Origin: Mobula birostris
Taxonomy: Eukaryota
DNA: 64,000 bases
Direction of reading: 5' to 3'
Assembly (NCBI RefSeq): GCF_030028105.1
Contig: NC_092378.1
Span: 45,046,400 to 45,110,399, forward strand
Shown here: piece by piece, positions 1-64,000 of the stretch
Numbering within the stretch: the first letter of the stretch is position 1
Layout: every line of letters begins with the position of its first letter
Notes under the pieces: model-generated
The model's database searches: none
What the model was told of the DNA's origin: nothing
Seen by the model: only the letters and a program-made list of their open reading frames with translations
Made by a program: the position numbers and the translations under genes

Positions 1-1264
1 TTCTGAGGAGCAAATTTGATCATTAGTTGAAGCATAGTTTTAGTAGTGGGATGACAGTGAGTACCATTAATGACCCAAGGTGAGTGGACTCCGAATAAAA
101 CTCCACTGTTGGATATTCAGAAACTTCCCCTTTTCCAAAAGACTAGCTTTCTTTCATATGTGTACTTCCTTCACTTCGCTCATGTGACAGACCCACATCC
201 CAGGACACTCCAGTGAATTTTCCTCACACTCTCTCAGTAGCAAGGATACTTAGTTTAAAGATTTCACAAGATTGCATAGGATTTTCAACTTTCATTAACT
301 TGTGTATTATAATCAGCCTACATGGTTATTTACGGGAGAGGTCATACTGCCAAGTGCTACTTCAAGGAAAACAGTTTCTAACAACTAATATTACATTGCC
401 ACTTGCAGTTATCTACAGGATACTCATAATCTTAAAAAACACAAACACACAAATGAAAGAATAACAGTTCTGCTGAAGTTCCCACTATTTATCAGATGGA
501 TAAGCAAACTGGCCTCTGCCTTTCTTGTCATATAAAACGCAAAAAATATTTGTAATACCATCTCAATTGCCTATTTATCCAACAATTTCTCACAGGATTA
601 TTCAGTCGAGCTATTCTGAAAGCCTCGTCAACAATCGTTCATTTAAAATAATATTTTCAGTTCAAGTACAAGGTGGAGTTTGTGTGTTCTGGTTGAGTTT
701 ACCAGCTGGGACGGCTTTCGGCACACTCAGCCACTTGGGAGTTCTTCTGGAGAGACAGTGGAGCGGGGGGAGGGTGAGGGCTGCAACAGTGGAAAGGTGG
801 CAAAGATCATGGTCAACAGTTCCGACTGGACAGGAGATCTTCACAATGGTTGGAAGTGATCCGTTGCAAAACTTTGACCCCTGCTACAGATGTCTTAAAT
901 TTTTAATAAAGTTTGAGAAGTATTATAAATGAAGTGGAATGGTTAGTGAAATTCACTAACCAACAAGACCAGTGATCATTAAAAGTAAGAATAAAACTGC
1001 AGATGCTGGAAATCATTTAAAAAAAAAACAGAAAATGGTGGATCTACTTAGCAGCTCAAGGTGTTAGCAGTGGGAAGGGAAGCAGAGTTCATGCTTCAGG
1101 TTGAAGAAACTTCATCATAATATCTTTGGCCTGAAATATTGACTCTACTCTTTCTGCAGATGCTGCCTGACCTGTGAGAGGTTCTAAGTACTTGCAGCAT
1201 TTTCATTTTTTTTGTTTTAAAAGACCGACAATAGGATGATAAATGAACTATAGAAGAGGAGATG

Positions 1265-1460
1265 TGGATTAAGCATGGGACAGATGAACTGCTGCCCAAC
1301 AGCCCTGACAACATGGGTTCAATTGCAACCTCTGGTGCTGTCTATGTGAAATTTGCACAATCTCCCTATGACAACTTCGGTTTTCCCCAAGCTGCCTGGC
1401 TTCCTCCCACATCCAAATACCTACAGGTTAGTCAACTGGTGTCTGCAAATTTTCTTGATG
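1265..1460 (+). mobile_element. Degenerate V-SINE (HE1-like)
   Basis: tRNA-like head remnant (gggttcaatt B box) followed by ctgtctatgtgaaatttgcac...ttcctcccacatccaaa...caggttagt, the V-domain pattern. Confidence 0.6.
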
Positions 1461-1698
1461 GTTGACGGGCAATGAAAGAACATAGAATTGATGGATATGC
1501 GACAAACAATAGTTTACAGGGGATTATGTAGGGGTATAGGACTGTGGAAATATTCTCAGACGAGTAGTGATTTGATTAGCCAGATGGCTTCCTTCTATAT
1601 CGTGAAAGAACATAAAATTCTGAACTTCTGCTCACCTCTGTGGCTGCAATATTAATGCTCATTCCAATCTAGACAGACTTGACATGAAGAGAAACTGA

Positions 1699-1890
1699 CA
1701 AGCAACACACGAAATGCTAGAGAAACTTAGAGGTCAGGCAGTATCTATGGAGAGGAATAAACAGTCAGCATTTCAGGCCAAAGCCCTTCGTCAGGAACCC
1801 TCCATAGATGCTGCCTGACCTGCTGAGTTCCTCCAGCATTTTGTGTGCATTGCTCTGGATTTCCAGCATCTGCAGAATCTCTTGTGTTTA
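1699..1890. mobile_element. Short inverted (hairpin) Penelope-like terminal-repeat insertion with 9-bp TSD
   Basis: Arms are reverse complements (ggtcaggcagtatctatggag / ctccatagatgctgcctgacc); agaaactga repeated at 1690-1698 and 1891-1899. Confidence 0.7.
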
Positions 1891-2673
1891 AGAAACTGAA
1901 TGAGTTGGCTAAAGGAAGTTCTGTGAGCGGCGAAATTTTGGGGAGTTGATAGGTATGTGGGAAGAATAAAATGAGTTTGGCAAAGGATTAGTGTAAGTCA
2001 GTGTTGATGGTCAGTGCTAATTTAGCCAGCTGCAGGGTTTGTTTCCTTGCTGTAGGACTCTCTAACTTACAACAAATCCACTCGAGTTAAATCTTTTAAT
2101 TTTCCATTCATCAGTAAAGCCAAATCACAGTATTGCTTTAAAGTAGGAAACAGTTTCAAAGGCAAATGACAAACCCCAACTGATGCACTGATGCAGTGCA
2201 TCATAAAACCAAATCACATTAATTCATCACTTTAAAGTAGGAAACAGCTTGAATACCAAATGACAAACACCATCTTGAAATACAGCTGCAGCCCATGTGT
2301 TGAATGACAGTTGTTGTTCCATAACAGGTCCTGAACTAATTGCAAACAATAATACAGAAGAGGCGATACACTTTGATGAGTGTAAAGCTTATTACAGTCT
2401 AGAGCTGGCAAGACCTAAGACCATGGTTTATAGTGGTGGGATCATCTCCTGGACACATGGACAATGACTTAACTTCCAACATGATGAGGTTATGTCTGTT
2501 TATCTTAATCTCAACAACTGATGTTTTACATCACTTTCAGAATAGAAAATCGTTGTTTTCCCATAGCCAAGCAGTTCCTACTCCAGAAATATTTAAATAT
2601 CTACTCCTAAACGAGGCTTTACAATGCAGATGCTGCTCCGTCATGCATTATTTCAGCCAGAATATTTTCCTAC

Positions 2674-2794
2674 CTCTGACAATCAGGTCTGCGGAGGCCG
2701 AGGTGCTGTCGACGTTTGTTTGCGCAGTGCAGGTGTATCTCCCCGAGTGCCTCAACTGTGCGTTTTTGAAGAACAGTTCTCCACCGCCTCCTTC
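2674..2794 (-). CDS. CNTN1: Contactin-1-like exon (121 nt), end of Ig6: [40 protein letters not shown](G)
   Basis: ORF 2648..2860(-); ccccacag|GAA acceptor, AGAG|gtagga donor; [20 protein letters not shown] as in CNTN1. Confidence 0.93.
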
Positions 2795-3260
2795 CTGTGG
2801 GGATTGACATAAAAAACAGGATCGTTCAGCTCCTATGATGTCCATCATGTCACCCTCCAATGGAATTCATCAAACTCCTTATCCTACAATCTTGGTACGT
2901 GACTCGTGAAATGGAAGATCAGTTGAAAGTGGCATTTCAGGGCAAAATAAAACTCACTCAAGCAAAAGCAGAAAATATGGGAAAAGCTCAGCAGACCAGG
3001 CAGTGGCTGTGGAAGGAGAAACAGAGCAGGTAATTCAGGTCTAAGACCCTTCATTAGAACTGGGAAAGAGAAAAAACAAGTTGATTTGAAATTGTAGGCA
3101 GGGTGAGGGATGGATCGAGAGAACAAAGGTGATTAAGAGAGCATGGGGTGTAGTGGCTGCAGAGGTCATCTGATCAACAAGTAACTGAGGGTAGTTAGAG
3201 AAAGACAAGGTAAACAAAATGGGATAAAGTGTGAGTAGTTAGAAAGTGAGAATTAAATTA

Positions 3261-3570
3261 AAGGCATCCGTTAGTCTTGCGAGACCATGGATCTGCGCCT
3301 GGAAAGTCTTCACTGTCCAGGGCGCAGGCCTGAGCAAGGTTGTATGGAAGACCAGCAGTTGCCCATGCTGCAAGTCTCCCCTCTCCACGACACCAATGTT
3401 GTCCAAGAGAAGGGCATTAGGACCCATACAGCTTGGCACCAGTGTTGTCGCAGAGCAATGTGTGGTTAAGTGCCTTGCTCAAGGACACAACACATTGCCT
3501 CGGCTGGGGCTCGAACTCACGACCTTCAGGTCGCTAGTCCAATGCCCTAACCACTTGGTCACGTGCCCAC
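3261..3570 (-). mobile_element. tRNA-derived SINE with Meta/CORE-like central domain
   Basis: Minus strand: A box TGACCAAGTGG, B box GAGTTCGAGCC, then gtgttgtgtccttgagcaaggcacttaacc and a short tttaat-like tail; sits between two older PLE-derived arms (about 2960-3070 and 3730-3810). Confidence 0.75.
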
Positions 3571-5235
3571 GTGCCCTCCTTTGCTTGAAAATACAAGCAA
3601 AGGAATGTAAAAGTTGTAAATCACTAACTGCCCTCATTAATCCACTAACCATATGACCTCCACAACTTAAACCCCCCTCAACTCTGGCCTCTCCCTATGA
3701 GAGGTATTCCCTTTATCCTATCCATCCTGAAACATTAACTGGCCTGTTGAGTGCATCCAGCTCTTTTTGCTTCAATTTCAGATTTCCAGCAACTGCAGAT
3801 TTTCTTGATTTTCATGAAAAGCACTCAACAGTGGCCAAATAATAGGAATTTATTCGGAAGACCTGCACAAGGTTAGTGTCTTTTTTTAAGACCAATGAAT
3901 CACCTAAGGGGATAAGAAGCACATGTCAAAACAATAACACACCTTCCTGACATTGCATGAATGAACACACCAGTTCCAACTTTTGTTAGATCCTCACAAA
4001 TTCAGCTGTGATAGAAGGGGATGACATTCAGTGCTCTGCTGCATCACAATAACCTACTCTGTCAGACTGCAGCAGTTCAATGATCTTAGAATTATGTTGT
4101 ATTTTGTAATCAATCAACCCAGGATGAACGTTGGCAAGCCATGGCTGATGAAAGAGGTCTTCTATAAGTCAAATACAAGGTAATTTGCAGTTGAAAGAGG
4201 AGGAGTCAAAAAATGTGACCAAAATCTAATAGTTGACAAGTTGCAATTCTGGACAGGACATGTTACAATTCTGGAAAGATAGAAGGATGATCTGATCCTG
4301 AAAATTAACTCCATTAAACTGCTGCCTTACTGCTCCGATGACCCAGGTTCATGTTCTCCCTGCGATCACGTGGGTTTCCTCTACACACTCTGCTTGCCTG
4401 TCACATCCTAAAGAAATGCAGGTAACTAGCTTAACTGGCATGCAAATTGGGCATTGGGGAGGGGAGCAGATAGAAATGTATGGGGAATAAAAATAAGATT
4501 CGTATAGGATCAACATAGATGGGATGTTGATGGTCAGTCAGACTGTGGACCTAAAGGCCAGTTTCTGTGCTGTGTGGCTCTACCACACAAAAGAAGACAA
4601 ACAAAGTTCAGCAACAAACAATCTGCTGGAGGAAATCTGTGGGCCGAGCAGCATCTGAAGAGGAGAAGGAATTGTCAACATCTTGGGTCAAAATTCTGCA
4701 CCAGGACTCTTTCGTCTCTCCAAACAAAATTCATCTTTTCGTGATGTGATTCTTCCGTTTAAAAAGCATAGAAAGGTTGCAGGAGGTGGCAGGACGGGCT
4801 AGGAGAGGAATCAGGAGCAACATAGGTATGAAATCTATCTCAGCCCAACCAGACCATGCCAACTGCAGTGCCCGTGTCCAACTTTCAGCCCAAATCACTC
4901 CAAGTCCTGCCCCTGCATGTAACTACCCAGTGCTTCCGAAATGAAAATATTATCCCTGCCTCAACCACTTCCACTCATTCCATATACTCTCCCAGCACCC
5001 GTGTGAAATAGTTGCTCCTCGAGTCCCTTTTGAGATGATTCTTTTTTTTAAATACACAGAATGATTTGAAAAAGGCAAAAGGTGGTGGTGTGTGTTTCAT
5101 TATAAACTTCCGGTGGTGCTCTGATATAGTGGGTTTGTCATATTCTTGTTCTCCTGACTTTGAACACCTAATGATCAATTCTATTTACCAAGAGAGCTCT
5201 GAGACCACGGTATTCGTACCACCAGTGGCCGAAAC

Positions 5236-7180
5236 AAGGAAGAGAAAATCTGCAGATGCTGTGATCCAAGCAACACATAGAAAGTGCTGGAGGAACTCAA
5301 CATCCAGGCAGTATCTATGGAAAAAAGAACCGTCGACGTTTTGGGCCGAAACCCCTCATAAAAGCTGCGGAGTAGAGTTAATAGGTGGGGGGAGGGAAAA
5401 GGAGAGCAGAAGGTGATAGGTGAAACCTGAAAGGGGAGGGATGAAGTAAAGAGCTGGGAAGTTGATTGATTGAAGAGACAGAAGGCCATGGAAGAAAGAA
5501 AAGGGGGCAGGAACACCAGAGGGAGGCAATGGATAGGCAAGGAGATAAGGTGAGAGAGGGACAAAGGGATAGGAAATGGTAAAACAGGGAGCATTACCAG
5601 AAGATTAAGAAATTGATGTTCATGCCATCAGGTTGAAGGCTACCCAAATGGAATATAAGCTGTTGTTCCTCTAACCTAAGTGTGGCCACATCACGACAAT
5701 GGAGGAGGCCATGGATGGACATATCGGAATGGGAAAGGGAAGTAGAATTAAAGTGTGTGGCCACTGGGAGATCCTGCTTTTTCTGGTGGACGGAGCGTAG
5801 GTGCTTGGCAAAGCAATCTCACCTGGAAGGACTGTTTTGGGCCCTGAATGGTAGTAAAGGAGGAGGGGTAGGGGCAGGTGTTGCACAGGTTCTGCTTGCA
5901 AGGGTAAGTGCCAGGAGGGAGATCAGGGGGAGGGATGAATGGACAAGGGACTAGCATAGGGAGCAATCCCTACAGAAAGCAGGAAGTAGCAGGGGGAGGG
6001 AATGGTGGTGGGATTCAGTTGGAGGGGGAGGAACTTTTGGAGAATTATGTGCTGGACGCGGAAGCTGGTGGGGTGGTAGCCGAGGACAAGAGGAACCCTA
6101 CACCTGGTGTGGTGGCGGGAGGATGGGGTCAGAGCAGACGTGAAATGGAAGAGATGCAGTTGAGGGCAGCATTGATGGGGGAGGAAGGGAAGCCCCTTTC
6201 TTTGAAAAAGGAGGACATCTCCTTTGTTCTGGAATGAAAAGCCTCATCTTGAGAGCAAGTGCGGCAGAGACGGAGGAATTGAGAGAAGGGGTTGGCGTTT
6301 TTACAGGTAACAGGGTGGGCTGAGGTATAGTCCAGGTAGCTGTACGAGTCTGTGGGTTTATAACAGACATCAGTCTCCAGAGATAGAGACAGTAAGATCG
6401 AGAAAGCGGAGAGAGGTGTCAGAAATGGACCAGGTAAATTTGAGGGCAGGGTAGAAGTTAGAGGCAAAGTGGATGAAGTCAATGTGTTCAGCAAGGGTGC
6501 AAGAAGAAGTACCAATGCAGTCGTCGATGTAGCGTAGGAAAAAGGCGGGACGGTCACCAGTGTAGGCTTGGAACGTAGATTGTTCCACGTAGCCAACAAA
6601 CAGGCAGGCATAGCTGGCACCCATGTAAGTGTCCATGGCTACCCCTTTTGTCTGAAGGAAGAGGGAGAAGCCAAAGGAGAAATTATCTAGAGTGAGGACA
6701 AGTTCTGCTAGGCAGAGCAGAGTGGTGGTGGAGGGGAACTGGTTAGGTCTGTTGTCCAGAAACAAAAACAGAGAGTTTTGAGGCCTTCCTGATGGGGGAT
6801 GGAGGTGTATAGGGACTGGACATGCATAGTAAAAATAAGATGATGGGGGCCAGGGAACCTGAAATCATTGAAAAGATCCAGAGCCTGTGAAGTGTCAAAC
6901 AGGTGGGAAGGGACTGAACCGGGGGAATAAAACAGAGTCAAGGTATGCCGATATGTGTTCAGTGGCAGCAGGAACAAGCTGAAACAATGGGTCTACCTGG
7001 ACAAGCTGGTTTGTGGATCTTGGGTAGGAGGTAGAAACAGGAGGTGCGGGCTGCGGGAACTGTGAGGTTGGTGGCAGTGGATGGGAGATTCCCAGGGTCA
7101 ATAAGGTTGGTAATGGTGTGGGAAACAACGGCCTGGTGATCCTTAGTGGGTCGCTGTTCCAGGGGTAAGTAAGAGAAGGT
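5236..7180 (-). mobile_element. Penelope-like retroelement, 5'-truncated and frameshifted (RT plus part of the GIY-YIG region plus terminal repeat)
   Basis: ORF 6370..6765 has QTKGVAM...YACLFVGYVEQ...FLRYIDD; ORF 6129..6620 has YKPTDSYSYLDYTSAHP; both are PLE RT signatures. The 3' repeat is shared with the other PLE copies. Confidence 0.9.
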
Positions 7181-7214
7181 GATTTCAATCTCTGAGGCTG
7201 ACGCGAGAGCATTC

Positions 7215-8495
7215 TTCAGGAGGGTGGGGTACCTGGCCGATCAACTGGCTGTCCACTGAGATATCTAATCAGAGGTACCAATCTGCTTTAAGCCAGCTTC
7301 AAATAAACCTGTGCCTAAGAAGAATGTGGTAACCTGCCTCAAGTAGCATTTACATCCAGTGCGATGAAGAGTTTTGAGAGGCTGGTGTTGAAACTTATCA
7401 TTTCCTGCCTCAGAAGTGACTTAGATCCATTCCAATTTGCTTACGGTCATAACAGGCCAACAGCAGATGCCATCTCATTGGCTCTTCACTCAACCATGGA
7501 ACAGCTAGATAGCAAGAATGCTCTTTATCAGCTACAATTCAGTGTTCAATACTAATCAATAAGCTTCAAGACCTCTGCCTCAATACCTTTGGCTAAGTGG
7601 TACCATAACAACAACCTCTTACTCAATCTCAGCAAGACCAAGGAGCTGATGATTGGCTTTAAGAGGAGGAACTGGAGGTCCATGAGTCAGGCCTTATCAG
7701 GGGCTCAGAGAAGGAGAGGATCAGCAACTTTAATTTCCTCGGTGTTATAATTTTAGGGGACTTATCCTGGCTCAGCACACAAGTGCAATTACCAAGAAAG
7801 TACAGCAGCGCCTCTGCTTCCTTTGGAGTTAGCCAAGATTTGCCATGACATCTATGACTTCGACTAACATTTATAGATTGTGGTGGAGAGTATATTGACT
7901 GCCTACAATACAGCCTGGTACGGAAACACCAATGCCCTTGAGCGGAAAATCCTACAAAATGTGGTGGATATGGCCCAGTCCATCACAAATAAAGCCCTCC
8001 CCATCACTGAGCACATCTACACTGAGTGTTGCCACAGGAAGCCGCATCCATCATCAAGGACCACCACCACCGAGATCATGCTTTCTTCTCGGTGCTGCTA
8101 TCAGGAACCTCAGGACTCACACCACCAGGTTCAGGAACAGTTGTTACTCCTCAGTCATCAGGCTCTTGGACCAAAAGGGGAAAACTTCTTCTCAACTTCA
8201 CTTGCCCCATCATTGAAATGTTCCCACAACCTATGGACTCACTTTCAAAGACTCTTCGTCCCATGTTCTTGATATTTATTGCTTATTTATTCATTATTAT
8301 TACTTTTCTTTTTGTATTTGCATAGTTTTTTGTGTTTTGTACACTGGTTATATGTCCATCCAGTTGTGTGTGGGTCTTTCATTGATTCTGTTGTATTCTT
8401 TGCATTTACTATGACTACCCACAAAAAATGAATCTCGAGGTTATCTCTGGTGTCATATATGCACTTTGATAATAAATTTACTTTGACCTTTGAAA
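7215..8495 (+). mobile_element. Rex1/Babar-like LINE 3' fragment, decayed RT
   Basis: MKSFERLVL...DLDPFQFAY..NR.TADAISLALH and VESILT...TAWYGN motifs; tail aataaatttactttgacctttga. Confidence 0.8.
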
Positions 8496-9861
8496 CTGGA
8501 AGTCATGCTCCATTAGTGCCAGGGTTAGCTTTATACAGTCTGCATATTGCTGTGCAATAACGCACTTTGACTGACACAATCTCCAAGTATCAAGGAATCC
8601 CTGCTTACTGAGACTATCCAAGCATTTTCCATCCGCTACCTCTCCAAAGGGTGAGAGTCTGAAAGTGCCCTGAGAGATGCTCTTATTCCTCAAGCCAAAG
8701 ATAATCAATTTGTTGTCCTGGCATCCAGAGCTTTGCATTTGACACTAAGTGGCAGTGTAACAGGAATTTGCCTCCAAATAAATTAGAATATAGAATATTA
8801 TAAACACCAATGAACATGAAATTCAGTTGTAAAATTACAAAGCAAATGCAGGCAAAAACTTGAACTAAACATCCAATAACTCTACCCAATGTCAATCACT
8901 ACTTATGGATAGGTCATAAGATATTGGAGCAGAAATAGGCCATTTGGCCCATCGAGTCTGCTCTGCCATTTCATTGTGGCTGATCCAATTTTCCTCTCAG
9001 CCCCAATCTCCTGCCTTCTCTCCGTATCATTTCATGCCCTGGCCAATCAAGAATCTATCAAACTTTGTCTTAAATATACATAAAGACTTAGCCTCCACAG
9101 TTGCCTGTGTATAGAGAAGATCTTAACACTGCCAATAATCAGAGCCCACTGCACTGCTCACTAGACTTGGCAGTCTATTGTCATGGTGTTCTACAGCAAG
9201 GAAACAGGTCCCACATCTGTACTGACCATCCACTGACACGAGCTTTCCCTCTCCACTCCGATCAACCCTGCCCAATCCTCCTTCCACCCTCCTATACTCA
9301 AGGCCATTGGCGGTAGCTAATTCACCTGCCATCCAGCATTTCATTTTGAGATGTGGGAGGAAATGAGAGTAATGCGGAAACCACACCTGGTCACAGGGAG
9401 AACATACAAGACCCTCACACACAGTCCACATTAGGTAATGACAGAACGAGGATCTCTGGAACTGTGAGACAGAAATGCACCCACAACCTATGGACTCACT
9501 TTCAAGGACTCTTTATTTCATGTTCTTGATATTTATTGCTTAGTTATTTATTATAATTATTTCTTTCTTTTTGTATTTGCACAGTTTCTTGTCTTTTGCA
9601 CACTGGTTGTCCAACCTGTTGGCGCGGTCTTTCAGTGATTCTATTACAGTTATTGAATTTATTGGTAATGCCCGCAAGAAAATTAATCTCAGGGTTGTAT
9701 ATTTAGTAATTTTTAATTCCATTTATTTGTTGTGTTACATTTTTTAGTTTGAGAAATTTATTCTGCTTGCTATTTGCAATGTCCATGCAACTATGATCAG
9801 AAGGCTCAATTTTTCATTCACTTAATGTGTTTACTTAACCTGATATATATGTACTTTGATA

Positions 9862-10093
9862 GCCAGCTGGTGGCGTAGTGGCATCAGCGCTGGACATGGG
9901 AGCGAAGGCTCCCGAGTTCGAACCCAGCCGGCTCCCCAGGCACGCTTTCCATCCGTGCTGGGTTGAGCGTCAAGCTAGCAACTCAACCTCGTAAAAGAAA
10001 AATTGCCTGCTACAGAAACATCAACAGCAAAAAATTGATGGCCTATGCTCTCCTGTGAGTTTTTAAAAAAAAGGCAATTTTCTTTTTCCTTCC
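9862..10093 (+). mobile_element. Young tRNA-derived SINE with 16-bp TSD, inserted in a Rex1-type 3' tail
   Basis: A box TGGCGTAGTGG, B box GAGTTCGAACC; tatatgtactttgata duplicated at 9846-9861 and 10094-10109; the host tail resumes as aataaatttactttgaactttg. Confidence 0.82.
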
Positions 10094-12730
10094 TATATGT
10101 ACTTTGATAATAAATTTACTTTGAACTTTGAAGTAAATAGCAGAAAGTGCATCACTGTACACATTCTATCCTGCAAGGTAACCCATTTTAAAGCTCCTGG
10201 CATCTACACAGTAACTAGGAGAAGGAGAAAACATCTGAGGGGAAAATATCCATCAGGAGTGACAGAAACTCATTTTCAAGTTGAAATTTCAAGCTCTCTG
10301 ACCCACCGAACTACGCTACATTCACTTGTCTCAGCACTGAGATTTACTCTTTTGCAGAACGAGAAGCCTTCACAAACCTTCAGCCCAAATGCAATTCGGG
10401 GAAGGTGTTTACACATCAGAAACTGAAATAATTTTAAAGTGTCAAGAAATTTGACCCCACTGCAAAAAATTCTGATCCCAACAAACCACCAAGGAGATTC
10501 TGTCCACAAATGCGGAACTAAAACCCAAGAATTCTAGCCAACTGTAAAATATTGGAGGAACCCACTGGTGATGGATAGGTTAGGGAATTCAAGATTCTGT
10601 CAAGATGTCAGGAGTTTCTGGCAAACAGTTGGGAAAATGTTCTCATTTATCAAAATGTCAGGTTTTTCTTTTCCGCTGTTAGTGACAGTAAACTCTGACT
10701 CACTTGAGAGAATTTCAACCCAGAGTCAAAATGTCACCACCAGGGAAATTCTGGAAAATTTGATAGTCAGTTGACAGTGGTTCTCCACTCTGTCAGTAAA
10801 GTAAAGGGAAAATAAAACTTTGTCAGCAGCAAACTGCTACAATGCAAGACCTGAAGCAATCAGCAAGATCTGCAGCTACCCACACGCAGCAGTATTCAGC
10901 AAGACATCATCTTGAGGAGTCAGCCTCCTCCAACATTACTTTCTTCCTTCCCATTCACCAGTTTTCGTGATAAACTCTGTATAGGCAGGGAAAATGGATG
11001 GTTATGGGCAGAATGCACCGAACACAAACATAAAAGGCCACTTCAAATCCCCCCTCCCACTCTCTATTTCACCTACTGATCTGCAACCTCCTGCACTGTT
11101 GCAATGAGACTCAATACCAGCTGAAGGAATAGCAACTCATCCTACATCTAAGCACTCTGCAGTCTTCTGAACTCAATACCAAATGTTACAACTTTAGCTA
11201 GCTTAATTTCTGTCCTTAAGACCACAGGATACAGGAGCAGAATTAAGCCATCCAGCCCATCAAGTTGGCTCCACAATTCTATCATGACTGAATTTATTTT
11301 CTTTAATTTTGAGATTGGGTAACAGGCCCTTCCAGCCCATGAGCCTCTGCTGCTCAGTTATACCCATGTGACCAATTAACCTACTGACCCACACATTATT
11401 AGCATGAGGGGGGAAACCGGAGCACCCAGAGGAAACTTACGGACTCTCAGGGAGAACACACAAACTCCTTACAGACAGAGGTGGGATTTAACCCCAGTTG
11501 CTGGCTACGCTCCTCAATCTCATCTTCTAGCCTTCTCCCTGTAACCCTTAACCCTATTATGAAACCAGAACCTACAATTTCAATACACCCAGTGACTTGG
11601 CCGCCACATCTGCCTGTCATTGAAAATCTGTATCAGTTGTCCATCTATAACGTCGGTCCATTTCTTTTTTGCTTTCTCTCCATTTTCCTTTCTGTTCTCT
11701 GGGGGCAGAGAATACTCCCAGCCTGACCTGCTGGGCATAACCTCCTGCTCTGCATTTTGCAACTCCAACATTTTTTGCCTATGTTCTCACTCTCCGACTG
11801 TCCCCGTTCGTTTGTCAGCCAGCTAACACCGTCTGCAGCTTATCCCAATGGTCTCTCTGCAGATTAACAGACTGTTCCTTTCCTTCCCAGTTCTGATAAA
11901 GAGTTTTCAACCCGAAATGTCAACCTTGTTTCTCCCCGCCACTGATGCAGACCGACATTATCAATGGACGAACATGGAAAGCAGCATCCGGAAGCAACAG
12001 GAGCTCGGGTAGGTAGGTCTACCCTTCTCCAATAAGCTAGATTTTCCTCAGTTACTTAAAAACCTGCTTTTAAAGCCCACATGAGGGAAGTATGGGGGGG
12101 AGGGAGATGTCAGAGGTTTTTTTTTACACAGAGAATGGTAGTGCATTGAATGCCCTGCCAGGGTGGTGGTAGTGACGGATACATTGGGCACATTTCAGAA
12201 ACTCTAAGGTAGGCAGTTGGATGAGAGCAAAATTGAAGTTTATGTAGGAGGGAAGGGTTAGATTGATCTTTGAGTAGCTTAAAAAGTTGGGACAACATTG
12301 TGGACAGAAAGGCCAATATTCTGCTGTAATTTTCTAAGTTCTATGAATGGTCTTCAGTTCATGGACAGCTCATTTTTAACAGTAATCTTGCACACACGAC
12401 TAACTTGAGTGTCTTATGGTTACAAGAAAAGGTGTGAATGATGTCAGATTCAATTCCCCATCCCATCACTACAGACAGAGCAAATGGAGAAATGACAATA
12501 GCAAATGGAATTAACTTCTTCAGAGGGGTTTATGTTGGAAACAGGAGCAAACACAGGGAATTTGTCCCTTCAATCCTGCCCTGCCAATCAATAACAACAT
12601 GGCTGCTCTTTCCCCATGTCCCATGATTCCTCTGATAGCCAGAAATGCTGCTTGACCAGTTGAGATCCTCAGGCCATTTCTGTGTTGGCATGTTCGTGAG
12701 GGCCATCAAGTGTGTGTCCAAGCTGTGTGA

Positions 12731-12901
12731 NNNNNNNNNNNNNNNNNNNNNNNNNNNNNNNNNNNNNNNNNNNNNNNNNNNNNNNNNNNNNNNNNNNNNN
12801 NNNNNNNNNNNNNNNNNNNNNNNNNNNNNNNNNNNNNNNNNNNNNNNNNNNNNNNNNNNNNNNNNNNNNNNNNNNNNNNNNNNNNNNNNNNNNNNNNNNN
12901 N
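12731..12901. other. Assembly gap (171 N)
   Basis: Run of n characters. Confidence 1.
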
Positions 12902-13208
12902 ACAGGAAGCAGATGTTTCACAGGGTCCAAATAATAACTTAAGGCTCGCTGAATTTGGCAAAGGAACTCCTTTCCCTTTGGGCTCTCAAAATTTCAGGCA
13001 AGTAGAGTTTACAAAACCATTCAAATGCCTTCCATCAGAAAACTGATGGGTAACCCTGTGGAAGAGCAAGTGTCACAAAGGAAGGGCTTCACATGGCAGG
13101 AGCCACCCAAATTTTTTTTATATAGGTAGATCGGAAAAGGCAGAGCTATTGGAGTGGAGCGGTACTCAGTCATACAACGTCATGTGGCATTTTCAAAAGC
13201 GATGTTCA

Positions 13209-13225
13209 GCTGCCCCCTGATGGCA
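13209..13225 (-). promoter_or_regulatory. Candidate CTCF site
   Basis: Minus strand TGCCATCAGGGGGCAGC is close to the CTCF core CCASYAGRGGGCRS; motif match only. Confidence 0.4.
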
Positions 13226-13994
13226 AAACAAAGTACTGCAAGTGATTTTGTCCCAAATTTGTTTCTCAGATTACCATTGCCTGGGAAGGGAAAACAGTCT
13301 GTCTTTGACTAAATAGTAGAATGAAGTTTCAGGAACTGGTTTAGAAGCTGGAGCCTGAGACTGCCAATAAACCACCCAGATTATGCAGAACACTAGGAGG
13401 GCAGTAGATATACTCATATCCTGACTAACAGAAGGTTCAAGTAAGTCAAGAAGAGATAAAACAGTTAAATGCCACACAATCATTGTGGTGCAACGAGATG
13501 TGCTGCTCTCTCACAACTGCAGAGACCTGGGTTTGATCCCAACCTCCAGCTTTGCCTGGGTGGACATTCCAAATTTGCTACCCCTCCCCCCCCCATGACC
13601 GTGTGAGCTTTCTCCCCAAGTGATGCTGGTTAGATGTTCACTGTAACCTGCCCCTAGTGTATGGTGTGTGTTAGGAGAATCAGGAAGGAGTGAGAACAGG
13701 TTACAGGGAACTAAGTAAGGGAATGAGATTGATGGGATTGCTCCGAGAGCTGGCACAGACTCAGAGAGCTAGGTGGCCGCCTTTCGCATGTCACAACAAT
13801 GGAAGAAATCCTGGAGGGAAAATGAAGCTCTGAAATCCTCAGTATGTGAAACAACAGCAGGCCATGTCCCAGTACCAGAGAGAGAAAGAGACCAACTTAA
13901 CCTTTCAGCACAGTTCCAATGAGTTCCAAACACTGTCAGACCATAGTTTACAACAGCCACAAGCATTATATCAGTCATTACTACGGCCACTCAC

Positions 13995-14170
13995 CAGTAC
14001 TCGGTATTCCATGTAGTCCTTCTCTTTGTCAAAGTCGATGGGGTAGCCATTTGTTGACCAGATGAAAGCAAGGTCAAGAGTGGGGTCATAGGACGCATGG
14101 CACTCCATGGTGCCATTCTCTCCCATCGTGATGTCGATATTTGATGGCTCAAGGGTGATCTTGGTAGGCT
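13995..14170 (-). CDS. CNTN1: Contactin-1-like exon (176 nt), Ig6: (E)PTKITLEPSNIDITMGENGTMECHASYDPTLDLAFIWSTNGYPIDFDKEKDYMEYRVL
   Basis: ORF 13971..14246(-); ctctccag|AG acceptor, CTG|gtgagt donor. Confidence 0.93.
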
Positions 14171-14429
14171 CTGGAGAGAGAGGGAGTGAGGAAGAGGGTG
14201 AATTGCAAGGCATGCACAGGTCTCTCCTCTTGAAAACCAACCACAAGGTTAAACCCTAAAGACTATTCCAGTGCTGAATTACTGTGAGGAACCAGACTGG
14301 CAGTAACTACATATAACTGGTCAGACAGTGGATCTCCTGCAGGCTGAGTCTGTTCTCAAAGCTATTCTGATGACAAGAGTCTCAAACTATTCCCAAACTC
14401 TGACCAGGTAAGCCTATGTTGGAGTTTGG

Positions 14430-14690
14430 GCGCTATCACAACGCAGCAGTTAGCACAATGTTATTTCAGCTCGGGCCATTCCAGAGTTTGGAGTTTGGAG
14501 TCTCCCTATGTCCCCCCTGTGCAATATGGGGGTTTTCGTCAGGTGCTCCAGATTCCTCCCACAGTCCAAAGACATACCAAGTAGGTTAACTGGTTGTTAA
14601 AATTGTCCTGTGATTAAGATAGAGCTAAATTGGGGTTGCTGGGCAACATGGCTTGAAGGGCTGTAAGGGCCTAGCTGTCTAAATAAATAG
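14430..14690 (+). mobile_element. V-SINE (HE1-related)
   Basis: ggtgctccagattcctcccacagtccaaagac...aggttaactgg V-domain, ending in an aaataaata tail. Related copies near 4315-4580(+), 9300-9480(-), 11365-11505(-), 13480-13790(+), 17655-17990(+), 27830-28025(-) and 36263-36520(+). Confidence 0.7.
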
Positions 14691-16469
14691 AAATTCAGGA
14701 CAATACAGTAGTGTAGTAGTGTAATATTGTTACTGTGCAATCAGTTACCCAAAACAATTTCTCTTTTACATTGTTTCCCAAAATTGGAACCTATCTTATC
14801 TTTTTTCAAGGCCACTATTATCCAATGAATTGTCAAAAATGATAGCATTAACAATTCCTATAATATTAAATATTAATTAATTCTTTTGAATTGTAACTAA
14901 CTGGGTGGTAATTTTATTTCTACATCTCCAGAACTTTATGTGTCCATGTCCCTTGGCCAGACCCCCTCATTACACAGTGTCCCTCTCACTGTGACACTGA
15001 TCATCTGTACCTGGAGATGCAGACGTTGCCATAATGCCCTGCCAGACATCTTCTGCTGGCCTTGGGCTGCCAACACAAACAATGCCAACATGGGCAAATA
15101 GCACCAAGTGAAAGTTGGCTACTGGACCAGTAAGGGGTTGGAGAGAGGGGCTGGATTCAGGAGGAGTCTTCACATTTGCTCTAGAGTGGGTGACATCAGC
15201 TGCATCAAGTGTCCTCACCAGCTCTCCAGTCCTTCCGATCTGTCCTCTCCTCTTGTTGGAATCAGTTGCTCATCATGCTTTTAATAAGGTATTAATTGAA
15301 TTAATGAGTTTCTAGCAAGACTGAATTTGTAGCTTCACTAACATATAATTAGTATTTCTAACTCTTATGTTTCAAACTGTGGTGTTAGACTCCACCTACT
15401 GGTGGCAAAATGATATAACAGTTACATAATTGTTCATCATCTTTCATTTTTTCATTGGCTACGTATTAAACAAGTTATACCTGTGTGTCTTCTAATAGCC
15501 CCTCGCTTATCTCAGGAATTTGCCTTTCCTCAAATATAAAAGTGTTTGCTTCTGCAAAAATCCTCATCTTATCTTTGTCTTTGTTCTTATTTCTTTACTT
15601 TAGTTTCATGTGCTCTGTTTTAGACTTTCAATAAACAATCATGAGCAACAAATTTTCAACTCAAAAAAAGCCTGCGGATCGAAACTCACCAAATCCGACA
15701 CTCCCGACCTGTCCTCCTTTCCCAAACTCGCATTGCCATCAAGATCGGCAAACCTGTCTCTACCCCTTCCCCCTCGAGTTCTTGTTCCCCAGCACTCCAG
15801 TCCTCATCTATCCAGATGCTGCTACTCAGAATCCCCTCCAGTAACTTCCCACCATTGATGACAGGCTCATTAGCTTGTCATTCCATAACTTGTATATCAG
15901 CGCACCTCCCCCCTCCCCCCAACCATCTCCCCAACTACCTCCCGGTCCTTCAAAACTTCACCTGTATCTGATGCTGTGTGCCTGGGATTACCTTTTTCAC
16001 TGCACTTATGCATACATAAATCAGCCAGTAGAAGTTCAACATTACTTCTAAAAAGGGGGAAGATATTATACTCATTAGGTACATCTGGCAGAAATCTGCT
16101 CAAGAGGAGCTGTGCCACTTGAGATCAACCTCCGCCCTGCCGCAGGGAGCAAACGGCAGCTGTAAAAGAAGAGACTGAACAACCAAAAGACCCGACCAGT
16201 AACCACTTAATCGTGCTCACACTGCACCAGAATATGTGGATCCCGGATCTGCCTCTGCAACCGTTTGAGGACCCACCAACAGACAACCCCTCAGGAGAAC
16301 ATCCTACTCGAGACATCGCACTGCGCTAGCACTACTACATGCACTTGTGTGCACCTGACAATGAACTCAACTTTGACTTTGAGATGACCGATCATTGCCT
16401 TTGCAAATGCCAGAAGTACAGAGTAATCCAGGTGTAATGTCATAGATCACACAAGGCTGTCAGTTAAGT

Positions 16470-17020
16470 GCAGTGAGTGGTTATGGGGGCCAATGGTATT
16501 CTGGTTTTCACTGTAGGGTGGAGTTTAGAGATAGGGAAGTATTGTTACAACTGGACCAAGCACTGCTGCGGTCACACCTGGAGTACCGTGAACACTTCCA
16601 GTCATCCAATTTAAGAAAGGGTGCTGCAGCCTTGGAGACAGTCCAAAGAAAATTCACCAGGCTAATCCCTGCGATAAGGAGTTTCTCCCCAGTCACTGAA
16701 GGCAAAAGAAGTTGGGTAAATAATCTTTGCAATGAAAAATGATTTTTCTAAGGGGCGTGACTGGGTCACACTTTCACTAGAGCAAGAGTCTCAAATGGGG
16801 GATTTCTTTTTAGAGGGGGTAGTGAATCTCTGAAAATGAAAATGTGAGATCAGTGAAGGTACTGGAAATGGGAGGTAGATATATTTTGGAAAGATCAGAG
16901 CACCAGGGGCCGAGTGGGCGTGGCACAGAAGAGTTGAGGCCTAGAGCAGACTATCCATGCTCATGTTGAATGGTAGGTCAGACTTGAGTTGCCTACTTGT
17001 CCCTTCTACTATATCCTTGT
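16470..17020 (+). mobile_element. Old CR1 LINE 3' fragment
   Basis: REVLLQL...LLRSHLEY...LETVQRKFTRLIP, the C-terminal CR1 ORF2 motif. Confidence 0.75.
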
Positions 17021-19106
17021 GCACTCCAAAGTAATAGATGTGCGTTGCCTTCATGCACTTGGCTTACATCTTAAAGAAGGTTAAAAGGTTGGCACAACAT
17101 AGTGGGCCAAAGAGCCTGTACTGTGCTGTTATGTTTTATGTTCTTTAACCCCCAGACTGTGGTATTCCCTTTCTTAACCTTTCACCTCTGCCAAACGCTG
17201 TCTCTGACAAGTGGCATCCCAGTCACGATTGCCAACAATATTTTTAAGAAAATAAGGGCAGGCAGTAAATTAGGGTCATTTTGCCTGGTTTGAAAAATCT
17301 CAGTGGCTCCTGGAAGATCCCACTTAGAAGGTTATACCAAGGTTACGTTTCAAAGCTGAAAGTTCAAAATAAATTTATTATCAAAGTACATATATGTCAA
17401 CATATACAGCCCTGAGATTGTAAGTACTTTGAAATATACCTTGAATATACCTTGGAAATTTGCTACCTTCTTTGTTAAGAATGGGGGAAGGAGAGGTGTT
17501 CTTAGAATTCTGGGGCTTCAATCGGTTTACAACCTGTCTACAGGATGAAATGTGCCTCAGAATTACTGAGCTCAGTAGTAGCCCAAGAGTCAATCCTTAC
17601 AGGTATGGCAAGTAGTTCCCGGTTTTGTAGAAAACCTTTATAAAGAAACAACTGTCTCACAGCTCCAGTGACCCCAGTTTGATCCTGATACTATGTGCCT
17701 GGCATTATGTTTTCTTACTACACTTATGCCTACATAAGTCAGCTTACAGAAATTCAACATTACATCTAAAAACGGGAAAGATATTCTCTCTATGGAGCCT
17801 GCACTTTTCCCTGAGAATACATGGTGTTCCAGTTTTCTCGCACACCCCAAGGGCACACAGATTGGCCAGCTAACTGGCCGATATAAATTTCCTCAAGTGT
17901 TGGTTAGTGGCAAGAAAATTGATAGAACAGGTTACAGGGAAATTGGTGGGGTAATGCACATGGGAATATTCTGAAAATCAGCATATACTCAATTGGCCAA
18001 ATAATCTCCTTCAACATTGTAAAAAAACAAAATTATACAGTATATTCATGATGTCCATATTGTGAAATAAGTAGGGACTCTTCCTTTCTCGGGCCCTTCC
18101 TCAACTCCTCTTGTCTTTCAACTTTTTGTCACATTTTCTGCAATTTACAGGCCATCGTGATCCAAGCTTCATTGGCATCCACTGAGCACCTCCTGCCAGG
18201 CGCCCCCTCCTCCCTACTCCCGCACAGCATCTGTGTTCAGAACCCTGGACTTTGGTCCTGAAACCGCTCTGCCCCTGACTCCCTCCAGAATACACTCAAC
18301 CCACATCTTGGATCAAGCAGGTGTAAGTGGGAAGGGAACAAAATTGGAAAAAAATAGAAGGATGTTGGAGAGAAGGAGAATGCAGGGAATGGGAGACATG
18401 AGGCTGGAATGGATGATTATGTTGAATTAACTGGAGCCAGAGTAGTATTCAGAAGGCTGTCATGTTACGAGTTGGAAGCTAAGCTGTTTCTCTTTGGCTC
18501 ATGTTGAGTTTTGTTGGAATGTTGCACAAGGCCAAAGGCATTGATGTCAGAGAGTAACCCCCCCTCTCCTCTTCTGGTACATCAGAGACTGTCCTCCATC
18601 CACTTTTTCTAAGGAAGCACCTTTCGTTCTTCACCAGAATTCCAAGACCATTGTTCGAGTTTTAGTGTTCAGGGTCCTGTCATCGGTGAGTCTGGAGCTT
18701 TAGGTGTGGATCCGAGCTCCTTATTCATCATCATTGGCGAGTCCTGGCTCGATACCAAAGATCGAAGCCAAGCACCAAGGTCCATCAAAAGTCCAGAAGA
18801 CAACGTTCAATGGCCAGAGCTCTGAGTCTCTAAATCTCTAGAAATTCACTGGGGAAGTCTAAGACCCAATGTCTGTGAATCCATGAGTCTGCCAGGGGCA
18901 GGAGGCCGAAGGAGACAACCTGTCTGGTTTTAGAGAACTGCATGTGCGTGGCTGGGGAGGGTGGGGGGTGGGAGAGAGGAACAGGACTTGTTTTGCTTGT
19001 CGCTTGGTATGTTCTGCATTGTTCTGCCGGGCATGGAGGGCATGCTATGTGGGTGTCAAAATGCGTGGGAACACTTGTAGGCTTCCCCCAACACATCCTT
19101 AAGTAT

Positions 19107-19272
19107 TTTAAAATGCAAACAACAGGAATTCTGCACATGCTGGAAATTCAAGCAACACACATCAAAGTTGCTGGTGAACGCAGCAGGCCAGGCAGCATCT
19201 CTACGTCGACTGTACCTCTTCCTAGAGATGCTGCCTGGCCTGCTGCTTTCACCAGCAACTTTGATGTGTGTT
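19107..19272. mobile_element. 166-bp Penelope-derived hairpin insertion with 14-bp TSD
   Basis: Arms 19154-19203 and 19223-19272 pair 49/50; acatccttaagtat at 19093-19106 and 19273-19286. Confidence 0.88.
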
Positions 19273-19964
19273 ACATCCTTAAGTATGTTGGTTTTTAAGC
19301 AAATGACACATTTCACTGTATGTTTTGATGTCTCTGTGATAAATAAATCTGCATCTGAACCCGAATCAGACAATTAATCTTGTCTCTCCTGTTCTGAGAC
19401 CTTACACACATCTTCACTTTCCTTCCAACTTTTCATTTCTAACATTTCCCAGTACGAGTGAAAATCAACCTCCTGCCTCTTTTCCTCTCTCCATAGATGC
19501 TACCTGATCCACTGGGTATCTCCAGCATTTAGAATGACCTGCTCTGTGCCTTGCTCTGAAGACAATCTCAAGATCTGCATCTTAGCGCTAGGCAAATTTA
19601 TATTCTTATCCCTTGGACATTAAACCTCTGAAACGGAGGTGGGTCATTCAAGCACACTTTAGAAGTTGATTCACAGCAGGACTGGGTCACATATAGGCAA
19701 GTCAGAAAAGATCCAACAGAATGCCTTGGGTGAAAATGGAAAGCCTGGAACCACGGATGGAGAGTGTAGAAGCAGGGACCCAGTGCTAGAGGTGAGAACA
19801 TTTATTCGTACATCTAAAAATTATGATGTTGAAAATCAGTTTAATCTATAGCTGAATGACTGTTTACACATTTCTGAGTCCTTTATCACCAGTTTGTTTT
19901 CACATTTTCCAATGTTTTTTTTTCATTCACCCAAGCATTCCTTTTGTTGTGTGAAGGTAAGAAC

Positions 19965-22900
19965 AGGATGATTTAGCAGATGAGTGCGTGGCTGAGTGCA
20001 GGGGGCAGGGTTTCGGATTTCTGTATCATTGGGATCTCTTCTGGGGTAGGTATGATCTGTACACAAGTGACGGGTTACAACTGAACCCAAGGAGGACCAA
20101 TAACCTTGCAGGTAGGTTTGCTAGAGCTATTGAGGAGGGTTTAAACTAATTTGGCAGGGGGATGGGAACTGGAGTGATATGGCTGAGGATAAAGCAGTTG
20201 GTATACAACTAGATAGAGCGTTGTGAGATAGGCAGATAATAGGGCAAAATTGCTGTCAGTGGAATGAGTTAAAGTGTAACAAGGGGTCAAAATTGAACAG
20301 GGTGATGAAGACAGGACTGAAGATGTTATATTTGAATGTACACAGTATACGTAATAAGGTAGATGATCCTGTAGCACATTCAGAGTTTGGCAACTATGAT
20401 GTTGTGGGCATTACTGAGTTGTGGCTGAAAGAAGATCACGGTTAGGAGCTTAACATCCAAAGATATACGTTGTATCAAAAGGACATGTAGGTAGGCAGAA
20501 GGGTGGCTCTCTTGGTAAAAAATAAAATCAAAATCTTAGAAAGAGGTGACATAGGATCGGATGATCTAGAATCCTTGTGGGTAGGATTAAGAAACTGCAA
20601 GGGTAAAAAGACCCTGATGGCAGTTATATACAGGCCTCCAAACAGTAGACAGGATGGTACCTACAAATTATAATGGGAGATAGAAAACGCATGACAAGAA
20701 AGCAATGTTACGATAGTCATGAGGGATCTCAATATGCAGGTAGAATGGGAAAATCAGGTTGGTGCTGCATCCCAGGAGAGAGAAGTCTTATAATGTCTAT
20801 GTGATGGTTTTTTTTACAGCAGCTTGTGGAAGAGTCCAATTAGGGGAAATGCTAATCTGGATTAGCTGCTGTGTAATAAACAAGATCTGATTAAGGAACT
20901 TAAAGTAAAGGAACCCTTAGGAGGCCATGATCACAATATGATAGACTTCACCATGCAACTTGAGAGGGAGAAGCTAACGTCAGATGTATCAGTATTACCG
21001 TGGAGTAAATGGAATTACAGAGGCATGAGAGAGGAACTGGCGAAGATTGATTGGAAGGGGTCACTAGCGGGATTGACAGCAGAGCAGCAAGGCTGGAGCC
21101 TCTGGGAGCAATTCGGAAGGTGCAGAACACATACATCCCAAAGAAGAACTAGTATTCCAAGGGCAGGATTACGCAACCTGACTGACAAGGGAAGTCAAAA
21201 ATAATATAGAAGCAAAAGAGAGGGCGTGTAAAAGGAGAGAGGAGAAGATGGCGGCGCGACGCAGCGCTTGTGGCCGTTTCGAATGAATATCGATATGTGT
21301 AACTAGGGGTGCTGTGCACAATCCAGATTTGAAGGGGACAGCTGTGAAGTGCAGAGAAACATCTGGAGAAACTTCTGAAATGCCTGCTTCACTGCCGCTG
21401 CTACTGTGTGATCAAGAATCTCCAGAGACGAAGGCCCCAAATCCTCAGCTTTGCGTATCGCCTGTTACCGGGGCCGGGGTCGAAGCACTCGGCAGAGGTG
21501 GTGCTGGGTGCTCAGTGTCGAATAGGTGGTCGGAGGCTCGGAGTTTTTCGGACGGACTCGGAGTTGGACTGTGGTCGGATGCTTCTGGGACGCTGCATCG
21601 GCAAGTTGGCGGTGTTGGAAGTTTACCATCTGCGTGAGATGATGGGACTTTCGAGAGACTCTGGGATTTTTACTGTGCCATGGTCTGTTCTTATCAAATT
21701 ACAGTATTGCTTTGCACTGTTGTAACTATATGTTATAATTATGTGGTTTTTGTTAGTTTTTAGGTCAGTTTGTCATGTGTTTTCGTGATATCATTCTGGA
21801 AAAACATTTTTATCATCTCTTAATGCACGCATTACTAAGCAACAATAAAAGGGGACTGCGTGTCCTCATAATCATAATAGAGCAAAAATAGTGCAAAGTT
21901 AGCAGATTGGGAAGCTTTTAAAAATCAACACAAGATAACCTAAAAAGCAATAAGGGAAAAAATGAAATATGAAGTAAGCTAGCCAAAAATAACAGAGGAT
22001 ACCGAAAGAATTTTTTCAGATATAAAGAGTAAAAGTGAGGCAAGAGTAGAAGCTGGACCACTGGAAAATTATGCTGGAGAGGTAGTAATGGTGGACAAAG
22101 AAATGGCAGATGAACTAAACGAGTATTTTGCATCCGTCTTCACTGTGGAAGACACGAGCAGTATGCCTGAAGTTCAACAGTGTCCAGGCATAATTGAAAT
22201 TACTTGGGAGAAGGTGCTTGAGAAACTGAAAGCTCTGAGGGCAGACAGGTGACCTGGACCAGAAGGACTACACCTCATGGTTCTGAAAGAGGTAGCTGAA
22301 GAAGCTGTGGAAGCATTAGTAATGATCTTTAAAGAATCATTAGATTTTAGCATAGTTGCGGAGGACTGGAAAATGGCAAATGTCACTCTATACTTCAGGA
22401 AAGGAGGGAGTGAGAAGAAAGGAAATTATAGGCCAGTTAGCATGACCTTGGTGCTTGGGAAGATGTTGGAGTCGATTGATAGGGATTAGGTTTTGTGTTA
22501 CTTGGAAGCACATGATAAATAAGCCAAAGTCAGCACAGTCTGCTAAAAGGAAAATCTTGCCTGACAAACCTGTTGGAATTCTTTGAGGAAATAGCAAGCA
22601 GGATAGACAAAGGACAATCGGTGGATGTTGTGCATTTGGATTTTCAGAAGGCCTGTTATAAGGTGCCACACATGAGGATGTTTAACAAGAGCTCATGGTA
22701 TTACAGGAAGGATACTAGCATGGATAGAGCAATGGCTGATTGGTAGAAGGCAAAGAGTGGGAATAAAGGGCGGTTTTTCTGGTTGGCTGCCAGTGACAGG
22801 AGTCTGTGTTGTGACTGCTTCTTTTTACATTATATGTCAATGATTCAGATGACAGAATCGAAGGCTTTCTGGCCAAGTTTGTGGACGTTATGAAGATAGG

Positions 22901-23730
22901 TGGAGGGGCAGGTAGTGCTGAGGCAGCAGGGAGGCTGTTGAAGGACTGAGATAGATTAGGAAAATGGGCAAGGCAATGGCAGATGGAATAGAGTGTCGGG
23001 AAGTGTATGGTTTTCCATTTTCGTAAAAGGAACAAAAGCGTAGACTATTTTCTAAACAGGTAGAAAATTCAAAAATCTGAGGTGCAAAGTGACTTGGGAA
23101 TCCTTAGCAGGAGTGCTTGAAGGTTAATTTGCAGGTTGAGTCAGTGGTGAAGAAGGCAAATGTAATAATACCATTCATTTCAAGATGACTAGTATATAAA
23201 AACAAGGATTTAATGCTGAGGCTTTATAAGACACTGGTGAGCTGACATTGGAGAGGGTTCAAAGGAGATTCATGAGAATAATTCCAGGATGAAAGGGTTA
23301 ATATATGAGGAGTGATTGATAGCTCTAGGCCTATAATCAATGGAATTTAGTGGAATGAAAGGACATCTCATTGAAACCTATCAAATGTTGAAAGGCATAG
23401 ATAAGAGTGATGTGGAGAGATGTCTCCTATGCAGGAAGAATCTAGGACCAGAGCACACAGCCTCAGAATAGAGGGACAGCCATTTAGAATGGAGATGAGG
23501 GTAGGGGATCTGTGGAATTCAATGCCACTGGCAGCTGTGGAAGCCGGGTCACTGGGCGTATTTAAGATGGAGGTTGATAGGTTCTTGATTAGTCAGGGCA
23601 TCAAAGGTTACAGGGAGAATTCAGAAGAATAGGGTTGAGAGGGCTATGGATCAGCCATGATAAAATGGCAGAGCAGCCTTGATGGGCCAAATGGCCTAAT
23701 TCTGCTCCTATCCTTTATTGTCTTATAGTT
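19965..23730 (+). mobile_element. CR1/HER1-like LINE, long but decayed (end of esterase ORF1, APE endonuclease, RT, 3' end)
   Basis: Motifs EDWKMANVT..F.KG....KGNYRPVS.T.V.GKMLES and VDVVHLDFQKA; 3' gatgggccaaatggcctaattctgctccta hairpin; many stops. Confidence 0.9.
21231..21878 (+). mobile_element. About 650-bp CpG-rich non-coding retroposon inserted into the CR1
   Basis: Interrupts CR1 at ...agggcgtgta|...|agagcaaaaata; starts gagaagatggcggcgcgacg; ends aataaaaggggactgcgtgtcctc(ataatc)n; no LINE ORF. Confidence 0.7.
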
Positions 23731-24962
23731 GTGCAGCCAGCAAAGTGTGTTTGCAAAGTGTCTCTGCAGTGACATTTTCAATCTGACTGGTCTTATTTAT
23801 TCAACAGACAATCAGGTTCACTAAAATCCTTCTCCTGAAACCCATTAAAGGGACAACATTCAAACTTTATTCTTCATCCTCATTGAGACCTGTGGCCTCA
23901 CCAACCACCTCACTTACTCCTGGACTGCTTTGACTGTGAAGATTAGGGAAGTTGGCCTAACACTACACTCAAGGGGAAGAAACTTCATCCTTCAATTCCC
24001 CCCACCTTAGGGGAGAAGGCAGAGCAGATTTCCATTCCAGTCTCTCCCAGACAAAGGCAAACAGAGGCTGCACTCATGTCCTTATGATGCAGTTCCCCGT
24101 TACGTTTTGATGTTTTCATGTTCATGTAGCAATTAAGATAATCTAATCTTCTGCCAGGATCTCTTTACTGTACTGTTGAGGGTCTCTGTGGCCCATCACA
24201 TAACAGTCTGTCCAGTCCTCCTAACCTCTGGGAACACCCTCCTACTTTCTCTCCCATTGCTGCAATATCCATTCATTCTGTAGCAACACTCCCCTAAAGC
24301 CAGAAGAGTGTAATCTGGTTTCTCTCTTTAAGAACTAGCTACACAGATTGCACCTGCTGGGCTACACACCAACAGCTACAAAAACTTGTAACACATCAGC
24401 AGGGAACATCAACAAAGTCAATCTGAGGGCAGCTGTACACAAGGGACTGTGAACCTTACAGACAAGGTTTTCACAGTTCTTATAACTTTCACAGAGTCAT
24501 GATGACCTACAATAATACATTAATATCAGAAACAGAAGTGTGGAACAATTTCTAAGCCATTGTTTTAATTCCTGGTCTTGAGTTTGGAATATCAATACAA
24601 ACATGCATGCCTCGGCCCGTGCTTCATTTCAAACCCTGCACTGGAATATGGTTTATGAACCCCAATCTCTATGAGTTTTAAGATATCTGTCTTCCAGTTT
24701 GGTTCTGTGTTGGAATGAGACATCACAGAGCAGCAGATTGGCACAATGTCTCAGGAACCAGTCTTGTGATAACCTACTCCTTCAGCTGGTAACTAGTTCC
24801 AGCAGACCCTGTCAATAATGTTGCATACTTATCAGATATAGGAATTATGGATTTTTCATGCAAAGATTTTCACCACAGGAATGTCTTTTTAAAAGATAGT
24901 TATGTTCTTAAATATTGAGCTTGAAGTCCCCAAAGTTGCACTACCAAGTTCTTGCCTCCTAC

Positions 24963-25090
24963 CTGTGACTGAAAGAGTGCCAGTGCTGTTTGCTTTTCCT
25001 CTGTTGTTCTGTGCAAAGCAGGTATAGCTCCCCTCATCATCCCGGGTGACACCTCGAATCTCCAGAGTGCCATTGGGCCAAACAGATATC
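24963..25090 (-). CDS. CNTN1: Contactin-1-like exon (128 nt): ISVWPNGTLEIRGVTRDDEGSYTCFAQNNRGKANSTGTLSVT
   Basis: ORF 24889..25155(-); cccacag|G acceptor, ACAG|gtagga donor; YTCFA.NNRGKANSTGTL as in CNTN1. Confidence 0.93.
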
Positions 25091-25803
25091 CTGTGGGAAG
25101 GGTAGAAAATGTGGTAAATATCTATAACTGCACTGTACTTAATGATGAGAAACAAAATTAGCTGTATCGGATTTTATGGTCCTCTGACACAACTGTATCT
25201 GAACTCTATCACCAGATTCCCTCATGTCGTTTAAATCCTTTTCACCTTGGGAATGTAGGCAGCTTAGGGAAAATAATTTATTCAAGAATAAATTAACTTG
25301 ACTCAATAGACCGCTTTCACGCTTTCATTTTTGGACATGAATATAAATTGCATGTGCTGGGATGCATGATGTCTTTTTATTTAATAGTGCTACGCCTCTT
25401 AAACTGTCTACAAAATCTCACCCTTCCATCCCACCTTCTTCCTGAATGCAGAGCGTCATCGTCTTTGGGAAACCAGTTTGGTATGCCATCACAGCCCTTG
25501 TACTTTATTTGTCTACCCGCACTTCACTTTTTCTGTAACAGTAACACAAAACTCTGGGTTGTAATTTGTCCCCCTTTTGTACAACCTCAATGTACCTCTA
25601 CGGCCTCACTGAGGTTTTGTATAACCTCGTTGTACTTATGTATGGCACTTTCACTGAATCTCAGTATATGTGACAACAATAAAGCAATTACCACTGTGCA
25701 AAGACAAAACAACAGGAATTCTGCAGATGCTGGAAATTCAAGCAACACACATCAAAGTTGCTGGTGAACGCAGCAGGCCAGGCAGCATCTCTAGGAAGAG
25801 GTA

Positions 25804-25841
25804 CAGTCGACGTTTCAGGCCAAGACCCTTCGTCAGGACTA
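25804..25841 (-). ncRNA. Minimal type-I hammerhead ribozyme motif in the PLE terminal repeat (sense to the contactin pre-mRNA)
   Basis: Minus strand UAGUC-CUGACGA-A-GGGU(CUUG)GCCU-GAAAC-GUC^GACUG: core boxes intact, helix I UAGUC/GACUG, GUC cleavage triplet. Confidence 0.75.
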
Positions 25842-27320
25842 ACTGAAGGAAGAGTGAGTAAGGGATTTGAAAGTGGGAGGGGGAGGGGGAGATCCTAAAT
25901 GATAGGAGAAGACAGGAGGGGGAGGGATAGAGCCAAGAGCTGGACAGGTGATAGGCAAAAGGGATATGAGAAGCTAATGGGACAGGAGGTCCGGGAAGAA
26001 AGACAAGGGGGGGGACCCAGAGGATGGGCAAGGGGTATAGTGAGAGGGACAGAGGGAGAAAAAGGAGAGTGAGAGAAAGAATGTGTATATAAAAATAAAT
26101 AACGGATGGGGTACGAGGGGGAGGTGGGGCATTAGCGGAAGTTAGAGAAGTCAATGTTCATGCCATCAGGTTGGAGGCTACCCAGACAGAATATAAGGTG
26201 TTGTTCCTCCAACCTGAGTGTGGCTTCATCTTTACGGTAGAGGAGGCCGTGGATAGACATGTCAGAATGGGAATGGGATGTGGAATTAAAATGTGTGGCC
26301 ACTGGGAGAAATTAAAATGTGTGGCCACTGGGAGAAAAAGCTCTCAAACGCATCTCCCCCATTTCACGCACATCTGCTCTCACTCCACCCTCCCGCCACC
26401 CCACTAGGAATAGGGCTCCCCTGGTCCTCACCTACCACCCCACCAGCCTCCGGGTCCAACATATTATTCTCCGTAACTTCCGCCACCTCCAACGGGTCCC
26501 ACCACTAAGCACATCTTTCCCTCCACCTCCCCGCTTTCCGCAGGGATCGCTCCCTACGCGACTCCCTTGTCCATTCATCAGCCCCCATCCCTCCCCACTG
26601 ATCTCCCTCCTGGCACTTATCCTTGTAAGCAGAACAAGTGCTACACATGCCCTTACACTTCCTCCCTTACCACCATTCAGGGCCCCAGACAGTCCTTCCA
26701 GGTGAGGCAACATTTCACCTATGAGTCAGCTGGGGTGATATACTGCATCCGGTACTCCCGATGTGGCCTTCTATACATTGGCGAGACCCGACACAGACTG
26801 GGAGACTGCTTTGCTGAACACCTACGCTCTGTCCGCCGGAGAAAGTAGGATCTCCCAATGGCCACACATTTTAATTCCACATCCCATTCCCATTCTGACA
26901 TGTCTATCCACGGCCTCCTCTACTGTAAAGATGAAGCCACACTCAGGTTGGAGGAACAACACCTTATATTCCGTCTGGGTAGCCTCCAACCTGGTGGCAT
27001 GAATATTGACTTCTCTAACTTCCGCTAGTGCCCCAACTCCCCCTCGTACCCCATCCGTTATTTATTTTTATACACACATTCTTTCTCTCTCTCTCCTTTT
27101 TCTCCCTCTGTCCCTCTCACTATACCCCTTGTCCATCCTCTGGGTTCCCCCCCCACCGTCTTTCTCCCCGTGCCTCCTGTCCCATGATCCTCTCATATCC
27201 CCTTTGCCAATCACCTGTCCAGTTCTTGGCTCCATCCCTCCCCCTCCTGTCTTCTCCTGTCATTTTGGATCTCCCCCTCCCCCTCCCACTTTCAAATCTC
27301 TTACTAACTCTTCCTTCAGT

Positions 27321-27358
27321 TAGTCCTGACGAAGGGTCTCGGCCTGAAACGTCGACTG
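27321..27358 (+). ncRNA. Minimal type-I hammerhead ribozyme motif in the PLE terminal repeat
   Basis: tagtc-ctgacga-a-gggt(ctcg)gcct-gaaac-gtc^gactg; predicted cleavage after 27353. Confidence 0.75.
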
Positions 27359-28409
27359 TACCTCTTCCTAGCGATGCTGCCTGGCCTGCTGCGTTCACCA
27401 GCAACTTCTATGTGTGTTGAGGGAATTCTGTACTTGCTGACTGTGCCCATGAACTGATGCATACCAGCCACTGCCTTTGTGAGTAGTACAGCCCTCTGAT
27501 CAGTGACTCTCTAATGATGATCCCTGTACCACAGAGCCCCTAAGATAGGACCTTACGAACACTCCAACGGCAACCCAAGCAGAGTCTATAGAAAGGTCAA
27601 CAGCAGAATGGAATGAAGCACGTTGGGGTGACCTGGCGTCATGAACCCATAATAAGCATGGACTGTAGAGTGTAACAGCTGAGCTAGCGGTGGTTCATGC
27701 TTCTCCTGCAGCTGAATGAGCGGTGCAGTCATTGTTCATCAGAGTCCAGCAGGCTCTTTAGCCCTTCCAGTCAGCACTGACCACCAACACTAACAACATT
27801 TCACTCTCCCCACATCCTCTTCCACTCCTCACAGATTCTGCCCGTCACCTAAACACTGGAGGCTAATTAACCTACCAACCTTCACATCTCTGGGAAGTGG
27901 AAGGAAATCCACATGGTCACCAAGAGAACAAGTGAACTCCTCAAAGGCAGGGTGGAAGGTCAGGGTTGAACTTAGGTCGCTAGAGCTGAGAGGCAGCAGC
28001 TCTATTTGCTGCCCCACTGCGCCATGAAAGGTCTTCACTGAAGATCGGTCCATGCACTGGAACTGGTGAGAGCAGCAACTAAAAACAAAACTTACTCTTA
28101 ATATTTAGCTTGTTTTCAGAGGGATAAGGGCTTTTGATTTCCTATGTATGTATAAACAAAGGCAGACACATACAAGTCCAACCCAATGGGATGGCCCATG
28201 TTGAATCTGAAGCCGTGGACTTCATGAGAGAATACACAGACACTAACACATGATGTTTCCTGACGAAGCATCTTGCCTCAAAACACCAATTCTTCCTTTC
28301 TTTCCATACATGCTACCTGACCTGCTGAATTCCTCCAGCATTTTGTGTGTGTTTCTCTGGATTTCCAGCATCAGTAGAATCTCTTGTGTGTCTACATGAT
28401 GCTTGATGG

Positions 28410-28950
28410 AAAGTTCCTGGGTGTCAATATCTCTGAGGATCTAACTGGGACCCAACATATCGATGCATCTACGAAGAAGGCACGACAGCAGCTATTTTTC
28501 ATTAGGAGTTTGAGGAGATTAGCTATCTCACCAAAGACACTCGCAAATTTCTACAGTTTACCGTGGAGAGCATTCTAATTGTCTGGTATGACGGTGGGGG
28601 GGAGGGGGCCTACTGCATAAGATCAAAATAAACTTAGTCAGCTTTAGCATGAGCACTAGGCTCCGTAAAATCCAGGACACCTTCAAGGACGATGCCTCAA
28701 AAAGACGACACCATCATAAAGGGCCCCCATTATCCAGGTCATTTCTTGTTCTCATGGCTACCATCAGGGAGGAGGGAGAGAAGCCTGAAGGCATGAAGGC
28801 ACATACTCATCGATTCAGGAACAGATTCTTCCCCTCTACCATCTGATACATATGTATATTCACAGTTTTTTATTATTATGTATTGCATTGTACTGCTGCC
28901 GCAAAGACAGAAACTTTCATGACATACCATATGCCAGTGAAATTCTGACC
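28410..28950 (+). mobile_element. Rex1/Babar-like LINE 3' fragment
   Basis: KFLGVNISEDL...KKARQ.LFF.R.LRR...TL.NFY and RFRNRFFPSTI motifs. Confidence 0.75.
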
Positions 28951-29270
28951 CTGAGATTTTGATTGCATTGTCATTGACCTTAAGGCACCATCTTTTTTCC
29001 CTCATGAGAGAGCTGTTAACAGCCCTTGATGAAAATGCTGCAGCTGCTTCATTAATGTGCTTGATTTAACAAAAATATTGTCAAGGAATAGAGAACGGGG
29101 AGGTTCGGAAGGGGAGAGACAGAACATTAAGACTGACAAATTATGACAGAGATGTTGATAGTGAGACTATGTGACAGATAGACCCAGAGTGAGTTCGAGA
29201 CCGAGTGAGGAAGAGAAACAGAGAGACTGAGACACAGTGAAATGGAGACAACTGTGTTCAGGCCTCATGA

Positions 29271-30490
29271 AGCATAGAAACACAGAAACACAGAAAACCT
29301 ACAGCACAATACAGGCCTTTCAGCCCACAAAGCTGTGCCAAACATGTCCTTACCTGAAAAGTTACCTAGGGTTACCCATAGCCCTCTATTTTTCTGAGCT
29401 CCATATACCTGTCCAGGAGTCTCTTAAAAGACCCTATCATATCCACCTCCACCACCGTCGCCGGCAGCCTATTCCATGCACTCGCCACTCTCTGCATAAA
29501 AATTTTACCCCTGACATCTCCTCTGTACCTACTTCCAAGCACCTTAAACCTGTGTCCTCTCGTGCTAGCCATTTCAGCCCTGGGAAAAAACCTCTGACTC
29601 TCCACACGATCAATGCCTCTCATCGTCTTATACACCTCTATCAGGTCATCTCTCATCCTCCGTCGCTCCAAGGAAAAAAGGCCGAGTTCATTCAACCTAT
29701 TCTCATAAGGCATGCTCCCCAATCCAGGCAACATCCTTGTAAATCTCCTCTGCACCCTTTCTATGGTTTCCACATCCTTCCTGTAGTGAGGCGACCAGAA
29801 CTGAGCACAGTACTCCAAGCGGGGTCTGACCAGGGTCCTATATAGCTGCAATATTACCTCTCGGCTCCTAAACCCAGTCCCACAATTGATGAAGGCCAAT
29901 GCACTGTATGCTTTCTTAACCACAGAGTCAACCTGTGTAGCAGCTTTGAGTGTCCTATGGACTCAGACCCTAAGATCCCTCTGATCCTCCACACTGCCAA
30001 GAGTCTTACCATTAATATTATATTCTGACATCATATTTGACCTACCAAAATGAACCACCTCACACTTATCTGGATTGAACTCCATCTGCCACTTTTTAGC
30101 CCAGTTTTGCATCCTATCAATGTCCCACCGTAACCTCTGACAGCCCTCCACACTATCCACAACACCTCCAACCTTAGTGTCATCGGCAAATTTACTAACC
30201 CATCCCTCCACTTCTTCATCCAGGTCATTTATAAAAATCACGAAGAGTAGGGGTCCCAGAACAGATCCCTGAAGCCCACCGCTGGTGACCAACCTCCATG
30301 CAGAATATGACCCGCCTACAACCACTCTTTGCTTTCTGTGGGCAAGTCAGTTCTGGATCCACAAAGTAATGTCCCCTTGGATCCCATGCCTCCTTACTTT
30401 CTCAATGAGCCTTGCATGGGATACCTTGTCAAATACCCTGCTGAAATCCATACAAACTGCATCTACGACTCTAGATGTAGTGTATATGGA
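29271..30490 (-). mobile_element. CR1/HER1-like LINE 3' part (RT C-terminus, 3' UTR, 8-mer tail)
   Basis: ORFs 29963..30325 (QGSVLGPLLFVIFINDLD...KFADDTK) and 29372..29923; catagaaa/cacagaaa tandem tail. Confidence 0.92.
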
Positions 30491-32618
30491 ACTTCGCATG
30501 ACTGGAACTTCCACCAGCAACCAAAAGTGCTGTCTTGTGAGTCACCATTGAACGTGAGACAGAGAGTGAAGGACTGATGGAAATAGAGATACAAGTAGAG
30601 AGATAAAAATACTTAATATACATGAGAAAATAAAGCGGAAAAAGGAATGATAGGGAGCATGAGGCAGAAGAGATGGTAGAGAGGCAGAAAGATCAGGGAT
30701 TTAGAAAAGAAAACAGAAACAGAGATAGAGAATGAGAAATGGAGTAAGGCAATGGTGAGATGGAGAAAGAATTAGTGAAGATAGAGGCAATGTGTGAGTG
30801 AAGAGAAAGAGAGGGTGAGGCAGAATGAACATAATGGAAAGTTAGAGAAAGGGCCAGGTGGAGTGTAGAATAAGTTCAAGAGGTCGTATCTGTCCATTAA
30901 AGGGAGCATTGCAGTTGCCTTGGTTCAGTAGTTGGTGAAGTAAAAACAATTTTGTTAAAGTATCATTAATGTGATCTTAAATAATATTTTCTATTCTACT
31001 AAAAAGCAGGCTTTCCAGTGATAAGATCAGAAAGTGCTTGCCTCTCACATAGTGCTGACATATCATGAGGGGATGGGGTTTTCTTGCTACTCAGAGCAAA
31101 AGACTGCCTTGTCAATCAGCTGACTGGAGTCACCCTAAGGCTCAAGCACAATGTCCCAAGTCAGAGTTCCTTGTCTTCTGTGTTAGGAAGTGAAGAAAGA
31201 AATAAAAAATATTCAACAGCAGCTCTTCAGAATCAAACTGTGTGACGGGGGGGGGGGGGGGGGGGACCAGCAGCTGTGAGAGGAATCTCCTGTTCTTACT
31301 GAGTAACAGGAGGTTGTGCCTCTTTGCCATATCTGTCCTTCGTATCCCCCACCCCCCTGCTATGACTACTCAGACCCATGGCACTTAGCATCTCTCCTAA
31401 GCATTCCAGTCCAGTTTTCTGTGTTGTGAAGTGCCCAATGCAGTCAGCATAGGGCAGGAGATGAACGAAAGAAGTATGAGAGAAGCATGTGCTCCTTCAG
31501 TCGTTTATGCTGGGTGCCTCTGCGTACTCCTAATGAAGGGTTTGGAATTGACACATGCATATCCACACCTGCTTTAGACTTTCTCTTGTGTTTCTCTACT
31601 TCCACCTTTACTTGTCCGGGACCATGATCACTTTTGTCATTTGTTGACTCCTCATGTCCAGCCATTTTCTGCTTTCCCTCCCTTCTGCCAAAATACTGTG
31701 CAGTTTTCCTATCCTCTCAGCTGACAAAGTGCCCATTGACCTGCCACTTCCTGCCAGTCACATTCCAAGGAGCTTCACTCGATTGCAGAACTGTTTTATT
31801 TGGCTCTCAAACTGTCCACTCATATCCTCAGCATGATTGCAGTGACTGTACCCTATCCGCCTTTCACCTCCATCTAGTGCCACAAGTGAAAGACCAGAAA
31901 TACAAGCACAGTCTTGTGGACTCGACCATTTTTCCAGCACAGACCCATGTGTTCCGCCACTTTCCTGGATTTAAAAACAGAAACTTTTAGAAATACTCAG
32001 CAGGTCAAGCAGCATCAATGGAGAGAGAAAATTGAAGTTTCAAATCAGAACTCAGTATGACAAAGAATCTTAAAACGTTAGCTCTGATTTTTTTCCCCAT
32101 AAACAATACCTGACCTGCAGAGTGTTTCCATTGTTTTGTATTTTCACTGCACATTTCCAGCACCTGAATCTATTTGATCCTCTCATTGATCTGTCCAGTC
32201 CTTAGAATAATGCCATCCAGAGAGTGGTCACCTTCCTACTCAATGATAATGTGTTGCAAGCTAGCCAGTAGATGGCACAAACCAAGGTCCAAAATAGTAA
32301 TGCTAAGGTCAAGGTTCATTTCTTTCTGCAGGATTACCATTGCCCAGTCAGATTTTATGTTGAAATTAGAACTAGACACTGAACAGGGTGAATAAATGGC
32401 AGCCAAATAATGACATTATCCATTTGCCATAGCTTCTCAAATTAACTTTGACTTTAACACTATATTTATAAACGCTACATGTTCCTCATTCATTATTTTA
32501 TGGAATCATTGGCTGAAAGGCATTTACAAGATCAGAAGCTACCAGGTTGAATTGTTTTAAGAAATGCCATGGCTGACAGATTGCTCATGCCACTGGGAGG
32601 CATCTCCAATCTACTGAC

Positions 32619-32769
32619 CTAGAGTTATTCGTGAGCAGTTCTGTGCCCTTGCTCCAAATGAATGTTGGCTTTGGTGCAGCCTTGGGCTTGCACTCGATGA
32701 TTGCTTTGCCTCCTCTGGCCCCTAAGAGCTTTTTCTTCACTGGATTCAGCCTGAAGTCCGGTGCCAAAG
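32619..32769 (-). CDS. CNTN1: Contactin-1-like exon (151 nt), Ig5: (A)[50 protein letters not shown]
   Basis: ORF 32585..32767(-); ctttcag|CT acceptor, AG|gtcagt donor; [12 protein letters not shown] matches human CNTN1. Confidence 0.93.
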
Positions 32770-33616
32770 CTGAAAGAAAACAGAGTAAGTTCAGAAAACC
32801 AAAACAATTGTGAAGCCTTTCACTTCTTCTTCCAACCTTTCCTTCCCTCCAAACAACATAGTTCCATTTTGTTTGTGTTAAATCACAGACAATGAAAGAA
32901 AAGGAGATGAGAAAGTTTAGGTTGGAACTATGCTACTCTAAATGGACATTCAACCCCTCAGCCTCACACAGACATTCTATTACACCATGGATGACTTGTG
33001 AAGAAAAAGAATTTCAAGATGTATATTGTAACCATTTCTCTGTCATTAAATGTACCTATTGAACTCCTAATCCACATTAGCATTATCTATGTTATGCTAA
33101 AAACCTTAAACAGAATCATACTGCCGAGAGCCCATATGCTCTTCAGCCTTGCAACATTGCTCTTAAAAATGCACCAATTAATCTCCCTCTTGCTCCTTCC
33201 TGGAAAAACAGAAACCATTAGTTTAAAAATCCTCTAAAATTTACAACTAAATCTGCCTCTATTACCCATTCAAGCCAGTTGAACTCAAATTCCTTATACC
33301 TCCCTCTGGTTTGGCTGTGAGTTATCTTAACTCTGTGTCATTTGGTCAGCAATAAATTTACTCCTGCACATTGTTTACTCTCTAAATTTCAGTAATTATT
33401 AACTCCAGCTTCTTCGCTCTGCAGTACTGAAGTCCCAAACTCCCTGGTACTTTGCATCTTCTCTCCAATCTCTGCATGGTCTTGATCCATTCCCAAAACT
33501 GATCAGTGTGTTCCAGCTGAGATCTAAGCAACGATCTTAAAGTCTTTAGCAGAACTCAGAACCAGCGATTTTCCTTTTAACTAAACATTCTGCCGTACTT
33601 TGTGATGAATACCAAC

Positions 33617-33746
33617 CCAAAACCTTGAGCTCTGCATTGGAATACAAGGATCCATGCTTGTTCTCTGCCTGGCATTGATACATTCCAGCGTCTCCCAGAG
33701 TCAGTTTCGAAATTCGCAGTTCCCCTCTGTTTATCCGGTATCGGCC
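33617..33746 (-). CDS. CNTN1: Contactin-1-like exon (130 nt), Ig4 second half: [43 protein letters not shown]
   Basis: Manual translation; gtacctag|GGC acceptor, TTGG|gttggt donor; AGMYQC.AEN..G..Y.NAELK.L motif; phases 0/1 fit the neighbours. Confidence 0.9.
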
Positions 33747-34206
33747 CTAGGTACAGTTAAGGATAGGATTACTTTCTTTGTAAATCTCAGTCCAACCAAT
33801 CATCAATGCCAGCCTTTATATGCCACGTCAGCTTCCTGTCATCTTTTCACGTCTTAACCCGTCACACCAGCTGCAGAAATAAAGGACCATCAAAACTTGC
33901 AGAGCTTTACATGATTCACAGCAACACACTGAAGTAAAGTCACTTTTACATCGAGGACCTGAGAAAGAAAGAGGCACACATTTGTAATTGCATAAAAATA
34001 AACTTGAAACTGTTAATCAAGGGAATGGGATGTCCTTCAGACTGAAGAAAGTGCTTGGTACAAAGACAGAAACATAACACTTCCAATCAACAGTTCACAC
34101 AAAATATCCAAAGAGACGTGCACTTTTCAGCTTTATGCTGTGTACAAGCGGGCACATGGCAGCAACAACAGAAATGATGAACCTCAGTGCAGGCACAGCT
34201 TCCTAC

Positions 34207-34340
34207 CCCGTATATCACTTCTCCATTTCGGAACCATCTGTAAGTGGGCTGGGGCTTCCCTCCTGCTTCACAGGGCCAGATCAGCTCACCCTCAATATCC
34301 TCAATGGTGTCATTGATGTAGCGGATCCAGTAAGGATGAG
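34207..34340 (-). CDS. CNTN1: Contactin-1-like exon (134 nt), Ig4 first half: (A)HPYWIRYINDTIEDIEGELIWPCEAGGKPQPTYRWFRNGEVIYG
   Basis: Manual translation; ttttcag|CT acceptor, GGG|gtagga donor; INDT..DI...L.WPC.A.GKP.PT.RW..NG motif. Confidence 0.9.
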
Positions 34341-37144
34341 CTGAAAAGCAGAAGAAGCCTCAGGTTAAATGATGGACAAGTGACATTGTCATTTTCAACC
34401 TTGCCCAACTAATTGCCAAAATGAAATAGAAAATCGATAAAAATGAACTGGAACCAAATCACTAGAAGTGAACTAAGTAACAAGCAATTAGGAAAGAAAG
34501 TGACAGGCAACTGAGAGGTGATCTCATTAAAAATTATTTTGCTTGTTTTTTAAGAGCTCAATGTGGCAGGGTGAGAGAACGGGTTCTGAACCAGGAGTCC
34601 GAGTATTAAAACAGCCTCTCAGGACTGACGTAGAAAAAAGTTCTTCACTCAGAATTTTAGGAATCTTTGTAATTCACTACCCACAAGGATGGTTCTATGT
34701 TGAAGATATTTAGAACTGAGAACAATAGAAATTAAGGTAATCAAGAGATAGGGGGTTGAGCAGATAAGAGGAGGTGTGATAGAAGTTGGGCCATGATCTT
34801 ACTGAACAGCTTTCCAGGCATCACTTACTACTTAATAGTACTCCTCTTCCTATTCTTTCTTCCAGTGAGGTGAACGCACACTTTTCTACCTGCCATTCAC
34901 CTAACCACTCACGCTCTCCATACCTCCTCATAAGCCATACTGCCAAAAAAAAATTCCACAATTCTACCAAGCTTCATGTCATCTGCAAAGTGTTTCACTG
35001 GCAAATTGATCCATCAGCAGCAAGGAGGACACAGATTTAATCTACTAAGAGAAAGGAAACATGCGTATGTGGTGACAAGGGAGAGGAGGATGAGAGGTTT
35101 TGTTTCATAGATCAAGTTGCTACGATCATCAATACTGGAGGCCGACTGGTAATAACTTTCTCTTTGGTGCGAAGGAGGATGAGAGGCGATGATATAGGGG
35201 AACAAGATGATAAAGAGACATAGATCGAGTAGACAGCCAAAGACTTTTGCCAGGGTGGAAATGGCTAATACCAGGGATCATCATTTTAAGATGATTGAAG
35301 GAAAGTATCGGGGGAATGTCAGAGGTAAGTCTTTTACACAGACAGTAATGTCTGGGTGTGTGTGGAATGCCCTGCCAATGGTGGTGGTAGGGAATTTATG
35401 AAACTCTTAAGATAGGCACATGGATGATAGAAAAATGGAAGGTAATGCAGGAGAGAAGGATTAGATTGATCTTAGAGTAGATAACACCACATAGTGGGCT
35501 GAGGGCCTTTACTGTGTTGCAGTGTTCTCTGTTAATCAGCTAAACAGCTTCCTCTGGTCTGAGATTCCTGTATCAGCCTCTCAACATAAAATGCATGAAA
35601 ATCACAATTCTCTCCCAGTGTTGTACTCGTGCCAAAAATGTTTCTGTGCTCTGCCAAGGATTATGTGTAAGAATATGCTCTGATTGTAGCCTCTATGTTT
35701 CCTGACACTGATTGGAGTTCAAGCTCTAATCCCTTCACTGTTCTGCAAGGCACTTGATCAGCTGTTGAATGGAAGACCTCACTGGTTCAATTAAAGCTCC
35801 TTAACAAACACTCACAGAACTGACCGCATTCACAGAAGTGTATAAATGGGATATAAAGAGTTTGACTTTGCACCAGATCAAACGTGACTGGAAAGACAAT
35901 GCTGTGGCACACAAGTACTTTAGTAATTTATTGCTCAGAATAAAATCCAGGGCCAAAATATTACTTCGGGTGGGGTGGAACGAAGTAGGTCTGGGGAGAG
36001 TTTTAAACTCATCAAGTTCTAAAGACTTTGCAACGTTTGAATTTCAACATCTTTTGACCATGAGGAATTCTAATCAACATACTTAAAATTAGAATAAAAA
36101 GTTTTTAAACTCCATCAAGGTGATTCTGCCTCAGATTCATGGAGATCGATTCCCTTTGTACATAGACAGCAGCAACATGAACAATACAGTGAAGAAGAAA
36201 GAAGCACAAGGCAACTTTAAAAACAGCTGGACAGAATATACTTTATTATATTATTATATATATGGGCACCATGGTAGCTTAGCGGTTAGCACGACACTAC
36301 AGTTCAAGGCCATGGAGTTCAGAGTTCAATCCCAGCATCCTCTGGAAGGAGTCTGCATGTCCTCCCTATGAGATGCATGGGTTTTCTCCGGGTGCTCCGA
36401 TTTCCTCCCACACTCTAATGATGTACCAGTTAGTAGGTTAATTGGTCATTGGAAATTGGCCCGTGATTAGATCAGAGGTTGACAGGGGATGTTGGGCAAC
36501 GTAGCTCAAAGGGCTGAAAAAATTATTATTTCTTGAAAGTAAACCTGACACAGTATTTTGAGACACACTTTATGAGCAGGTCTAAGGGCCCATGGTCAGA
36601 AAGGGCAATTGCAGGACCAAAGTGAGGAAGAATGCCTTCACTTCAAGGACACAGAGCGGCTGCTATGTTTGGTGGACAGACATTGGGCTCTCTATAGAAG
36701 GTGCTGAAGGCTACACTAGAGAGATGCTAATGTTGATCTTTAGGGAGGTTATAAAGGAGTCTTGCACCAGCTGAGACAGTCAACAGATACTATCTCCCCC
36801 TCGACAAATTGTGACCTAATGGTGATAGGAGTGAAACGGAACTGCACCTGAAGTTCAGCTTGGCTGCTCTAAAGAGTGATGCCAGAAAACATCAAGATGA
36901 GAACATCATCTGCAGCAACACACACAAAATGCTGGAGTAAATGAGCTGGTCAGGTAGCATCTATGGAAGGGAATAAAAATTGCCATTTGGCCTGAGACCT
37001 TTCATCAGACTGGAAAATGAAAGGGCAGAATCTACTTCACGACTATGTGTATGATGTCACAGAACTTCTACTGGGGCAGGGCTGTTCCCTCTACAGTTGT
37101 TGTCTACTGCCTCAGGGTTCTTGTGGACTGAACAATATAATCAT

Positions 37145-38454
37145 CTGTCAGAGTTGGGCATGTAAAAATTCTTTGTACGTGATTATTGACATCCTTATTG
37201 GCTGACTAAATGATTATGTTTACTATTAGAGGAAACAGCGTCATAAATGTCATCAGTTTTCCTGATTTATTATCCGAGCAGAAATGACCAAGCTTTGTAT
37301 TTCTGATAGAGAAGTATGTTCTCTCTGCCAAAATCCTTTGATAGAGTCCAATAACAAACAAGAGAAAATCTGCAGATGCTGGAAATCCAAACAACATACA
37401 TGAAATGCTGGAGGAACTCAGCAGGCCAGGCAGCATCTATAGAAAAGAGTACAGCAGCGTTTTGGGCTGAGACCTTTCATCAGGACCTTAATTCAATCAA
37501 AAATCCTTTGATAGAATTATGATGGAGAAATGGGATTGACATTTCAGTGATTATTGTTTCAGATCTAGAGTGTTGCTTGACTTTCTTGACGTTGGTAACA
37601 CTTGGTTCAAGAGATTTGATAAATGCAACTGGCAGTAGTAGTGAGCATAGTCTCTGGTTGCAGGGAGCTCAGTATAACAAACAATCTCAAGCATTGTGCA
37701 TCTTGACAAGTCAGAAGTGTGCAGTCCTGTAAGAAGAGGACTATAGTCACCAAGAGTTGAAAAGAAACTAAACTTCTCATAAAGCTCAGGCATTTCCTTA
37801 GCCAGTCTGTTTTGAGAGCCAAGTCCTGTAAAATAAATTGGTATGGCTTTCTTTTCTATTTAGGTCATTGCATAAGACTTGGAAAAGAGGTTTGCTGTGT
37901 GTTGTTGAAAGAAAATATATCTTCTCTAGCCAACTAGAAGACACCCAACAGGGGTGAAAATGAGAAATGAGAAAAAGTCAGTGGGGCTTAATTATAAAAG
38001 CTTTAGATTTTCAGAGCTGTTTAGAAAACCTAAAGGAACTTTTTTTTTTAGAATGAACATGAAAGGACAGTGCTAAACTGAAGCAAGAAAGACAATGACA
38101 AGCAACATATATACATTTTTATCCTGAACATTCAACTGCACAGGAGTCATCACCCTCAAAAGTACAAGGGGTAGAGAGTCAAGAAACACAGGAGATGCTG
38201 CAGATCTGAAATAGTCATCACTGAAATACCAATCTCATTTCTCCACCATCTGCATCAAAGGATTTTGACTGAGAGAACATGCTTCTCTATCAGAAATACG
38301 AAGCTTGATCATTTCTGCTTAGATAATAAATCAGTAAAACTGAGAACATTCATGGCATTGTTTCCTCTAATAGTAAATATAATCATTTAGTCAGAGCTGA
38401 CAGAATTAGTCAATAATTCTGTGCAAAGACTTGTCAAATGCCCAACTCTGACAG
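37145..38454. mobile_element. Fold-back/MITE-like element with roughly 280-bp terminal inverted repeats
   Basis: Ends ctgtcagagttgggcat... / ...atgcccaactctgacag; arm homology continues to about 37590 and 38178 once a PLE insert is removed from the left arm. Confidence 0.75.
37346..37499 (-). mobile_element. PLE terminal fragment with 16-bp TSD inside the fold-back element
   Basis: aaaatcctttgataga at 37330-37345 and 37500-37515; contains a decayed hammerhead (minus strand gtcctgatgaaaggtctcagcccaaaac). Confidence 0.8.
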
Positions 38455-39933
38455 GAGATCCATTTCTTTAGAGCTGTATTCAAAAGATGACACTAATAAC
38501 AATTTTGCACTCCAATAACAAATGAGAAAAGTAATCCCCTCTCACTTCTGACTTAAATGGAGAGGCCTTGTTCTGAAACTGTGCCGCAAGTTACATTTTC
38601 TCAGCCTCTACCTTGTTAAGCCCCCTCAGAATGTTTGAGTAAGTTCACCTCTTGTTCTTATATATTCCAACTTGATGGAGTTTTGGCAACCCTTCATCTT
38701 AGGAACCAACAAGTGATTGGCTCTAATTGGAACTCCAACACAGTAATGGAGGTGTGGTCTCAACAATGTCCAATACAGTTGTAAGACAGTGTTCTGTTGT
38801 CTAAATCCATTCAGAAATAGTTTGTTTACTTAATCTTCCTTACAGATCAGATAAGATCACATATCATACATCATCTGCAAAACTTCTGACCACATGCTTA
38901 ACCTATCTACATCCTTGCAGACTTTGTTTTCCTCATACCATGTTGGCCCACCTATCTTTTGTCAATACACTTAGTCACAGTAAACCGTTCCTTCACCTAA
39001 CTCACCTAGACTGTAAATATTTGAGGCATAAACACTGATAGTTCTGGTACCTCACTAGTTACAGTTTACCATCCTGAAAATAATCCATTTATTCTAGGGC
39101 TCCTTTTTTTGCTAGTAAACCAGTCCTTACATGTGCTAATGTAGTATCACCAATGCTTCGAGCTCTCGCTTTCTGCAGTGACAGTTCACTAAATGCTTTT
39201 CAAAAATCCAAATATATTACACCTACTTGTTCTCCCTGAGGCATCCTACTCCCTACAACCAAAAAATAACTCTAAGTTTGTCAAGCCTGAGTGATTCCCC
39301 TTTCAAAAAATAATATGTTACTTTGCTTGATATTCTTGTCATTTTCCCTTGTTACACTTGTGGTGTTCTAACCTGTCAGAGCCTTTCCAAAATCTAGTGA
39401 GTTTTGGAACAACAGACCTCTGCAGCCGCTTTCTCCAAGACTCGGTCAGCCTTTAGTGCTATTTATTAACCATACACCTTTACCTTGCTTTAAGTTCCCT
39501 CCTCCCTGTTGCCTGGATTTGCTACTCCTTTTGCATATTTATTCAAAGTCACTGCCATTTTATTATTTGCCTTTATTAATTCCCCAGTCTTATCCAGTAA
39601 GGACTAACATTTGCCATGGCAACCCACCTCATGTTTTGGGTTCTCTTCTCAACAATGTAAGTTTGTGTCTCCTAAAAGTATCCCAACTCACATTCTAGTG
39701 GAATGGGTTGACATTTACCCTGTGAGACCTCAAGCGCTTTTCTCAAACCTTGATGCACTCCATTTTCCCTAGTGATTGAACTAATCCAGCCAATCCCTTC
39801 TGAATGCTCTCCAAGGTCTAATTTCCTGCCTGCAGTGAGATGTTCTGTGCCCTCAGAGGACCAGAGCAGAGGCAGCAGAGTACAGCAAAGTCCCGAACTC
39901 TTGCGGTATATGTTGGTGGATGTGCTCTCTTAC

Positions 39934-40115
39934 CATGCACGGACAGCCAGCCATCGACACGATCTTTCCCTTTGGAGTTCGTGGCTTCACATTCGTAGGA
40001 GCCCTCGTCCTCAGGCTGGATGTTTGACAGCCTCAGAACGGTGTTGAAATTGAGCAGCTCAGCACTGCTGGGCAGGCTGCCCCCCACCTTCCGCCACTGG
40101 ATCCAAGGGATTGGG
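39934..40115 (-). CDS. CNTN1: Contactin-1-like exon (182 nt), Ig3: PIPWIQWRKVGGSLPSSAELLNFNTVLRLSNIQPEDEGSYECEATNSKGKDRVDGWLSVH
   Basis: Real coding part of ORF 39818..41608(-); cttcag|C acceptor, CATG|gtaag donor; EDEGxYECEA Ig motif. Confidence 0.93.
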
Positions 40116-40365
40116 CTGAAGGAAGAGAGGGAGGAAGGCAATGAAGGGGAGGGAAAGACAGGGAAGGGGGGTGAAGGAGAGAGATGGGGAAGAGAGAAAG
40201 AAAGGAGAGTAAGACAAGGGGAGAAGAAACAGGAAGGGAGGAGAGAAGGACAGGTTGAAGAAGGGGAAGGGAGTGTTGTTGTGGGAAGGGCAGGGAGGGA
40301 AGTAAAAGTTTTGGGAGAGGGGTAGGGTGGAAAGGAGGAAGGGGTAGAGAGGGAGGAGGAGAGAT

Positions 40366-40676
40366 GGAAGTGGGAGAAAAAGAGGGAAAGGTGGGAGAGA
40401 GGGGGAAAGGTGGGAGAGAGGGGGAAAAGTGGGAGAGAGGGGGGAAAGTGGGAGGGAAAAGTGGGAGAGAGGGAAAAGTGGGAGAGAGAGGGAAAAGTGG
40501 GAGAGAGAGGGAAAAGTGGGAGAGAGAGGGAAAGGTGAGAGAGAGGGAAAGGTGGGAGAGAGAAGGAAAGGTGAGAGAGAGGATAGGTGGGAGAGAGAGG
40601 GAAAGGTGGGAGAGAGAGAGGGCAAGGTGGGAGAGAGAGAGGGAAAGGTGGGGGAGAGAGAGAGAGAGGGAAAGGT

Positions 40677-40714
<38 letters not shown>

Positions 40715-41003
40715 AAGGTGAGAGAGAGAGAGAGAGAGGGAAAGGTGGGAGAGAGAGAGGGGAAGGTGGGAGAGAGAGAGGGGAAGGTGGGAGAGAGAGA
40801 GGGGAAGGTGGGAGAGAGAGAGAGGGGAAGGTGGGAGAGAGAGAGGGGAAGGTGGGAGAGAGAGAGGGGAAGGTGGGAGAGAGAGAGGGGAAGGTGGGAG
40901 AGAGAGAGGGGAAGGTGGGAGAGAGAGAGGGGAAGGTGGGAGAGAGAGAGGGGAAGGTGGGAGAGAGAGAGGGAAAGGTGGGGGAGAGAGAGAGAGAGGG
41001 AAA

Positions 41004-41046
<43 letters not shown>

Positions 41047-41360
41047 TGAGAGAGAGAGAGAGAGAGGGAAAGGTGGGAGAGAGAGAGGGGAAGGTGGGAG
41101 AGAGAGAGGGGAAGGTGGGAGAGAGAGAGGGGAAGGTGGGAGAGAGAGAGAGGGGAAGGTGGGAGAGAGAGAGGGGAAGGTGGGAGAGAGAGAGGGGAAG
41201 GTGGGAGAGAGAGAGGGGAAGGTGGGAGAGAGAGAGGGGAAGGTGGGAGAGAGAGAGGGGAAGGTGGGAGAGAGAGGGGAAGGTGGGAGAGAGAGGGGAA
41301 GGTGGGAGAGAGAGGGGAAGGTGGGAGAGAGAGGGGAAGGTGGGGAGAGTGGGAAAGTGT
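40366..41360. repeat. Purine-rich minisatellite, main unit GAGAGAGAGGGGAAGGTGG (17-21 nt variants) with (GA)n runs
   Basis: Directly visible tandem array; explains the long low-complexity ORFs on both strands. Confidence 0.97.
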
Positions 41361-42344
41361 GGGCATAGAGGAAAGGGGTGGAGAGATGGGTAGAGAGGAA
41401 AGAAATGAGGGGAGTGAGAGAAAGAAGTGAATGCCAGTTTGTATAGTAGTCCAATTTCAAAAGCAATGCACATGTTGGGATTAACACCAGAGGTCTGGGG
41501 CAAAAAGAAACGGATCCACATATTCCTCAATTTACTGAGGTAAACTTGGCTAAGAAGAAGACCTACCAGTATAAGATCTTTTTGATCAAGCTGGAAATAT
41601 GAAAGCATATTTGGTGTAAATGTGTCTTATAGGAGAACTTCAAAAAAAAACTGTCCCAAGCACACTTGCAGCATGACACAGAGAATATTATTCTGTGACA
41701 CTCTGCCCCTTTGCCCAGGCCAAGCCTACTTCTGTCACTTAAACAGAGAGCAGTATTGAATTTATTCCCCTAGATTTAAGATCACTTTCTGTGTTTCACT
41801 GTATCTGTATTAATCAGCCTATAAATGAACCAAGGAGCTCACAAGGAGGCCGTCAGGTTACTGATCACGCTTTAAGAGATAACCGCAATGCCAAACTCTT
41901 TCCTTATGTCCTGGCTCTACCATCATTTCAAACAGTGCACCTTTAGCCCTAAAAGCATTTTGTTTCATTAAAAACTCTTCTCTCTGAAGAAATAGCATGT
42001 TCCCTCTCATTTAACTACCCAGCTGCTCGAGGCAACAGCTCTACAAACTATTAATAGTGATTTACAGGGAAAGGAACAGAGTGAAGGGAGCTAGAAGGGA
42101 CCTTCCTATTGGCTGTGATGGATCAGGACCAGAACTACAGTAATCCCTCTGAAAGAGGGCACCCCCATCTCTCAGCCTCACCAACACCATCCTGCTCATC
42201 TGGTGCCGAGGCTATTTTCAGCTTTTAAAAATGACGAAACAAATCCCAGGTTACCCAAGTGATTTTACTGGTGCCTTTATTTATTTGGTCTTCTCTAGCT
42301 AATGAAGCTTGCTGTAATGTTATCTTACTTCTGATTTCAGAACT

Positions 42345-42890
42345 GTTTTACCCTGGAACCGTTTACTCCAGCATTATTTACCCTGGGGAGATTCAACCCA
42401 GATGCACAATTTAGTTTAGTCTATGATTTTTCTCACATATACTGAGATACTGAGCTTGACTTGCATACTTTCCATAGAGATCAAACCATTACACAGTGCA
42501 CTGAGATAGAACAAGGTAAAACAATAGCAGAATGCAGAATAAAGTGTGGCAGCTACAGAGAAAGTGCAGTGCAGGTAAACAATGAAGTGTAGGATCATAT
42601 TGAGGGATTTTACAATTTACCACAGCATGGGAATAACACTACATGATTTACCCCAGTGCAGTTTTCCCAGCAGGGTTTACATTGGCATGGTTCACCCAGT
42701 GTAGCTTACATTGGCATGGGTTGTCAAAACAAAACTGAACCTGGCACAATTTATCCAAGTATGGGTTGCCCCAGATTGGTTTATCCCAGCATATGTTAAC
42801 CCAATGTGATTTAGCCTAATGTCGGTTACCTAAGTAAATTTTTCCCAAATGTATATTGCACCAGTGTGCTTTACCCCAGCAAAGTTTCTC
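42345..42890. repeat. Highly degenerate 15-bp tandem repeat (consensus about TTTACCCCAGCATGG), split by an insertion at about 42410-42605
   Basis: Successive units such as tttaccccagtgcag, tttatccaagtatgg, gttgccccagattgg, tttatcccagcatat and tttaccccagcaaag. Confidence 0.7.
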
Positions 42891-43468
42891 TTAAGCAAAA
42901 TGCTGGAGGAAGTCAGCAGCATCAATGGAAAAAAGTACAGCTGACGATTTGGGCAGCGACCCTTCTCCAAGACTGGAGGAAAGAAGATGAGGAGCAGATT
43001 TAAAAGGATGTACTTTTGTACTTTTTTCCATAGATCTTGCGTGACCTGCTGAGTTCCTCCAACATTTTGTGTGTTTTGCATGGATTTCCAGCACCTGTAG
43101 ATTTTCCTTTGAGTGTGAAAGTTGCCCCTACTCCAGCATGGATTTCTCTAACTGAGGCAAAAAAAAAAGACAGCATCCAGTAACAGGAACAGGGAATGGT
43201 GGAAACACTGAGCAGGCCAGACAGTATCCATGTGGAGAGGAACCAAACTGACGTCATCAGTCAAAAATTCCCCATCAGAACTGAAAAGGTGTGAAATCCT
43301 GTCTTAACTTGTAGAGAGCGGTAGAGGGGACAAGGGAAATGTCTGTTCTGGAGTTTTGACCAAAGTTGTCAAGGTAATAGTTACAATGAGATTAACAAAT
43401 GGTTTACCCCAGTCTGCCTTGACCCTGGAGTAGTTTCTGATTCACACCAATAAAGCTGAATCCTGGCC

Positions 43469-43565
43469 ACACACATCAAAGTTGCTGGTGAATGCAGCAG
43501 GCCAGGCAGCATCTCTAGGAAAAGCTACAGTCCACGTTTCGGGCCGAGACCCTTCGTCAGGACTG
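43469..43565 (-). mobile_element. PLE terminal fragment with a hammerhead whose cleavage triplet is GUG
   Basis: Minus strand cagtc-ctgacga-agggtctcggccc-gaaac-gtg-gactg; flanked by gctgaatcctgg on both sides (likely TSD). Confidence 0.8.
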
Positions 43566-43947
43566 CTGAATCCTGGTCTACTTATCCTCAGCACTTTTCA
43601 CTTCCAAGCACATCTTCCCCCAAAATATTCATTTCAAGCACAGATTGCCCACGAGAGCAAAATGTGACCTCAGCCTCAGGAGCTGGGTTGGGCTCAGGTT
43701 TCACATTTGACCTGCTGGCCCTGTCTGCCCTGTTCGCACTGTCAGTTCACATGCAATAGGATGAGTGCAGAAATGTATTCCAGAGCACTCAGCAGAGTCA
43801 CTACCAGGATCCTCAGAGAGGTTTGCATTTGCAGGAATAGGTTCAGAGGGCAAGCGTTGCATTGATATGGCAATACAGGAAACTGATGGTAAAGGCTGAC
43901 ACAGCGCAAGACTGATAGGGGCTGAATGCAGCAACTTGGGATGAGCT

Positions 43948-44750
43948 AAGTTCAAAGTACGTTTATTATCGAATTAGGTATACCATATAGAACCCTGGGA
44001 TTCACCTTCAGGCAGGCAGCCGCAACACAAAGAAACACAATGGAATCCACACACAACAAAGGCTGTCGAACATACAAAATGCGAAGAAAGAACAGACTGT
44101 GCAAACAATAAAAAAGGTAAACAAATAACGCACAGAACATGAACCGCAGAGTCTCCGAAAGTGGGTCCACAGCCACAGAGTCAGTTTAGTGCTGAAGAGC
44201 GTAGAGGTGGCTGCAGGGCAACAACTGCTCTCAAAATCTGGTGGCAGGAGGACTTTGGCACCAGCCTCCAGATGGCAGCAGCGAGACGAGAGGGTCAAAT
44301 GCAGGCAGACGGGACAGGGTCAGATGGGGGATCCTGGTTGACACAGAGTAGTGAGCTGTACGTCTCTGCACTCAGCCGTGACGCCTTAATCTTTTTAATC
44401 CGGCTCCGCACTTACATCGGCTCAACATCAGTTCATTTTTCACTCTCTCGCCTGGGTCGTGCAACTTCAGTCTGGTTTCAAATGGGCCCAAAGTTTTAAT
44501 CCAGCCAAAGTCTGCTCCAGCAACGGTGCAGTGGCTGTACCTGCACACTTCAGAGTCCAGTTTGCCGAATCCTTCAGGATACTGCCAAAACGTCAGATAG
44601 TTCGGGCAATTCAAAAGCACAATTCCCAAAGGGAAGTAAAGGGCTGCAAACTGCAGTAATCATAATCCAGAAAGAAAGTATATTTAGTAGAATAGCTAGT
44701 AGTTTTGTTAGCTGTCTGCAAAACATCACCGTATATCACCATCACCATCC
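43948..44750 (-). mobile_element. Non-autonomous Rex1-type retroposon
   Basis: 3' tail gataataaacgtactttgaact on the minus strand matches the Rex1-type tails at about 8470 and 10110; no intact ORF. Confidence 0.55.
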
Positions 44751-45089
44751 GTCATTGGGCCGATGAGCCAATAAATCTGTGCCTGTTGGGTCAATGAGCC
44801 TGTTGTCTGTGCTACATTGATCTTTGTTTCTTAAAGGTCTCACTCCCCTGGGCTGTGAATCAGGAATCCAAGGGGAGAAGACATCACCTTTCCTGGTTCC
44901 TGCAGAGAAGAGTGTGGGTGTCCCTGAACAGTAGAATGAGATGTACCATTCATGGTTGAAGAGCCGGCCAATGGATACTGCCTGTTGGTCTGCACTGGGC
45001 TTGTATTTTCCTGCATACTCACACAACACAGGGCAGATAACTACAGAGTGATCTCAAGTGGTGCATGCAGCCTGTTATAGCCACTCCGA

Positions 45090-46180
45090 CTAGATTTCTT
45101 ACTTTTTTAACTTACGTTATTTGTTGTATTTTTTTTTCACGGTAACACGTTGAAGCTACACCCTCTCTAACATGCTGGTGGAGAGAGTTTTATTTGGGTC
45201 TTTAGCGCTGGAAATAGTTACATTTGGACACGTCTCATTAGCAGGGCAGCAGTATGGTTGCATTGTTTATTCCAGGGACCAGCTGATTGTGCTTATGCCG
45301 GACGGTTTAGCGAACAGAGTGGCGGACACCCCTGCTGAAATCTGGAGGGAAACACACAGAGGATGCAGAGGGGGATCAAAAAGGCAAGGGAAGAGGACCG
45401 GGTCGAGACAACAGAGACTTATGGAGAAGAGGAGTTATAAGCCGTGTCGCCCCTCTCTCATTATGGGCAATGTGAGATCGCTGGGTAATAAAATGGATGA
45501 GTTGACGGCGCTAGCCAGGAGTCAGAGAACATTTCGGGAGTGCAGTGTTATGTGTTTTACTGAAATGTGGCAGCATGAGGACATACCCGACCAAAACGTT
45601 TCCATAAAGGGCTTCCAGACCGTTCGGGCTGACCGGAAGTGCACTGAGAGCGGTAAGCGTAAAGGAGGGGTGACTTGCTGTTCTGGTTAACAACAGATGG
45701 TGCAATCCTGGTCATATTACGATCAAGGAACGTGTTTGTAGCCCGGATATTGAACTTTTTGCTGTTGGACTCCAGCCATCTTATATGCCAAGGGAAATCT
45801 CACATGCAATTGTGGCTGTTGTGTACATCCCTCCCTCTGCCAACCTGACATCGGCGTGTAACATAATTTACACCGTTGGGCACAGGAGTACATTCAGCCA
45901 GAGACTCATTCCACCGGATGCAGCACTGAGCGTCATGGGAAGTCATTCCTGACTGTGGCCATCAAACTTTGCAGCTCCTCCCTTGGAGGGTCAGACACCC
46001 TGGGCCAATGGGCTGGTCCTGGACTTATTTCCATCTGGCATGGTTTACATATTATTATTTGATAGTTTGTGGTTTTGTATTGCTATGTTTGTACTCTGTT
46101 CTTGGTTGGTGCAACTGTAACGAAACCTAATTTCTCTCGGGATCAATAAAGTATGTCTATCTATCTATCTATCTATCTAT
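45090..46180 (+). mobile_element. Internally deleted Rex1/Babar-like LINE (N-terminal APE endonuclease joined to the 3' end, (CTAT)n tail)
   Basis: ORF 45172..45690 has PSLIMGNVRSLGNKMDEL...CSVMCFTE.W...GFQTVRADR...SGKRKGG; jumps to C-terminal sequence near 45880; gatcaataaagta then (tcta)n. Confidence 0.82.
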
Positions 46181-46798
46181 GAGAAATCACGTTAAAGAAA
46201 ATCATGAACAACCCCCCCAGAAAGATGGTTCCTAGACTGTGTGATCAGACTGCAATGACTGAGGTGCGATCGGTCTGGTTTTCATTATGGGATGCATGCT
46301 TCACAGGGATTAGCTGCCATTTAACTGTCCTTCACCTATCACTATAGAGAAGGTGATGGTGAAATCATGGAATCATGGAACAGAGAAATACAGCCTTCAG
46401 TCCACCGAGTCCCAGGCATCAAGCACTGCAGTGGGGAATCCAAAACAAGAGGAGGAAATCTTGAGATTACACCCAGAGTAATGAGGGGATAAATCAGGAA
46501 GCACTCTCCCACAGGGAACGGGAAATGCTAAATTCTCCCTTCCAAACGCTAGAGCCTTAAGTAGTTGATTTCAGACTGAGATCGCTTTGAGGCAAGGGTT
46601 TCACGGGATAATGAACCGCAGCGAGAAATAGATGAGGAATTCATTGTTATTGCAGGTGTGAGAGGCTGAATTGCCTATTCCTGCTCCTCCATATACACTG
46701 CACTTCATTAATAGCTACACACACTGTAAGAAGAGTAATGTAGCAAGGGGAGACTCCCTCATTGTTCACACCACAACTTCTTTAATCTTCCTACTTAC

Positions 46799-46898
46799 TT
46801 TCCAAGCGCAAAGCATTCAAGAGTCAGATTTTCACCCATCAGGACCTGGGTATCGGAGAACTTCACCTGAATGTCAGCAGGATATCTTTTCACTAAGC
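46799..46898 (-). CDS. CNTN1: Contactin-1-like exon (100 nt): (G)LVKRYPADIQVKFSDTQVLMGENLTLECFALGN
   Basis: Manual translation; tcccag|GC acceptor, AA|gtaagt donor; YPADI..F.D...LMG.N.TLECFALGN contactin Ig3 motif. Confidence 0.93.
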
Positions 46899-47655
46899 CT
46901 GGGATTTAAAAAAAAAACGGGGGTGTTTCTGATCATTGCTACTGGAACAAAATGAAGCAAGCGTACATAGTCAGGACCCATTTAATAGCCTTCATCAATC
47001 ATTTAATAGCAATTTCAACAAAATTAAATTGAAGACGCAATGCGTTCAGCCATAAGACGGCTGAGGCAGAAGTAGACTGGAGCAGTCAGCAAAGCAGCAG
47101 CAGCTATGGAGAAAGAACCAGTTCTGACTGGGGTCACAGATGGATAGGATATGGAACCAGGCCTTTCGGCCCATTGAGTCCATGCCAACAACTATCAATC
47201 ACCATAAGTACTCCTCCTGCACTTTTCACCTTGTCACTGACAGGGTAAATAATCACTGAAGAGAAATGTTAATTCCATTCTGTTCTCCATTGATGCGGCC
47301 TGCGATGCTAAGTGTTTCCAAAACTTTCCACTCAATCTTCAGATGTTTATGTAACCAAGACACAAAATTGGGAGATTTGCAGTATCTATCCTACCCCGTA
47401 CTTGAATATTTTATCCTAACCATAGCAGGTTTGCGCTGTTAACGCATGAAAATGCCAGAGAGCTTGTGAACTCTTGAAATTTACTATTAAATCAAGAGAT
47501 CGCATCCTGAAGATATTAGGATGCCTTTATCTTTTGGATTCAAGATTCTTTACATTTAATCATCTGCAATAAATCCCATCTGCAAAACAAACAAAAGTCC
47601 CGAAAAGCAAACATTTGAGGAAAAATTTGCAAAAGCAAAAATGATTAATTCTTAC

Positions 47656-47862
47656 CACCTGTTTGAGGGATGAGAGGGATGTACTTGCTGAAAACACTTT
47701 TGGAAATGGATGGACTGCTGACCATACAGGAGTAATTGCCCAAGTCGGTGTCTTCCACTTTCGCAATGTAGAGGTTTCCAGTGGTCTGGGAAACAAAATG
47801 GCGCCGGCTGGACACAATAAACCTGGGGAAAGCGTTCAGCAGCCAGCGATACCTGAGGTCAT
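47656..47862 (-). CDS. CNTN1: Contactin-1-like exon (207 nt), Ig2: [69 protein letters not shown]
   Basis: Inside ORF 47645..47881(-); ccccacag|AT acceptor, G|gtaag donor; SSPSI.KSVFSK.IPLIP matches CNTN1 better than CNTN2. Confidence 0.93.
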
Positions 47863-48079
47863 CTGTGGGGAAACCAAACAAAATCTGCGTGGAAACCAGA
47901 GCTCAAAGGAAGATAGGACCTGAAGCAAAACACGAATTTTGAAAATTGCATACCACTGCCCTATTGGGGATTAACTCACTATATCCCTAGGAGACAACTG
48001 GACAACTCCCTTAACAATCTGGCCTGGTGACCTGTGGTAAACCACATATGTATATGTAACCATCCTCCAAACCCTGCAC

Positions 48080-50807
48080 ATTAATGATGCAAAGATCATC
48101 GCCAAAGGCTCAGCAATCTCCCCCCTCGCCTCCCACAGTAGCCTAGAGCACATTTTGTCCAGTCGCAGTAATTTATCCAACTTGATGCTTTCCAAAAGCT
48201 CCAGCACATCCCCTTCCTTAATTTCTACATGCTCAAGCTTTGCAGTCTGCTGTAAGTCATCCCCACAATTGCCAAGATCCTTTTCCGCAGTGAATACTGA
48301 AGCAAAGTACTCACTAAGTACCTCTGCTATCTCCTCCGGTTCCATACACACTTTTCCACTGTCACACTTGATTGGTCCTATTCTCTCATGTCTTATCCTC
48401 TTGCTCCTCACAAATTTGTACAATGCCTTGGGGTTTTACTTAATCCTGTCTGCCATAGCCTTCTCATGGCCCCTACTGGCTCTCCTAATCTCTTTCTTAA
48501 GCTCATTCCTGCTAGCCTTATGATTTTCTGGATCTCTATCATTACCTAGTTTTTTGAACCTTTCATAAGCTCTTCTTCTTGACTAGATTCACAACAGCCT
48601 TTGTACACCACAGTTCCTGTACTCTACCATCCTTTTCCTGTCTCATTGGAACGTGGCTATGCAGAACTCCATGCAAATATCCCTTGAACATTTGCCACAT
48701 TTCTTCCGTACTGGGTTCCCTGAGAACATCTGTTCCCAATTTATGCTTCAAATTCCTGCCTGATACTCATACTTCCCCTTACACCAATTAAATGCTTACC
48801 TAACTTGTCTGCTCATATCCCTCTCCAATGCTATGGTAAAGGAGATCACTATCTCCAAAATGTCCTCCCACTGAGAGATCTGACACTGACCAGGTTCATT
48901 TCCCAATACCAGATCAGGTACAGCCTTTCCTCGTGTAGGCTTATCTGTATATTGTGTTAAGAAACCTTCCTGAACACACCTAACAAACTCCACTCCATCT
49001 AAACCCCTCACTCTAGGGACATTCCAATAGATATGTGGGAAATTAAAATCTCCCACCATGACAACCCTGTTATTATTACACCTTTCCAGAATCTGTCTTC
49101 TTACCTGCTCCTCAATGTCCCTGTTACTATTGGGTGGTCTATAAAAAACACCTAGTGTTGTTGACCCCTTCCTGTTCCTAACCTCCACCCAAAGAGACTC
49201 TGTAGACAATCCCTCCATGTCTTCCTCGTTTTCTGCAGCCGTGACACTATCTCTGATCAACAGTGTCACGCCCCCACCTCTTCTGCCTCCCTCCCTGTCC
49301 TTTCTAACCATTCCTGCTCCTAACCCATCAAAGTCTCTGTAATGGCCACAACATCATAGCTCCAAGTACTGATCCATGCTCTAAGCTCATCCGCTTTGTT
49401 CATAATACTCCTTGCATTAAAATCGACACATCTCAAACCATCGGTCTGACGCGTCCTTTCTCTATCACCTGCCTATCCACTGTCTCCAAGCTTTATCTAT
49501 TTGTGAGCCAACCACCTCTTCCTCCGTCTCTTCAGTTTGGTTCCCACCCCCCAGCAATCTTAGTTTAAACTCTCCCCAATAGCCTTAACAAACCTTCCCG
49601 CCAGGCTATTGGTCCCCCTCAGATTCAAAAGCAACCCGTCCTTTTTGTACAGGTCACTCCTGCCCCAAAAAGAGATCCCAATGATCCAGAAATCTGAATC
49701 CCTGCCCCCTGCTCCAATCCCTCAGCTACACATTTATCCTCCACCTCACTCTATTCCTATACTCACTGTCACGTGGAATAGGCAGTAATCCCAAGATTAC
49801 TACCTTTGTGGTCCTGCTTCTCAACTTCCTTCCTAAATCCCTGTAGTCTGTTTTCAGGACCTCCTCCATTTTCCTGCCTATGTCGTTGGTTCCAATATGT
49901 ACCATGACCTCTGGCTGTTCACCATCCCACTTCAGGATATTGTGGATGCGATCAGAAACATCACAGACACTGACACCTGGGAGGCAAACTACCATCTGTG
50001 CTTCTTTCCTGTGTCCACAGAATCGCCTGTCTGACCCTCTAACTATAGAGTCCCCTATCACTGCTGCCATCCTCTTCCTTTCCCTACCCTTCTGAACCAC
50101 AGCGCCAGACTCTGTGCCAGAGGCGTGGCCACTGCTGCTTCCCCCAGGGAGACCATCCCCCCAAAACAGTACTCAAGGAAGAGTACTTATTGTCAAGGGG
50201 TACAGCCACAGGGGTGCTCTCTAGCCTCTGACTCCTGCACTTCCCTCTCCTGACTGTTACCCACTTATCTGTCGCCCGAGGCCCCGGTGTGACTACCTGC
50301 CCGTAGCTCCCTTCACCTCCTCATTCTGCCTGACCAGACGAAGGTCATCGAGCTGCATCTCCAGTTCCCTAACGTGGTCCCCAGGGAGCTTCAGCTTCCT
50401 GGCGCAAATGTGGCCATCCAGGAGGCTGGAAGTCTCCCGGACTTCCCACATCTGATACCCAGCACAGAACACTGGCCTCACACATATTCTTCCTGTCTGT
50501 ATTCCACACCGGCAACCTACATGGCCTCCACCCGTTATCGGCCTCCACCCGTTATCGCCGAAGCCCCATTGAGCCAAAACCTTTCTACTCTGAACCCATC
50601 TGCTCCGTTGCCCACTCTATAAGGTGTCTCCTTTTATACTCTTCTCGCTACTCTAACTGGCTGATGTCCACGCGCTTGCACAGCCATGCCCCAATCAAAC
50701 CGCTGAAGAAATAACCGTCTCCTTTTAAACTCTTCTCGCTGTTCTCACTGGCTGACGTCCACACACTTGCACAGTCGTGCCCTGTTCTAACTACTGAAGA
50801 AATAACC
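48080..50807 (-). mobile_element. CR1 LINE 5' half: 5' UTR with tandem monomers, ORF1 (zinc finger plus SGNH esterase), APE endonuclease, start of RT region; 3'-truncated
   Basis: ORF 49726..50100 has VIGDSIVR...VHIGTND; ORF 48796..49311 has RKDREGGRRGGGV...FYRPPN...VGDFNFP; ORF 47971..48423 has EIAEVLSEYFASVFT. Confidence 0.9.
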
Positions 50808-52956
50808 ATAGTCTTAATCATCCATCATCTTACTTGCCCATCTCCCTGCTGAAGGCCCTAGTTTGTGCAGATTGGTATTTAAAGAAATAGTGATCCCTTC
50901 CCTGATATATGCACTTCGACATCTCAGAGGCCTGACATGAGACATTGACTGTTGCTCTTTCCACAGATGCGGCCTGAGCTGCTGGGTTTTTCCAACATTT
51001 TCTCTTTGTACTTCGGATTTCCAGCTTCTGCAGTTTTCTTTCTAATTTCACCGACAATATATTGTTCTTGAATTTATGTTTATGGTAAGAGTTGCAAAAT
51101 CCAATATATGTTAGAGGAATTAGCTGCTTCCACGTAGTGACTGTTCACAGCCACAAGATGGTGAGAGATCTACACAGGACCAAAATGTCCCTCATTTAAA
51201 CAACTGACCTGAAAACAGAAGAGGGAGCAAAGGCCCTCAGGCAGTGATCTCAACTTGCCAGGTTACATTATCTTCTTGCAGATTTGATGCTACCATTGTG
51301 ATCTTGGCTTTTGCTCCTACAGATGTTACAAATAAAGTATTTATCCCAAAGTAGCTTTCGATCTCCACTCATGAGAAGTATCTGGATTGAACCAACCTGC
51401 ACAACCCTAATCACCACCTCAGTATAAAAGCACTTGGACGACTTTGCACTACAATGGACTTTTTTTTTTATTAAACACAGCGAGTGGTGGGTACCTAGAA
51501 TGCTTTGCCAGGGGTTGAGGTGAAGACAGATATGATATAGGCATATAAGAGGTTCTTCGATCGGCACATGAATACATAGAGAATGGAGAGACAAGTGCAG
51601 ACAGAAAGGATTAGATGTAATTAGTTTAGTTAATTCAGCACGACAATGTGAGCTGCAGAGCCTGTCCTGTGCTAAGTTCTATTCCGCTGCAGATTCAAAC
51701 TAACAAATCATTTTAAAATATAATAATACTCGGTATATACTTATCAACTGCATTTGGTTTGGACTGGACAAGCAGAGTTGAAAAACACACTTATTGGTCT
51801 AGGAACCAAGCCCAGAATTAGTACCAATTCCCTAGACCTCTTAGCACTGGATCCGCAGCCGTGCATGGGTTAATGAGATTTCCTGGCACCTTCTAAATGT
51901 GATGTGGACATCAGCCTCTGTCAACTTTTTAGGCAGTATGCTCCAGAGCCTCCTCAACAATCTGGCTGAAGAAAATATTTCTTCATCTCCCCTCTATTCC
52001 TACGAATTATATTAACTCCATGACTACTAGTGCTTGATTCTATTGTCAAGGGAACCAATTTTATTTCAACTTAATCTGCAACCTGTATTAAGCCTGGTTT
52101 CTCAAGAAAATAACTTATTCAATCTCCATCCAAAGCTAAAACGTTCCAGTGCTAAAATATCCACTGTCCTGTCTCTTCATGTTTATCTCTGAAGATCATC
52201 TTGGACTGGTACCATGGTTGCACAGACAGCAGAGGACAAATGGCCTGTTCATGTGGTGTACTGTTTGATGTTCTACTCAAAAGATAACAAGCGGCACGAC
52301 AAAAAGTACATAGCAAAAATTCTTAATACTCCTGTTTTATGTAAATCATTCACATCAATAATCACTCCCCTAATGAATTGGCTTGCCGGGCCATTTAAGA
52401 GTCAACCACACTGGACAGTCTGGAGTCACAAATGAAACCAAGTTCCTGAAGGAAATGAATGATTAGATAGCTTTTACAGTTACCAACATTTCACAGTCAT
52501 TTCACAGATTTTAATTGCTTGCAACAAGATCTCAAAACAGTGCAATACTTTTAAAAAGCATCAAAATATCCATATTTTCAAACTAAAAATTACAACAGAC
52601 CAATAACATTCCCATAATCCTTTGGAAAAGGAGATTAAGTGCCAGAGCTAAATGCCACAAGCCAGCTTTCACAGTATTTGCAGCAAGCAATCTCAAGCTC
52701 ACTGGGTCACATCCAACGATGCAAGATATTAATCACTGGGTTAATCTGCTTTCCAGCTATAATTTATCCCCTAACAGCATAATGAGCTGTCAAGTTCAAC
52801 ATCCTTTAGACAGTGACAGGATCCTATCTAAGCCAGAATATGATGAGATGGATTGGTTAGTGCTGTGGGGGTTAGAGGGAGGGCAGTTGCAAAAGAAAGC
52901 TGAAATTTAAAACAAAGAGATTGATCTGTGTAAAATTCATGGAATTGTGGAAGTAC

Positions 52957-53052
52957 CTGGAAAATGTGGAGGGGCAGCACACAAAAGCATTGCGCCAACT
53001 CCTACCCTTGCCTTCACGGCCTGTCGCTCGTCAGTTGGAAACCTCTCAAGAT
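52957..53052 (-). CDS. CNTN1: Contactin-1-like coding exon (96 nt), start of Ig2: (Y)LERFPTDERQAVKARVGVGAMLLCAAPPHFP
   Basis: Manual minus-strand translation; acceptor ctttctcttgcag|AT and donor CCAG|gtactt; resembles human CNTN1 YLDPFPPEERPEVRVKEGKGMVLLCDPPYHFP; phase 1-1 joins the next exon. Not in the ORF track. Confidence 0.88.
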
Positions 53053-53865
53053 CTGCAAGAGAAAGATGACAAAAAATCCCTTTTACTCAAAAGCAATAAC
53101 AAGCAGAATTTCAAAGAGTACAACCCCACATTTTTAAACTAGACCTCTTAGTGAGAAGAAGTCTGATGCCCAATTTAAGCCCCGCTTGATTTTCAATTTC
53201 ACTTTGGTTAAAATTTCAGTTAAGGTAACAGCTTATTTTTTTTTTAACAATTAAAAACATTACAATCCTGACTGAATCTGAAATCTTCAATGGTCAAGGT
53301 GACTTAAAAGTTTCCCCAGCAACTGCAGCTGAAAACATGATGTTCTTCGTCCTTTGCTTTCTATAAGGGAAGTCCTCAGGTCACAAAAGGGTTCTATTCC
53401 TAAGAAGTGATGGAAACCTGAAGTTCTCAGAAGTTAGAAATGAACAATGGTTTGTGGGAGAGGATCACAGCAACAGATGTGGCAGGAGAGCGATCAGGCA
53501 CGGGAAAAGCAGTAACCGGACAGCCTCACTGACTCAGTGAGTTTGCTGAGTGCTCCCAGCTCTGCTTGTCTTGACAGTCTCTAGTTGTTGTGGCTCATTG
53601 GTGTGGCAGTCCATAAGTCAGACACTCACAACCCAGCCTGTTGGAAATACTAAAGTTAAACCTAAATACAGAGATGAGATCAAAAGATTTTTAGATCACA
53701 CTGAAACTGGGATTACACATGAGGAGAAAAGCTTTAGACTGCAGAAGATTACAGATGGCCTTGTTAGATGGGCAGAAAAGTGTTGAATGGAATTTAATCC
53801 AAGAAAGTGTGAGGGGTTGGGTTATCAACAAGGCAAAAGAACCGATGCAAACAGGAGACTGTTCA

Positions 53866-54435
53866 GTATGTCTATCCACGGCCTCCTCTACTGTCAAAAT
53901 GAAGCCACGCTCAGGTTGGAGGAACAACACCTTATGTTCCGTCTGGGTAGCCTCCAACCTGATGGCATGAACATTGACTTCTCTAACTTCCGTTAATGTC
54001 CCTCCTCCCCTTCGTACCCCATCTGTTATTTATTTATTATTATTAATTTATTTTTCTCTCTTTCTCCTTTTTCTCTCTCTGTCCCTCTCACTATACAGTA
54101 CTCCTTGCCCATCCTCTGGGCTTCCCCCCTCCCCCTTTCTTTCTCCCTAGGCCTCCCGTCCCATGATCCTCTCATATCCCTTTTGTCAATCAACTTTCCA
54201 GCTCTTAGCTCCATCCCTCCCCCTCCTGTCTTCTCCTATCATTTTGGATCTCCTCTCCCCCTCCCACTTTCAAATCTCTTACTAGCTCTTCTTTCAGTTT
54301 GTCCTGACGAAGGGTCTTGGCACAAAACATCGACTGTACCTCTTCCTAGAGATGCTGCCTGGCCTGCTGCGTTCACCAGGATCTTTTATGTGTGTTGCTT
54401 GAAATACCAGCATCTGTAGATTTGCTCGTGTTTGT
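53866..54435 (+). mobile_element. PLE 3' fragment/terminal repeat (hammerhead GAAA box mutated)
   Basis: Nearly the same sequence as 26900-27419; gtcctgacgaagggtcttggcacaaaacatcgactg; flanked by gactgttcagtat on both sides; interrupts an old CR1. Confidence 0.85.
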
Positions 54436-54584
54436 GACTGTTCAGTATAGAGGAACAGTGAAAATTTTTAATGTTTATCTATAGACCCTTAAAGGTCAAT
54501 AAAGTAGTTAAAAAATAAAAAGGCATTGAGGATCGTATTAGAAGAGGATAAAAGAGCAGAGGATTATGCTAAAACTGTGGTGTT

Positions 54585-54950
54585 GGTGTTGGTGGGTGGT
54601 GGTTATCTGTTGTGTCCGATGATGACAGGAACCCTGTGCGGGAGAGTTTTTAAAGTGGAAAAGCCATTGCACTCGGGTAATTCCACTCTCTTGACCTCAG
54701 AAGTCCGGGTCCAGTGGTACGAACGTGCATCACAAACTGGGGTCTTCCATAGTTGCAGTGGATGACCATGATGTCTTCTATGTCTTATGCTGCCCCTCAC
54801 TCATCACAGACCATTGCAGTACCACCTTCCTGGCCATTAGAGATTACTGTAGTTTTCATCCACCCAGTCTGCCAAAGCTGACTTCACATGCTGGAACAGG
54901 TGTGTCTCTAACTCACTGGGGTATGAGGACACCAACTATCCTCACTGTAT
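54585..54950 (-). mobile_element. Unclassified short interspersed insertion with (ACC)n-like tail inside an old CR1 fragment
   Basis: CR1-like text breaks at ...gctaaaactgt and resumes at actgtatacaatattaatt; ggt-rich simple repeat at one end. Confidence 0.4.
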
Positions 54951-57194
54951 ACAATATTAATTAAACCACAGCTTGCATATCATGCACAATTCTGATAACC
55001 ACATTAGAGGAAAGATGTGACTGCACCAGAGTGAGTGCACAGGAGATTTAAAGAAAGGGTTGCAGGTCTTGCAAATGTGCAGCTCTGAGTAAAGATTGGA
55101 TATACCTGTCTTTTCCAGAGCAGAGGAAGTAGACCGTGACTGAACTAAGGTTCATAAATTATAAGGAGCCAAGATGGACCCATTACTTGAGCTGTGAGTG
55201 GTCAAAACTGAAAGGGTGCATGCAGATTTAAAACTGATCAACGGAAACACTGGAGGGTAGATGAAGCTAGGACTCATTGACTGAAAGTATGGTGAAACCT
55301 TCATCACATTGAAACAGGGCTGGGATGTCTATTTAAAGAACAATGATTTACAGAGTTAAGAACACTGCTGGAGTTGGGAAGATTTAAGCTTGAGAGCTCT
55401 ATTTTCAATGCAAAGAAGATGATGGTTTCCTTCTACATGATACATTTCCTCTAATTCTCTTTGCTTTTATCAAAACCTTTTTTGCATCTTCCAAGGGGAC
55501 CCTTAATAATCAGGCCAATCTGAATACCCAAATACTGTCTAACCAAATCATTAACAAAATGATCTGTTAGCAAGTTAAGGATAAAAATAACACCAACTTA
55601 ATTAGGACCCATGGATACCATCAAGCAAACAGCACATTTCTCTTCCCAATCAAAGCTGGGAGAATACCTTAAAAGAAGAATACCACAGCTAGATTTTATT
55701 TCCTCTTAAGAAAAGTATCTACAGCTGCATAGACATTAGACCTCCCAATGAGAGATGTGCCTATCAGACTGAAGACAGGTTGGAGTAATGCAGCAATATT
55801 TTCACTAAGGTTCTTGACTAACATAGCCACTTCCTAAATGAAAGTTCTCATCCTGAAATGTCCAGTGTTTATTCCCTTCCACAGATGCTACCTGACTTGC
55901 TGAGTTCCTCCAGCACTTTGTGTATGTTGCTCAAGATTTCTAGAATTTGCAGAATCTCTTGTGTTTAAAATAGCCACAACATCAGTGTGGCCAGTCAAAT
56001 CTCACAGTTAATCATTTTGGAAGATTCTAACCAAATCTTTCAAGAGTCTCTGTACCAGATCTGCAATAAATCCATGGAAGTGCACTGGCACTTTAGACAT
56101 GCGAATGTGCAAACAATCACCAAGCACTTGGATTTTTGAGTGGATTCATTCACCTTCAGGAACAAGACTGGAATACGAGTGCTGGACTGCTGTCTTTTAT
56201 GTTGCCTGTAGTGGGAGTAATGTTCTGCTTGCTGAACAGTGCTCACATGAAGCAAAAGCAGCCAACGTAGACAAAGACTTCTAAACTCTTCTCCAGAAGA
56301 CCACTATTCCCACCTCATCCCTTGAAGGTGAGTTAGAACAGGAACAAATTGGCAGCAAGGAGTTCCCAAGACCAGATTCTGGAATACTTAATCCAGTTTT
56401 ATGTTACAATGGTAGCTCAGAAGTTCTGTAGCAAAAGGATTAAGTGACTAAAGGACTTTCTTCACCCAAAGATAATCTTTCAATGTGTCAACTCATTTTA
56501 AAATCTATTTGCATGGAATCCTTCCAAACCCTGGTTAGAGCTATGGACAACAAAAGCTAATCAACTATGGAAGGTTTGACAGACAATCCTCATCCTCTTC
56601 GTACACAATGTTCTTAATATGAATGCACAAAAGTAGGAGAAGCCTAGAAAGAATGATCTGGTTCCCTCAGCACAGATGCCAACAACCAGTGGCCAGAGAA
56701 CATCATCTTTGGATCATGACCTAAGCCCACTGCAAACTACAATTGGTTCAAAAAGAACAGAGAGCTTTGAACGTGTAGCTCAAAAGCTGACTTGGGAGAT
56801 GTGGGCTTCAATTTTGTTGGGCCAGAGTTTACTTGCATAGTGCTGGGACCAGTGTCTGGGTGACTTGAATGACTCAACACTGCCTGGCAAACACTGGAAA
56901 AACATTAAAAATCAAATAAAAGAAATAAAATAAAATAAAACATCTTCCCATGTTTCCTTTTTTTCCCAGCTAGGCAACCCCCCCCCCCCCATAGAAACAA
57001 TGGACAGCCTGGCCTCACCTTATCAAGGAAGCAAATGCCCAGTGTAGATGCCAGATTCAGGGATGGAAGTATATTTACATTTTGTAGTAAGTCACTGGAC
57101 ATGATCCCGAATCCAGGGACAGAAATGTCCAAGGGCAGCTTGACTGTTAAAACTTTGGAATTCTATATCCATGACGATGTCCTGAATCAGTATC

Positions 57195-57995
57195 GACACC
57201 GATGCTGAGGTAAACTCTCCACTCTCCACTTTCCACAGGGTTCCAGTGATTCCAGTGTCCATTCATTCTACCCCATTAATCTCCCTCCCGGTGTATACTG
57301 TATCCATGTAAGCGTCAGAAATGCTTACCTGCCTACTCACCACCTCCCTGACCTCCAATCAGAACCCCAGCAGGTGAGGCAACACTTCATCTGCAAATTT
57401 GCTGAGGCCGTCTAGTGTATCTGGTGCTCCTGATGTGGCCTCCTCTACATTGCTGAGACCCAATGTAAATTGGACGACTGCTTTGTTGAGCACCTCCGCT
57501 TCATCTGCAAAAAGTACAATTTCCTGGTGGCCAACCATTTTAATTCCTATCCCCACTCCCATTCCAACATATCAGTCCATGACCTCCTCTGCTGCCACAA
57601 TGAGACCACTCTCACTGTGGAAGAGCAACACCTCATATTCAGTCTGGGTAGCCTCCAACCTGATGGAATGAATATCGATTTCTCCTCCTGGTAATTTTTT
57701 CTTATAGTTTCCTTTTCTCCTCCGTCTTATTTCTTCTTCTATTTCCTACTCTGACCTCTCACCTGTTTTCCTCACCTGCCAATCACCTCCATCTGATGCC
57801 CCTCCTACTTCCCTTTCTCCCATGGTCCACTTTTCTCTCCTGTCAGATTCCTTCTTCTCCAATCCCTTACCTTTCTCACCCACTGGCTTCACTATCACCT
57901 TCTAGCATGACCTCCTTCCCTTCCCTCCACCTTTTTATTCTGGTGTCTTTCCCTCCTCATTTTCAGTCCCTAATGAAGGTCTCAGCCCAAAATAT
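57195..57995 (+). mobile_element. Older PLE 3' fragment (GIY-YIG remnant)
   Basis: DCFVEHLR...VANHFNS..HSHS...EEQHLIFSLGSLQPDGMNIDF. Confidence 0.8.
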
Positions 57996-60900
57996 CACAA
58001 GACCATAAGAGGTAGGAGCAAAATTAGGCCATTTGGCCCAACAAGTTTGCTCCACAATTCAGTTATGGCTGATCCTTTTTTCTCCTCCTCAGTCCCACTC
58101 CCTGGCCTTCCTCAGTCCTACTCCCTGGCCTTCTCTCCATAACCTTTGATGCTGTGGTCAATCAGGAAGCTATCAACCTCTGCCTTAATTACACCCAAAG
58201 ATCTGGCCTCCACAGCTGCCTGTGGTAACAAATTCCATAAATTCACCGCCCGCTAGCAACAGAAATTTCTCCACATTTCTGTGTTAAATGGACACCGCTC
58301 TATCCTGAGGCTGTGCCCTCTTGTCCTACACTCTCCCATCATGGAAATGTCCTTTCCACATCTACTCTCTATAGGCCTTTCAACATTCAGAACGTTTCAG
58401 TGATATTCCACCCCCCCATCCTTCTAAACTCCAGCGAGTACAGGCCCAGAACCAGCAAACGCTCCTCATATGATAAACCTTTCCTTCCCAGAATCATTCT
58501 TATGAATCTCTTATGAACCGTCTCCAATGCCAGCCCATCTTTTCTTAGATAAGTAGCGCAAAACTGTTCACAATACTCAAAATGAGATCTCACTAGTGCC
58601 TTGTAAAGCCTCAGCATCATATCTCTGCTCTTATATTCTAGACCTCTTGAAATGAATGCTAAAATTGCATTTGCCTTCCACACCACCGACTCAACTGCAA
58701 GTTAACTTTTAGGGTGTTCTTCACAAGGACTCCCAAGTTCCTTTGTATCTCATATTTTTTGGATTTTCTCGCCATTTAGAAAATAGTATACACATTTATT
58801 TCTTCTACCAAAGTGCACGACTGTGCATTTTCCAACACTGTATTTCATTTGCCACTTTCTTACCTATTTTCCTAAACTGTATAAGTCCTTCCACAGCCTT
58901 CCTGCTTCTTCAACACTACCTGCTCTTCCACCAATCTTCATATCATCTGCAAACTTGGCAATAAAGTCATCTAGTCCATCATCTAAATCATTGATATACG
59001 GCATAAAAAGAAGCAGTCCCAATGCCGAACCCTGCAGAACACCACCAGTCACTGGCAACCAACCAGAAAAGGATCCTTTTATTCCCATTCGCTGCCTCCT
59101 ACCAATCAGCCAATGCTCTAACCATGCTAGCAACTTTCCTGTAATGCCTTGGGCTCTTAACTTAGTAAGTAGCCCCATGTGTGGCACCTTGTCAAAGGCC
59201 TTCTGAAAGTCCAAATATACCTTATCCACTATGTCTCCTTTATCTATTCTACTTGTAGTCTCAACAGGTTAATCAGGCAAGATTTTCCTTGAAGAAAACC
59301 ATGCTGACCTTGTCATATCTTGTCCTGTGTCACCAAGTACTCCAACATCTTCCCAACCACTGAGGTCAAGCTAACTGGTCTATACTTTTATTTCTGCAGC
59401 CTCCCTCCTTTCTTAGAGAGTAGTTTGGCATTTGCAATTTTCCAGTCCTCCGGAACCATGCCAGAGTCCAATGATTTTTGAAAGATCATTACTACTACTT
59501 TCACAATCTCTACGACTACCTCTTTCAGAACACTACGGTGCCGTTCATCTAGTCCAGGTGACTTATGTACCTTTAGGTCTTTCAGCTTCTTGAGTACCTT
59601 CTCCCTTGTAAAAGTAACTGCATTCACTTCTCTTCCTTCACACCAGTCAACAAATGGCACACTGTCTGCCACAGTGAAGACTGATGCAAAATATCATTTA
59701 ATTCATCTGCTATCTCTTTGTCCCCCATTATTATTTTTCCAACTTCATTTTCTAGCGGTCCTATATCCACTTTCATCTCTCTTTTATTTTTTATATACAT
59801 GAAAAAGCTATTTCTACCCACCTTGATATTGTTTGCTAGCTTGCTTTCATATTTCATCCTTTCCTTGCTAATGGTTCTTTTAGTAGCTTTCTGTAGCTTT
59901 TTAAAAGCTTCCCAATTCTCTATCTTCCCGCTAATTTTTGCTTTGCTGTATGCCCTCTCTTTCGCTTTGACATTAGCTTTGACTTCCCTTGTCAGCCACA
60001 GTTGTACTATTTTGCCATTTCAGTATTTATTTGTTTTTGGAATATATCTATCCTACTTATTTTTCCCAGAAACTTGAGCCATTGCTGCTTTGCTGTCATC
60101 CTTGCCAGCATCTCCTTCCAATTTACTTTGGCCAACTTCTCTCTCATACCACTGTAATTTCCTTTACTCCACCAAAATACTGCTATGTCAGACTTTACCT
60201 TCTTCCTATCAAATTTCAAGTTGAACTCAATCTTATTGTGATCACTATCTCCTAAGGGTTCCTTTACCTTAAGCTCCCTAATCACCTCCACTTTATTACA
60301 GAACGCCCAATCCAGTGGTAGGCTCAATGACAAACTGCTCTAAAAAGCCATCTCATAGGCATTCAACAAATTCACTCTCTTGAGATCCATTACCAACCTG
60401 ATTTTCCCAATCTACTTGCATGTTAAAATCTCCCGTGACTATCATAACATTGCCCTTTTGACGCACCTTTTCTATTTCCCATTGTAATCTGTAGTCCACA
60501 TCGCAGCTACTGTTTGGAGGCCTGTATATAACTGCCATCAGCGTACCCTTACCCTTGCAGTTTCTTAACTCAACCAGCAAGTTAAGGAACCTTCCAACCC
60601 TATGTCACATATTTCTAATGATTTGATTCCATTCTTTACCAGCAGAGCCACACCCCCGCCCCTGCCTACCTTCATATCCTTCTGGTACAATGTATAATCC
60701 TGAACATTTAGCTCACAACTACAACCATCCTTCGGCCATAATTCAGTGATGGCCACAACATCATACCCGACAACCTGAAAAAGTGCAACAAGATCATCCA
60801 CTTTATTTCTTATACTCTGTGCATTGAGACTTCGACTACTGTACTTGCTACCCTTTTTGATTCTGCATCCCTACTGCACTGTGTGACGCCAAGCAAAGCT

Positions 60901-61815
60901 ATCGGACGATTGATGCTAATGAGAGAGATAAGAAAGACAACGGAGAAACATTCAAAATGCTAATAAGAGAGAAGAGAGGGATTAACAGAAAAGAAACACA
61001 ATTCAGACTATTGACAGACCGATTGCTTTGAACCTGAACTGTTTGAAGTTTGATGGACAGGTGATACCCCAGCAGGGGGATAAAAACAGCAGGTTTGCTA
61101 AGGCATGCAACACACCACGAGACCAGGAGACCCTGGAAAGCAGTGTACCCCCACAAGTGGTGGGAGCTTGGAGGTCCGGTTCGCGGGAACCGACCAGAGG
61201 CTCACAGGGTGTAAAGGTACGATCGCTGGGAACCTGGGGTGTGTGTCCGCCCTTGCCTGGGTGAGGGGTTCACCGCAGAAAAGCGATCGTATCCGGAACG
61301 GAGGGGTCACAGTTGGTGACCACTGCGGGGATTGGAAGACATAAAAGGGTCTGCCCGAAACCAACTGCGAAGACATCAAAGGTCTGCCTGAACCAAATTG
61401 CATCTCTCTCTCTCTCTCCAACGGTACAACAACAGCGACTACTGCGAACTGCACTAAACTGAACTGAACTCTGTTTCACTTAAGACTGATCATTTTACCC
61501 CTAGACTGCGATAGAGCTTGGTTGATTCCTATTACCCTATTTCTGTGTATACGTGTGTATTATCACTGCTAACCTGTTACATTGATATCCTTACAATTAG
61601 AGTACTGTATTACTTATTTCTTTAATAAAACTTTATTAGTTCCTAGTAATCCAGACTCCAACGAGCGTTCCATTTCTGCTGGTTTGGCAACCCAGTTATG
61701 GGGTACGTAACAACTGATACTCTGCTAGCTGCAAATTTGTCCTATCATCTGTCTGACCTTCCTGACATTTTGACTGCACGCTATGTTTGCCTTTTTATCA
61801 TCTGTCCTATTCTGA
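57996..61815 (-). mobile_element. CR1/HER1-like LINE ORF2 (APE plus RT) with 3' end, decayed, interrupted by a solo LTR
   Basis: YDVVAITELW, IYRPPNS...TGDFN, PEDWKIAN, VYLDFQKAFDKVPH...QGSALG...KFADD motifs. Confidence 0.92.
60882..61712 (+). mobile_element. Solo LTR (831 bp) with 4-bp TSD ACTG
   Basis: Termini TGTGACG...CGTAACA (imperfect inverted repeat); actg at 60878-60881 and 61713-61716; TATA-like cataaaa near 61340, AATAAA at 61624-61629; CR1 sequence is continuous across it. Confidence 0.88.
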
Positions 61816-64000
61816 GGATGGATGGTAAAAATATATGAACTGTTTGTTCATTTCCGTAGAAGCTGCCTGACCTGCTGAGTTTCTCCAGCATTTTGTGTGT
61901 GTTACTAAGGGAAAAACTGTCTTCTTTTCCTAGGGAGATACAAGCCACTAAATCTCTGTCATCCTGGATGAGATAACGGAATCAGCAAGGAACAGCAGAG
62001 CATCTTCCACTGACTCCAGAAAAAGAGACAGATTCACTCCTCTTCGACCTGCAGCCTTCTGGATGAGTGCAAGCACAGAGCTTCTTGCAACTTGCCATTT
62101 TAATTCACCATCCGTCTTCTACTGTGCCCTCCTGCATTGCTATAACAAAGCCAATGCAAGCTTGAGAACCAAAATCTCATCTACCATCTGGGCCCTTGTA
62201 GACTTCTGAATTCAATAGCGAATTCTTCAACTTCTTTATCAGTTGTCCTATGATATCGGCTCAGATGGTTTGAAAATCTTCCTTCCTTTTATTCGTCTAG
62301 TTGCAGAGTACATTTCTGTAGTTTGCAATTCCTATATTCTTCTGACTACGTTCTCACTAACTGTCCCCATGCACTCATTAACCAGGTAATCTTGCTTACA
62401 TCTTCTCTCTAAGGTTGCTTTGGTTTTAACCCATGAGAGAGATTCTTTCCACCCAACCTCCCTGCAGATTAAACAGCTTCTTTTCTCTCCTTCCCAGGGT
62501 CTTCAACCTGTAATGTTGCTTGCTTCTCATTCCACAGATACAGCCCAACCTGCCAAGTATCTCCAACATTTTCTTATTTTCATTTTATCACTGAACTACA
62601 TCTCAGCTACATTCTAGTCTGCTCGATGGAGCCTTTGTAAGCCGTGTGTTGATATCAAATTTCATGTGCACAGCAGTGTCAAGGATAATAAATAAACTGA
62701 ACAGATCATGGAGACATGCTTTGTCTTCGACACGCTTGGAGTTCATAAAAGAGTTCATCAAGTTCCCTTCTCCTTCCGGAACCAAACAATGAGTGATGGC
62801 TACTGTACGGTAATCCATCGATGACCATCTCTTAGTACACATTATGCAACGTGATCAGAATCTGGGGTCTGTTACTTATGTGCAGAGAAAAAATATCAAT
62901 GGAGTCACTGTACACGCTGGCAACTTACAGTGCCGGAGCTATGAATCAGAGATGAAAACAAGCCCACACATTAAGAAAGATCCCTCGGTGAGTAGAAAGC
63001 TCAATCGATTCACTGTGCAATCCATCAGCTGCATGTACACTTGCCATGCTCTCACAATCGATCTAATATGATTCAGGGCACTATATAGAACTGTTAGGCT
63101 AACCTGACAGATTTACAGGGACAAATGAGAAACCAGTTAGAGTCAAATTTGTGAGTACATTCAAAATCTATCTTCCATCTTTATTTCGTGCACTGAGACA
63201 CCCAGAGAAAGGGTACTATCACAGCAGAGTAAAGGGAACAACTGTTGATTAGGATCTCACCAGGTATGGCTTGTAAAATCTGACAATACATGGTTCCAGA
63301 CTACATGTTCATAGTTGAACATAAATCTTAACCTCATTAAAATAATATGCAAATTAAGCACAGTGCCTCCAAAATTATGCCGCACCAGTTCCTGTGTGTA
63401 AGAATTATTTCATGTCATCTGGTAACCCTGTTCCCAAGCAATAGGCAGAATCTTTAGCAACAGTAGAACATTAAAATTATTTTATTTCAGACTGACTTAA
63501 AGATAAACTGGTAAATAGGTGCCCCCAAGATAGAACTGTCAAACATTAAAGGACATGCATTTAAGATCAGAGAGTGAATGTTTAAATTAGATGTGCAAAC
63601 AAGTTTCTTTTTTAAACAGACAGAGTAGGAGATGACTGGAATAGGCTACCAGATATGATAATGGAATTTAAGAGGCTGTTAAGTCATGTATAATCAGAGA
63701 ATGGGAGGATATGGATCATGTGCAAGCAGAGAGATTTAGTTTAATTTGGCATCTTGTTTGGCATAAAGATTGTGGGCTGGGGGGTCTGTTTCATATACTG
63801 TACTATTCTATTTTCTATGTTTTGTATCTCCGACAAAATATCCTCAATTTAGTTTAAACTGATCGAGCCGCTTTAATACCGTTTCACTGAAAAGAAACTG
63901 GAATAACAGTGGCAAAGCTACGCATCGGATTCAGTCAACCTTCTTGGGGAGATGCGTAATCACCAAATAGATAAAAGAACAAAAGACTCCATGCTATTCT

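Follow-up and report, generated by a model that had tools for sequence, protein, structure and literature searches.

Host gene and intron

The DNA analysed in the current work (hereafter the window) is a stretch of 64,000 nt from Mobula birostris (contig NC_092378.1, with positions counted from the first letter of the stretch) and encompasses part of a contactin-1 gene, which spans at least 330 kb and is located on the minus strand. The exon at 24963..25090 (minus), specifying residues 454-496 (Ig domain), has contactin-1 as its best match among solved structures and is 100% identical to the contactin-1-like sequence of Mobula birostris. It is preceded by an intron of 7,528 nt with canonical ends (25091..32618, minus), whose flanking exons are joined (25090 to 32619) in contigs of three of four sequencing runs from two studies, one such contig being 7,797 nt in length. 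These contigs come from rays and point to normal inclusion of the exon, with the provisos that the organisms concerned may lack the insertion described below and that the status of the contigs as RNA is guessed. The run data consist of contigs only, devoid of information on ends, strand or level, and depth over the element represents a repeat pile-up; no contig bridging the insertion edges was seen among the run contigs, which carries no weight either way.

A Penelope-like insertion with two divergent arms

Upstream of this exon the intron contains a 5'-truncated Penelope-like element (PLE) of apparent Neptune type (25707..27420), which is composed of two divergent arms with their 3' ends facing outward. 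The left arm (25707..26335, minus), being in the sense of the contactin pre-mRNA, comprises the end of the endonuclease ORF, the 3' terminal region and a tail. The right arm (26340..27420, plus), being antisense and transcribed first, comprises a linker/GIY-YIG remnant followed by the 3' terminal region. Together they form an inverted repeat (25735-26309 versus 26851-27427) with 34 mismatches and two gap columns over 575/577 nt. A tail of approximately 35 nt is present at the left arm only, and a 26-nt duplication is located within that arm at 26284-26335. The left edge at 25707 corresponds to the commonest 3' end of the element family, positioned at +101 from the predicted ribozyme cut site, and coincides with a loose-end position in the sequencing-run contigs; no target-site duplication was found at the insertion edges. 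Elsewhere in the window there are other fragments derived from this family and from older PLE families (5273-6164, 19145-19272, 37392-37486, 53868-54397 and 57271-57684), and the host intron also contains, at 28387-28850 and 29231-30550, what we take to be L2-type and CR1-type LINE 3' ends.

The coding remnant of the right arm consists of a broken linker and GIY-YIG sequence running to a stop codon at 27026-27028, its frame being disrupted by an in-frame stop at 26846-26848 and by frame breaks, and none of the three broken endonuclease frames of the window was matched by Pfam. The identity of the element was taken from longer genome copies rather than from the window frames. From a protein search of the genome, which yielded 135,770 candidates at first look, 150 were scored. 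Three of the 13 long copies retrieved contain frames (828, 759 and 746 aa) in which DKG, RT, CX4CxxC and GIY-YIG motifs are present, each frame stopping just upstream of the same terminus that bears the ribozyme motif. For two long copies (L068 and L070) Pfam returned RVT_1 with E values of 1e-4 and 3e-3 and GIY-YIG with E values of 8e-4 and 6e-4, matches which are weak and all under Pfam's curated cut-offs, yet which occur in the expected order in one ORF. In the window itself the linker frame reads CKQNKCYTC, which fits the CX2-5CxxC pattern between RT and endonuclease (EN). The attribution of the arms to Penelope terminal repeats, as made in a sequence-only reading of this DNA, was thus borne out by the RT and GIY-YIG ORFs of longer copies, and the element is probably a Neptune-type EN+ PLE, the clade being assigned by motif only.

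Minimal hammerhead motifs in both arms

Each arm carries a minimal type-I hammerhead motif, the sense copy being located at 25804..25841 (minus; predicted cut between 25809 and 25808) and the copy antisense to the gene at 27321..27358 (plus; predicted cut between 27353 and 27354). The plus-arm motif (27321-27358) has the sequence TAGTC CTGACGA AGGGTCTCGGCCT GAAAC GTC GACTG, and the minus-arm motif (25841-25804) is identical except for TCTTGG in loop II. Both arms contain the CUGANGA and GAAA boxes, a helix I of 5 bp (UAGUC/GACUG, the outer pair being U.G) and a GUC triplet preceding the predicted cut, in agreement with the NUH rule; an extra base after A9 and a purine-pyrimidine closing pair of helix II are also found. 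Helix III is represented only by the palindromic ACGU (15.2-16.2), with no loop. Since the gene is on the minus strand, it is the left-arm motif that has the sense of the contactin pre-mRNA, as had been proposed, and its predicted scissile bond is positioned 718 nt upstream of the exon starting at 25090.

Both motifs possess a U at position 11.1, and the usual G10.1-C11.1 closure of helix II is absent. Closure may instead be achieved by G.U (4 bp, with a bulged A) or by A-U (3 bp), the G10.1.U11.1 register being favoured in the predicted fold (P=0.96) and resulting in a helix II of 4 bp with two wobbles. The earlier description of two intact minimal hammerheads therefore stands as regards their presence and positions, while 'intact' needs a caveat for both arms, since G10.1-C11.1 is described as highly conserved (PMC4209133). 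This pair is likewise called conserved, or is retained in reduced designs, in two other sources (PMC2837043, PMC544870), the sections of which covered here give no rate for G.U or A-U.

Searches for the motif had a divided outcome: an Rfam scan of positions 20000-34000 returned no hammerhead family at E<=10, whereas a structure descriptor gave 11 matches in 730 kb of gene tiles versus none in the reversed sequence. The Rfam result was taken to reflect a limit of the Rfam models and not as evidence against the motif. The descriptor counts, together with the 18,113 exact genome copies of the plus-arm 38-mer (reversed control: 0), argue that the motif is not a product of chance. By sequence and structure, both motifs can be classed with the minimal hammerheads that metazoan PLEs carry in their terminal repeats, as putative ribozymes in which one typical pair is weakened.

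Predicted folding and pairing of the sense motif

The 38-mer monomer is predicted to adopt an inactive rod in which G5-A6-C7-G8 is paired with C15.2-G16.2-U16.1-C17 (P 0.98-1.0). This predicted self-locking of the monomer at 25804-25841 arises because the C at N7 makes the CUGACGA box exactly complementary to the CGUC at the cut site. In addition, the ACGU is unable to close a hairpin, which leaves the monomer devoid of helix III. A designed double hammerhead made of two 38-mers has a predicted energy of -10.9 kcal/mol versus -32.1 kcal/mol for the best dimer fold. The only near partner of the sense motif is on the opposite strand, no same-strand partner being present in the intron, and the closest comparable sense copy elsewhere in the window is located 17.7 kb upstream, in another intron, with GUG at the triplet position. 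The short sense copy at 43469-43564 (minus) has C11.1 but a GUG triplet, and is flanked by an apparent 11-bp duplication.

When a minus-strand stretch of 1,901 nt was folded, 552 of the 575 left-arm nucleotides paired with the right arm, all 38 nucleotides of the sense motif (25804-25841) were predicted to be paired to 27321-27358, and forcing helices I and II in this pre-mRNA fold cost about 75 kcal/mol. The suggestion that the sense copy might be neutralised by the earlier-transcribed antisense arm matches this prediction, which is derived from a folding model that takes no account of the kinetics of co-transcriptional folding, of protein binding, of editing or of tertiary contacts within the core.

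A duplex of this kind could also affect the gene in its own right, as a long dsRNA hairpin acting as an editing substrate or on 3' splice-site kinetics, with the hammerhead being irrelevant. Long intronic inverted repeats are typical ADAR substrates, and the duplex in question, about 575 bp in length and 94% complementary, stops some 620 nt before the acceptor. Divergent pairs are, however, common (56 of 112 ends in the contactin gene sample), and the contigs seen normally contain the exon, so that an effect of the hairpin on this gene is regarded as improbable.

Genome-wide copies and origin of the inverted build

The insertion is an ordinary dead copy of a young, very abundant PLE, and the locus is not special. 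A 71-mer search allowing up to three mismatches produced 51,220 genome matches, corresponding to one per ~78 kb, and the young family has accumulated about 1% change per non-CpG site. An adjacent inverted arm is present at 13 of the 29 best-matching other loci. The earlier impression of a notable locus did not hold, as this is one of tens of thousands of copies and shares its inverted build with these 13 of 29 sister loci.

The 3' ends of young copies fall into two groups, at +101 (32/107) and at +62 to +71 (42/107) from the cut site, in a sample of 107 ends that takes in 29 loci selected for their resemblance to the right arm. In the insertion described here the left arm extends to +101 and the right arm to about +66. 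Such a pair of ends is consistent with priming by the two target strands at neighbouring sites on the template, as has been measured for the anole element PAc (PMC11167929). We infer a single integration event for the two arms, with priming by each target strand close to the 3' end of the element. Some short copies are arranged as a duplication, an inverted bit of the tail, the copy and a second duplication, which fits priming from both target strands.

Copies beginning at the cleavage site would constitute a genomic record of cutting; this candidate was rejected, as none of the 33 listed 5' ends is on the cut site (nearest at -2, -5 and +6). Given that copies run past this site and that none of the listed 5' ends coincides with it, the templates appear to have been uncut or re-ligated. 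The 5' ends show a cluster at the 5' edge of helix I, six of the 33 listed starts lying between -32 and -30 relative to the cut site, and three further fold-back junctions at -35/-34 are near the same edge.

Subfamilies and selection on the motif

Genome-wide, exact copies with U11.1 outnumber those with C11.1 by 18,113 to 4,176, the corresponding numbers in tiled copies being 19 and 7. A small new point is that U, rather than C, occupies 11.1 in the subfamily that has been amplified most. Its origin as CpG decay was rejected, because the U11.1 copies are too many for a rate of about 11% per site (CpG sites were changed in 29 of 266 instances at 31 young ends).

Genome-wide, within the young family, 568 variants of the U4-G5-A6 core triplet were counted versus 781 of a flanking A-G-T triplet, on a basis of 23,212 exact matches (p=7e-9 for the ratio of 0.73). 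This deficit indicates mild preferential conservation, although context effects, truncation junctions or source-element variants could explain it. At the 31 young ends in the tiles, non-CpG changes were found at 12 of 247 core sites versus 40 of 1,534 flank sites (p=0.064), eight of the 12 core changes being at C3 and some of them at inversion junctions, so that the core has enjoyed no strong protection after insertion.

An older relative of the motif has U-A instead of C-G as the first pair of helix I, a compensatory change which suggests that the motif was probably kept in source elements. In this relative (loci L121-L130) helix I reads AGUU/AAC and helix II is longer; among the 100 matches listed, the compensating U was found by eye in 8 of 8 35-nt rows versus 5 of 89 34-nt rows. 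For the ten old-family loci, hand-picked from the 100 listed matches for the U or a longer spacer, a covariation score of 0.305 was obtained (7 of 500 shuffles), and because they had been chosen by eye for these features the covariation is counted as one event. One of the ten has an EN match, which looks unrelated, and the old family is known here from the motif and not from a PLE ORF. The notion that GUU^AAC variants form a large family was rejected, there being 251 matches only, with most of the 100 listed looking like doubly decayed main-family copies.

The preferential conservation and covariation expected of a functional motif were consequently recovered in part, as a mild effect in the core and one covariation event in helix I, with no strong protection in young dead copies, and these observations modestly favour selection on the motif across families.

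It is conceivable that the motif of the youngest subfamily is inactive even in the source element and persists with the terminal repeat, being dispensable for amplification. The preponderance of U11.1 copies, genome-wide and in tiles, beyond what CpG decay would produce is consistent with this view, as is the extension of copies to 62-101 nt past the cut site with no listed 5' end upon it, which points to uncut templates; elsewhere, hammerhead mutants showed no loss of insertion in vitro (PMC11167929) and Naiads amplify without hammerheads (PMC8557442). Helix II is nevertheless still closed by a purine-pyrimidine pair, and the conservation of the core letters and of helix I between families, with a single compensatory substitution of U-A for C-G, suggests that source elements were under selection, at any rate formerly. 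Dispensability of the motif is accordingly a plausible reading that we hold to fall short of probable.

Sense copies in contactin genes and the prospect of pre-mRNA cutting

Strand counts were made across 830,399 bases of three minus-strand contactin-family genes. Sense and antisense copies numbered 64 and 61 for all ends (n=125), 15 and 19 for young ends (n=34) and 6 and 9 for intact motifs (n=15), with p>=0.6 in each case. No sense depletion is therefore visible in these genes, the power for intact copies (n=15) being low; a modest depletion is compatible with the counts, and the 6 versus 9 leans that way.

The contactin-1 gene contains two further intact sense copies. In a later intron (G000:C11:44,933,483-44,934,145, minus) two sense hammerheads belonging to two subfamilies form a tandem with a spacing of 625 nt, and no antisense arm was found next to them. 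The downstream member contains a mismatch in helix II, and a double hammerhead forced upon this pair is 32 kcal/mol above the best fold. By its arrangement, the tandem pair would be a better dimer candidate than the copy at 25804-25841. An inverted pair with an intact sense motif, resembling the build at 25707-27420, is present in the same gene near 44,920,380 (minus) and 44,922,538 (plus) of G000:C11.

The sense copy might cut a fraction of nascent contactin-1 pre-mRNA, aided by the element protein or by a second hammerhead acting in trans, and thereby lower or time expression in the manner of CPEB3. It has the right orientation, 718 nt before the acceptor, with both boxes and GUC unchanged and two more intact sense copies in the same gene, and a single PLE hammerhead RNA has been cleaved in vitro with protein assistance (PMC11167929). 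Element sequence is also abundant in RNA-like contigs, their RNA status being guessed. The predicted burial of the motif in a duplex of ~550 bp, the weak G.U or A-U closing pair of helix II, the unfavourable energy of the double hammerhead, the absence of sense depletion in contactin genes and the origin of the copy from a young repeat family, rather than a conserved single-copy element, all speak against such cutting, which is considered very unlikely.

Preferred interpretation

The locus is most probably to be understood, with high confidence on our part, as a dead insertion of an abundant PLE with a known minimal hammerhead, the sense copy of which is inactive in the contactin pre-mRNA. During transcription of the intron the antisense (right) arm would emerge first, and the sense arm would then zip onto it to form a hairpin of about 550 bp in which the ribozyme is buried. 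Even if unburied, the sense monomer is predicted to be unable to form helix III and to lock itself through pairing of G5-G8 with C15.2-C17. If the motif has any real role, this would likely be exercised in tandem RNA of the source element itself, through dimers or with assistance from its protein, and not in the host gene.

The proposal that the sense copy cuts nascent contactin pre-mRNA was thus not supported, as the motif is predicted to be buried in a duplex and has no tandem partner in this intron, and contactin introns show no visible purge of sense copies. Cutting is made unlikely by the lack of helix III, of a same-strand partner and of freedom from the antisense arm, with which full pairing is predicted; by published findings that a single minimal motif is inactive and that the anole hammerhead is protein-dependent (PMC4209133, PMC11167929); and by the undepleted sense copies and the run contigs that splice across the intron, the RNA status of these being guessed. 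Cleavage within an intron need not block splicing.

It would be a long shot that sense intronic copies such as this one or, with greater plausibility, the two tandem hammerheads of the later contactin-1 intron are cut co-transcriptionally with the help of the element protein or of a second copy. If this were true, the ray transcriptome would hold thousands of conditional, transposon-switchable pre-mRNA cut sites, which would be a novel route by which a transposon influences the expression of host genes. As a single locus the insertion matters little. The family, on the other hand, provides a test bed for the role of PLE hammerheads, as its high-copy U11.1 and C11.1 variants differ at a normally conserved pair, and its tens of thousands of young copies would permit a well-powered genome-wide test of intronic sense depletion.

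Comparison with known systems

The presence of a ribozyme motif in intron sense, upstream of an exon of a neural gene, is reminiscent of CPEB3 (PMC10919898) and of RECK and other amniote hammerheads (PMC6155905). Those ribozymes are conserved host elements, self-scission having been measured for CPEB3, whereas the ray motif is one young copy out of tens of thousands, has no helix III and is predicted to be sequestered by pairing. Its identity as a domesticated intronic ribozyme was rejected, since it is not single-copy (18,113 exact matches) and its monomer fold is predicted to be inactive.

Non-LTR retrozymes share with the ray motif a type-I hammerhead of PLE origin (bioRxiv 10.64898/2026.07.22.740005), and one cartilaginous fish was sampled in that study. 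They are tandem non-coding arrays, in contrast to the ray insertion, which is an inverted pair with endonuclease coding sequence; with inverted arms, a coding remnant and no tandem array, identity as a non-LTR retrozyme was rejected.

The PAc Poseidon element of Anolis resembles the ray element in its terminal hammerhead and in that uncut RNA appears to be the template, the two insertion-end groups found here being comparable to the two adjacent internal sites of PAc (Frangieh et al. 2024, PMC11167929). The PAc hammerhead cut only when the protein of the element was added, hammerhead mutants did not affect insertion in vitro, and none of the RNA-seq reads terminated at the cut site (PMC11167929). 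PAc belongs to another clade and its activity was measured, whereas any activity of the ray motif is putative.

Neptune EN+ PLEs are defined by an RT with C-terminal GIY-YIG, DKG and a CX2-5CxxC linker (Craig et al. 2021, PMC8557442). The ray element agrees with them in the order of RT and GIY-YIG, in DKG and the linker, in 5' truncation, in the adjacent inverted copy and in a tail of 30-40 bp at one end only, the inverted truncated copy and the tail being given there as typical (PMC8557442); the clade is assigned here by motif.

The closest resemblance is to the minimal hammerheads described for the pLTRs of metazoan PLEs, which include opposite-strand pairs 100-700 bp apart and of which a single motif was not cleaved while dimers were cleaved to a low extent only (Cervera and De la Pena 2014, PMC4209133). 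Cartilaginous fishes are not among the taxa named in the sections of that report considered here, and a search of the freely accessible literature for hammerheads of shark Penelope elements listed no paper on shark PLEs. As in that report, the ray motifs have both boxes, a helix I of 4-5 bp, an extra nucleotide after A9, a palindromic 15.2-16.2 and no helix III, and they are located in terminal repeats, mostly in truncated copies and in close opposite-strand pairs (PMC4209133). They differ in their short helix II (3-4 bp) and in a dominant subfamily with U11.1, versus the 'highly conserved' G10.1-C11.1 of PMC4209133, and in abundance, with more than 22,000 exact copies of two variants here versus 4,000-9,000 copies for coelacanth and Xenopus (PMC4209133).
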